A stretch of DNA of 63,931 nucleotides, the filler included, from Olpidium bornovanus S191 (Eukaryota > Fungi > Olpidiomycota): NCBI GenBank assembly GCA_017911155.1. It is 32 parts of 32 records of this genome, joined end to end, with 100 filler letters (N's around TTAATTAATTAA, not from the genome) between each part and the next. Parts side by side here need not be neighbours in the genome. Positions count along the whole stretch, not along the records: positions 15,764 to 16,826 come from JAEFCI010000694.1; 31 more parts are not named here. One strand, 5' to 3'. Shown in pieces: positions 1 to 63,931 of the stretch (positions within the stretch are counted from its first letter, which is position 1; the number at the start of each line of letters is the position of its first letter). The notes below the pieces were generated by a model. It saw nothing but the letters and a program-made list of their open reading frames with translations. It searched no databases and was not told the origin of the DNA. Both the position numbers and the translations under genes were made by a program.

Positions 1-179
1 ACGGCCGTCAGAAGGATAGGCTGGCGGCGGAATGTGGCGTTGTGCCGGGTCTGCGCGGTTCTGCCCTATGAAAAAGTATGGAGGACAGGAGAGATGTATG
101 GCGGCTGACCGGGCCTTTATTCCTTCCTTCCTTTTTTCCTTCCTTCCATCCTTCCTTCGTTTTTTGCATGGCGCGCGGC

Positions 180-210
<31 letters not shown>

Positions 211-1186
211 TTTTTTTTTTTTTGTTTGTTGCGGACACCGGAGGGGAAGCAGGGCCCCTTGTGAAGTGACCAATGAAAAATGCGAATGCCTGAACTGACC
301 AATGAAAATGCCTGCAAAGCCCCTTTTTGAAAGGGCAAGGGGCGAACCAGACCTGGACACCATCAAAGGGCAGGCACCAGATCAAAACCCCAAGTGGGAA
401 AGTGCTGGGTGAGCCCATTAGGGTGAAACCCTGTGTCTGGCGTGAAAAACGTCTGTCCGTCTGTCATCGAGCTCAGCCAATCAGAACGTTCCCCCCTCTC
501 CCCCCCTCCGGGTGCTGGGTGAGGGCTCCCGCCGCCCCGGATTCCGAAATCGATGCAAAAAGTGCGAAAAAGCAGCCTCTATTTTCCTACCTGAAATATC
601 ACATAACGCCGTGCATAGAATAAATATAACATTCAACAGAACCTGTGGTAGACTAATTTGGATGTTGCTGATTTTTTCTTTTTTTTTGTTGTTGGGTTGA
701 TCCGGTATTTTTGCACTCTCGTTGGTCCAAAGAGCCGCAGGCGAGTCCCAGTTCAACATTAGGGGGGGCACACGCCGGAAAGAAAACCTTCTTGAAAATT
801 GACCAATGAAAAACCAGAATAAAACGTCACAGGGGCTTCTTCCGTTTCCAATGCTTAACTTAAACCTTTAATTCGATATATGTTTCCACGGAAAAACCAG
901 GGTAACCCTTGCATTTGTTCGGCCAGCAAAATACGACGCGAACAGGCTAAATTTGAAATCAGCTAACTAAAAACAAAGGCAAAACCCTCAACAGATAGGG
1001 GAAGAGAGTGAGGCAAAGACAGAGAGAGGAGCGACAGAGACAGACCGGAGCGACAGAGATAGAGGGCCCCCCCCCCGCCTCCTCCCTTGTCTTCCGAGGC
1101 TTGATCACCCTGCTCACCCAACACCCCCACACTTCCCTTACCACTTTATAGCACTATATAGTCTTAGTCTCTCTCCGTCTCTCTCC

Positions 1187-1542
1187 ATGGCCTGTTGCGC
1201 GACGCCAGTGACCACGGGCCGATGCCCTCTCATCGTCGTGGCCGTGGGCACCGCGAACAGAGCGAAGGTGAGAGAGAGAGAGAGATAAAGAGGAAGAGAG
1301 AGAGAGAGGGAGGGAGGGGGAATCCTGAACGTATCGGACGGGCAAACAAAAAAAAAAAAAAAAAAAGCTCGCAGCAGTGACAAACGTCGTCAACGAGCTT
1401 TTTCCGGACCATGAGGTCCTCGTCGAGAGCGTTTCCGTGCCCAGCGGAGTCGCCGACCAGCCCTCCAGCGACGAGGAAGCCGCCGAAGGGGCGGTCAACC
1501 GCGCCCGCAGAGCGCTCGCGGCCGTCGAGGGCGCCAACTTCG
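1187..1542 (+). CDS. Non-canonical purine NTP phosphatase (ITPase/XTPase, YjjX/DUF84 family), first two exons, 3' part missing
   Basis: Exon 1187-1267 MACCATPVTTGRCPLIVVAVGTANRAK; intron GTGAGA..AAG; exon 1368-1542 LAAVTNVVNELFPDHEVLVESVSVPSGVADQPSSDEEAAEGAVNRARRALAAVEGANF. Matches the family pattern VAVGSxNPxK...V.SGV..QP..DEE...GA.NRA. Confidence 0.8.
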
Positions 1543-2040
1543 GTACGGACGGGGAGGATGAGGGGGGTGGGCGAAACTGTGCGAGAGGAAGAGGATACGC
1601 GGGGAAGCTTTATACTTAAACGAACAAAAAAAAAAGTTTGACCGAGTGACGCTCCCCGCACCGCGCGGCCGAAAACCCGACCGTTTTCGTGACGCACACC
1701 TGCCTGCGCCCGCCACCCGCCGCGGGGGAAAATAAAAAGGCGTCGGGGTGGAATCCGGGTTTGCGGAACTGAGCGGAAAGTACTTCGTGAGCGGGTGGAC
1801 GGCGGTTTTGGATACCCAGGTGGGAGACGCGTGACGTTTGCGCCGAGGGTTTCACTGCTGCCCTGCCACCAGCAAGAAAAAAAAAATTAACCCGCATATT
1901 CTTTTTTTTTTTTGTTTCGTTTTTTTTTTTTGTTTCGTTTTTTTTTTTTTGTTTCGTTTTTTTTTTTTCTTTTTCGTTTTTTTCTTTTCTGGCTCCTCTC
2001 CCGCAAACCAAAAAAAAGGGCACGCTCGGCTTGGGATCCA

Positions 2041-2140
2041 NNNNNNNNNNNNNNNNNNNNNNNNNNNNNNNNNNNNNNNNNNNNTTAATTAATTAANNNN
2101 NNNNNNNNNNNNNNNNNNNNNNNNNNNNNNNNNNNNNNNN
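2041..2140. other. Artificial contig-joining spacer (N-run, TTAATTAATTAA, N-run); first of 31
   Basis: Near-identical 100-nt block starting at about 2041, 4490, 5602, 6826, 9003, 11374, 15664, 16827, 18114, 19717, 21883, 24427, 25569, 27015, 29784, 31058, 32168, 33959, 35265, 36688, 41182, 42904, 45112, 46277, 47834, 51455, 53624, 55232, 56676, 58962, 62539. TTAATTAATTAA puts stops in all six frames. Genes are cut mid-exon at the spacers. Confidence 0.98.
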
Positions 2141-3005
2141 CATGAACACGATATTCAATTATAACTGTGTAAATTATTTTCGCCGTGAACGTGCGCAACA
2201 CCTCCGTTTTTGTACGCCAACTTTTATTGAAGCTGTGCTCCCGAACGGTGACACCGGCCCTTTGATTTGATGTGCTTTGTTGTCGCCGCAGTGGTTTCAG
2301 TCGTCTTTCTTCTTTCGCCTCCGGTCTCAAAAAAGAAAAACCAGGAAAACAGGTGCGGTGGAAGTCGGGGTGTAAGGAGTCCATTTCGATTATGGTTCGA
2401 CTATTGCGAAGAAACTAGAGAAAAACAAAAGTTGCAATGAGCAATCACGGTTTTTGAACGGCACTTACAAGGACAGGAGGGATCGGACTCAGCGGGGGTT
2501 CGCGTTCCTTCGGTTCTTCCGTCGTGCTTTCTGCTTCGTAAAAGCCACTTACGGGCGGATCAGTTCTCGCTCGGGGCAAAATTTCGTTGCTTTCGACGCT
2601 GGTGTCCGCGCCATGTGCGCCGACAACATCGCTGACGGGCCGTTGCTTCGTTGGTCGGCAGCACCGCTTTGGGCGCGCACTGTTTCGGGTTTGGTTGGAT
2701 TTATTCACCGCGATGGAGTAGGGAAGGGTGGGGGGTGTGGTGGGGAAGGGGTGAAATGGAGGCGGGGAGGTAGAAACCTGCTCAACATCCAGCAACGTGC
2801 GGATTGGGACGGAGGGGAGAAATGGGGAAGGGCGGGGAAGCGGGGACGGGAGGAGGCGGCCCAGACCTCAGATTCTGAGTGGGCATTCACGCAGGGCGCG
2901 AGAAAAAAACAAAAAAACAAAAAAAGGAACAAAACAGAAAAGGGCATGTTCCCGCGTGAGTTAGGAATCTAATGAATACAGGGGGTAATTAACACCCTAA
3001 AACGT

Positions 3006-4489
3006 TTACGGCGAGGAGCAGAGCGTGACGTCCTGGCCGCCGGCATACTCTTCGGGTTGCGACAGCGGTTTTTCGGCCGGATGTTGTCCCTGGGAGTCTG
3101 CTGCACGCGGCATGCCGGGAGCCGCCCCGGCGGCCGACAGCACTCGCCCTTCGTGTGCTCGATTGGCCGACGACGCGGTTTCCTCGTCCGACGCGGCTGG
3201 TTCGTTTGGCGGCTCAGGGGTAGACACGGCGGAGACCACGGAAGACGCGGAGCACGACCTGCCTCCGGCGTTGTCCGGGCAGGTGTCCGCGCTGCCGAGC
3301 ACCGAGGACACCTCGGGTTCGCTCGTGAACGGCGCGTCGCTCAGCACCAGCCGTGCTATCGCGCTCGCAGCGTCCGGCGCGGCGCGCGGGGAAGAACTTC
3401 CGGCGGACTCTGCGCTCCAGTCTTCGGCGGCGCGCGGGTCGTTTTTCTGGTGCGTGCTGCTTCCCGATTTCCTTAGCTTGGACACGGCCTTCAGCTTTTA
3501 TTCCGGCAGCAGACATGAGGTAAACGTTGGCGTTCATGTAGCGACCCAAATCTCGAAGCGAAGCGTTCGCTGACGCCATTTAGCGTCGTCCGGTGACGGT
3601 TTACTTAGACTTACCACCATGTAGATGCTGTGAATCTTCCGGACGGCATGTTTGATGTCATGCTCTGTCACCTGATCCACCCCCCGCCCCGACTTCCCCA
3701 TGCATGGAAGAGGGTTGGATCCCTGAGCTGTGACCCACGGATGCTCCTACAGAAAGGGCGACGACGTTCCATTTTAGTGGAAGCGCAAAACCAGTATATC
3801 GGCGGGTGATTCTCTGGGCCTCGGCACGCACCGTCAGCTCCTTCATCGTTATCCGCTTTCCCATATCCTTCTCCAGCAGTTTCGTCAACAAATCCCGCAA
3901 TAACGGTGAGCAAGTCGGAGGGAACTGCGGCCTATCAAAGGCCAATCAGACGCAACCGTAGGCAACGTCCTCCGGACGTCGGACGAACAGTCAACGGAAC
4001 GATTCTGACACCCACTCGTCATTCCTTATTGCGCTGAAAATGTCGACAATAGTCCGCCCTTTGAACGGCAGGCCCCCGAAGCTGAAGCAATACAAGGTGA
4101 CCCCCATGGCCCACAGATCCGCCGACCGCCCCGACACAAAACCATTAGCTGCCAGTAGCAGGACCGTACTTTCAGCAGAGCAGCAGGCGAACACGCTGGA
4201 ATGCATCCCTCCCCGTCGCATCAAGAACTAACGGGTGCACATCTCCGGCGCCATAAAGGCAGGGCTACCGCCGGACTTCTTCGTGCAGTCAGACCTGCCT
4301 GCAAACATCTGCGATATGCCGAAATCCACGATAACCAGGTCATTTTCCTTGGTCAAGAGCAGGTTGTCGGGCTTAACGTCTTCGTTTGTGCGCACAGGGC
4401 GGCGTATGAGCGTAACGAACTCGAGGAGGTCCACCGCCGAATGGCGTCAAAACGGCAAACATACCTCGGTGGCATATATCGTTCGCATG
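3006..4489 (-). CDS. CaMKK/Sak1/Ssp1-type Ser/Thr protein kinase, C-terminal part (5' truncated)
   Basis: Inferred exons 4489-4465, 4379-4233, 4148-4016, 3931-3832, 3746-3615, 3494-3006. They splice to HANDICHRDVKPDNLLL...DFGISQMF...GSPAFMAPEMC...SGRSADLWAMGVTLYCF...LPF...KLLEKD..KRIT...EHPWVT, followed by a low-complexity Ser/Ala tail. Confidence 0.9.
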
Positions 4490-5260
4490 NNNNNNNNNNN
4501 NNNNNNNNNNNNNNNNNNNNNNNNNNNNNNNNNTTAATTAATTAANNNNNNNNNNNNNNNNNNNNNNNNNNNNNNNNNNNNNNNNNNNNCATGATATTTG
4601 ATTCGAGCGCTGCGCGGCTTTTTTTTTAAAAAAATTCAGTTTGTTCGTTCGGCCTGCGGTCTCTACCTCTTTCTCTCTGCGGCACGTGGGGAAGGCGGGC
4701 AAACGGGCAAGAGGGCGATGACGCGCGTGTGGCGCAGCTCCCCCGCGGAAAAAGTCTCGAACGAAATCCCGCGCGCGCGCGAGAGAGAGAGGCGACACGG
4801 CGGAAAAAAAACCAAAGAAAAAAACAATAAAAGATAAGAATTAGAAGGCGCTCTTCTTCCGCCTTCGGACGCGCGACCGCAGTTCGAATTCGTCCCGCCT
4901 GCTCCGGCTACGCCGAGCCGACCCGCGACTCTGCCGCGCACGCGCAAGCCGCTTCTTCCTCCCCCCCACCCCATTTTTTTGACCCCTTGACGCAACAGTT
5001 GGCCGCGCTTCCTCTCTTCCCCGATCCCCGTCCTTTCCACGCTCCCCTTCTTTCCCACACCTTTTTTCGACAGCCCGGAAGTCGGAAACGCTCCGTTCGC
5101 ATCCGCCCTCCGCCTCTGCGCGCTGAAGGAAAAGAGAATAACAAGAGATTTGGGGCAGAGAGCGCGAGAGGGAAGACGAAAAAGAAAGTGCCAAGCCACA
5201 ACAGACAACCCACCCGGAAAAGAGAGAGAAGGGCTTTCACCCCCCGTAATTATCGCAACG

Positions 5261-5601
5261 ATGCAGATTGCCGACGCGCCATCTGCCGCCTTCCTGCGCC
5301 GCTCTTCCTCTATCGCGCGCAGGTCCTCCTCTGCCGCCGCCGCCTCCGAGACCCCCGACGCTTCGGCAGACGCGACCGCCGCTGCCGGCCCGTCCGACCG
5401 CTTCACAAACGTGCAGCTCTTCCGCCGCCGCAGGCGGGGCGAATCCGGCAACCAGATCGCCAGGAGCCTGCAGCGCAGCTACATGGAGCTGGAAGACCTG
5501 CAGGCGGAGGCCGACCACGGCACCGCTGCCGTGCTGCGCGACATCTCCGAGGTCCTCAAAGATGCCGAGAGCTTCGTCGTCAACAAGGACATCGAGACCA
5601 G
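5261..5601 (+). CDS. Hypothetical protein, N-terminal exon (3' truncated)
   Basis: ATG after a purine-rich leader; GC3-rich ORF MQIADAPS...SLQRSYMELEDLQAEADHGTAAVLRDISEVLKDAESFVVNKDIET runs to the contig end. No family recognised. Confidence 0.45.
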
Positions 5602-5738
5602 NNNNNNNNNNNNNNNNNNNNNNNNNNNNNNNNNNNNNNNNNNNNTTAATTAATTAANNNNNNNNNNNNNNNNNNNNNNNNNNNNNNNNNNNNNNNNNNN
5701 NCGCGGTGTACTCGACGTGCCGGGCAAAAAATTATAAG

Positions 5739-6686
5739 ATGTCTGCCAAGATGTGCGAAGGCATCTTGGAGGAGATTCACAAGTTCATAGAAGTCTCCGT
5801 AGCGGAAAACGAAAGGACCATGACCATGGAGCAGCTGGCGGCCGATTGGGAAAACTCCGTCAGAGACAAGGTAAATCCCACCGCCCCCCTCACATCGGAT
5901 TTGCCCCGACCGGCTGTCCAACTAGATCCAGGTCCCCTCCATTTTTTTATTCTTATTTTCATTTATTTTCCATTCTTTTGAATGGGGTTGGAGAGGGATC
6001 ATTTCCCCAATTTCCTTGCGGCGCCGGAAATGACGGGAAATCAAAATCAAAAAAAAACTTTTTGGTAGTACCTCCCGCAAGCGCGAGGCCCCGCGAAGTT
6101 CGAGGTGCTCGCTCGGAGCCTCCGAAAGCGTCTCCCGCAGAACGCTGCCCGCGTGAGCAAGACGTTGGTGAAAGCGGCCAAGGAGGAGGTAGGGTCCAAG
6201 ATTTTGGCAGCTATTCACGGGTGCTCAATTGCCGGTGGAATAAAGCGCACTGACTGGCAAAGTCGACCTGACCTCCCCTCTTCCCTTTCCCCCTTCCCCG
6301 TCCCGGGCAAAAAGGCGGAAAAGTCGATCAAGGCGAGCAACGAAAAGCAAGCAGAGGAAATCAAGAGGATCGAGAAGCTCTACGACGACGTGAAAGGTAT
6401 AGAAAAAAATTTTTGTCACCCGCCGAGCGAGCGGAGGGCCAAAAGTCGGGAGAAGGTCTCCATAGCAATGCGGACGCGAACCGCTCGCAGGCGTCCGGTG
6501 CTCACCCTGGATCTCCTTACCCGGTCGGATTTTCCGACCACCCTGTTTCACGTCTCCCGCCCAGCAAATTGGGTCAGGTCGAAAGAAGAAGTCGCGAGCC
6601 TGGCCGCGGAAAACTCGAAACTCCTCGGCCTCATCGAGAAGTTTGGCGATCTGATCGGCGAGGCCGATGTACGCCGGGGGAGGTAA
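5739..6686 (+). CDS. Hypothetical coiled-coil protein, several exons
   Basis: Helical, charged segments bounded by GT/AG (EGILEEIHKFIEVSVAENE..., KAEKSIKASNEKQAEEIKRIEKLYDDVK, SKEEVASLAAENSKLLGLIEKFGDLIGE). Family not recognised. Confidence 0.35.
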
Positions 6687-7477
6687 ATGGAGAAGGGAGA
6701 AGGGAAAAACAAAAAAAGGAAACTACGAAACGGAAAGGCCGCTCTTTACAAGTCTTTTGGTCCCACCACACCCACCTTCTGTCTTGCTTTCGTAGCATCA
6801 TCTGCATGTAGATCAATGACAAATCNNNNNNNNNNNNNNNNNNNNNNNNNNNNNNNNNNNNNNNNNNNNTTAATTAATTAANNNNNNNNNNNNNNNNNNN
6901 NNNNNNNNNNNNNNNNNNNNNNNNNCATGGTTGTGTCGGGGGTGTGCCCGCAGTACGTTGTTACAACGGCGGCGGCCTCGCCGCGGGGCCACTGCAGGGC
7001 GGGGTGTGGCGCGCGTCTGGGAGAGGATCTGGAGGTAGAAGAGAGAGACAGAGAGCCGTTTGACGTGACGGGAAGTGGGGGCGCGCGCGAATCCCATCCC
7101 GGCACTTTCGGCGACACGTGCGTGCGCGCGTTGCCGACAACCTCCCCCGGCCCCCATCCCGCTCCTCGGCCGCGCGTGCGAAGGGAAAGGGGATCCCGGC
7201 TTGCTTGCCAAATTCAGCTCCCGCTCCCGTCCCCCTCTCGCCGGTTTCGGCGCGGCACGCCACGGCGCGGCCGCGCGAGACCCCCCTGCCAAGTACGGAG
7301 AATAAGCGGCTCTCTCGCGCGGGAAGCGGGAATTTGTGCGCCCAGCGGCGGCGCGGGGAAGGCGGGGAGGGGAAAGGCGGAAAGGCGGGAGGGCCCAGGC
7401 CGCGGCGCCATCCCCCCGCGGCGCACGAGCGGCGCGGGACAGGACGGACGGAGGCTCCTTCGGTCTCGGCGCGCGCG

Positions 7478-7484
7478 TATAAAA
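7478..7484 (+). promoter_or_regulatory. Candidate TATA box upstream of PGI1
   Basis: TATAAAA in otherwise very GC-rich sequence, about 225 nt upstream of the PGI1 ATG. Confidence 0.35.
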
Positions 7485-7706
7485 CGTGCGGGCGCCCGGG
7501 GAAAAAAAAAATTTTCCGACCCGCCCCGTCCGTGTCCCGTCCGTCCGCGTTTTCCCGCGTCCGTCCCCGCCCGGCCGGCCCGCCCGCCCGCCCATCCGCA
7601 CCTGCACCCGCCCGCTCCGTCCTCCGCCGCCTCCCCGCGCAGCCCGCACGCGCCCACTCGCCCACGCAACGCACCCGCCCCCCGTCCTCCCCTCCCTGCG
7701 CGCGCA

Positions 7707-9002
<1,296 letters not shown>

Positions 9003-9102
9003 NNNNNNNNNNNNNNNNNNNNNNNNNNNNNNNNNNNNNNNNNNNNTTAATTAATTAANNNNNNNNNNNNNNNNNNNNNNNNNNNNNNNNNNNNNNNNNN
9101 NN

Positions 9103-11139
9103 CATGTCCTTCATCATCTTCTCCTGCATCTCGGTCTCGGCCTTTTGCTGCGCCGCGGCCTGCTCCTTGACCAGCTCCAGGTGGTGCTTGAACGCCTCCT
9201 GCGTCTGCCGCCGCATCAGCTCCAGGTAGTGCGGCGGCGGCTCTTCGCTCTGCTGCGGGACCATCACTGCCGACGACAGCAGCGCTGACAGGCCCCGCTT
9301 CGGCTTGATCGCCGCCTGCTGCGCCCGCCATTCGGCGACGTGCTGCTCGCGGAGTTTCGCCTCGAACTTGGCGTACTCCTGGGGGATGTCTTCCTTCTTT
9401 TGCCAGTAGGACACCACCGGCCGCACGTCGTCGGGCTGGTAGTAAGCGATCGCTGCGTGCAAATTGTTGAACAAAAGCGCGTCAGCAGCAGCCTTTTGCG
9501 GTCTAGCCTCTCGGACTGACGGCCGGCCTCGGCCGCGACCGCAGCGACTCCCGGGCCCGGTTACCTTCTAGGAACGGAATCATCGCTACCAGCCAGTCGT
9601 CGTCCGGACTTCCGTCCCAAGGCTTCACCGGGATCGCGTTCTCCGGCTGCAGGCGGTACGAATCAGGGTTCGTGTCGAGAATGATGACCTTTTTCAAATC
9701 CCGGTTCAACATCGACAGATCCTAAGGGAGAAGGGCGGGATCGGCCGTCAACCGCGGGTTTCGCTTAATTTACCCGGCGGCGCAGCCGGCGCTCGCGGGC
9801 CCGCGACTGCGGTCCCCCCACGCGCGCCCCACCTTGACATATTTGCCGCCCAGCTTCCGCGCGTGCTCGCGGTACAGTTTGTACATGACGTAGCCGTACG
9901 GGTCCAACTTTTGGACGATGGGTTCCGCGTTCTGACGTTTGTGGAAAAAAAAGGCCGGTTAGCGAGAAGAGGTTTGAACACACTCGGGCTCAAACCCGGG
10001 CCGCCCGTTGCGTTACCATCGAAGGCTGCGTCGTGAACAGCACGACCTCAAAGTGCTGGGCCAAGTAGGCGAGGAAATAATCTACGCCGGGGCGCTTGGC
10101 GACGCGCCACCCCGTGGAGATCTAAAAAGGGGACAAAACAGCGCGGACGAAAGCGTCGGAAAGCCTGCTGGTAAAACCGGGCGAGCCCGGAAGAGGGGCT
10201 CGCGCCGCCGCGGGCACCACCCTGCCGGACTCACGTCCCACTCCGATTTGATGAGCGTATCGTCGAGGTTCACGACGATCGTGTACGGCAACTGGTACGG
10301 CTCCGGGAGTTCCGGTGGCAGGAGCTTGTCGCTGACGGGGGCGGCGTCGAAAAAACTCTGCAGCCGGTTGAACGAGCGCTTCGCCACCTTCACGGGAGAC
10401 CACGTCTCTTCCGGACCCTGGGGCCGACCTGCCAAAAGGAGGGGGGGGGGACGGAGGACGTGCACGCCTTTCAGTCACGCGCGAAAAAAGACGTCCCGAT
10501 TCCGGCCGCGCAGGACAGAAACCCGGGGAGAAGGCCGAGGTCTGCGGGAGGGCCAGACTGACCGAAGTATGCGGTTCCGGCGAGCAGGCTCCCGAAGGCG
10601 GCGAAGGCGAGGACGTTCTGCGCGGTGGACTCGGGCTCGTGCTGGGAGCCCCGTTGCCGCCGCCTCGCTGCCGGCGCGCCGACTTCCAATCGCTCCTCGT
10701 CCTCCTCGCCTCGGCTTCGCCGCGCGGAATCGACGGTCTCCGCCGGGAGCAGAAACTGGGCCGCCAGCCCTGTGCCCGCCGCGGACGACGCCGCCGGCGT
10801 CGCGGGATCCGCGGGCGCCGGCTCCGACGCGGCGCCCGGGTCCGGAGAATCCTGGCTGCGCCGCGACGACGCCAAGCCCTCCTGCTCCTCCTCCTCCTCC
10901 CGGCGTCCCGGCGGCGGCGCGGCGCTCCGCGCAGCGGCGCACGACGCGAGCGCCCGCCGGGTAGCCGGCCGCGCCAGAGGCCCTGCCGCGCCGGAAGGCG
11001 TCGTCAGGCGGGCGAGGCGGGGCGTGCGCGCGCCGGGGGCGGCGGCGGCGGTCGCGGGCGGCGGGGCCAGGGCAGCGCAGGCGCGCAGGGCCCTCCTCGC
11101 GGCCGGCAGGGCCCTGGAGCCGGGCGCGAGAGCGGGCAT
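9103..11139 (-). CDS. TIM50: Mitochondrial import inner membrane translocase subunit Tim50 (3' truncated)
   Basis: Exons 11139-10563, 10428-10235, 10121-10017, 9931-9833, 9721-9565, 9452-9103. Arg/Ala-rich presequence, TM segment ([18 protein letters not shown]), [60 protein letters not shown]. Confidence 0.93.
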
Positions 11140-11229
11140 GGCGTGTGTGCGGCTGCGCGCGGGCGTTCCGCTCGGGGTTTTCCTTCTTTCCCTCTCGTCC
11201 GCTGTTGTGCGTCCGACCGAAAGGTCCAA

Positions 11230-11269
<40 letters not shown>

Positions 11270-11671
11270 AACGCGGCCGGGAGGGGCAGCCCGGTTCCCG
11301 CGCTGACGCCCGCCTGGGCTTTTTCGGTGCCCAAAACCGTCTGTTCCCGCAGGCCTGCCAAGAATCCCGACGGNNNNNNNNNNNNNNNNNNNNNNNNNNN
11401 NNNNNNNNNNNNNNNNNTTAATTAATTAANNNNNNNNNNNNNNNNNNNNNNNNNNNNNNNNNNNNNNNNNNNNCATGAGCTTATTGGCGCGCTTCTGTGC
11501 CTTTCCGTGAATACTCGCCCGGATCTGACGACCGCGGCCAGCTTCTTGTCCCGGTTTGCGGCCAATCTCGAATGATCATTGGCAATGCACTAAAAAAAAC
11601 TTTTCTGAAGACAAAATGCCTCCCTTCCCATCCGCCCCTTCCCGGCTCCGCCCCCGCTTCGCCCGCCACCC

Positions 11672-11729
<58 letters not shown>

Positions 11730-12130
11730 ACCCCCCCCCCCCCCCCTCCCACCCCGCAGGCAGCCTCCCGTGGTCCGCTGACGCATAGCCGGTCTCATCG
11801 GCGCACCCGCCACTCCGGCTCCTCGCTCGCGACCCGTGTCGCCGGCCTCCGCCTCCGCCTCCTGCCCAGGTCCACCTCCGCCTCGCCGCCCCCTTCCGAC
11901 TTTTCCACGTTGTCTGGCCCCACTTCCCGGAGTCGCTCGGCGGAGCGCGACTATTCGTTGCGGCCGCAGTAGCCGTTCCGCTTCCCGTTCTTCCCAGCCC
12001 GGCCGCTCAAACGCAAACCAGACCCGGCGCGGCGTCGATTACTGGCTCGAAGCGTGGCGCCAAACGCGGAGTGGAGCCGGAGAGACGTCGCGCGTTTGCC
12101 GCTGCTCCACGCCGCCTGGGCCGTCCCGGG

Positions 12131-15009
12131 ATGTCGTTTAGTGAGGGGAAGCTGGCCGAAGCGCCACCGGTCTTGGAAGATGACAAAGGAGGGGCCCTCC
12201 CAGAGGAATCGCCGGCAGCGGGGAATGTTTCCCATTCGAAAGCAGTTCTGCGATACCACAAGGATTACCTGCTCAAGTGCGCAAAGAGTCCACTGGCAAC
12301 GAAGCCGGAGCGTCTACCGCCAAAGGAAGCATGGTTTGGGTAGGTCGTGTTTCCAGCATTCTTTCTTTCTTTGCACCGTCTCCCCCATCTTTCGCTCGGG
12401 CTGCACTCTGCCGGCGAACACGCCCTCACTAACGGCAACTGGTTATGCCCATCAAGCGAGCTTTTGACGCCCAACTTTGCAAACGAGGCGGACGCCGGCG
12501 CGCCGCGTGATGGTTGGTGCAGAGGCGATCAAGATAAAGCACGTTGGGCGGTTCGCAGGACCCCCGAACTGACGCTGTGTTCCTGCCACTCCACTCCAGG
12601 TCAGCCAAAAGACGTTCCGCACATCAACACTTTGGGCCCGATGCTGGCATCCCTGATGAATAATAAGGAATGCAGCTTGGGGGGAATGAGAGGTCAGAAA
12701 CTGGCGCTTGCACTGCCGGTCTTGACCGTCGAAAACCACGCTCATGATTCGTTTACCTGCGTCACACAGCGGACAAGAACATTGTGCTAGGACCACCAAA
12801 ATTGAATTTTGCTTCGTCGCAAAAGCAAGGTTTCGCCAATTACAAAAATGTGGAAGAGAATGGCCGCCATTCAGATGCTTCTCGTGGTTCGAGACATGTA
12901 ATTTCCTCGTCTTGCACATGCATGGCTACATCGATCCGCTTTGCCCAGTCCGCTGACAGGCAGATCCCTCAACGCAGAACGTGAGCGACGTTCAGCAGGA
13001 CCTGATATCTCGTCAAAATGAATATGTATCGAGACAGCCGAGGGATCCTGGCGAACGAGAAAGAGGATCTGGTCCGAAGAGAGGCGGGTTCTCTGATCGT
13101 CACGGCCAACTTCTAGGGCATGGTGGTCATGGACACGCTAGAGACAGCGGTCATGGGCAAAGCCGAGACGGGCCCGCGGCGTCAAGAGCGCCGTTTGGCC
13201 AATCGCGCGATAGAGTTGGTTCCGACGCTGCCAGGTTCGCGTCAAAAAGTACGAGTGATCTTTGCGCGCGCGTCACTACGGTGAGAAGCAACACTCGCGT
13301 CGCCGTTTCGCGGCTTGATTGACAAATCATGTCATACGAAGCAGGAACCTCGGCGAGAACGGCCAGCCCAGAGCGCGAGCTTAACGACAGCGCGACGAAG
13401 GAAAGGAATCCGGACTGGGTGAATTACGATTCTTTGCAGGAATCTGGCGCGGGCGCTTTTTCATTATCTGGGGGCTCTGGCATCGACAAGATCCAGCTGT
13501 GGAAGCAGCAGATGAAGGAGCTTGAACAGAAAGAGCGAGAGGAGAAAATTCTTCGAGCAAAAGGCATTTCTAGGGCAGACGCTAGCCAATCATGGCGTGC
13601 AGAACTAGCGAAGTCTTTGGAAGCGCCCGTCGCCGAGAGGGAGAGCGGCGACCGAGCCGCCGAGGACAAAACCCGAAATTTAGAATTTACCACTCCTCGA
13701 GAGGTGAAGCCGAGGAGAAGTAGGAATCATTGTTCTGGCTGTGTGACATCCAGTTCCTGGCTCGATCGTTTGCGGGATTAAGGTAGTTAAGATCATTTTT
13801 TTGTCCTCGCAGCTAATGACATCGATGCCCACTTTTTTGGGCCTGGGCTCGGTTTCTCGGGAACTCAGTTCGAGTCTCCTCAAGCGCAACCCTCGGATGG
13901 CGTCGGAGCGTCGACGGAGACCGGCTCGCGGTTCTCGAAGCTTTTCCGGAAGGCTCCAGAAAGCGATGCCAAAGAACACTTCGATGCATTGGAGCGAAAG
14001 ACTAGTGGTGAACGCCTTATGGATATTCTCCGCAGCAAGATGTCTGGCGGGCCAGCCCTGTCCGTGCCAGTCTCCAATTCTGTCTCCGCCCCGGCCCGTC
14101 GTTTGCAGGTGTCTGGGCGCGTGTTCACAGAGGAGGAAGTGATCTGGCAGCTGGGAGGCAAAGTACCCCCGGGCACGGTGCAAGATCCGGAATCTGGGCA
14201 TGTACGGCACCCTGAGACGGAGGAGGACTTGATGCCGCGACTTGGAGCCCGAGGCCCTCCGAACGCCGTGTCGTCTGCCGAACCGCCAAGCGAGAGGCGA
14301 GCGATGACCGGCGAAGATCTTCTCCGGCGGCTAGGACCGAGCTTATCGCAGACTTCCGCGTCGCGGTCCTTTGATTCTCTGAAGAGCCGAGGCGCGATGA
14401 CGGAAGATGAGGTGGTGCGGCAAATGAACGAATGTTCCAAGCCGCCGGAGGCATCAGGCAGCTTCAACATGCTCATGGACAAGCTCACAAGGGGAATGGT
14501 GAGGATGCGCCGAGCTTGCACCTTCCTTTGGTGAATGGTGGCTGAAGTTCACCCTTTGTGTTCACTAGGCCGTTCTGCGACCATCTGATGATAAACGAAC
14601 GGCAACGTCAGCAATGGAAGAATGGCGGACTGCAGGAGGATCGCCTGATGAGCAGAGGTCGACTGGGGCGACCGGCGCGCCGAGAACGCAGTTCAGTGAG
14701 GAAAGCTCACCGCTTGCCGCTTTCGTCAAAGGTGCGAAGCGTAACACCGAGTCGCCGCCGCCGCCGCCGACCTCCGTCGACTCCGTTAGACCGCGACCGA
14801 ACCTCGTTCTCGACGGAAGTGTGCCGACCTCGGTGTACCGGCAGCTGAGCGGGAAGGCAGATTCTGTGAAAGCATCGGCTGCGACAGGGGCGTTCGCGGG
14901 CCGGTTATCCTCACAGGCGACAGACTTTCGGCCGGTTTCGCCTGCCGAGCCGGTGCCCGTACAGCAGCACCTGCAGAACCATCCGCACGTCGTGAGGGAG
15001 CTGTATCGC

Positions 15010-15040
<31 letters not shown>

Positions 15041-15663
15041 GTGGGTACCCGCAGCCGAATAGCCTACAGAACTTTGTTAGCGGCGGCGCTAAGCTGCCAC
15101 CTCAGCCACAGGGTTCTCGACCGCTGTCCGCCTCGCACCAGCAGATCTACTCGGCGGCTCAACCGCAGCAGCAGATCCCGCCTTCGGCCCAGGCGCGTAT
15201 CGAGCAGTTCTTTCGGCTGGCTCCGCTGGCACAGCAGCGACCAATGTCGTCCTTCTTGCACGACGCACCGATTTCTACTGCTCAGAGCATGCCACCCGGA
15301 ATCTACGGTTACCAGCAACAGCACCAGGTCAAGCAGCACGTCAACCAAATGCAAGCCCCGCTTCAGCACCACGTAGGCGCCGCATACCAGCGGCACCTCA
15401 CTGAGCAGCTGCAGCTCACACGGCTACTGCCGCTGCACCAACAGCATCAGCATCAGCAGGCGCAGCAGCAGCAGCAGCAGCCACAGCATCATCCCCCCCA
15501 GCAGCCACTCGTGAATCACTATTCGCACCAACACCAGCATCAGCCACAGCCTCAACAGTTCTTCCGCCTCCAGCCGCCGCAGCCGCCGCAGCCGCCTCCA
15601 CTGTCGCAAAATAAACTGTCGTCATTGCCACAAGGCTACATCGGTGGCGACGGTCCCGCCATG
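12131..15663 (+). CDS. eIF4E-binding protein, Eap1/4E-T-like, with Q-rich C-terminus (multi-exon, 3' truncated)
   Basis: First exon 12131-12339 has RYHKDYLLKCAKSPL..P..LPP..WFG (canonical YxxxxLphi motif). Later exons carry NPDWV...DKIQLWKQQMKE and a long Gln/Pro/His-rich low-complexity region (14614-15663). Internal exon boundaries are not fully resolved. Confidence 0.65.
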
Positions 15664-15791
15664 NNNNNNNNNNNNNNNNNNNNNNNNNNNNNNNNNNNNN
15701 NNNNNNNTTAATTAATTAANNNNNNNNNNNNNNNNNNNNNNNNNNNNNNNNNNNNNNNNNNNNCCCCGCCGAAAAATCCCCTCTCAAACAC

Positions 15792-16316
15792 GAACTACGT
15801 TACCTCTGATCCCGGGCAACCGGGTACGTAGGCGGCCGAAACTCCTCCAGTAGGAGCGTAGGCTCGAGGCCCTTAGCCCTCCACTTTTTCCCTCCTTACT
15901 TTAGCCCCTTACCTTAGCTCCTTACTTTAGCTCCCTTACTTTATAGCTCCTTCTTCCCTGTAGAAGAACTACGTTACCTCTGATCCCGGAAACCGGGTAC
16001 GTAGGCAGCCGAAACTCCTCCAATTGGGGAGCGTAGGTGCGAGGAGCCATGTGCTTTCCATCTTTTCCTTTTTCTCCTTCCTTTTCCCTCCGTAGAAGAA
16101 CTACGTTACCTCTGATCCCGGAAACCGGGTACGTAGGCAGCCGAAACTCCTCCAATTGGGGAGCGTAGGTGCGAGGAGCAATGCGCGCGTTTCAATTCTT
16201 TCCTTTTTCTCCTTCCTTTTCCCTCCTACCCCCGTTTGGAACTACGCTCCCTCTGATCCCGGCGCGGGTACGTAGGCAGCCGAAACTCCTCCAGTTGAGG
16301 AGCGTAGGTCCGAGGG
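15792..16316. repeat. Four-copy array of a conserved 77-79-nt structured unit with pyrimidine-rich spacers (candidate ncRNA)
   Basis: Cores at 15792-15869, 15966-16044, 16098-16176, 16239-16315. Consensus GAACTACGTTACCTCTGATCCCGG-loop-CCGGGTACGTAGGCAGCCGAAACTCCTCC-loop-GGAGCGTAGGTGCGAGG. Start-to-start spacing 174, 132, 141 nt. Confidence 0.95.
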
Positions 16317-16766
16317 AATCCCCGCCTTCTATTCCTTCTTCAAATAAATTGGGGTTTTATAACCTCACTTTAACTTCAAAATCCTATGTACAACGCAGAT
16401 GTTTTTTTATCATGCATCAATTAAACTGTCTTTCAAAACATCGTGCGCTCTTCGTGGCGGTGAGGATGAGAACGGTCGAGTTCGCCCGCGGCATGGCGGG
16501 GAATCAGCGGGGCGGGCGCGGGGGTTTGCGCGGCTGGTTTGCAGGAATGGCCGAGAATTTCAATTCGGCGCGCGCAGTGGCGGAGCATCGGAATAATAGG
16601 CGTGCGCGGAAGGCAGGACGGACGGGGGAGAAGGAAGGGAGAAGGGGGGTGGGGGGGCGAAGGGGTAGGCCTCTTCGCTCTTCCGAGGAGCTTCAGATAA
16701 TAGTGAACTTCCTCGGCAGATCCGCGGCATCGACGGGTCGACCGTGGGAAAGCGAGGGGGGGGACG

Positions 16767-16816
<50 letters not shown>

Positions 16817-16931
16817 CCCCCCCCCCNNNNNNNNNNNNNNNNNNNNNNNNNNNNNNNNNNNNNNNNNNNNTTAATTAATTAANNNNNNNNNNNNNNNNNN
16901 NNNNNNNNNNNNNNNNNNNNNNNNNNAGATC

Positions 16932-17485
<554 letters not shown>

Positions 17486-18624
17486 ATCCTGAGCCCCTCG
17501 CGGGTACAAAAGGCGTTCGTTGCCCCGCCAAAATCCCGTCCGGAGACCCCCCCCCCGCCTTCCCCCCCACACAACGCGGCGCTATAACGCGTTCCCACCA
17601 AGACTTCGACAAGACCGCACTCTCTCTCCCGCGCCGACAACCCATTTTCATCCTCTCAACTTCGCCTCTCCTTTACCCCACGCGCTCGGGAATCAGAAGG
17701 CCTCTCCCAGAAGAGGTCCGGGCGAAGAAAAGAAAGAAAGCACTCGCCTCGCCCCTCCCACACGCGGCGAGGGCTGCGCTTCCTCGCGGACCCGGTGCGG
17801 TCCCAGACCCGGCGGATCGGGCAGGCCACCGGCAAGCCCTGGGGACTCCCGGGAAACCGCTTTGGCGCGCGCGCGTCGGCAGTTCCGGTGGGCCGGCTGC
17901 AATCCACATCGGCGCGACGCAATCCCGGTAAGTTTTCCGCCTCGTTTGAATTTCCTTTTTTTATTTGCGTTCTGCATCTCGGAATGAAAAAAAAATCTTT
18001 TGAACTCACGTTGTTCCGTTTCGACTCTCGCACAGATACAAAAGGCTTCATAAAGTCCGATGATCTATTTCCGGCTGAGCGCGGTTTTCCCGGGCGATTT
18101 TTGGTTGCCCATGNNNNNNNNNNNNNNNNNNNNNNNNNNNNNNNNNNNNNNNNNNNNTTAATTAATTAANNNNNNNNNNNNNNNNNNNNNNNNNNNNNNN
18201 NNNNNNNNNNNNNCGTGTACGCGTGTCCGCTGCCTTTGACCCGGTTACGCCGCTGCCCGATGGCGTCGCACCGACGGTCGCATCCCCGCCTCTCTCCGTC
18301 TCCCCACAACCCCCCCCCCCACAGCAATAGCATGTTTCTGTTCGCAACGGCTCCTTCGCGTCCGCTTTCGCTTCTCCCACGTGCTGTGCGTTCCAGGACC
18401 GCATGCGCCAGCCGTTGCCGTCCTGCGCCCCGGCGCTGTGAGCCGAGCGTTGTGCGTCTAAAAACAACTGCGGGCTTCGCAGAGTCGTTTCTCACGAGAT
18501 TACATCACCACTGCCAGGCACCTCTTGTGCCTGGGCAACGGACCGGGAAATCTCCAGTTAGATATTTTAGCGGCTTGACTCTTCCGTAGCGCGTTGGCGT
18601 CACATCCCCTTCGAGCTGTCTAAT

Positions 18625-19560
18625 CTATGGAGCGGACGCATCCGCTGCGGACAAGTCAGGATGTTGCTTCGCGGGTCGCGGATAAGTCTTGAAGAGACAC
18701 TTCATCAGGAAGTCTTTCGCAGCGGCAGCTCCCTGTGTCGGAATCGGGAGTTAGGTTTGGAATACGAAGCAAGTGCAACCCAGGCGCAATTAGGCAGTTT
18801 ACATTCTCGTGATAAATGGCACCGACAATTGCGGCAAAAGCCGCCGAGTTCGCCTCCTCTACCGGCAGAGGCTTTCCACTGTACCCTTCTGGTTGGGCCT
18901 GGAACGCCAATTAAAAAAAGAACAGAATTTTGGAGGCTGTAGGGTCACTTAACTCCACAACGTGGGCGAATATATAACGTCGCTTTTTTTTTTCGCGGGA
19001 TTCACCTTCATTTGCCGAACGTAATCCCGAATGCCAAGTTTTTGGATCTGGTAGTGAAGGGCTGCCGTGCTCGTGTAACGCGCTTCAAGTCTTTTCAACT
19101 GCGCGTTGTCCGCGTGGGGGTGTTTTGCAAAGAGAATCTCGGAACTGAAAAATTTGATCGCCACGAGCCCTGGCCGTCCGCGTCAGGGGGAAGGCGGCGT
19201 CGATCGGACAGCGGTCAGGAACGGCACGTCGCCTAGTTTTCGGGGCTGCCCTCGTCGCTCGGGGGGTCGCCCTTGGACCGGACCCGAACAGACAAGTGAA
19301 ACGTGGAGCGCACTCGGCTTATCTCACCCAGCCGCGCCAGCCGCTCGTTTGACGGCCTTGACGACCGGCCGATCCACGGGTGCTCCAAAGCCTGGCGCAG
19401 CGCCTTCGTCGAGACGAGGAACCCGTCCTTCCGCATTACCTCACGCAACTCCGCGTCTACCTCCGTTGGCGACTTGTGCGGTTCGGTGGGCTGCGCCTCT
19501 GTCCGTGCCGGGACGTCCACGGTCTGCTCCACGGAATAGGCCATGCGGGGTAATGTCCCT
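18625..19560 (-). CDS. RNase III-fold protein lacking catalytic acidic residues (mitoribosomal mL57/MRPL15-like), 5' truncated
   Basis: Exons 19560-19328, 19169-19021, 18898-18803, 18732-18625. They splice to LRQALEHPW...NERLARLGLVAIKFFSSEILFAKHPHAD...KLGIRDY...NSAAFAAIVGAIYHENGAAAAKDFL, which aligns with the RNase III pattern L.QAL.H...NERLEFLGDAVL...YLF...DAFEALIGAIY.D.G. Confidence 0.7.
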
Positions 19561-19608
19561 GGCAGAGGATGCAAGCAGACGAGCGCAGCGTGAGAGCCGC
19601 GGGCGGAA

Positions 19609-19652
<44 letters not shown>

Positions 19653-19975
19653 AGAACAAGCGGGCTGTTTTCGACTAGGCCCGAAAACAAATCAATGGGA
19701 ATGTGGATCCTCTCCANNNNNNNNNNNNNNNNNNNNNNNNNNNNNNNNNNNNNNNNNNNNTTAATTAATTAANNNNNNNNNNNNNNNNNNNNNNNNNNNN
19801 NNNNNNNNNNNNNNNNCACTACGCGGAACGTCTGTTTTTTTTTTTTCCATGTCCGGCACTTGTCCGCCGCCGTGCTTCTCTCCACCGCCACACTTCACAC
19901 CCTTTCTCCCCCCCCACCCCCCCCCCTTCTTCTCCTCGGTCGCGCCGTCGTGTTTCTGCCCTTTTGCCAAAACAG

Positions 19976-20911
19976 GACAAGCTCACGGCCGTCGCCAGGC
20001 AGGACCTCCAGCGGCGGGTCAATGCTCTGGAAAGCGAGATCAAGGACAGGCAACTGGAGGAGAAGAAGAACGCTCTTGCGCAGCAGTACAAATACGTCAA
20101 GTTCGTCGGTGGGGCTTATTATTTTTTCGCTTGGGGGCCGGTGCTCGGGCGTGGCGGTTTTTTTTTTTGGGCTCGTCACAGCATTTCGACGGCGGCGCGA
20201 ATCGCCCCCCCCCCCTCTCTCCCCATTCCTCCCGGAAAATTGACTCTCCCGGCGCGCGGCCGTCTTCCCGTTTAGAACGGAAACGTGCGGCGCGGAAATT
20301 GAAAGCGGCGGAGAAGGCGCTCGCTGCGGCCGAGACGCCCGAGGCTCGGGCGGCCGCGGAGCAGGCCGTGCGGGACCTGAAGCTCGATTACAACTACATC
20401 ATGGTATTCCTCGTTTTCCCTCTTTCCCTCCCCAACCCCGCCTCCCTTCCCCTCCTCTCCCTTTCTTCGTTTTTTTTTCACGTTCCGCGGGTTCGCGTCG
20501 CAGCTCCTGAAGTGCGCTTTCTTTTTTTCTCGCGCACAGCACTTCCCGCCCCTCCGGAAATACATATCGCTGCGTCCCGCCTCGGGGGAGGAAGCTTCAC
20601 GGGAGGAACGGGAGGCGATCCGGGCGGAGATTCGTGCGCGGCTCGAGAGCGGAGAGATCGAGGACGCGTGGGGCAGCGCCGCCGCGCGGGAGGGACTGCC
20701 GAAGTTCGAGAAGAGGAAGCGGAAGGTCCAGCGCGGAGAGGCTGGGGACGACGACGAGACGCCGGGGGCGGACGCCACGGGGAAAAGGAGGGAACACGGG
20801 GAGGTCAGCGGGGAAGAGGAGGAAGGCGGACAGGGTGCGGCGGACGACGGCGACGACGATTTCTTCCTGCGAGAAGACGACGACGAGTCCAGCGGAGGGG
20901 AGGGCTGCTGA
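19976..20911 (+). CDS. EFG1: rRNA-processing protein Efg1 (5' part missing)
   Basis: Spliced product ...QYKYVKFVERKRAARKLK...DYNYIMHFPPLRKYISL...acidic tail DDFFL. Matches the Efg1 pattern KY..VRFFERKKA.R...D.NY..YFP...KYISL. Confidence 0.85.
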
Positions 20912-21382
20912 AGGGGCGTTGGGCCGGAAAGGATATTTCATGTATAAAATATTTGGAACAACGACACATTCGAAACGGAACGTTCCCAAGTTTCAACCTC
21001 CTTGTTGTTCCCGACGAAGAATGCCCCAGGGCGGTCAAGTGGTTAGCTGGCTTCTCGCAAACCCGTCGGGCGTCGAGGTTCACGGTCCCCGTCTGGTGGG
21101 ACGTCCAGGGGAGAAAAACGGACGCCCGCCATCGGCCCCATTCCCACCAGAACCTAAAGGGGAGCGCACGTACATGTTACGGAAGAAATATGCGTACATA
21201 ACAAGAGGGTGGTAGAAAGTGGTGGCACAAAACGGTACACATCTTGCGCAGGAGTCGCAAACCCTACCCTATTTTTGTTCGATTTTATTTCGTTTACACA
21301 AAAACGCGGGATCAATTATGGGGCACAAAGCCAGTATTTGACGTTACTCCGGTCACCCTTTGTCGTTCGTCGTGTGCGAGCT

Positions 21383-21882
21383 CTACCACCCGCGGGACGC
21401 GTACACCTGGCCAGCTGGGATGTCGCTGATGTTGATGCCGACCATGGCCTCACCCAGATCCTCGGAGAGCTCGGCGAGTTTCTTGGGGTCGTCGTGGTGC
21501 GTGACGGCCAGGACGATGGCACGGGCGCGCTTCGCCGGATCACCAGACTTGAAGATGCCCGATCCGACGAATACGCCGTCGCAGCCAAGCTGCATCATCA
21601 GCGCGGCGTCGGCAGGGGCTGGCGGAGAGGGTTTAGCCGAACAAGCGGGAAGTTTGACGTCAGGATCCCGTCACGACCTTCAAGGGCGCGAAGAAGCAAA
21701 GGACGCCCTCCTCCTGGCCTTCCCCCTAACCGCCACGCCCTCCAAGAAAAAAGGCTTACTCGCGACACCTCCAGCGGCGAAGTTCACGACTGGTAGACGG
21801 CCGATGCGGGCGGTTTGCGCCAGCAGATCGTAAGGGGCCTGGATCTCTTTCGCATAGGCGAACAGCTCTTCGTCGGTCATGC
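21383..21882 (-). CDS. SNZ1: Pyridoxal 5'-phosphate synthase subunit (PDX1/SNZ), C-terminal part
   Basis: [14 protein letters not shown]|[36 protein letters not shown]...[12 protein letters not shown]...RGW*; one intron. Confidence 0.97.
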
Positions 21883-22696
21883 NNNNNNNNNNNNNNNNNN
21901 NNNNNNNNNNNNNNNNNNNNNNNNNNTTAATTAATTAANNNNNNNNNNNNNNNNNNNNNNNNNNNNNNNNNNNNNNNNNNNNAAACTCCCCAACCCGCCC
22001 CCCCCCCCCCCGCCCCGCCCCCCGCCCCCCCCCCCCCCCCCCCCCCCTCGAACCTCCACCCGCGCCGCAGTCTAATAAGGCTGAGGAACGCGGAGCGAAC
22101 GGAAGCGGGAAGGGATAACCAGACGCGCGCGCGCGCGCTCCGTGTCGCGGCCGTTCTGCCCGGGGACAAGAACCGGGTGGGGGGGGGGGTGGATCGCCGG
22201 TCTTTTTTCTTTTATTTTTTTTTTCCCCAGCTCTCTCTTTTTTTTTGCCCCCCCATTATCTCTCTCGACCACCACCCACCCCCCCCCAATAACCCCGTCG
22301 TAAGCGCGCTTCCTCGACGTTTTGCGTCGCTTCCGCGGGGAGAGGAGTGCGCGCGACAGAGGCGAGCAGTGCGGAGGGGCGTGTTCTGTTAGGAGCGGGA
22401 GGATTGAGGAAAGCGCACGGCGCCGGGAGCTGTTGGGCCCTTCTCCACCCGCTCGGCCCCTTTGGCGGCCGCGCGGGGGAAGTGCGGGGCGGGAGTGCGC
22501 GGGGAGGGGTGCCGCGCGGGGCGGGTTGGGGGTTCCCCCGATGATCGCGACGCCCTCTCTCTTTCTCTCTTACTATCTCCGCTCGGGGAAAAAAAAAAAA
22601 AAGGAAAAACAGAACGCCACAAACGAAAAGGAAAGAAAGAAAAAAAAAAAAAATAAATAAAATAAAAAAATAAAAAAACCAAAAAAACATAAAGAA

Positions 22697-23618
22697 ATGG
22701 CCGGGCCCTCCGAACGTTCCAGGCGCCGCGGTCCGGGCGGCGCCATCTACGAGGCCGCGGGGGAGGTCGCCGAGAAGGCCCACGAGGCCAGGGCCGCCCT
22801 CAAGGACAGCCAGGCCGCCCAGTTCGTGCGCTGGGCCTCCGACTGGATCGCGGACGCCGCGTCCTCGGCGGCGGGGGCCGCTGGGGGCTTCATGCAGAGG
22901 CACCCGCAGGTCAAGGCGAGTTTTGCCTCTTTCTTGCGCTCTCTCTCTCTCTCTCTCTTTCTCTTTCTCTCTCTCCCTTTATCTATCTCTATCTCTCTCT
23001 CATTCCACGGTTAGAAACGTGTTGCCATGGCTGGTTTCGCAAGAGCGAACTTAAGCTCCTGCAGAAGCCGATTCTCGCAGCAAGTTTTTGCTGAATTCCT
23101 TTCGGGGGTTTTTTTCTTTGTTTGTTATTTTACGTCGAACCCATCGTCGTGCTGCGTCGCGGCCTCTCCCTCCCGTCGTTTCAGACGTTCGCAACCCTGT
23201 GGGCCTTGTTCGCGGGTCTCCCCTTTCTGATCTGGATTGGTGCCAACGTCGGCGTCATCCTCGCCACGCTGGGGGTCGCGACCGCGACCCTGCTTACCGT
23301 GAACGGGGTCTTCATGCTCGCCACCTGTGAGTGTTTTTTTTAGGCTTCTTCCCGCGACTGACGCTTTTGTGATTTGCAAGCCTGTCAAGCCGCTCGTAGC
23401 GCAAAACGAGGACTGGCCCCCAAAGTTAAAACGTTTCGCGCCGCCGCCGTTCGTTGCGGCCAGCGGGCGTCTTGGGCTTCGTTCTCTTCTTCACGACGAT
23501 CGGGGCAGCAATCGCGTACTTCTGGGTCTTCCTCTACCGCGTCGTGGCCGACCTGGCTAGGAGGGTCGGCCGGTATGTCGCCACTACCGCCGACGAGGCC
23601 ATGGCGACCGGGAAGTAA
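22697..23618 (+). CDS. Membrane protein, promethin/LDAF1 (Ldo16/45)-like
   Basis: Multi-exon ORF with consecutive hydrophobic helices (FATLWALFAGLPFLIWIGANVGVILATLGVATATLLTVNGVFMLAT; GVLGFVLFFTTIGAAIAYFWVFLY) after an amphipathic N-terminus. The family call rests on topology only. Confidence 0.4.
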
Positions 23619-24194
23619 ACTGCGGGATGCCTGCGGGGGCCCGGCGAACACAAAAAGGAGCCTCCCGCGGGATCTGCCAAACACAAAAATTTCTCCAGCG
23701 ACGCGGCGGCAGGAAGCACCTAGTATTCACAAAAGGCGCAGCGCCTTGCTCAGCTTTTCCCCAGACACTTGTACGTTCGGGTAAATTTTCCGTTGCAATG
23801 AATAAATAACGAAAGCAGTGATTGAGTGTCCAAGGTGCGCGCCGTTCGGACGCGCAAGCGCGTCCGAGGTCTGTGGAACATTCCAATTAGAAGGAAGAGG
23901 CCGACCGAGCGCCGGTGACCTGGTTGCCGAAAATTAGCCTCGCGGGTATCATTTACACCTAAAAGTTCTGGAACTTAGATCTTGTCTATTACAGCCGCTG
24001 ATGTTTCGGGTGGCTGGGCGGACCGTCGCAAACGCATGATTTGGAACAGCAGGTGTAACTGCGCGGCATAAGCTAGGAGAGACGCGTTCGGCACAGCAAC
24101 CGCTTCCCTCGGCTGCGATCTCAACACTTCGGAAATGAAATCTCTCGGCTGCGACTCAACACGTTGAATGAAAATGCTCCATGGTGAACACGGT

Positions 24195-24425
<231 letters not shown>

Positions 24426-26038
24426 GNNNNNNNNNNNNNNNNNNNNNNNNNNNNNNNNNNNNNNNNNNNNTTAATTAATTAANNNNNNNNNNNNNNNNNN
24501 NNNNNNNNNNNNNNNNNNNNNNNNNNCCACACGCTCTTTCCGCTACAAAACGTTTGTATTCGCCTTGCCGATCGTCATTACCGAAAGTTTTTTCAAGCCG
24601 CAGTCAAAGCGGAGATCACAAGTTTTTCGCAGCGCGTTCCGCATGCACGCATCAAAGCACATTTGGCAGCGCGCATTTTGAAAGCGTTTCACGGTCCCAC
24701 CTCCTTGACAGTCCAACTTCGCGGCGCGCATCTGCGCTCCTCGCCGTCTCGCCATGAACATGACGGTTGCGTAGACGGCAGTTTCACAGGCCCGCTCGGT
24801 CGTCAAGGGAAAGAAAGAGAGAGATAACGTGCGCGGTCACTCCCACATTCGGCGGTCGGCCCTCCGTCGTTCCGTCGTTTAGTTTTCGTTGACTATTCTG
24901 TCAATTTGCCTGTCAGGCCGTCAACCTGACTTTTCGGCGCCGTCACCAACTGAAGAAAAAAATATGCCGAGGAAAATTCCCCCTCCTCTCCCCCCTTCCT
25001 CTTCCTGAGAGAAAGAAAACCTGACGCCGCCGTGCGCTGGCCCCAATTTTGTTTTTCTTTTTCACCTTTTCTTTTTTCAAGGCCTCGTTGCCTTCCAGCT
25101 GCCGTTGCTTGCCAAATGCCGCGTGCTGCCCGCTAAGTTTTTTGCTGTCGGTCGACAGCCGTTTCCGCTGATGGCCAGCTGCCCATTATCAACCAACCTC
25201 CAACACGGGCTTGACGGAAATCCTAACCGGACTTCGACGGGCCGCGGCCCCATACGTATCAACGTCAACGGTTTTGATTAACATTTTACCTTGACTAGTT
25301 GTTGGAAAAAAAAAAACCCCAAACTCCGATGCCGACCATTTCCGGAGTCGATCCTGAACTGCGGCCACGCATCAACGTAGCCCCATCCCAACCCTTCCCC
25401 CGCCCCCCCCCCCCCCCCCCCGCCCCCCCCCCCCAACCCCCCCCCCGCCCCCCCCCCCCCATTCAGGGCGCCGCAGCTCAAAAAGCGGCCAGTCGCCGCC
25501 CGCGCGTGGCGACAGAGATATGCTGCTCGCAGAGTGGTGAGAAGGAAGGTTCACCGGCCATCTTTTCCNNNNNNNNNNNNNNNNNNNNNNNNNNNNNNNN
25601 NNNNNNNNNNNNTTAATTAATTAANNNNNNNNNNNNNNNNNNNNNNNNNNNNNNNNNNNNNNNNNNNNCAGGCGCACTGCCGCACGCGAAGGAAACGAAG
25701 GGCGACCCGGGGGCACGCACAGTCCGATCGCGATCGCGATCGCGTCTGAGGGGAGAAGCCGGGCCGTTCGCAAAGGGGATACTGACGCCTGCGGAAGGGC
25801 CGCTTGCGGCAGAGGAAGAAAAGAAAACTTCCCCCTTCCCCCCTCCCCTCACCGTGGGAGAGCCTCTGAAAGCAAGGTGAAGCCGGAAAGCCGACAAGTA
25901 CGTTCCGCGATCTTCGATCTTGAACCGGGAAGCTTGGTCTCTTGACCGGCGAGCGCGGCTGCCCTCGGACGTGCGAAGGGAGTTCTGCCGCGGCAGAGAG
26001 CTTGGTGGGGTCGGAGCTCTAAAACGGCGGCGTGCGGG

Positions 26039-26884
26039 TTAGGGGGCGAGGGAGAAAGGGAAGATACTACGTACACCCACAGACCGACCTCCGCGGAACG
26101 GATAACGAAGCGGAGTGTGAGACAAAAGTCTAGGAGCCGCGACGTGCGACCGACCCTCAGTCCCCTCGCCGGGGAGCGGGGTGGACCGAAGCGCGATCGC
26201 GATCCGGTAGCACCTGACCTTGGGCCCTTCGAAACAGGAGCGCGATCTTGACCGAAAGAAGCAAGAATTGACGTCCGCTGCCCAGAAAGACCGCGAGGCA
26301 GGAAGCGACGTGTGCTCGGCAAAACTCGGCCAAGCTCTCATTTGTCGCTGTGCAGGCTTCGCGATTTTTTGACGGAAGACAACGGTGCGTCCCTTTTGGC
26401 GTGGGGAGGGCGGAAAAAGGGTTTTAGCGGGGCGGGGCGGCATGAGCCCGCTTTCCCCGCGTGCTGTGTTAAGGGTCCCGTCCAAAGCCGTAGTGTCAAA
26501 ATGGAAGCACTGCCCGTCAGGCGCAAAAGAAAAAGTCCTGTGTCGGCTTGCGGGACAATGAGATGATCGGCGCGTGCGACGTGAAAGGATGACTTCATGC
26601 GCGCAGCCCTCGGTACAGTTGAATGCGTCAAAAGAGGGCATGGAACTTCCCCCCCTCCTCCCAGAGATTTTTACGTCATCGCGGCCCTGACTCACAGTAA
26701 CGAAATTTCCAATGTTTTGCGTTTTGGACAGTTCTGAAGATCCACAGCCCTCGGCAAAGTTGAATGTGTCAAAAGAGGGCATGAACGCCGGAGTTTCAGC
26801 GAATCTCACGCCGGTCTGGTACGCATTGCCCGCCTCCTCGGGCCCGGCTGTTCCGCGAAAACTTTTATTAACCCCATCTACCAC
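26039..26884 (-). CDS. Possible hypothetical protein exon(s) containing a duplicated 13-residue motif
   Basis: MPSFDTFNFAEGC and MPSFDAFNCTEGC occur in frame 47 codons apart. No family recognised; the true exon limits are unknown. Confidence 0.3.
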   Translation of the reverse strand: MVDGVNKSFRGTAGPEEAGNAYQTGVRFAETPAFMPSFDTFNFAEGCGSSELSKTQNIGNFVTVSQGRDDVKISGRRGGSSMPSFDAFNCTEGCAHEVILSRRTRRSSHCPASRHRTFSFAPDGQCFHFDTTALDGTLNTARGESGLMPPRPAKTLFPPSPRQKGRTVVFRQKIAKPAQRQMRAWPSFAEHTSLPASRSFWAADVNSCFFRSRSRSCFEGPKVRCYRIAIALRSTPLPGEGTEGRSHVAAPRLLSHTPLRYPFRGGRSVGVRSIFPFSLAP

Positions 26885-27127
26885 CGAAACACACCCCCCC
26901 CCCCCCCGCCTTCCCCCGATATCAGCATCGCCGCAAGGACGGAACGGCGAATCCGGTTAAGTTTGATCGAACGAAGTTTCCTTTCTCAGCATTTCCGCGA
27001 CCGCTTTTCCTAACNNNNNNNNNNNNNNNNNNNNNNNNNNNNNNNNNNNNNNNNNNNNTTAATTAATTAANNNNNNNNNNNNNNNNNNNNNNNNNNNNNN
27101 NNNNNNNNNNNNNNCCCCCCCCGTTCG

Positions 27128-27171
<44 letters not shown>

Positions 27172-28394
27172 CCAGGCCGCGATGCTGAACCCGGCGGCGA
27201 AATCCGAGTGGTTGTCGTGGAGGTCCAATCAGAACCAGGCGGCGTTTAGACGCCCAAACAGCGCGGTCGTCCCCTCCGCTCTCTGAATTTGGGAGAGAAA
27301 CGTCGCCCGCCACCTTGACGGGCGCTGTGCGTGAGCTCGTAAAAAAAAAAAAAAAAGAAAAAGGCCCCGTCATGTCTGGGCGGCACGTAGTCGGGCGCTC
27401 GCCTCCGTCTCAAGATGTAGCCCGAACGCGCGAGGTTTGCCGCGGCATTATCCAACGTAATGCCCATCCCTGTCCAGCTTAATGACGCTGAGTGTAATTT
27501 ACCGCGGGGAACGCGCGTCGTAGGGTGTCGCGCCACCGCCGGTGGCGTCGAACGTCAGTGGGCGGCGGGCGCGAAAATAGGCGCAGCTGCCGCTGTGCGC
27601 GGACGGCCTGACCGGAAACGGGATTCTGGCCGGGCCGTTGTTCGCGTGCTGTTCTTTTTCTCTCTATTTTCCTCCGCCTCTTGCTGCCCCCTGCCTCGGC
27701 TTCTGTCTCCCTTTGCGTGCCGGCAGCTCTCCAGCCGGAAACTCACATAAAAAAAAAACCCCGCCGTGAGCCAGCCTATTATTCAAAAAAACCCCCTTAG
27801 TTGGCGCGTTGCTTTAATTGTTCACGTTCAAAACCGCTCGTTCTGCGAGCGGCTCTTATCCACGATCAGGAGCCGTCGCGCCACAAGGCGAAATCTCCGT
27901 GCGCCGTCCGAGTGCGTCTCACCAGGCGGAGCCGCTTCGCTGCCGCGAACGGAAACGTGAAGTTGCATCGTCGATTTCCCGAGCAGGCGGCGGGCGTGTT
28001 CCGAACTTCGCGGCCCGACCCCCCCTCCGCGCCCTTCCCCCCACCCCGCCCCACCCTATCAATTTCGAACCCCTTTCCCCGCGCGCAAAACGTCAGACGC
28101 CGCGCCAGGAATTTTTGCACGCAAAACAAGAGTTTTCGAAAGTCTCCGGAAATCTACCATCTTCGGCGTTTGACGTCTTCGCGTCTCCGACGCCTGATGC
28201 CCCCACGGCGTGTCTCGTCTGTATTCACGACACCGTGGTGTTGAAGCCGGCGCGCGGCGGTACTTGACTCGGCAAATTGTCGTGTGCTGTCGCCGTTGCC
28301 TGCTCCCTCGAGCTCACGGCCACGGGGCTCCGTCTAATACATTCGAAACAGGCCGGCGGGGATATGCTGGTCCTGACAGGGTTGCTTGACGCGA

Positions 28395-29525
28395 CTAGAT
28401 CTTTTTGGGCATGAACTGCCCGGCCAACGGTGAGACGACACTGCCGTGCGAGGCCGTCGAGTCCTCCTCAAGAATCGGTTTGTGATTGATGGGCAGAATT
28501 CCTTCATCGCAAAAGGAGAACGCGGGAGACGAACGCACAAAACAGATTGGTCAGTTCATCACGGAGCGCAATACGCCCCCGCATGACGCCGTTGGCGGCG
28601 GCCGGCAAGCATTCCCGCGACGCCGGTCTAAACGCGGGCATTATAATGACGAAAAAAAATTCGCTTACCGGTGACTCGTCCACGCTGGATGGCGCGGGAC
28701 AGCCGCCATTGCGTGGCAGGCGAGAGCTCTGGACAACATCGGGAGAACGAGACAGGGGGGGGGCAAAAAATCAGGTGGCTGCACGGAGAAACTGCGCGAC
28801 TTCAAGAGACCTTCTCCGCCGCCCGGCCGTTCCAGGCCACGCAGCGCGGCGCCAGACGCGAGGACGGAAAAACGAACACGCACTTGTCTCCTCCATAGGC
28901 TTGATCAAGCCCATCTCGGTGAGGAACGGGGCAAAAATTCGGGGATTCTGCCGGTTGAGATTTTTTTTTGAATCAGAACACTGCCGGTCTGCCGGACGTC
29001 GCGACAGGGCAAAAAATAAGCAGCGGGCGGAGGATAAAGGCAGGGGTTTCTTTTTTCACCTTCCATTCATTCAGCGGGTCGATGCCGAGAAGAATAAACG
29101 GATCCTGGCGCGGTAGGAATTTCTGCAGTGCCTCATACTGCTTGTTGTATACCTCGTTCAAATCGCGCGTTTCGTACCACTTTGATCGGCACAGAAAGTG
29201 CGGGCGCGCAACAGCCTTTGTAAGGCGAGAGCCGCAGCTTCTTACGGCATGCGGTAATACCCGGCAGGCCAACGTCCTCACCATTCCCGGCTGGAATTCC
29301 CTTGAGAACCTTGACCACGCAGGCATCTGCTCCCGTGCTGACATTGACGCGAAACGCGGCGCAAAAAAAAAACGGGAGAGTAAGGCACGCGGTTGCAGCA
29401 CACCCGGATCCGTACCGCGGCTCAGCTGCCGTCCGACCGAAAGCGGCTGCACCGCAGCGGAAAAAGCAGCAACCGGAAAACGTACTGGGGCGCGCAGGCC
29501 GCGCCTGCCGGCCTGTGGCGAACAT
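28395..29525 (-). CDS. RSM18: Mitochondrial ribosomal protein bS18m
   Basis: Exons ~29327-29282, 29179-29060, 28947-28884, 28728-28669, 28501-28395 splice to FSREFQPGMWYETRDLNE...DPFILLGIDPLNEWKNPRIFAPFLTEMGLIKPMEETKLSPATQWRLSRAIQRGRVTGILPINHK, matching the fungal S18 pattern DPF..LG..P..EYKN...S...T.MG.I.....T.L....QR...KAI.RA. The start at 29525 (MFATGRQARPAR, presequence-like) is tentative. Confidence 0.8.
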
Positions 29526-31170
29526 TTGGCGATCGGGCGAGAATGGGGGGAACGGGGGCGGAGAGAACGGCCAAGTCAAGCTGGTTATTTTTCTTTCCCC
29601 CCCCTCCCCTCCCCCACCCTCCACCTGCGCTTCCCGTGAAGGTCGGGCTACGCGCGGCTTCGTTTTCACCGGCTTTTTTTTTTTTTTTTTTTTTTTTTTT
29701 ATTGCCTGGGCATTGTATTTTCCTCTCCAGCGGGGCAGACTTGAATTATTTGATAGGTGTCGGCGGTCCTGACCGGCTACCCGNNNNNNNNNNNNNNNNN
29801 NNNNNNNNNNNNNNNNNNNNNNNNNNNTTAATTAATTAANNNNNNNNNNNNNNNNNNNNNNNNNNNNNNNNNNNNNNNNNNNNAGGGAGGAGGGGGCGGA
29901 GGAGGGGCCGCCGAGGCCGTGCGGGTTCCGCGGGTCAGCGGAGGCGGGAACGAGATCGCGCGCGCCTCGGCCCCGCGAAAATCTTCTTGTTTCCCCCCCC
30001 CCCCCCCCCCCCCTCCAACCCCCCCCCCCCCCCCCCCGCCCACCCCCGACCCGGACAGTACCACTTCCCCTTACCTTGCTCGCTTCTACCCCTGCGGGCA
30101 TCCATATCTCCTCCTGCATAATCCCCCGGTTTTTTTTTTCGTTTATATATTGTTTCCTCTCGTATTACGTTCAGCCCGGCTGTCCAGGTAGACTCCGAAC
30201 AACCCACGATAATCAAAGCGGTTTGCTGCTCGTAATGTGCCAGCCCACTTCCGCCGGCGATGCAATTTCCGCGGCGCGAATTTACCACGAAGTTCAATGC
30301 GCAATGTACGACAGAGGTTACTGCGCGCTTCTGCCAGCCACACGTTCCCCTCGCCGTCCCTTCCTCCGGCCCTGCTCCCTTTCCCTCCCTTCGCTCCCGT
30401 CAAGAGATTGACTCTTGGACCTGCAACGTTCCACCTGAATCTCCCCAACTCCCTTTTAAAACCTGATTCGGGAATACAGATTTCGCACATGGAAGGAATG
30501 TGCTTCCATGGTCCCAAAACCGTTTAAAGCACAAGTACAGCTCGCGTTCTTATTTTATTGCCAACTCGCTTCGCTCCGCATTCAGCTTTTTTTCTGCAGT
30601 CACGTTCCCTTGAACTCGACACCACCCCCTCGCCTCTCCTCCTCCCCCCGCCTTGTTCCACGGGTACTGCTTGTCTGACGTCAGTTTTTCCCGGTGATAC
30701 CTACAAGGCCTCAGGCGCCTTACTGGGCCTATTTTATGAGACCCTGGCAGCTGAGTGCTCACCGCGCGAGGTTCCGTTCCCAGTTGCGGTTGTTTTTTTT
30801 TTACGCCAGAACGCCCGGAAATACGAAAGCTTGTCGAGTCGACCATGGACCACGGACTGCGGCCCTCTGATACATCCAAATCGCGGAGGCGCACCTGGAC
30901 AGTTGCAAATTCTGCGCTGCTGGCAAGCCAATCCGCCAGCCGGGACGATTAAAATTGCGAGAGGAAAACTTGAATTCCCTTCGAACGATTGCACGGTGAT
31001 CTCAGGGACCTTTCCTTGCCACTATCAGGACCGTTCCGCTACGCTCTTGTGACCATGNNNNNNNNNNNNNNNNNNNNNNNNNNNNNNNNNNNNNNNNNNN
31101 NTTAATTAATTAANNNNNNNNNNNNNNNNNNNNNNNNNNNNNNNNNNNNNNNNNNNNGGGGGGGGGGGGG

Positions 31171-31259
<89 letters not shown>

Positions 31260-31381
31260 GGTGGTGATGGTGCCCGCGGGTGGCGCAGGTCGGCGGCGGA
31301 CGGTCCGCGGGGGGGTTTTTCGCCCGCGAGCCACAAGGCGGCCGCTGACCGCTGCTGCGCCGCGCGACGTCCCCGGCTTAG

Positions 31382-31581
31382 GGGGCGTTCCACCTGGCCG
31401 TGCAGGCCCAGATCGCCGTGGTGCCGGTCGTCTTCGCGAGCTACGAGGCGGTGTACGACAGCTCGACAAAGTTTTTCCCGGGAGGAACGATCACCGTCCG
31501 GGGTGAGAAATTTTCTCGGGCGTCGCGGGACGACGCTGCGCGGAGCCGGAGTGGGATCCGGAAAGAAAAAAAAAAAAAAAA

Positions 31582-31614
<33 letters not shown>

Positions 31615-31637
31615 AAGGGGAGGGGGGGGGGGGGGGC

Positions 31638-31668
<31 letters not shown>

Positions 31669-31893
31669 AAAAAAAAAAAAAACGCGTTTTTCTCCGCTTC
31701 AGCTCTGGAGCCCATCCCCACCAAAGGCATGACGGCCGACGACGTGGACGAGCTGACCGAGCTCGTCTACCGGCGGATGCTGACTGCGCTGAGGGGGATA
31801 TCGGCGCCGCCGGCCGGAAGGGCGGCAGACGTCGGAGTCGAGGGCAACGGCAGCGGCGCCGCGACGGCGCAGAACGGCACCAAGGCCGAATGA
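31382..31893 (+). CDS. SLC1: 1-acyl-sn-glycerol-3-phosphate acyltransferase, last two exons
   Basis: GAFHLAVQAQIAVVPVVFASYEAVYDSSTKFFPGGTITVR|ALEPIPTKGMTADDVDELTELVYRRML...*; typical Slc1 C-terminus. Confidence 0.88.
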
Positions 31894-32054
31894 GAAGCGA
31901 CACGCATCCCCGCGGCCGTTGCGCGAACAATTTGGGAAAACGTCTGGGGCCCCGGGGGGTGAATGGGGCGGGGGGACGGCGCGGGCTGCCGCGGCCGTTT
32001 CGCGAAGGGGATGGATGGACCGTTGTTGTGTGTTCTCGCCCCGCCTTTTTTCTA

Positions 32055-32130
<76 letters not shown>

Positions 32131-32352
32131 TAAAAAAAAAAAAAAAAAACCGCCCCCCGCCCCCCCANNNNNNNNNNNNNNNNNNNNNNNNNNNNNNNNN
32201 NNNNNNNNNNNTTAATTAATTAANNNNNNNNNNNNNNNNNNNNNNNNNNNNNNNNNNNNNNNNNNNNGATCCGACGGGGCGCAGTATTGCACTATTTTTA
32301 AAGAAGCCGGGGAAGGAAGACGCGTCTGGCGCGGTGATTGGTTGATCAGGGG

Positions 32353-32803
32353 CGAACGGGTGCAGAAATTAATTCATGCAGCCTCGGCCCCCCCCCGTCC
32401 CCCCCCCGTACACCCCCACCCCGCGCGCGCCGCCCCGCAGCCGAACCGCATCCGGCCATGCGAACATGCGCCGGCACTCCCCTCGCATATTTGCCGGCAC
32501 TGCCATCATTATCACGGTGGCAATGTATTTTTTTATTAGCACTGTAATTATTCACGCGATCAGTCCGCGGCGCTGGTCCAAGTGCCCAGCACTGTATCCT
32601 TTGGAAGCCCGCCTTCTCAACGCGCAATAATGCCGCTTGGTTGCATGTACAGTGTGATGATGCTGGTGTGTTAATTGGCGGTTATACCACCGCCTTGTTG
32701 TATTTCGCGCTGTTTCCTTGTTTCCCACAATGGGCTTGCACCTTGTGGTCTCTTCACCACTCCTCTCGCAGCTCTGCCACGTCGGCTCGGGTTGCTTCGA
32801 CTC
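32353..32803 (-). repeat. Dispersed ~440-bp non-coding element, copy B
   Basis: The reverse complement aligns along its full length with 17050-17485. Confidence 0.9.
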
Positions 32804-34254
32804 CCTCTCTCCCCTCCGCCCGCCCTTCGGGCGTTTGCCGTCCGCGGGCCTTCTGTGTCCGCTTTGCATACCTGCGCCACAGTCGCTCCGTTGCCTGCCG
32901 TCGCGGCGTCGAGCTCGGTCCTCTTCCCCCGGCGTTCAGCCGAAAAGTTCGATTCTCGACCCCGGGCGTCAAGTCGACAAACACCTGCACTCGCAAAACA
33001 CACGAGCACGCACACGCACACGCACACGCACTCAACTACAGCCTGCCATATATTGACAACCTCATATGTCCAGCCGGAATCTGTCTATGATACCGAACGG
33101 CTGCACTCCATATGTAACAGCATATACAGGGAGTCAAAATTATGGCTGTTCGCTTAAGGGGGATCCGGTGCATTTGGGTGATTGTGAATCTCCACCCCGG
33201 AGTCACGCAGAGTCAGGATACTCAACCGTTACCAGCATTAGAAGAAGTCAGATAGTAAAAGCTGGCATACTACAAAACATATTTCAGTACGTAAATCGGA
33301 GTATGTCCCTGGCAATTCGTTCGACGCGTCGATTTAATTATACGTAGTAATATCTGTAAATTAGTACTACCTTAATGAGCAGTACGACATTACCTATATG
33401 TATTGGGATCATAACGTTATTATCGACTAAATACATAGTTATATATACGACTTTACTGGAAAATCTTGTAAAACACATTTGTTTTGAATGGTAGCTAGAT
33501 GTTATTATATTATGTACAATGCTCAGTGTAATGTAAATGTGGGAATAAACTTTATGCTAACCATTTTATATAATATTTTATTCGTTAGTATACTGTTGTT
33601 CACCCGGGACTTACAAATAATTGCGTTTCATTTACACCAATTAATATTGCCTTAAGCTTCAGTGCGTTCATGTAATGATTACAAATAGATACTGCAACAG
33701 GTAAACACATCTGAAACGTCTACAAACTAATAAGGTATTTTCAATATCATCATCGTTCTATTTACAGCTATAATATAACATATGTAGTATTGATAGTTAT
33801 ACAAACGTTTTACACACTATATTTGTATGGTTAATTTCATGTACCATTTGATATACAATAATTATTTGATTTACTAGATATTCTTTTTGTCCCTTCGATC
33901 AGCCGCAGCCGCGCATCGTCGAGACCGCCGCTGCGCCCGAAAGCGGGAAAAAAAAACANNNNNNNNNNNNNNNNNNNNNNNNNNNNNNNNNNNNNNNNNN
34001 NNTTAATTAATTAANNNNNNNNNNNNNNNNNNNNNNNNNNNNNNNNNNNNNNNNNNNNATCTCGGCGATTTCAAGGTCACGTGACTTTCTTGGCCGGCTG
34101 TTTGGCGGGTTGTCCTCGATAAGGACTTTGACATGCCCCGAGAGGGGTTTGACGCCACCGGAGCGCGCTCCGTGACAAGTTGTTTCACCATGTCCGAGCT
34201 CTTCCGCCAACCCTGCTTATGTTGAAGAATGCCAGCTAGTCAAATGTCTGTCAT

Positions 34255-34450
34255 GTTTGAATGAATGAATGCAATGCCACATACCTTGGCCTTCTTCTTG
34301 ATAATGAATTCTCCATTTTCCATCCACATGGACCTTTTGTGTATCATTCGAGCAGAACATGCACTCGTCATGCGTCACAAAAACGTGCTTGTCTTCCCAG
34401 ATGCGCAAACGAGGTTTGACTCCAAGTTGTCGCCCTGGTAGGTGTCCATG
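34255..34450 (-). pseudogene. Decayed DDE transposase fragment (IS630-Tc1-mariner-related fungal family)
   Basis: YQGDNLE...KHVFVTHDECMFCSNDTQK, then MWMENGEFIIKKK and GQG in shifted frames. Resembles the family motif (V/I)THDESTF..ND...W......KKG.G. Frameshifted, with lower GC than the host genes. Confidence 0.55.
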
Positions 34451-35383
34451 AGGTGGTCATGTTTATAGATGCCGAAATTTTGATATTAATTAATTGATTA
34501 TCCAAAAGACCTCAGTTTTGATAGACAATATTTTGGCCCAAATTCGAAACAAGTGGTGAGTCCAAGCTGATGGCACCATAATCCCGTGAATCTGTTGCGG
34601 AACGCACACAATGGCGGAGGGCGGGCAGAAGCGGAGGGTGACGCAAAGGGGAGAAACACGCGCATAATTTCAGACGCGCGGAAGGCAGATGCGCGGAAGG
34701 CAGCGCATTCGCAAAGGACGAGGCCCCATCGAGCAGCTGCCGCCGCTGAGAAGCCTGTAGGGCAAAAAAAAAAAAAAGAAAAAAAAAAAACTATAAAGGG
34801 CGCTTTTCCCTCTGCATTTATCCGGGCGGGGGGCCGGTCCCGGCCCGAAAGGCATAGGAGTTGCTTAAAAAGCGCTGTGGTGTTAGCGTCTTGTCCAATA
34901 TGTCCAACGGGCGTGGTCAGAATCCTAAACTGGGTGAACCCCCCGGGACCGGCAACCCTGACGCAATGCCGCCGCTGGCTAAACAGAGTTCAAGGAGAGG
35001 CACCCCGGGAAGGGCTGGCTCTGCGTAGTCAGGAAGTGCAAAAAAGGCAGTCCGGTATTTGCGAGCCACGCGCCGGGACCCCACGTTGGCGGGTCGTGGC
35101 AGAGCCGCAACCGCTCGATGCTGATCGCGGGCCCCGGAAGCCTGCCCCGGGAACGGCAACCCGCACCCGCGCCGCAGCCCTACCAGTCCGCTACACCCCA
35201 CCCACGGGGTGTGCGGCCGTCCAGCAAAAAAAAAAAAACAAAAAAAAAAAAAAAAAAAAAAAAANNNNNNNNNNNNNNNNNNNNNNNNNNNNNNNNNNNN
35301 NNNNNNNNTTAATTAATTAANNNNNNNNNNNNNNNNNNNNNNNNNNNNNNNNNNNNNNNNNNNNCCCGGGGGGGGGGGCCCCC

Positions 35384-35418
<35 letters not shown>

Positions 35419-36897
35419 AGTAGCGTTTTTGTCTGACGCAACGGCGCGCGTAATCCGACCTCATATCACAGTGCAATGCAAGACGACAACATCAAGCGCA
35501 TCCGCCGCATCCTCACGGACCTCCAGACGCTGTACCGACGCAAGAACGTCCGCCCGTCCGTGCACCGACAGCATTCGCTGAATCACTGAAAGGGGGAACA
35601 AATGCGAAGACTTTGTGCCGCGAGTAACGAAACGAGGGGCACTGACGATTTCCCTCACAAAATCCTTTCCGATTGGTCGACGTTTACAGCGTGTGCTCCT
35701 ATTTTTCACATCCCCCGCTCCTCTCCTCTTTTTGCCACCGTATTTTTAGCAGCACGTTGTTTTCCGTCTTCTGTTATACACACTCACATCACACACCCCC
35801 TCTCGTAAAGCCCGGCGCATTCCGTTTGCCCCTCGATGACGTTGCCCGTCCCGTGTATCTCACGACCTCCACCCCCCCCCCCCCTCCCCTCTCCCTCTGC
35901 CCCCCTCCACCGTTCCTGTCGTCCCTCACATCGGGGAATGGCACGTCGAGCGAGGATGCAAGTCCGGTGCCATTTGCGCGAAGAGAGGCGCTTGCTGCTG
36001 CTGCCGCCTTGGCGGTTAGCGTGCAAGCGAGAAGACGGCGGCGCAAGGGTGCCCTGTCGAGTCGACAGCCGGGCAGAAAGAATTTTCACCTGCAGAATGG
36101 AAAGAAATAAGGAGATTGGGACGCGGAACGCAGGGCGTCGGTACGCCTGTGCGTTCGTGCGTGTGAGAGGAAGAGGGGGCGGGGTGGGGGGCTGCCTGTC
36201 GGCGACTCGCCCGCAAACCGCGAGGGCGTGCGTAGGCTGCTGGTTCCCGCGAATCGTTTTTTTCGCCGGAGGGATATCCTCCCGGAACCCGCCGTCGAGA
36301 GGCGGCCACCGGCGAGTTCCCGCGCGCCTTCTCCTCCCAGGCCAAAACGGGGGCGGGACGTGTGGCTCTCACGATCGGACAGAGGCGGCATTCTCGGCGC
36401 TGGAAACAAACAACAACCTCCAAAAAAAAAACGAACAGATTGAAAAAAAAAAACGAACAAAGAAAAAAAAAAAAAAAAAAAAAAAACTAGAACAAAGAAG
36501 GAAAAATGTAAAATGTAACTATTACTCCAGGATAATGTACTTGTAACTACGGTGCCAACACGTTTACATGCGGCACACACACACTTGCGCCACCCCATTC
36601 CTCCAGCCCCCACTCCTCCACCGACGGTGCTCTTAACGGCCAAGAAAAGCCACGCAAATGCACCCCGTCTGCAAGCAGGAAAGGGCANNNNNNNNNNNNN
36701 NNNNNNNNNNNNNNNNNNNNNNNNNNNNNNNTTAATTAATTAANNNNNNNNNNNNNNNNNNNNNNNNNNNNNNNNNNNNNNNNNNNNCATGCAATAGTTT
36801 TTGGAGTGTGCATAAGATGCATCACTGTGAGTGTACTGACTGAAACGGCCAATTCCTGGAAACAGGCGTCAGCCACCATCAGCAAGCTGCGGGTCAC

Positions 36898-37606
36898 TTG
36901 CGCGTCACCACAAAAGCCGGCAGTCCACCTGTGGACACGCAAACCACCTCGACAGCGATAACAAGTTCCGACACGGCAGACTCCTCTCCCCTTCAGATCC
37001 GGGACCGCTTGGAGGCGGGCGCGGATCACGAAGCGAAGCTTCGGGATGTGTTCGAGCAGCTGGCGGCCGCCGAGGCGTGGAACGCGGAGCTCCAGCGCGC
37101 GCTGGAAGCTGCCTTGGAAGCTGCCGATCCGGCCAACATCAACAACTCTGAGCCTGACGCGGACCCTGATGAGGCGTGAGTCTCGCCGAATATTGCGCAC
37201 TTCGGAGCTTCAAATGCGGTCCAGCACATTTTTTTTTTTATGACCCACCGCGTGTAAAATAGCGTCGACCGGATGGTACAAGCCGCTGTAGAGAAAGCGG
37301 CTGATAACTTCGATGTTCTGCGCCAGGTCGTTGGGCAGTATGAGAGAGTGCGTTGTTTGCCGTCACCGCTGAAACCCCCGTTGATTCGCCAGTTCTAACA
37401 GAGCATGCAAATTTACCTCAGGACATGGAGAAGCTCGCATCGGAGAATGAAAACCTCGCAGAAACGCTCAAGTTGTTTGAATTGCGTCTGCAGGAAGCAC
37501 GGCGAGATGCGTTAAGGCGCGTTGTGTGCCTTGTTTGCCTCCCTTCTCCCCGGTTGCTTTTTGTAAACGGCACCTAAATCACAATTGCTGTCTCCCCCCT
37601 CCCACT

Positions 37607-37643
<37 letters not shown>

Positions 37644-37747
37644 GATACCGGCGGCAGGCCGCGCACCATCGGAAAGAGACGAAAGAAATCGTAGAGCTCA
37701 TCAAGGCTTCAGCCCAGAATTACGGTCGTCCGCAGTGTCCCCCGTGA
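36898..37747 (+). CDS. Hypothetical coiled-coil protein exons
   Basis: Heptad-like segments DHEAKLRDVFEQLAAAEAWNAELQRALEAALE and DMEKLASENENLAETLKLFELRLQEARR, bounded by splice-like signals. Confidence 0.35.
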
Positions 37748-38717
37748 AGCGTAGCAGGTATGGGCAGCATAATTTGAAGAAGCAGCGCAGTACGAGGGAA
37801 GTTCGTGACCAAGAAGGTGCTTTTCTCGCGCTCGCGCTTTGCGGGGATGCCAGGTGCCAGAACGCCAGATGCCAAGTGGGAATTGCCGGATGCAAAGGGT
37901 CCGCCGCGCGGGGCCAACGGAAAAGAAGCCTACGGCGAGCGGGGCCCCAAACCCGGAGGATCAGGGCCGGACACGCCGAGGCAGTAAGGGGTTTCTCTCC
38001 CGTGGATCTCGACGGCGACCCGGCCACGGACATAGATATCTGCTGTCGCGCCTATCCCCCCCCCCCCACACACACACACCCACATACACATGCACACACG
38101 CATAAACCATCAGGCAGAAATTCGGTCGGCGGGGTCCGAACCGATGTGTTTATTGGAATTGTAAAACCGAATTGGATGACCGGATATTTCGACACTTCCG
38201 CCACGTTTCGTTAAGAGAGCGTTAGCGCTGCAAACGATGATGGACGGCATTCATCCGACAGGCACTCCAATTTCAGCACTGTCTCGTGCTTCCCGTCCGC
38301 GTCGATGCGTCATCATCCCCGCGCGGTCCTCGGCGGTAACCCCAAAACCGAGCGGATCTCCGACCTATCGTCACGGGAATAGAGGAACAGAGCTGGCTTG
38401 TCTCGATTATCGAATTATATGTCCGACGGGGGAGCTGCAAACGGAATTCGCGACGGTGAAACAAATCCGCCGCTGGGAAAGGGAAAAATAGTAGAAAAAA
38501 AAACCGGCGTTGAACTGGAAGAGACTGCTTAGGTATATCCCGGCTGACAGGAAACGATCTCCCGCTTTTTTTTTTTTTTTTTCTTGAGATGCTGATTCGT
38601 TGAAGCGCCGCTCGACGGGCCTTTATAAAAACGCCCGTCGAGCGAGGACGCGTGAGCGGGGGGGCCCGGACGGCGACAAGCTTCGCCGCGGGGCGGTTGC
38701 GGCCTCACTGATGCAAA

Positions 38718-39184
38718 TCAATACGGCAACCTGCTTTGGTAGGTAGACGGAGGAAACACGAACTGGACGCGGCCGGAGCCGGCGTCTTCGTCCCGGCGCT
38801 CGGGAAAGCCGGTCCGCCCTCCGCTTTGCGAGGCCGAGGCCGCGGCCGCGGGCGACGCGTCGTTCTCCTCGTCGTCGTAGAACGCGAGAGCAGGCTCTTC
38901 TTCCGTCCTGCGGGCGGCCGCCGCCGCGTCCTCGTCTTCTTGGGTGACCCCGAACACGGTGCGCCCCTGCCGGAGCTCGTACTTGCGGGAAGAGAACCAG
39001 TTCGTGATCACCGTGTACGTCCTCCCGAGCTTGCGGGCCAGCTCGCGTTTTGTTTCGGGCGACGGCTCTCTCGTTTTGACGAATACGGGGTAGAGGACCT
39101 CCAGGTCCTCCTCGGTGAATTTTCTGCGCAGCTTCGGGTCGAGCGAGATGTCGAGATCCAGGCTAGAATCGTCGTCGCCGTCGC

Positions 39185-39226
<42 letters not shown>

Positions 39227-39622
39227 ACGGTTCGACCGGTTCCGTGCAGAGTTGGCTCCGGACGCGGCGCCGGCCGCCGGACGAGGTCGGCGTTCGGGCC
39301 TGGGACGTCGGCGTCGGCGCCGCCGGCTCGCGCTTCACGCGCTTCCGGCGGCCGCTCGACGGCGGATCGCCGCGGGCCAAAGCCTGCTCCCGGGACGGCG
39401 ACTCGAAGAGGCCGTACGCGGCGGAGCCCCCGTCCAGGACGGCCTCGCCGTTCCGAAGCTTTTCGCGCTGCCTGGCGAACCAGGTGAAGACGGTGCGCAC
39501 CGGGAGGTCGAGCTCGTCGGCGAGCTGCCGGCGCTCCGCGAGGTCCGGGTGCTGGTTGACGACGAAAACCTGCACGAGCGCCTCGAACTGTTCGCCCGTC
39601 AGCGGTGGGAAAGGCTCCCCTC

Positions 39623-39654
<32 letters not shown>

Positions 39655-40115
39655 GTGCTCCGGCTGGCCCCGTCGTCCTCTTCGTCCCCGCTCTCGGTAG
39701 CGGCGGCGACGGCCTGCGGCGCGGAAGTCCGAGTCCTGAGCGACCTGAGGAAGTCGTCGGCGCTTTGGTTCTCGGCCGCCGCCGTCGCCGCCGCAGTCGC
39801 CGCCGCCACCGTCTTCGCTGCGCGGCCGCCGCGCCCGCCGCCGCCGCCGCGCCCGTGCCCGCGGCCGCCTCGCCGCCCGCGGGTCGCCTTTTCCCGGACG
39901 TCCGCGACTCCGGGCGAAGGGCAGGGGTAGTCTCTCGAACCGCCTTCGCCTTCCGGACTGCGCTCTGAGGCCCGGCCGCCGCTCCAGACGCGTCCCGAAG
40001 CAAAGGCGAGGCCCGTCGGGGAGATCCTCCCCGCGTCGGTCAGCGCGCCGCCGGGGATGATTTCCACGCCGCGGGCGCCGGCGCGCTTTGGCGAGCGCGG
40101 CGCAGCGCTGTACAT
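38718..40115 (-). CDS. Double-homeodomain protein (apparently intronless)
   Basis: HD1 (~39610-39450) LTGEQFEALVQVFVVNQHPDLAERRQLADELDLPVRTVFTWFARQR; HD2 (~39130-38965) RRKFTEEDLEVLYPVFVKTREPSPETKRELARKLGRTYTVITNWFSSRK. The start at ATG 40115 is tentative. Confidence 0.85.
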
Positions 40116-40587
40116 TCCTTGGTGTTTTGCGGCGCGGCTGGTGGGAAGCGGCGCCTTTGCCAGTTTCGGGGCGTCTTGGTCAAGATTTTCCTGGCTGCGA
40201 TTATTTTTTTTGGGTGGCCAGGCCGGGCAAACTCTCCCCACGGCCCTTTCCCTCCGCGGCCTCCCTTTCCCCCCCCCCCACCCTCACTTCCCAGAGCGCA
40301 ACGCCCCCGAAGGTCGGGAACCCGGTTTGCGTTTTCGCACCTGCCGCTTGCTCAGTCTCATCAAATGATCGCCGGTTCGCTGTGGCGGGGAGCAAGAGCG
40401 GGGCGGGGGGGGCCGGCGGGGGGGAGTTGCGAAGGGGGAGGGAGGGGGGATTTGGAGAGCGATGGTGGGGTCCGCCGCGCAGTTGGCTTATCGTCGGCCA
40501 ATAAAAAGGAGCAACGTACGAGAGAATGGATGCGAGTGCGGGAGCGATTATGCTCATATGTTAAACTTATTGTCACGCGGTGTACCG

Positions 40588-41056
40588 CTACGTGGAACAC
40601 GCCGCGCGCGTCTCCTCGGCGATCCGGCGGTCCTTGGCATCGTTGATTTCTTGGCTTGTCGGAAATCCGATGTCCCAAAACCGCGGAGGAGTGCTTGGCG
40701 GGAGGTACAGGTGCCGGTGGCGCGAAACCTTCTGGATGCGGTCCTGAAAGAACGCTTCGTCGTCGGCTTCCGTGGCCCAGCCGCCGTCGCCGTCGCCGAG
40801 GGTGTGGTGGTGTCGGTGATCCACGTACTGGGGGTCGACGGCCGGTCGCAGGATTCCCGCAGCTCTGTAGAACTGGTGCGGCGAACGGTCGTCGCTGTCG
40901 TTCAGCCAGCCGGAAACCCGACTCGTAGCCCGCACTGCTTGGGAGAGCGACTCACATCAATGCAGTGGTCGCAGGCTACTCCATGTAGGTGCCTCCGGGC
41001 GTGCTTCCCGCGGACAACTTCGTCGAACTTGTAGTGGTCGCCAAGCCGAAGAGCCT
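40588..41056 (-). CDS. SAE2: DNA end-resection factor Sae2/Ctp1/CtIP, C-terminal domain (5' truncated)
   Basis: Exons 41056-40956 and 40872-40588: YKFDEVVRGKHARRHLHGVACDHCID|FYRAAG...IQKVSRHRHLYLPPSTPPRFWDIGFPTSQE. Shows the CxxC, RHR and TPP.FW...FP.TQE motifs of this family. Confidence 0.92.
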
Positions 41057-41831
41057 CTGCCATGCCAGAAGATCGACGGCGGTAGGACCGAGGATATCGG
41101 CTCGGCCTTTCGGGAATACACAACGGATGAGCAAATCGTCATTTTTTACACGTACCGGACCGGCGATCGACACGTACCGCGNNNNNNNNNNNNNNNNNNN
41201 NNNNNNNNNNNNNNNNNNNNNNNNNTTAATTAATTAANNNNNNNNNNNNNNNNNNNNNNNNNNNNNNNNNNNNNNNNNNNNCATGTCAAACTTAGCGGGT
41301 TCTGCAGAGACAGAGACCGTTGCCCAGAAAGCGCCAGGTGGTTTGACTAGTCCCCTATTTATTTATTTATTTATTTTCGAAAAAAAAAGAACCCCCATTA
41401 CGCGGATGGCACTTGGATCCTGACGTCGCGGGATTGAGATTGTTATCCCAGTGGCTTCAAACGTTTCTCAAAAAGCGTGGCGGTAGAAAGTGGACTTTCC
41501 CGCCCGCTCTCTGTCCCTCGCTGTCTCACTCACTTTCGCTCTCTCTCTCTCTCTCCCTCTTTCTCTCTCAGCGCCACCTTCCCCTTCTTCCCCTTTTCCC
41601 GCCTCCCGCCGACCCCTCTGGCCCCCCTCCCACTCTCCCTCCCGGGCTTTCCCCCGCTTCCCCCTGCTCCCGCCCGGGTCTGAACTCTCCCCACGAGACA
41701 ACCTCGAACGCACAGAGAGTGACGGAGAGAGGGAGAGACAGACAGACAGACAGACGGACACACGGCTGGAGCAGAGCAGAGTGAGAAGGGGACTTAGCGA
41801 CAGCAGAGAGAGCACACACGCCAGAGATCTC

Positions 41832-42903
41832 ATGGGGACCGAAGACCCCGCTTCTACCACCCACCACGTCCCCGCCGAGGCGGGCGCCGGGGGCGGACGC
41901 CGCCCGGCGAACAAGGTCGGCACGCGCCCTTTTCCCTTTTCCCGGAAAAGGCGAGGGAGCGAGAGAGAGTGTGCGGTTGAGAAAGAGGGAGAAGTGAGAG
42001 TGAGGGAGAGAGAGAAAGAGAGAAAGAGGGGAGAACGGGCGAGCGAGAGGGAGAAAAACGCGGTGGCTGTGGCGGCCGTTTGCGCGTCCCTCTCCTTCTT
42101 CTCTGCTTTCTTAAAGGTTACCGGTTGCGGCAAAAGTCGCCTTTCATCGCCCGATTCGGGCCTCCTTTTTCTAGCAGTAGTCACTACGCACCCGTGTTGC
42201 GCGCGGAGACTCTGCAGCCTCCTTGCGTGCGGCCGGCGAGTTTACGGACTAGCAATCTCTTGGAGATGACCCGAATGTGACGCCACCTGTTGACACTCGG
42301 TCATACTTTGAGAGTGTTTTCACACCCTGAACGGTCTCTTTTTCGTTCGTTTTCTCAACCCCAACAAGATCATGGTCGCAGTCGATCTCAGCGGTGCATC
42401 AGACAAGGCGCTTCGCTTCGCCTGCGAAAAGCTGGTGCACGAAGGGGATGAGCTGGTCGTCGTCCACCTGATCCAGACAGAGGTAAAAAGCTGAAGTGGT
42501 TTGACGTTTTCCGAGACGCGACTGGCAACCTGTGCAGTCCGGATCGGCCTCACAGAAAACACCCGCACATTGCCGCCGTCCTTACGCAGGTTGACCTCAG
42601 TGACTACTTCTACTCCGGCCTCGACATCAGCCCAGAGCAATTGAAGGCCGAGTTGAAAGGGGAGGTAGGAATGTTTGTTTTGGGCGCAGCGGTGAAATAT
42701 CGCCGTAGACGTTCGTTTGAATGCAGCGGCGAAATACCTGAGGACGGCGAAGATTTGCTCGAGTTGGTCTCATTGTAGCACCTTGCAGGCCCAGTACAAA
42801 GCGGACGGCATCCTCCGCATAGCGCAGGCCGTCTGCCGCGAGGCGGGCGTGCACGGCATCAAGATCCGGGTGCACGTCGAGAGGTCATTTGGCAAAGACA
42901 TGC
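41832..42903 (+). CDS. Universal stress protein (USP/UspA family), 3' truncated
   Basis: MGTEDP...RRPANK|IMVAVDLSGASDKALRFACEKLVHEGDELVVVHL...|VDLSDYFYSG...|AQYKADGILRIAQAVCREAGVHGIKIRVHVE; typical USP N-terminal motif. Confidence 0.82.
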
Positions 42904-43270
42904 NNNNNNNNNNNNNNNNNNNNNNNNNNNNNNNNNNNNNNNNNNNNTTAATTAATTAANNNNNNNNNNNNNNNNNNNNNNNNNNNNNNNNNNNNNNNNN
43001 NNNGCTACACGGACCTCCAGAATCCTGTACTCAACGTACACCAGACCCAGATCCAGAGCTAGACGGCGAATACAATTAATCTCCAGGTAGCGCTACGCGC
43101 AGATTAAGTATTTCGCACGTTACAAGCGGCGGCGGCGGTTGGCGGAAGAGAGAGAGAGAAGCGCCGGCGATGGCGGCGGCGCCCCTCAGCGAAGCGAGAA
43201 GCGTCGACGGGGCCGAAGGCGAGAAGCGTTGAGGGGGCTGTGCGTCAATGGTGCCGGCCGTCAGAGTCCG

Positions 43271-43378
43271 GTTGGGCTCATAACCTGTGAAAGTTATGTG
43301 TTTCGCCGTCTGTGCCTCGGCAAGGCGGCAGACGCGTTCGCGTTTACTAAAGGAAGGAAAAATTAACTATTGTAAACA
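43271..43378 (-). mobile_element. Ty1/copia-type short 5' LTR plus half-tRNA-iMet primer-binding site (leftward)
   Basis: Minus strand reads TGTTTACA...CTTTCACA (43378-43286, 93 bp) immediately followed by GGTTATGAGCCCAAC, which is complementary to the tRNA-iMet anticodon arm GGGCUCAUAACC. Confidence 0.6.
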
Positions 43379-43409
43379 TTCAGGGGTTCCAACTATACTG
43401 TCCAACAAT

Positions 43410-43910
43410 ATTTTGTTCCAGGATCCCCGTTAGCATCAGACTCAGAAATCCTGTCAGAACCATTCCTTCAAAATCTCTGTCAGATTCTGCATCAAAATCC
43501 CCATCAGATTCAGCTTCAAAATCTTAGTCAGGTCTGATCAGAACTTGATGATCAGTAGCTCAGGCAGTCCTCTAGTGCTCCTCTCCTATCCTCAAAATCT
43601 CCGTCAAATTCTGCGTCAGAAGTCCCGTCAGATTCTGCATCAAAATCCCTGTGTCAGAATTTCCTTCAGATTCCACGTCAGAATCCTCGTCAAATTTCCA
43701 CATCAGAATCCCTCTCAGATTCCACGTCTGAATCCGCTTCGGATTCCGTGTCAGCATCCACGTCAATGTATTTCCCAAATTTTTGGTATAACGGCACGCA
43801 CTCCGTAAGATTCCACCACAAAATCTCGGTTAGATTCTGCGTTAAAATCTGCATCAGATTCTACTTCAGAATCTCCTTCCGACTCTGGTCAAAATTTTTT
43901 CAGGTTCAGA
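43410..43910 (-). repeat. Degenerate 12-bp minisatellite encoding broken D/E/S-rich repeats
   Basis: Plus-strand units such as TCAGATTCTGCA, TCAAAATCCCCA, TCAGAATCCTCG. The minus strand translates YIDVDADTESEADSDVESERDSDVE and FDEDSDVESEGNSDT, with frameshifts and stops. Confidence 0.8.
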
Positions 43911-44280
43911 ATCTAGATATTCTTTTAAAAAATGAAAGGTGCCCATCCATCAGACTTATTGTGTTAACTTTACCCTAAACTGATCGCTTCACACCAGCCA
44001 ACGAAAAGTTAAAGGTGTGGCTGCTGCTGAAAAAATCCCTGGGAGAGAAAGAGTGAGAGACAGATCATTATGAGGTGTAAGATCAGGTGTAACCCTGGCG
44101 CTATCTCTGAGGGAGCAGAGTTCTGCAATGTGTAAGTAATTTGAAGTGAAAGAAATACAATTAGTACTATTTTCGTAATTTTACGAGCGGCCTGTTTTCA
44201 AGATCCTGTAATTCTATCTGGCACCGTTTGATAGCTCCTGTCAAGTACCAAAGTACCATAAGCGTGCCGAGTTTCGAAAT

Positions 44281-44413
44281 TGTTGTCAGAATTCAGACTT
44301 GCCAATCACGTGACCCCCCTCCGGCTGTTGTAACCGTGTAGTCACAGTACTTCCCTCTTATCCCGCAGTCCCGAATAAACCACAAAGGCTTTTCTCACAG
44401 GTTATGAACCCAA
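44281..44413 (+). mobile_element. Ty1/copia-type short 5' LTR plus primer-binding site (rightward)
   Basis: TGTTGT start (44281 or 44326)...AATAAA...TTTCTCACA (ends 44399), followed directly by GGTTATGAACCCAAG (one mismatch to GGTTATGAGCCC). Confidence 0.6.
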
Positions 44414-44439
44414 GGGCACCCTGCCCGTGAGCATCCCAG

Positions 44440-45030
44440 AGCCATCCGCCGCCATCGCCGCGCGCGCAGAAGAGGAGCAGAAGAAGGAGCGCCGCCGCCA
44501 TCGCAGCGCGCACCGCTGCGCACCCGCCGCCGCGACGCACCACCGCCGCACGCGCAGAAGAGGAGCCGCACCACCGCGCGCACCGCAGCGCGTCCACCGC
44601 CGCGCGCCCACCGCCGTGCAGAAGGAAAGGAGCGCCGCCACCGCCGCACAGAAGAGAAGGACCACCGCCGCCATCGCCGCGCGCGCAGAAATGGTGCCAT
44701 CCGCCGCGCAACCACCGCCGCGCAACCGCCGCGCAACTGCCGCGCAACCACCGCCGCGCAACTGCCGCGCAACCGCCGCGCGCCACCACCGCCACCGGCC
44801 CACCACTGCCACTGCTTCCCACCATCTCGGCGACACGCAGTACGCCAACCGGCACGCCACCGCCGCTGCTTCCCGCCATCTCGGCGACACGCAGCACCCC
44901 CCCAGCCGCCACCAAGAACTCTGAGAAGTTGTCTCCATCTCACCCCCGTTCTTCTTTACGAGAGCTCCAGGCGCCACCAAGAACTCTGAAAAGTTTCCTC
45001 CATCTCACCCCCGTTCTTCTTTACGAAGAG
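44440..45030 (+). repeat. Nested GC-rich tandem repeats downstream of the PBS
   Basis: Repeated GCCGCCATCGCCGCGCGCGCAGAA, CCGCCGCGCAAC units, a duplicated CCATCTCGGCGACACGCAG, and two ~61-bp copies of GCCACCAAGAACTCTGA.AAGTT..CTCCATCTCACCCCCGTTCTTCTTTACGA. Confidence 0.85.
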
Positions 45031-45242
45031 AACGGGGCAGCGGGCAAGTGCTGAAGAAAACAAAAGCCCTCAAAATTGAACTTCCCTGACTTCAGAACAC
45101 TAAGCCGTCAANNNNNNNNNNNNNNNNNNNNNNNNNNNNNNNNNNNNNNNNNNNNTTAATTAATTAANNNNNNNNNNNNNNNNNNNNNNNNNNNNNNNNN
45201 NNNNNNNNNNNAAAATTTTCGGGGGGGGGGGGGGGGGGGCCC

Positions 45243-45290
<48 letters not shown>

Positions 45291-45710
45291 CGCGTTCGCG
45301 TTCGCGGCAATGGGGCTCCTCGCAAAGACCTGCAGTTTCGCTCGCCCGGGGCCGCCGCCGCCCGCCCCTTCCCCTCCCCTTCCTTCCGGCTGCCGACCGG
45401 GCGCAACGGTGAAACGCACCACACAGGCGACGCGCGCAACTCGGCCCACTTTTGACGACAGCGCTCCCGTCCCGCCTGAGTAACGCTGCAGGGAGTTGAA
45501 CGGCGGAGACGACGGCGCAATTGCGCGAGGGGGGTGGTTGTCTGTAATGCGCCGCTCCTTCTTAGCCCTTGGCGAATGTTCTCTGCGTCGCGCGTCCGCT
45601 CGCGCGGAAGGCAAGAAACGGGGTCTGGGCGGAGCGGGAGTGGGGAGGAAGAGGAGAAGGAGGGTGGGGAGAGGGCGGGGCGGGGGGGGAGGGGGGGGGG
45701 GGGGGGGGAG

Positions 45711-45761
<51 letters not shown>

Positions 45762-46222
45762 CGCAACCGCAGCCGAACCTTGAGACAGGAAGGCGCAGGC
45801 GATGGCGGAGATGCTGCGCACGAGGCGACACGGGAAGCAGAGTTGAAAGCCGGCGTGTTTCACAAGGCTCCGCGAGGGCGTTGTCGTACGCGCTTCGTCT
45901 ACTTTTACTCTGTTTTGGAAGAGGGATTCCCCACCCCGCGGGAGCAGTCACGTGACCTCAACCCGACGCGTTGGCGCAGCCGCATTTTCGTTATTAATTT
46001 TTCTGCGTGGCGGGCCGCCCCTTTCGTCCGCCGCTCCCGCGCCGGCCCTCCCGCGGCAAACCCGTCCCTCTCCTCCCCTCCCGCCCACCCCCGCCTGGCG
46101 CGCCCGCGCCCGCCTCTCTTTCACGAACGGACCCCGATACGCGAGAAGTCGGGAGGAAGGGACGAGGGCCCGAACGGAGAGCAGGAGAATATTGGGCGGG
46201 GAAAGGGCGGTAAAAGCAAAAG

Positions 46223-46262
<40 letters not shown>

Positions 46263-46376
46263 CCTTTTTTTCCCTGNNNNNNNNNNNNNNNNNNNNNNNN
46301 NNNNNNNNNNNNNNNNNNNNTTAATTAATTAANNNNNNNNNNNNNNNNNNNNNNNNNNNNNNNNNNNNNNNNNNNN

Positions 46377-47541
46377 CATGCACGCAGGCGCTCGTCTCGC
46401 GGGTCCGCGGGCAGCCGGGACCCGACCGCTAACGTCATTGCCTCCGTCGCGCCGGGCGTGACGGTCGCCCAAAACGCGGGCCGCTCGGCCTCGACTCTGC
46501 TGAGCCATATTTACGGGAACAGGAACGTTGGTAACGTCCTTTTGAAGCCTATCGACCCCGCGGACTATGGAAAGAAGTGCCTCGTTCTGGACCTGGACGA
46601 GACGCTGGTGCACAGCAGCTTCAAGGTCAGCGTTTTCCTAAATCCTGCCGAATTCCATTCGTTACTTTGCTGATCCTCCCTTCCGGTCGAAACATCGAGC
46701 AGCTGATTCCACAAGCCGACTTTGTCGTGCCGGTGGAGATCGAGCAAATGGTGCACAACGTGTACGTTATCAAGCGTCCCGGCGTGGATGAATTCCTGCG
46801 GCGAATGGGTGATCTGTTTGAAATTGTTGTCTTCACTGCGAGCTTGGCAAAGGTGAGCTATCTGAACACATTTTCTATATTTTTGTTTTTCTTTTTGTTT
46901 TTTTTGTTTTTTTTTTTGGTTTTTTTGGTTTTTTTTTGGTTTTTTGGATTTTTTTGGTTTTTGGATTTTTTTTCTTTTTGGTTTCTTTTGTTTATTGGTT
47001 TCTGTTATTTTTTCCTGTCCCTTTATCTTCATCGTCGGCGTCCAATTCTCGTCGCCAACCGGTTTATTTTCTTTGCGTGCATAAGTACGCCGATCCCGTG
47101 ATAGACATGCTAGACAGGCATAAGGTTGTTAAGCACCGCCTTTTCCGGGAGAGTTGCTATAACCACAAAGGCAACTACGTAAAAGTACGTCTTCGTGCCG
47201 TGGTGTCCGCGAAAGCAGACATACTTCCCGTCGCCCGACGGTCGGTTATCGCGGCGCGACATGTTCCTCCTTCAGGGTTCGTGGTGTTTAACCCGTGTTT
47301 GCCCGGGGTGTTTCAATAATCTTTTTTCCAGGACCTCTCGCAGCTCGGCCGCGACCTGCGATCCGTCATCATCATCGACAACTCGCCCGCTTCGTACTTA
47401 TTCCACCCGTCGAACGCGGTCCCGATTTCCTCTTGGTTCAACGACCTGCTCGACTCGGAGCTTCTTGAGCTTGTTCCTTTCCTCGATGACCTGACCCGCG
47501 TTGAGAACGTTACGGTCGTACTAGACCAGGGGAACGAGTAA
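46377..47541 (+). CDS. CTD small phosphatase (Psr1/Psr2, SCP1-like HAD phosphatase), 5' truncated
   Basis: Exons to 46625, 46703-46852, 47086-47184, 47332-47541: [18 protein letters not shown]...[13 protein letters not shown]...VFTASLAK|[10 protein letters not shown]...RLFRESC...YVK|[34 protein letters not shown]. Confidence 0.95.
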
Positions 47542-48127
47542 CCCTTCCCCCACTCCCATCCCGTGGAATTCAGACGCACGGGAAGGCGCTACGGGCTATT
47601 TTTCATAAAGTTGTTTTTGCAAAGCAGTTTCCTAACACCCCACTTCCCCACCCCCCCTCCCCCCACCTTCGGCTTCAATAGAGCCGTCATGACGTGGTCA
47701 GAATTCTTGGCAGCTTGCGCGGAAGGAGCGGGTGGAGTGCCTAGCCGGATGATGGGTGTTGTTCGCCGAAAGCGGGTTCCCTTTGAGGGACCGGTTGCCC
47801 GCGTGACTGCCACGAGCTGGGCCGATGGGGGACNNNNNNNNNNNNNNNNNNNNNNNNNNNNNNNNNNNNNNNNNNNNTTAATTAATTAANNNNNNNNNNN
47901 NNNNNNNNNNNNNNNNNNNNNNNNNNNNNNNNNCATGGGACGAGATCTGTATCCGGGACAAATGGCGAAGATGGTGGCGGCATTGGCATCTTGGTAATTA
48001 CGCCGGTGCTTGGAATGCAGGGTCGCGATTGCCGCGTACATTTGCCGACTTGCCGCGTCGCGGTATAAGAGCTGGTGCCGATTTTTCTCTAACGGTTACA
48101 CTCTTGGTGCGTTTTGTCCTCCGCAGG

Positions 48128-48376
48128 TCAGCCAATTCAGAGGCCACGTTGGCTATGGTAGACCAAAAGATTGCGTACGTGACGAACCAGGCCGGTCGGA
48201 ACAAGTCGGAGAAGGAGGCGTACGAGAAGCGGATCGAGGAGTTGACGGCCGCGTTGACCGCCAAGAAGAAGGCATCTTCTTTTCAGGACGGCCCGTCGGC
48301 CGTTGGAGGGGCCGCGTACCAGTCCCCGGAGTACCAAGAGGAGGCAATGCGGTCGCGATTGCAGAAAAGGTCATAG
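48128..48376 (+). CDS. Last exon of a hypothetical coiled-coil protein
   Basis: After a CAG acceptor: ATLAMVDQKIAYVTNQAGRNKSEKEAYEKRIEELTAALTAKKK...RSRLQKRS*. Family not recognised. Confidence 0.4.
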   Translation, partial: SANSEATLAMVDQKIAYVTNQAGRNKSEKEAYEKRIEELTAALTAKKKASSFQDGPSAVGGAAYQSPEYQEEAMRSRLQKRS

Positions 48377-51130
48377 TGTGGTCCGGGTCTCTTTCGTTGG
48401 GGGAAGATAATGACCGACGCCGCCCGTATCCCGCAACCCGTACTTTGTCGGGTGCTCCGCCCTCGGCGGCATCGCGTGATTTGTTTGCGCTTCGAACTCA
48501 TCGCAGAACAGTGGCAAATTTTTGTCCACGAACAGAAGCATGGCCAAACGGCACACGTCCGGGCACACGAACATGTAGCTCGGATTCTGGCGTACGGCAC
48601 GCCTCCCCCCGTTTTCCTCTCCTGGTAAGCCGTCTGATTACGGGCTTCCCCGGTGGCTCGAGCGGTATATTTTACGATTGACACGCTTTTGGACGGCGTC
48701 TTGTAGGTCAGCCTCGGTTGCGCACGCCCGGTCATGCACTCGTTGAACATTTCCTGCTGCACGTTATACCGCGCATACCAGGCTCCGCCGACCGTAGGCA
48801 GTTCCCCTAGCAAGAGCATCCGATCTTCCACTCTTTGTCACATCGGTCTCTTGTGTAAATTTCGAGGGTGCCGAAATGTCGGCGACAGGAACGCATTGTG
48901 CAACATGAAGTCCATCGAAACGCAATTTCTGTTATTTCAATTGACGAACAATTTGGCCGCGCGTCGACGCGCGGCCGCGTCGTCGTTTTTGAACAAAGTG
49001 GCACCGGAGGTCAATTGCGCCTGTTCGGCTGAATCTTCCGCTTAGGGTTAGGGTTGGGGGGGGGAATCAGACGGCCCCCACACACACACACCAGAAGTCA
49101 CCCCGCTGCCCAGGCCAGGCACATCCCACCTCCCCCCCCCCACCCTCTTCACGTCCTCCGCTGCGCTCCAGGCCGCCGTCGGCAGGCAGGAAGCCGGGCA
49201 GGCCGCGGCCGAAAAGGGACGGGCAGGCCGCGGCCGAAAAGGGACGGGCGACCTCGGCAGAACCGCCCGTCACGTACGGCGCCTCTGCGGGCGGCCCGGC
49301 TTGCGTTGCTTCCTGCTGCTCGACATTTGCCGCGCGCTTCGGATCGATCTTCGGCCATCTCTCCCCTCCGTCCCGTGTCGCCCGCGCCCACGAGGCCGCC
49401 CTCCCACACCCCCTTTCCTCTCCCCTTGTCCCTCCTCCCCTCTCGGAATGCGGCGGCGGGCCCCGTCCGCCGCGGCCGTGGCGCGCAGGGCCCGGACGGC
49501 GCTGCCGGCGCCGGCGCCTGGGCGCTCGCCCGGACGGCGGTCGCAGCCAGCAAGGACCCCGCCGTCATGTACAACAACATGGTGGTGTCGCCGGACGAGC
49601 TGCCGTCGTGCTCCGGCGCCTGCTGCGAGGTGAACCGCGGCCTCTTTTTTCCCCGGCGCGCGCGACGGGCCGTACGGCGTCTCGACCGGTGAGTCGAAAG
49701 ATATTCCCGCCGCGTTCCCTTTTTTTTTGTTTTTTTTTCTTTTTTTGCTTTTTTTTTTTTTTTTTTTTTTTCGCGCGGCGGCGTTTTGCGTGCTTCGGTG
49801 GATGACTCGCCAACGCACGCGGGCGGATTTCCGACCGTCCTCGCCCCTCGCCGCCAGCCCCGCCCCCGCCCCTCCTTTCCCCCTCCCTTCCCCCGGTCGG
49901 TAGGTGTTGTCGCATGGCATCCAGGTAACGGCCGCGCCGGCCCGGATGCAGATTGCAAAATCTTGTATGTAAAACCTTGAGCCTTTGCGAAGGGCTTTCC
50001 AGCCACGTTCGCGACGCTCTCGGGCGCCATCTCCAACCCAGACGCGTCAGGAGCGAGAACTTGCCGCCCCGGAAAGTACGGAGGCACGCCCTGCACGCTA
50101 TCCCAATGCTAATAAAGCCGGTTTGAATTGCATTTAATTTCGTCTTGGTAAGATACCAGGACCGCTGAGGTATAACGGACGCATTTGCCGGCCTGTCCGC
50201 CCGACGGCAGCGTTTTCGCCAGCGCGGTTCGGCTTGCGGGGTGTTGAGGTAGTTAAGCAGAATTCAATCAATTTACGTCACAATTCCCCTTAAGGCGCAC
50301 TTCATTTAAGAGGGGGGAGAAGGGGGGGGGGGGGGTAAAAAATGTGCACGGTCGTTGACGAGGCGGCGCGGGGGCAAGGGGAGTTGCCGCCCGCCGGACG
50401 CAACGTTACGGCCGCGTGCCACTTTAGTATTTTGATGTGGCGGTCGCGGGGGGGGGCCCGTGCGAACCGTGCGATGGAGGCGGCTCCTCGTGGGCGGGAA
50501 ACCCGGGGCACGGGCCCGTAACAGTTTGGAGTAAATACGCGCGCAATTTACCTCGCGTAGCGCGCGTAACATGCCGCCGACACCATGATCAACGTGGTCC
50601 TTCCCGCCCGCCGACGTCTCTTGGGAATCGTTGTCTCTGCAGTTTCCCCCGTCTGGGAATCGCTGGCCGTGAGTCATTGCGGAAGCCTTCAACGGGAAAG
50701 CCCATCTCTCTCGCGTCTTTTCGTGCGGGAAACGACGGGTGAGGGGTTTGTTCCTTCCCTCCTTCCCCCCCTCCCTCCCCCATCGCGAACGCGCCGTCCC
50801 CCGCCCGCCCCACCAATCCCCGCGCGCCGCCGCCGCGCGACCCCCCATCACTTGCACCCGCGCGCGCTCGCCACTCCTTCGCCCCTCCCTTTCCCCCTCA
50901 TTCCCGGACACCCAGTTCCCGTTCCGGAACTTCCCCCCCCCCCTCCCCCTCCCTTCCCCGGCCGAGGGCAGGTTCCCCCGAGATGCGCCTGCGATGGGAA
51001 TTAGGAGACGGCGCGCGGCGGGACAACGGCCGCGCCGGGAAGTCGGATTACCGGGGGCCCGGCTGCCTCGTCGACCACTACGCCCCGGCGCCGGCGCCGC
51101 GCGCCGCGCTCGACGCCCCGCGCGAGGCGA

Positions 51131-51176
<46 letters not shown>

Positions 51177-51554
51177 GGATGAGGAGGAGGAGGAGGAGGA
51201 GGATGTAACGCGGCGCTTCCGCCACCGGGCGTCGTTCCGCAGCACGCCCATTTTCCCGAGCTTCTCGAAGCGCGAGGTCCGGGAGCCGTGCGGCTGCTGG
51301 GTCCGGGAGCCCGGCGCCGGAGCGGCGGAAAAGCGCAAGAGAGCCCCGCCGTTTGACGCCGCCGCCGCGGACGAAAAAGGTGTCGGAACAGGAGAATTCA
51401 CGGGCGCAAATCCCCCTTCCACCCCTTTCCCCGCTTCCCCCCTCCCCCCCTCCCNNNNNNNNNNNNNNNNNNNNNNNNNNNNNNNNNNNNNNNNNNNNTT
51501 AATTAATTAANNNNNNNNNNNNNNNNNNNNNNNNNNNNNNNNNNNNNNNNNNNN

Positions 51555-51593
<39 letters not shown>

Positions 51594-51664
51594 GGCAAAA
51601 ATAAAGGACAAAAAAAAACCCCTACCGGGGGAGGGGAGGGGGGAGGGTGGGGGGGAGAGGGCCT

Positions 51665-51863
51665 ACCAGGCCTGGACGGGCTGCAGCAGCATCTGCTGCA
51701 GCGCGTCGCGGTGGTGCAGGTGTTGGTGGCCGCCGCCGCCGTGGTGGTGGGGGTGGTGGGGGTGGTTGGGGCTGGCCTGCGGGAGGAGGTGGTGGTGGTG
51801 GTGGTGGTGTTGGCGGTGGCCGTGCAGGCGGCGATGCTTCCCGCCGCCCGACGTCGCGCCCAT
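51665..51863 (-). CDS. His-rich first exon of a hypothetical protein
   Basis: MGATSGGGKHRRLHGHRQHHHHHHHLLPQASPNHPHHPHHHGGGGHQHLHHRDALQQMLLQPVQA, followed by a GTAGGC donor. Confidence 0.45.
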
Positions 51864-53203
51864 GGCGGATGCGTGGCCTGGGCTGGTTTGGCCGGGAAGG
51901 CGGCCGGAGCCGGTTTTGGGGTCTCCCAGTCCCGGAGCATATCAGGTCACGTGAAGGTCACGGGCGGGGCGCCCCGCCTCTGCGCATTCCGCCCTCCGCC
52001 CGCAATTTAAGGGTTCCGTCGCCGTCGTTTCCCGCTTCCGCCGCAACGCTCTTCCCGCTCCCCGATCTTCCCCCGGGGCGAGCCCCCCCGCCTCCGAAGC
52101 CGCCGCCTCCGAAGCCGCCGCCCGCCGCCGCCGCCGCCGCACCGCGGCCAGCTGCCCTTTTCGGGTGTTGCCGCCTCGCCCAAAGACCTCGATCCCTGCT
52201 CCCAACGCTGTGGTAGCGGCTTCGAAAATCCACGCGAGCGCCCGGCAGGCGTAGGGGCGCCTGCTGCGGCGGTTTTCCGGCTCCCACCCCCAGTCGTTGC
52301 TTGCTCCCCCATCCCCAACCTACCCCGCCCGCCCCGCCTCCCTTGAGAGAGCAAGGGAGAAAGCCAACCGGTACGCTGCCGGCGCGGCGGTCGTTCCCTC
52401 TTTCCTGGGGCGCCCCGCGGTGCTCGGCCGGGTGCGCCGAAAAGTTGACCCGGCGAAGAAAAGCCCCGGCCCGCACCGTGCGCGCGGTGTTGGCTGTTGC
52501 GAAAAGCCCCTCCACGGGGGGCCACACGCATACATCACTGCTGACCCGCACTGTTGTTTCCTTGCTGTGTTCGCAGCGTTCCGCCCGTTCCTACGCAGCA
52601 CAACCCTATCCTGAAACCGCATGCCAGGACCCGTCGCTCGTCCGCGCCACCGCACCACACCACTTCCCCGTACGCACGCGCACCAAAGTGCACTGTCTCT
52701 TTCCATTCGTGTCTGTCGTTTTCTGCACCGGAAGGGGAGGGAGCGCCCTCCCCACTCCCATTTCCGCCGGAGAGATGTGGACCGGCATTGCTTGCACCGT
52801 TACAGTCGGGCCGCCTCCAAACCCGCACTCTCCTCACCGTCCTCGTCACCTGCCTCCATCCTCGCGCGTCTTCAAAACACCCTCGCCCTCGGACGAATAT
52901 CTCTCCGCTTCTCCGTTTCCGCTGCCAGATTAGCCTCCCGAACGCGCCGAGCCTCCCCGGTCCAGCACCCGAATTCCACTACCCGGATACCTGGTTTGCA
53001 CCCGCCACCGCACGGAATCCACACCTCGCACTTTTCGGGCATTGCACCTCTGAACGTTAGCTTCAAACCGCTTCCTTCTGGTCTCCCAAACTCAGACGCG
53101 AGCGACGCCGGCTCGCCCAGATACTTGAGCGTTTCTCGGCTCGCGAAGCCCGCGCACGCCCTTTTGACGCACGCCGCGCCCTACCCCGTGCAGCGCCGTC
53201 CGC

Positions 53204-53623
53204 ATGTCCGACAACGAAGGTCAACTTGGAGGTGACCCTCGCAAGCGCGGGCTGGACGTGGACGACGACTCCTCCGACCACGACAGGCAGAATTCACGGC
53301 ACGGCAACAAGCGGCCGGCCCTGGACGAGGAGAAACGCGGTGACCCAGAGGACAGCGGCCAGCACTATGATTACAACGCCGCCGCACCCTCGTCCGCGCC
53401 GGGGGCGGAGAACGAAATCCAACCGCTCTCCGCGTCCGTTCCAATTGACGACGGTGGCGAAGCAAACAGGGTCCAACCTCTGGTCAGCCCCACAGTGCAG
53501 CCCATGCGCGCCCTCGTCTCGACCAAGGACGCGGGAATCATCATCGGCCGGGGGGGAAAGAACGTCAGCGATGTCAGGGAGCGGTCCAGCGCCAGAATCA
53601 CCATATCGGAGATGATTCCCGGC
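53204..53623 (+). CDS. KH-domain RNA-binding protein (Pbp2/Hek2, PCBP/hnRNP K-like), N-terminal part
   Basis: Acidic N-terminus, then MRALVSTKDAGIIIGRGGKNVSDVRERSSARITISEMIPG (KH domain GxxG loop). Confidence 0.88.
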
Positions 53624-53876
53624 NNNNNNNNNNNNNNNNNNNNNNNNNNNNNNNNNNNNNNNNNNNNTTAATTAATTAANNNNNNNNNNNNNNNNNNNNN
53701 NNNNNNNNNNNNNNNNNNNNNNNGCGGCGATATGATATCCTTCTGCTGCGGTCAAAGGCCCTATTGGTTATCCGTTGCGGCGAAGAAACCAAACCGTTTC
53801 CCTTCACACTGCCCCTCCGTCTCGATTCAGGTTTTCTTTCCATGACGATCTGACCGTACCCATCCTCGCCGGCAGG

Positions 53877-55143
53877 TTGGACTCCGAGACAGCGAAATGC
53901 AGAGACCTCACGTTGCGAGTGGAGGACCTTCAACACACCGTCTCCATGGTCCGTAGCCACAAGCAGCCGAACTATCCATCGACGGTCCCGACCTGAGAAG
54001 CTGCCGACCAGATGATCTTATTTGTTTTCACCAATCCCAGCAAGGCGAGCTCAAAGGTAGACTTGCGGACGTGCAAGCCGCTCATACGGCTCAGCAAGCG
54101 CTGGTGCAGAAGCTGCAGGAACGCCTGAAAGCCGCGGCCAAATACCGCACGACGATCAAAAAGCAAGAATTGGTCATACAGAAGTACGAGGAGTTTTTTA
54201 AGGGGGCGCTCACTGCGCAACAAAAAGGTATCGATCCAGGACCAAGCGTCGCCTTCGTGCTGTCCTAGAATCGCACACGCCTCAACCGCCTCGGTTTGTC
54301 GATGCAGAAGCTTGTGAAGCTTTGGTAGCCAACGTGCGAGCAGACCCTGCCAAGGATGTTCGCCACGAGGATCATCAACGTGCCCAGAACGTCGCACCCC
54401 CTCATAGCGAACGAGCTCGATCGCCGCCCCGTAACCGCACTGAGGAACCTCGTGCGCGATCTGCTGATCGAGGGTCAAGCTCTGGTCAAATTAAAGCATC
54501 GTTACAGCGGAGAGAAGAGACTATTTTGCCAGTCGGATATCTTAATCACCGCGTACGTCGCGGCCACTTCTGTTCGTCGGCGCCGCTGCACGTGTGCTGC
54601 CCTCCCACCCCCTCTCCATCCGCTTCTTGACGGAATATGCGTCGCGTTGCGCGTCCGCAGACTCACGCGTCAGATCCTTTGGACGAAGTGGCGCCACCGA
54701 TTCTTGCGACGGATGACGTCGAGATTCTTAAACTGCTCCTGCGCGCCGAGAAGGCGGAAGCGAGGGCGGCAGCTTTGGAAAAGGAGGTACGCCGATTTTT
54801 GAGCTTGAAGCTTTGCGCGGGAAAAGTGTTCTTTAACCGCGGCGAGAGTCGTCGCCTCTCTCCGGTTGGGGACATTGTAGGGGAAAGGAAGGGAGGGGGG
54901 GGAAAGGAAAAGAGGACTTGATCCCAGTCGACTTCGGGGTCCGGGCGCTATCCCGCACCGCCACTGACGTGACAATCGTTCCGGGGCCCCGGACTGCAGC
55001 TGATTGGAAGCGCGAAGACGTACGGGCGACAGATAGCTGATTTGAGCATGCAACTGGAAGAGCGCGGCGGGCAGGCGAGGCCCGTACCGCAGCCGGAGCC
55101 GCCCCTTTGGCGGACGACCCAGCCGCCGCTGTACAACCTCCAG
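53877..55143 (+). CDS. CCDC33-like coiled-coil protein, C-terminal exons
   Basis: VQAAHTAQQALVQKLQERLKAAAKYRTTIKKQELVIQKYEEFF and LRAEKAEARAAALEKE|LIGSAKTYGRQIADLSMQLEE resemble the CCDC33 C-terminus as recalled (Q.AH..Q...LQK.Q......Y..T...QE.VI.K.E; AE.R..ALE.QL..NA...GRE). Confidence 0.5.
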
Positions 55144-55797
55144 GTAGGATGGTTCCCCGGAAGAAGGTTTGTTATTTGTCAATTGTTTGGAGAAGCTTCC
55201 GACGAGCAGTCTAGCTTCGCCCCCCCCCCCCNNNNNNNNNNNNNNNNNNNNNNNNNNNNNNNNNNNNNNNNNNNNTTAATTAATTAANNNNNNNNNNNNN
55301 NNNNNNNNNNNNNNNNNNNNNNNNNNNNNNNCATGTCGTGTTGATGTTCGAGGGAGAACGGCTGTGTACTTTTCCCAACAATATACCCAATACTGTAACA
55401 GAAAAAAACAAAAACGGCCCGTGGCTCCAGACTTGAAATCCGGGAGCCAGACAAAAGCCCGGGATCTATTGTGGGTGCGCCGCCTCTGCTGCCACCGGTT
55501 GCTAGACCCGAATACACGACGGAACTCGCAGGGTTCGACGCTCCTGGAGGAAAAAAAAAACTGAAGGGGAATCAGGCGAGCATTTTCCGGGAAAACTGAT
55601 TTCGGCTCATTCAGTACATGTGATGACATCCGTCGCAAACAGATTGGCAAAGTGCTTTTGGAAACCATGCGACGGCGAAACGTCGCGCCGCATCTGTCTT
55701 CCTAGTAGCCTACCTTGCCCATCCCCCCCGTACTAAGAAGGAGGGCAGGTGACTCACACTCGAATGACGCGCCATCGCACAAACCACATTCCAGACG

Positions 55798-56544
55798 TTA
55801 TGAACTCCACTGCGGGGCCGCCCCCCTGCGCTTGTAGCGGATGACCTTCATGATCTCGGGCCAGATCGCCTCCTGCCAGTACCACAGCTCGTGGTACTGG
55901 TTGCCAGCAACGTGCTTCACGACGCGGCACCTGGAGCAGGGCGGGTGGGTGATCCGGCGTGTCTCCGTTAGGGCGCCCACCCCGTCCGCATCAGTCGGTC
56001 CCCTCTGCACGTATTGGTACGTCGTGCCATCGGGGTCAAGCGCCAGGAATGTTGTGTACAACTCGTCGGCGTCCCCCGCTGCGGCGGAGGTGATCGACGA
56101 CGAGATGGAGGAGGCCGGCTTCGGGAACGGATGTCCCGTAAACGACACTCTCTCGAACCTGCCCAGCAGTTCCCACACGGCGCCGGGTCTGACGGGGATC
56201 TGGGTGCCGTTCTCCGGGTATTGGAACGTGCCGACGGTGAGGTGGCGCAGTCTCGTCAGGCGCCCGGGCTCCAGCCACTCAAAGCAAGCATCGGTCACGC
56301 CGGCCTGCTCGAGCCAAAGGCACTCCAGCCCTCGCGCACTGTCGGCAAGGACGCGCACACCGGAGTCCGTGACCTGGGGGTGATGATGAAGTCTTAGGCA
56401 GCGGAGACCCGAAATGTAGGGGGCGGCCAGCGCCAACGCGCGGTCGCTCAGCGAGGCGACGCTCAAATCAAAGCGCGTGTTGCTGCCGATGTGCAGGTCG
56501 GCAGTAATCGCCAACGTTGAGAGCTTGGGGTTGTTCATGAGTAA
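55798..56544 (-). CDS. Leucine-rich repeat (RNI/F-box-LRR-like) protein, last exon
   Basis: LSDRALALAAPYISGLRCLRLHHHPQVTDSGVRVLADSARGLECLWLEQAGVTDACFEWL; LRR-CC type repeats. Confidence 0.7.
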   Translation of the reverse strand, partial: LLMNNPKLSTLAITADLHIGSNTRFDLSVASLSDRALALAAPYISGLRCLRLHHHPQVTDSGVRVLADSARGLECLWLEQAGVTDACFEWLEPGRLTRLRHLTVGTFQYPENGTQIPVRPGAVWELLGRFERVSFTGHPFPKPASSISSSITSAAAGDADELYTTFLALDPDGTTYQYVQRGPTDADGVGALTETRRITHPPCSRCRVVKHVAGNQYHELWYWQEAIWPEIMKVIRYKRRGAAPQWSS

Positions 56545-56947
56545 CTGAGGAAACCATGCTGCCGGAAGCGCAAACCAGTGCGTCAAACGGGGAGTCAACC
56601 GCCCGCGTAGGGACGACCGTCTCATCACGTCGACGACCAGCTGGTGCTGCCGAACGCACCTGCGCTGTCGATCCANNNNNNNNNNNNNNNNNNNNNNNNN
56701 NNNNNNNNNNNNNNNNNNNTTAATTAATTAANNNNNNNNNNNNNNNNNNNNNNNNNNNNNNNNNNNNNNNNNNNNCATGCAGCTGCGCAAGTTCCAGAGC
56801 GGCCTCCTCTGCGTCGAGTCTCATATCCTTGCTTTTTTTTATTTCGTTCGAAGAGGGGCCGCGCGAAAAGCCGAGACGCGCAGTTTCTCATCTCTGACAT
56901 CCTCGCGGCCTCGTTTGGCACCCTCCGCGTGAATTACTCTCGAGAAG

Positions 56948-57443
56948 CGACCAGGCGACGGCGCAGAAATTCCTGGAGCACATACGCCAGAAGGGCCCTC
57001 TCACCGCCATCGACGCCGCCTGCCTGGAGGGGTGCTCTGTGGCGCTGAGCACAGAACAGCTGCTGGTGAGCGCTTTTGGGATCGCCTTCCCTTTTCTTAA
57101 AGCAAGCAAAACGTGTCTGTTTCCGGGTTCTTCCCTCTTCCCACTCCGCCTTCTCCCCCTTCCTCTTCCTCTTCCCCCCCCCCCCCCCCCCCTCCCCCTC
57201 CCCCTCCCCCCCCCCCCTCCCCTCTTCACTCCCGCTTGGTTTTTGCCTGTAATCGTTTTAACGGCAGACCAAATTTTTCAGATCGCAGAGGGCCAGGGCG
57301 TACTCTGCCGCGACGATTCCGTCGAAGGATTGAGGTTCTACGAGAACCTGATAAGCTCCGGGGGGATGTCGGGACGAGCAGACCCCGGTTCGGCGGCGCA
57401 TGACCACCCGGACGCGGACGCCTTTTCTTCCGCAGCAACGTGA
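56948..57443 (+). CDS. VPS36: ESCRT-II subunit Vps36, last exons
   Basis: KGPLTAIDAACLEGCSVALSTEQLL|IAEGQGVLCRDDSVEGLRFYENL matches the Vps36 C-terminal pattern LTA...A...G.S..LA.E.L..AE..G.LCRD.S.EG..FY.N. Confidence 0.85.
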
Positions 57444-58184
57444 CGACTCGACCTTGGCCGTTTCGCGAACGGGCACTGTCAGGTACGGTCGTGGAAAGCG
57501 CCTGGCGGCGTGGGGAGCAAAAGACCGGCTGACGGTGCGGCTGGCGGAACCAGGGCGGCTCAACGAAAACCCCGCCGTTCTTTTTTCCCCTGCAGGATCA
57601 CGCTAGTCGCCCGCGCCCTCTCCTAAGCTCGCTGTAACTGATTGCAAACATCTCGTCAACCAGTTCCAGCCCCGCGTCGATCTCACCTACTAGCCCTGAC
57701 ACCCACACATCCACCACCACCACCGCCGCCGCCACCACGTCGACCCTTCTCGGTGTTGGGGGTCTTGGATTTCCGTCCAGGCTATAAATCAACGCTATTA
57801 CAGTTACCGCCCCCAATCCCATGCCCCGCGACAGGTGTCGATGGCGCGGCAAAGAGCTTGTAAGACAACCGTAATACAGCTATGTTCTCCGGACCGCACG
57901 CGGCAGCCTCTCGACGAAAAATAAAAAAGGAAGGAACGAGGAGCCTCGGGAGGTCACAAAACGACCGCGCGGAAGAATCTGACCGAAGGAACCGGTTTTT
58001 CCGCTTTGCGGAAATCGTCAGGAATTAGCCGCCAGCGGCATCGCAAAAGATTAAGGGGCGGGGAAAAGGAGGGAAGAAGGGTGGGGGAGGAGAGAGGTGG
58101 TAAAAGCGATCCAAAAGGGAAAGCGAGAGAGAGAGAGAGAGTGCGGCACCGCCCGCGCGCGCGCGAGTGCCGCCGCATTGTTCA

Positions 58185-58678
58185 TCAGATCCTCTGCACG
58201 TAGGTTGCTGGAAACAGGCCGCTCAGGCCGCGCTCGTTCGTGGCTTCGGCCCAGCCTTCTCCGCAGTCCCAGTTGGTGACGTACACCGTTTCGCCGACCT
58301 CGAGGGGAAGGTCCCCTTCCGTGGACCATTCGAACCTGTACAGAGCCGTGGCCGGGTCGCCCTGAAATTGGGCGGGCGCGGTCGCGGCGTCGTCTGCGAG
58401 GAGCGGGAGACGGCGGCACGACGAATTTGCGCGATAATGTGAGCAGCCGGGAGAAGGAGGGGGGGACCCCGACAGAAGCGAGGGGGCCCGTTTGCCAACA
58501 AAACCGCGTGTTCTTCACCTGCGGCCGGAGACGAGGGCAGTCCTCCCGCGTACGTGCCGTCTTCTTTCGATGAATGTCGCTGCGCAGGCTCCTCTGCGAA
58601 ACCAAGCTCCGGCACCGGCTCGTTGATCGGCAGGGGGATCGGGAGCGGGATGGGAACCGGCTGGGCGAGCGGCGGACC
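58185..58678 (-). CDS. Protein with a Pro-rich segment and C-terminal SH3 domain (last exons)
   Basis: Last exon 58361-58185 GDPATALYRFEWSTEGDLPLEVGETVYVTNWDCGEGWAEATNERGLSGLFPATYVQRI* has the SH3 ALY.F...E.L.L..G....GW...GLFP..YV pattern. An upstream exon reads PPLAQPVPIPLPIPLPINEPVPE. Confidence 0.85.
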
Positions 58679-58820
58679 TTCAACGGTCGAAACAGGAGGG
58701 GCGCGAGGGAGGGGGGCGGGGGGGAAAAGGGGCGTGGAGGATACACCGGCAGTTCCGAAAACGAGTTAATAAAGGAAAGGCTCCACCACAAAACGGCGGA
58801 AATCAAAATTTGCACACTCG

Positions 58821-58855
<35 letters not shown>

Positions 58856-58885
58856 GGGCGGCCCCCCCCCCCCCCCCCCCCCCTT

Positions 58886-58952
<67 letters not shown>

Positions 58953-60200
58953 CGGGGCGAGNNNNNNNNNNNNNNNNNNNNNNNNNNNNNNNNNNNNNNN
59001 NNNNNTTAATTAATTAANNNNNNNNNNNNNNNNNNNNNNNNNNNNNNNNNNNNNNNNNNNNGGCGAGTGCCGGCCGCATTTTAGGGCAGCTAGCTCACGT
59101 GGGCACACACTTCTCTATTCTGTTTACACGACGAGCAGGGAAAAGGGCTGAGTCTGTAATGGGATGTGAGGGGTTTTGCATGTACACACCACGGTACTGT
59201 ACACACTGTGCCCCTCGCAAGGTACGAACCTCTAAACCACAGCCCAGAAATTGTCCACCCGCTAGGCCAGAAAACGCATGGGGATCGCAGCGAATTTTTT
59301 CTTCTCCTTTTTTTGGCCGCGCACGGCGACGAGAGGTGGTCCACGGCTGCGGTTGCCCCGCGAAACGAAGCTGTTGCTCCTGTGGCACACCGCCCGCGCG
59401 CGGACCTTAGCGCAACGAAAAGGATGCATTTTTTCCCCTCTTGGTCCCCGCCACATATGCCGTCGTCCGGCAGCGGGGCGTACGGGGTCGCGCTACGGCT
59501 GGAAATACGTACTATTACCACCGCGTTCGGCCGGGCTAAGCCCAAATACATACTAAACGACCCGGGGCAGGGAGGGATGCACGCCTACGTTCCTCCACAG
59601 ACTCGCATTGCGTACGGTGGTTTCACGCGCTGTTTAAGCGCGCGCGTGCGCATTCCGGACGCCCCGAGATTGTGAATTATATTTTCAGAGGCGCTTCGGA
59701 GATCAAACATTCTCAACCCCCACCCATTACCGGATCGTACGCTGTGCGTACTTCATCACGTCGCGGACCCCTGGGCCGGGGTGGGGCAGGTGCTGCCCTT
59801 ATTATTCCCGCGCCGTAAGGTTTGGGTTCTACAAAAGAAATCAGTGGATTTTGGAGAAACTCCGTTACCGAAAGCCCCATACAAAAAGCGCAACACCAAG
59901 TCCCATACACGTGTCACTTGTACGCTGTCGCTCGGCACGACGGGGCGGCATGGGGCAGAGATTGGTGTCGAGAGCGAAGGTAAAAAGCGCGGATGCGAAA
60001 ACGCCGTGTTTTTGTTGTGTGTCCCGGGTGTTTTCTATTTATTTTTTGGTGTTTTTCTATTTATTTTTTTTTTGGAGCCTGCGCCTGGAACGAAAGGGCG
60101 GCCCCCTGGCGCCCTGGCGCCAAAAGGCCGAACTTCAAACCCTTTCCTTCCCTTCCGCTCGTGGGAGAAGAAAAACGAAAGTCGGAAAGAAAAATCAGCC

Positions 60201-60246
60201 ATGGGCAAGATCTTCAAGGCCGGCAAGGTGGGCGGGCGAAGCAGGG

Positions 60247-60282
<36 letters not shown>

Positions 60283-61251
60283 AGAGAGAGAGACGAATAG
60301 AGACAGCGAGAGCGGGAAAGAACGCCGTGCGGAACGGGTCGAACCTCCCGGGACGGCAGGAAGATTCTCAGTCCAACGGAAAAACGACCGCGTCCGCAGG
60401 CGGCGTGCGCACAAACCGTCCAATTGGCGGGTTGGCCACGCGTTTTCGTCTGCCGACGTCATTACCGCCCGCCCCTCCTTTCCTTGGGGGCTGGCACGAC
60501 TTGGACGACAACGCCCAACACGATGGACGTCTTTCTGGCCGTCTCCGGAGCGGCAGTCTGCGCCTGCGACGAGCCTCCTGAGCACCCCCCCCCTTTCCAA
60601 CCCCTGCCGGCTGCGCGTTGTTTCCTGTTCGCTGAAAGCAGAACTCCTGCGCCGTCCGTTTCGACGCGCCGTTCCAGGTCGTGGTTGTCCTGCAGGGCCG
60701 CTATGCTGGCAAGAAGGCCGTCGTGCTGAAGAACTACGACGAGGGCACCAAGGAGCGTAAATACGGCCACGCCCTCGTCGCGGGCATCGAGCGCTACCCG
60801 CTACCTATAACCCGCCGCATGGGCAAGAAAAAGGCCGCCCGCCGGTCCCGCATCAAGCCGTTTATTAAGGCTGTCAACTACAACCACGTGATGCCCACCA
60901 GGTAACTGAGCGGCGCGCCCCATGCACAGCTTGAAGGGGGTGTTGCCCGAGGTTCTTCCCCCCCCCCCCCCCCCGAGCCCCGCCTGACTCGACGACTGTT
61001 TCTGGCGCGAAACCACCAGGTACGGTATTGAGGTCGATAAACTTAAGCAGGCCGTCACCCCCGAAATTTTCAACGAGCCGACGCAGCGAGTCGCTGCCAG
61101 GAAGGCCATCAAGAGATTGTTCGAGGAGCGGTATGTTTGCGTTGCAACGAGTCTTTCCTTACTATAAACCCCTTCTGAACGGTTCCGTACGTTGGGCTGC
61201 AGGTACACGTCCGGCCAGAACTCCTGGTTCTTTGAGAAGCTCCGTTTCTAA
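60201..61251 (+). CDS. RPL27: 60S ribosomal protein eL27 (complete)
   Basis: Exons 60201-60227, 60678-60901, 61020-61130, 61203-61251: MGKIFKAGK|[15 protein letters not shown]...[17 protein letters not shown]|YGIEV...LFEER|[15 protein letters not shown]. Confidence 0.98.
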
Positions 61252-61903
61252 ACTAGTTCTGAAAGTATATTTCAGTCGATGCATGACTCATGGTCCCAAA
61301 TGACCGGTGCAGTCTCGGAAGAATTTTCCATGTGTGTGTGTGTGTGTGTGTGTGGAGGCGGCGAAAAGTTGGTGCGCGGCGTAATATGGCGACTGCAGTG
61401 TCCGCCATGTTCGGTGTTGAGTGCGGGTAGCTCAGTGGTAGTTGCGTTATGTTCAGAGTTGCGGCTCGAGCGTTTACGAAGATTACATGATCAAGCCATG
61501 AAGTTATCATGAAAACTACAAAGTTTGGGGCAATGAACACATTGTGCTTGTGCAAAGAACCTCAACACGCATTTGAACAGTTGGCGCTTGTGCTGAACGC
61601 GGATGTTTGCCGTGAACGGTCTGTGCTCTCATGTGTGGTCGAATGAGGGCGTTCTGTGGCGGGGGGATACATTAAACGAGTGGCGACTCAGCCGCGTAAT
61701 GCAAGCAGAGCTCTGCAGTGCTCCATGGATGCCCAGAGCAATTGTTCCAGTGCAATTGTTTCAGTGCAATTAGTTGTCCAGTGCAATTTTTTTCAGTACA
61801 CTATTCTGCCAAACCCCGGCTGTAGCCCAGCACAAGCTGACGAAACGCTTCTGAGGCCACACAATCAAGGAGGAAAAAAAAAAAAGAAAAAGGAAGAGCG
61901 AGT

Positions 61904-62414
61904 ATGGCTCCGAGAGTCACCTTTGTCGTCGACGCAGACGGAGACTGTGGAGATGACGGCAGGCCGCAGCCGGAGGGCCCTTTCTTGGGTGAGTGAACCC
62001 GCTTCCCACCGTCCCTCATTACGACCTTCCCGGCGCCCGCGCGCGCTTGACATGCAGCCTGTCGCTTTCTCCCTGCTGCCCCCAGCAACCTTCCCGGCTC
62101 CGGCGCCTCCTCCCGCGGACCTCGCTTTCCAAGTGTACAAGCCGGTTGCCAAGCCCGGGGATGTGCTGCCGCGGCGGCTCGCCAGGAAAAGGGTTGTGGC
62201 CGCGGAGACAGAGCACGTGGAGTTCGAAGGGAAGAATTACGGCGAGGATGTCGCGAACGGCGCCTGCAACTGTCGCTACCTCATTGGGGCGTACGACCCA
62301 AAGACCCGCGAGGTCCATCTCAGGGAAGCCCCCGTGCTGCAGATGCAGAGGACGGTGAAGCGGCTTAAAGTGGCGAAAATCATTGAGGGAGATGTCGCGG
62401 AGGACGCGAACGAG
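61904..62414 (+). CDS. RPA49: RNA polymerase I subunit A49 (RPA49/PAF53), first two exons
   Basis: Exons 61904-61988 and 62086-62414: ...VVAAETEHVEFEGKNY...RYLIGAYDPKTREVHLREAPVLQMQRTVKRLK, matching the A49 pattern GET...E..G.N...Y..G.YD..T....L..AP. Confidence 0.8.
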
Positions 62415-62461
62415 GTATGCTGAGCGGGTTGACGAAAACTCTGCAGCTCTGGAGGAGCTCC

Positions 62462-62522
<61 letters not shown>

Positions 62523-62661
62523 CCGCCCGCCCCCCCCCNNNNNNNNNNNNNNNNNNNNNNNNNNNNNNNNNNNNNNNNNNNNTTAATTAATTAANNNNNN
62601 NNNNNNNNNNNNNNNNNNNNNNNNNNNNNNNNNNNNNNCAAATTGGCCGGTTTTTTCGCGG

Positions 62662-62706
<45 letters not shown>

Positions 62707-63082
62707 CGTTTGCAGGGTATGTTACTCTTTGTAACTCTCGCCCACTTCGTAACTGTGTGTCCCACAGGAGCTCCAAAACCTACTCTCTAAAAGGCAGCGC
62801 CGCCCGCACGAAGAAGGCGAAGCTATCTAGGACTCTGAAGGAAAGCATCGACAATTTCAATAGAAGGTTTACCCTGTACGGCGCAAACATCCTGCCCCTG
62901 CCCACCATTATTCTCCGATGTGGTGCAAGTTCCAGATCTTGTCCATCCTCCCCTTCCATTTTCTGCTTCCAGGTAAACTTCGTGGTTAAGCTGGCCGGCC
63001 GAAGCGACTTTCTTTCGCATTCTGAGGACCAGGTACGACCTGGACAAGCGACCCGCAGATTCGGGAAAACCGCCAAGCCCGT

Positions 63083-63122
<40 letters not shown>

Positions 63123-63386
63123 GATGCCACCTTGTTGGGGTTTAAAACAAAGTACACGCTTCGCACCACCCCCGCTGACGGGTGGTCTCTGCTTTCGCCA
63201 ACAAACCATTCCCGCGGCAAAAGCTTACCGCAGTAAAATTCCACTCAAAACAGTCTGTGTTGCATTGTTTTTTTTTCTGTCGGTTGGTCCGAGTTAATCC
63301 TCGTTGCAAATAAACATTCCCGGGAATGCCTTTACTCCATGACACCCTCGATGAAAAAATTAAAAAAGAATTATGGAGTGAAGTCT

Positions 63387-63417
<31 letters not shown>

Positions 63418-63931
63418 GGGGGGGTCAGAGAGAATTCCCCCCTCTCGGCCACCAACAGCCTCCCTTGCGCGCACGTCCACGAGGTTACATCGCCTCGCGG
63501 GAACGCGTACGGCAGGTTCTTCCCTGTCACCGCCCCTCCCCATCCCTTCCCTCACACACAAAGACCCCGCGAAAACGCCGTGCATCGAAAAACGCCTGCG
63601 GGGAGAAGAATCGCCGTGCGGGTGCGGCATATTTTTTTTTTAAAAAAATAAAAGCTGAAACCCCCCCCCCCCCCCCCCCCCCCCCCCCAGCCCACCCTCT
63701 TTTCCGAAAAAAAAAAACCCCTTCCGACAAACCCCCCCCCCCGCCCCCCCCCAAAAAAAAAAACCCCAACCCCCCCCCCCCCCCACCCTCGCACGGCAGA
63801 CACTACGTTCTTTCAGGAAAAAAAAAACCTCGTCTGGAAAACCACCCCACCGGCGCTCTTCAGATTGCCGGCGTTTCGGTTCGGGTCGCGTGTCGGGGGC
63901 CCCGGCGAAGGGAATTGGCAAGGGGAAGGGG

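Follow-up and report, generated by a model that had tools for sequence, protein, structure and literature searches.

A conserved, multi-copy repeat module of about 78 nucleotides in Olpidium bornovanus, tentatively read as a structured RNA

Four head-to-tail cores of 77-79 nt each, with mutual identities of 92-100%, lie in the record JAEFCI010000694.1 of the Olpidium bornovanus S191 assembly GCA_017911155.1. The whole of this 1063-nt record occupies positions 15764-16826 of the stretch of DNA analyzed here (the window, 63,931 nucleotides with filler), and all coordinates below count along that stretch. The cores are separated by spacers that are 77-82% pyrimidine on the + strand, and the array is laid out as follows:

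Core copy 1, 15792-15869, + strand: 78 nt, with a GCAA loop in hairpin 1 and with hairpin 2 cut to 5 bp; 94.4 bits
Spacer 1, 15870-15965, + strand: pyrimidine-rich, holding a 13-nt short tandem repeat at 15894-15943 (3.7 copies)
Core copy 2, 15966-16044, + strand: 79 nt; 111.3 bits
Hairpin 1 of core copy 2, 15985-15989 / 15993-15997, + strand: AAA loop
Hairpin 2 of core copy 2, 16015-16020 / 16026-16031, + strand: contains one U.G pair
Spacer 2, 16045-16097, + strand: T/C-rich; core 2 and spacer 2 together make a 132-nt unit
Core copy 3, 16098-16176, + strand: identical to copy 2
Spacer 3, 16177-16238, + strand: T/C-rich, with 37 central nt that are 92% like spacer 2
Core copy 4, 16239-16315 (to 16317 with the 2 nt of the extended long-range complementarity), + strand: 77 nt; 98.3 bits

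The spacings from core start to core start are 174, 132 and 141 nt. Cores 2 and 3 lie inside a 95-nt repeat of 98% identity, and copies 2 and 3 form a perfect 132-nt duplication, while spacer 1 is unrelated to spacers 2 and 3. In copy 4, hairpin 1 is shortened to CCCG-GCG-CGGG, and the 5' linker is altered in a way that lets TCCCTC pair with GAGGGA. When the four cores are made into a covariance model and this is run over the whole 1063-nt piece, those four alone are recovered, all on the + strand and at 94-111 bits, with no degenerate extra copies. An earlier note on this DNA had described four cores with pyrimidine-rich spacers; its coordinates and copies are thus reproduced, and its readings of hairpin 1, of hairpin 2 and of the TCCCTC/GAGGGA lengthening in copy 4 are also correct when the cores are read again.

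The S191 genome is metagenome-derived, from non-axenic zoospores off cucumber roots (PMC7865070). The record itself is short, and its placement in Olpidium follows the binning by the authors of the assembly. Its GC content is 48-69% except in one AT-rich stretch of ca 100 nt; the array sits in DNA of 50-60% GC, and the adjoining DNA, with 60-70% GC, does not look mitochondrial. The surroundings are GC-rich and of low complexity, beside short tandem repeats with T-rich stretches. The cores have 58-64% GC, the best 35-bp window reaching 66-71%.

About 64-66 of the core columns are invariant (66/78 over the first 78 positions), and the variation is very unevenly placed, affecting 6 of the 9 hairpin-loop columns versus 8 of the remaining 71 (Fisher p=6e-4). 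What is free to vary are the hairpin loops, three short linkers and the entire spacers. The invariant nucleotides, in turn, are not confined to stems, as about 35 of them fall outside any hairpin. They include the single-stranded words CUGAU and CCGAAAC, and a CGUAGG word comes 3' of each of the two GC-rich hairpins. At the three variable stem columns, the pair is either kept by wobble or the stem is trimmed from the loop side. The earlier statement that variation falls in loops or preserves pairing therefore stands as far as the loop enrichment and the wobble-keeping stem changes go, while the number of pairs altered on both sides is zero. An invariant block next to free loops, linkers and spacers is not how a neutral minisatellite or satellite evolves; the core is not a plain homogeneous minisatellite and represents a genuine conserved element family, with the pattern of small-RNA gene families and small mobile modules.

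In the NCBI annotation, the array is spanned on the - strand by BJ554DRAFT_8070, a partial hypothetical protein. A protein-coding tandem repeat would agree with the three spacings, all of which are multiples of three, and with the one - strand frame that is open across core and spacer. Divisibility of three spacings by three is probably due to chance, at 1 in 27, and the array in run X2 (see below) has a period of 122 nt. Because the loops carry indels of +1 and -2 nt, copies 1 and 2 read the invariant stretch between the loops in different frames; its nucleotides are nonetheless identical, which means that it is the nucleotide sequence that is conserved. An ORF of 77 aa is bounded by stop codons, and the BJ554DRAFT_8070 model requires an intron within the short tandem repeat. 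The translations have no homologue besides their own gene model among 5.8 billion clusters or 1.84 billion representatives, and word-index and HMMER searches with the core-crossing ORFs returned that gene model and one unrelated low-complexity protein. With these frame shifts, stops and missing homologues, we reject the coding reading as hardly credible, which means that the current annotation puts a spurious protein over the module.

The array was then compared with Logan contigs of the public runs X1-X4. It is important to keep in mind that these contigs carry neither strand nor molecule ends, and that the runs are labelled "RNA" on a guess by the tool. Sequence of the element is found in one 2012 run, in a few RNA-type runs of a second organism that come from two studies, and in four soil or unspecified metagenome runs, a distribution that suits a rare organism of roots and soil and does not suit the plant host. 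Cucumber organelle DNA was considered as a source and discarded, given the few runs with sequence and the absence of reads in a 2026 RNA run of the same label. That run, a deep raw-read RNA run with the same organism label as the RNA-type runs, gave 0 reads, a count that is uninformative on the element, its ends and its strand. The core patterns have 0 matches in JGI metagenome contigs, GTDB genome contigs and IMG/VR, and no relatives outside Olpidium bornovanus were recovered from the collections scanned.

The family extends beyond the window, as the Logan contigs contain further loop and linker variants. The hairpin 1 loops seen across the runs are GCAA, AAA, ACAA, GAAA and GCG, two of which are GNRA, and the 4-nt linker 3' of CUACG reads UUAC, CUCC, UCAA or AACC. 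One variant of hairpin 2 has another stem and loop, yet the downstream ACGUAGG...CGAGGG is retained. Arrays in other runs have spacers that are non-homologous between sub-families. There are also copies with unrelated flanks, and they diverge from the array exactly at 15792/15793 and at 16313; the module thus has sharp edges. Two of the 5' flanks of these dispersed copies are AT-rich, with 13% GC in X2 and 23% GC in X1 over the 30 nt shown (13-30% GC over 30 nt for the AT-rich flanks overall).

The copy number is high. In X1, the depth is 342 for the copy-1-type unit and 331 for the copy-2-type unit, compared to 7.8 for a copy in AT-rich flanks. The copy-2-type unit is present as a 162-nt unitig (132+30) that forms a closed cycle, which is what a long perfect tandem array is expected to give; a 132-nt circle would give the same. 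Core 4 and all positions from 16138 on have depth 0 in that run. Such depths raise the possibility that the array consists of sub-repeats of the rDNA intergenic or external transcribed spacer, acting as Pol I enhancer, spacer promoter or terminator. The ratio of more than 40 to another X1 contig (331-342 vs 7.8) fits this, as do the short tandem repeats and T-rich stretches in low-complexity GC-rich surroundings, the short, unresolved contig, and the occurrence in RNA-type libraries from infected hosts, in which a fungal transcript has to be very abundant to be assembled. However, core 4 and the flank from 16316 should then share the rDNA copy number, and their depth in X1 is 0. The unrelated AT-rich flanks and non-homologous spacers also argue against it, and no rRNA or 5S match is found anywhere on JAEFCI010000694.1. 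We therefore regard an rDNA origin as unlikely.

Four RNA-guessed runs from the two studies contain arrays at depth 4-24. The array contigs (depth 6-24) are up to 578 nt long, and the one of 578 nt has three cores, spaced at 122 and 153 nt. The flank at 16340-16760 has depth 0 in the same four runs. This suggests that the arrays are transcribed through cores and spacers. Because the DNA copy number is very high, read-through transcription or DNA carry-over could also account for the presence in RNA-guessed runs, and the element assembles in soil DNA metagenomes as well.

As to the fold, the pseudoknotted structure of the earlier note has 94.6% of its cells paired, with 0 pairs altered on both sides. 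It carries three one-sided wobble changes, which is no excess over shuffles in a comparison of 3 distinct sequences that is without statistical power. The pairing count is not above shuffles either, since almost no column varies. Covariation for this structure is hence not borne out, there being no compensatory double change among the four cores. The single-sequence fold z-scores range from -0.66 to -1.16 on the + strand and from -0.06 to -1.21 on the - strand; the fold energies are unremarkable, no better than those of shuffled sequence.

RNAalifold favours a different, nested model, in which the second GUAG is the partner of CUAC, hairpin 1 sits on a long interrupted arm and hairpin 2 forms a second arm, the variable columns 9 and 43 being kept paired by wobble. 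The suggestion that CTACG can pair with either of two CGTAG words is confirmed, and the 5' CUACG is able to close the fold. The pseudoknot-capable CCUC/GAGG complementarity reaches 5-6 bp in two variants, and a loop-E-like internal loop of GAAA and CGUA is possible. Since the words CGUAGG, CUCC and GGAG recur in the core, several mutually exclusive helices can be formed, and the core is thus compatible with more than one fold.

The two strands differ in how well the variants are tolerated. The consensus fold has an energy of -24.0 kcal/mol on the + strand versus -20.8 kcal/mol on the - strand, where it is broken at the variable columns and the covariation term is positive. On the + strand, pairing is kept by the U.G in hairpin 2 of copies 2 and 3, by the G.U in hairpin 1 of the variant CCCGG-ACAA-CUGGG of run X3, and by wobble at RNAalifold columns 9/44 and 10/43. 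In the nested model, columns 10/43 form a U-A pair in copies 2-4; copy 1 has U.G there, and the X1 copy-1-type unit has C-G. This could represent one compensatory path, an anecdote that was noticed after the fact. The X1 unit differs from copy 1 of the window at two positions, namely column 10, which changes to C facing G43, and C12, which changes to A; the latter destroys a pair in both models.

The strand preference bears on another alternative, a SINE-like retroposon read from the - strand, with the core in reverse complement as its body and the reverse-complemented upstream spacer as its purine- or A-rich tail. In this case, insertion into tails and subsequent tandem duplication would produce the head-to-tail arrays. 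Read on the - strand, every core is indeed followed by a purine-rich stretch, the dispersed copy in X2 is followed by a clearly A-rich 30-mer, and the size suits a short SINE body. On the other hand, the + strand is the one that the wobble changes favour, copies 2 and 3 represent a perfect duplication of 132 nt, not separate insertions, and the contrast between invariant columns and hypervariable loops is unlike that of neutrally decaying retroposons. Nor is there any similarity to tRNA, 5S or 7SL or any convincing A/B box on either strand, and no target-site duplications were seen, all of which makes a retroposon quite improbable.

Searches with the whole piece and with 97-nt single cores, on both strands and at E<=10, identify no Rfam family, so that the first of the refuting outcomes named in the earlier note did not come about; the best scores are 10-16 bits, compared to gathering scores of 35-50. 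The cores thus match none of the Rfam 5S, tRNA-like, snRNA, snoRNA and SRP models or the curated self-cleaving classes, and ARAGORN finds 0 tRNA genes on the piece. A likeness to 5S rRNA was also entertained on account of UCUGAUCCCGGAA and the CUACG/GUAGG ends, which we took to be reminiscent of that molecule, and was dropped as it is without covariance-model support.

In a hammerhead ribozyme, the CUGANGA and GAAA boxes flank stem II, and the A15.1-U16.1 pair closes stem III, followed by the cleavage-site nucleotide H17 and stem I. The earlier note had heard an echo of these boxes in the core. The pattern CTGANGA-N(6-30)-GAAA has 0 matches on either strand, however, and the Rfam hammerhead covariance models give no match at E<=10, including with the 97-nt single-core queries. 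CUGAU runs straight into the stem of hairpin 1, such that the GA of hammerhead core positions 8-9 is missing, 13 extra nt lie between hairpin 1 and GAAA, and the would-be 15.1/16.1 position is an A.C. Between hairpin 2 and the GAGG strand there are nine nucleotides, CGUAGGNNC. The echo does not hold up.

The analogy to HDV-like ribozymes fares no better. In these, P3 has 3 bp, the loop L3 forms a 2-bp P1.1 with J1/4, and the P2-P3 and P3-P1 strands are contiguous; P1 has 6-7 bp and begins at G1 (G.U), with self-cleavage 5' of P1. The would-be P3, hairpin 1, has 4-5 bp and a loop of 3-4 nt that varies in both length and sequence, and being too short and variable this loop cannot form P1.1. Further, UGAU separates CCUC from hairpin 1 and UA separates hairpin 1 from CGUAG, and these linkers break the P2/P3 and P3/P1 continuity. 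Finally, the CUACG(U)/(A)CGUAG helix that would serve as P1 has 5-6 bp and its first base is C. What agrees is the order of the strands, while P3, P1.1, the continuity and the start of P1 all disagree.

A retrozyme has two LTR-like direct repeats with hammerheads, a primer-binding site, a polypurine tract and target-site duplications, and it gives rise to unit-length circular RNA. The proposal that the array is of this kind is not supported: no retrozyme hallmarks were seen, there is no hammerhead, and the units are simple head-to-tail repeats of core plus spacer. The T4-T5 runs that had been likened to Pol III terminators lie 17-30 nt past cores 1-3 and only at 40 nt past core 4; they are expected in a T/C-rich spacer and can be put down to composition, so they provide no evidence for termination.

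We have also looked for features of a spliced-leader RNA, in which a 5' mini-exon up to a GU donor is joined to many mRNAs and an Sm site is conserved. The core does contain a donor-like word, GGUACGU, which pairs with the 5' CUACG, and an Sm-like AAUUGG occurs in copies 2 and 3 only. No loose ends or spliced-leader-type junctions at the internal GGUACGU were seen in the RNA-type contigs, and we found no literature report of spliced-leader trans-splicing in zoosporic fungi.

The claim of a possibly new family divides accordingly: the conserved family, with no Rfam match and with copies in RNA-guessed libraries, stands, while the ribozyme analogies fail. This leaves the case of a new class of small self-cleaving ribozyme carried in a tandem repeat, a special case of the RNA reading discussed below, in which the transcripts of the array would self-cleave to RNAs of unit length, which may be circular. 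The units, 132-189 nt long and each with a compact conserved core, resemble satellite-borne hammerheads, the invariant unpaired words flank three helices, and the pseudoknot-capable CCUC/GAGG, the possible loop-E-like internal loop and the closed cycle of the X1 132-nt unit at depth 331 would all find a place. Yet a closed k-mer cycle arises from any perfect tandem repeat, the RNA-type runs still contain contigs with up to 3 units, neither covariance models nor patterns recognize a known class, the features that define hammerhead and HDV ribozymes are absent, and the prior for a new class is low. We thus give self-cleavage a small chance, and a slightly smaller one to the module being a small RNA of a new class, catalytic or autonomous in some other way.

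The module is, in any case, a real, so far undescribed and unclassified conserved repeat module of Olpidium bornovanus. The interpretation that we favour, tentatively and at somewhat less than even chance, is that it is a multi-copy structured RNA module of the + strand. According to this proposal, the module of ca 78 nt would most likely be selected as a folded + strand RNA, and the arrays would act like a small-RNA gene cluster or a repeat-unit non-coding RNA. Transcription would run through cores and spacers, every core would fold independently, and the invariant unpaired words would present a surface that is read by a protein or a processing activity. We place this interpretation first because of the ca 35 invariant non-hairpin nucleotides, the wobble changes confined to one strand, and the arrays in RNA-type libraries. 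It is further in line with a core that is invariant while the spacers are not even homologous between sub-families, with the recurrence of the same core with further variants in other runs, and with the non-coding nature of the module. From these patterns we infer that selection acts on RNA and not on DNA, that function resides in the + strand and that the units are processed or bound. Against the interpretation speak the lack of a double-sided pair change, the ordinary z-scores, the several alternative helices and the high copy number of the element in DNA (depth 331-342 in X1).

The reading that ranks next, close behind, which we consider possible but less probable, is that the repeat acts at the DNA level as a selfish or mobile double-hairpin element or a satellite, with the RNA having no role. 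In the case of a satellite, a conserved palindromic module would be maintained through its own spread or through an enzyme that binds or processes DNA. Two adjacent GC-rich hairpins within ca 78 bp fall in the size range known for double-hairpin elements of Allomyces, which are 26-79 bp long. Hairpin 1 (5 bp) and hairpin 2 (5-6 bp) of the present module lie within 77-79 nt, in agreement with the two-hairpin size of these elements. The dispersed copies are sharp-edged in AT-rich flanks, the depth is very high, the element is present in soil DNA metagenomes, and hypervariable loops are equally expected of DNA hairpins. The host is also zoosporic, and it was in zoosporic fungi that double-hairpin elements were first described (PMC10085805). 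The criterion used for these elements is a GC content >75% in 35-bp windows within an AT-rich mitochondrial genome (PMC10085805), whereas the best 35-bp core window here stays at 66-71% and the surroundings of the array are GC-rich and do not look mitochondrial. Hairpin formation alone moreover leaves the ca 35 nt of invariant unpaired words unexplained, and the wobble changes are all one-stranded, although enzymes acting on single-stranded DNA could yield that too.

Among zoosporic fungi, Olpidium is the one most closely related to the terrestrial fungi; it also transmits plant viruses, and to our knowledge almost nothing is known about its non-coding genome. A near-invariant module with replaced spacers, in hundreds of copies and present in RNA-type libraries, would be either an undescribed abundant structured RNA, which may have a processing or catalytic activity, or a selfish double-hairpin element that has colonized nuclear-like DNA. 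Either outcome would be a modest but real addition, while the ribozyme reading, if true, would be a major one: the arrays would be cut per module into 132-189 nt RNAs, a fungal non-hammerhead counterpart of retrozymes and satellite ribozymes. Independently of this, the module can be used as a high-copy marker for Olpidium in root and soil sequence data.

It is finally instructive to compare the module with known systems. Hammerheads borne by satellites and retrozymes are found in newt satellite 2, in Schistosoma Sm-alpha and in plant and animal retrozymes. By analogy, the present arrays would resemble them in their tandem units of ca 130-400 nt, small conserved structured core, high copy number and putative multimer transcription. 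They differ in lacking a hammerhead core on both strands as well as any match to the Rfam hammerheads; of the retrozyme features, LTR-like repeats, a primer-binding site, the logic of a polypurine tract and target duplications are not in evidence. The HDV-like ribozymes (HDV, CPEB3, R2 and other retrotransposon 5' ribozymes) share the order a, b, hairpin, a', hairpin, b' and the size of ca 70-80 nt, and this order of words in the Olpidium core permits a nested double pseudoknot, but here 4-nt and 2-nt linkers interrupt the P2/P3 and P3/P1 strands.

The double-hairpin elements of chytrid and Schizosaccharomyces mitochondria and the GC clusters of yeast mitochondria are likewise short and GC-rich with two adjacent hairpins, and they are multi-copy, with highly conserved copies and AT-rich surroundings (as for the dispersed copies here), and known from zoosporic fungi. 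The likeness is one of description, and unlike these elements the Olpidium module occurs mostly in head-to-tail arrays with pyrimidine-rich spacers on a GC-rich, nuclear-looking contig, with long invariant unpaired segments in its core. A further comparison is with tandem small-RNA gene arrays, such as those of 5S rRNA, spliced-leader RNA and the tRNA arrays of Entamoeba, whose spacers hold short tandem repeats. The module differs from these in that no promoter boxes were recognized and the core matches no known RNA family. In their architecture, on the other hand, they are similar to the arrays described here, with a sharp-edged conserved core of ca 80 nt, unrelated spacers that contain short tandem repeats and T-runs, and high-copy units that are both tandem and dispersed.

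An annotated gene model and a short tandem repeat overlap the array of two-hairpin cores of about 78 nt, at the following positions:

15784-16179, minus strand: BJ554DRAFT_8070, "hypothetical protein, partial" (115 aa), NCBI gene model
15894-15943: 13-nt short tandem repeat, consensus CCTTACTTTAGCTC, 3.7 copies

The translation of BJ554DRAFT_8070 reads through all of cores 1-3 on the minus strand, and the single intron predicted for it is placed within the 13-nt repeat. Protein searches covering 5.8 billion clusters and 1.84 billion representatives found no homologues. The model is almost certainly a spurious call over a non-coding repeat.

It is important to consider also the spacing of the cores, which start at 15792, 15966, 16098 and 16239. 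The start-to-start distances of 174, 132 and 141 nt are each divisible by three, while the indels between cores have lengths that are not multiples of three, and an array in X2, a public sequencing run guessed to be of RNA type, repeats at intervals of 122 and 153 nt. The divisibility of all three spacings is probably due to chance (1/27).

Among the array spacers, the 13-nt repeat fills spacer 1 and no other. In X1, another public run, the unit with a core like core 1 occurs in tandem, with a slightly altered form of this spacer.

We now turn to the module copies outside arrays, which sit in AT-rich DNA, as seen in Logan contigs from X1 and X2 aligned at 15792/15793 and 16313. Two different 5′ flanks are found, with 13% and 23% GC (30 nt visible for each), and the AT-flanked copy in X2 has a depth of 31, similar to the arrays. 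The copies may be insertions into the mitochondrial genome or into AT-rich intergenic DNA.

The array contig ends at 16756-16826 with a run of about 56 G, followed at its extreme end by a terminal GC palindrome, GGGGGGGGGGGGGC/GCCGCCCCCCCCCC. This is apparently either an artefact at the end of the assembly or a natural homopolymer at which the assembler halted. Some 300 nt downstream of the array, a purine-rich block (16622-16643) is an inverted copy, about 87% identical, of the sequence in which spacers 2 and 3 terminate on their 3′ side (TTCTCCTTCCTTTTCCCTCCGT); no inverted core lies beside it. In the GC-rich flank there is an isolated 7-bp inverted repeat, CCGAGGA...TCCTCGG (16683-16716), with an AT-rich loop of 20 nt. 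The word CGAGGA within this repeat also occurs in cores 2 and 3, at their 3′ end.
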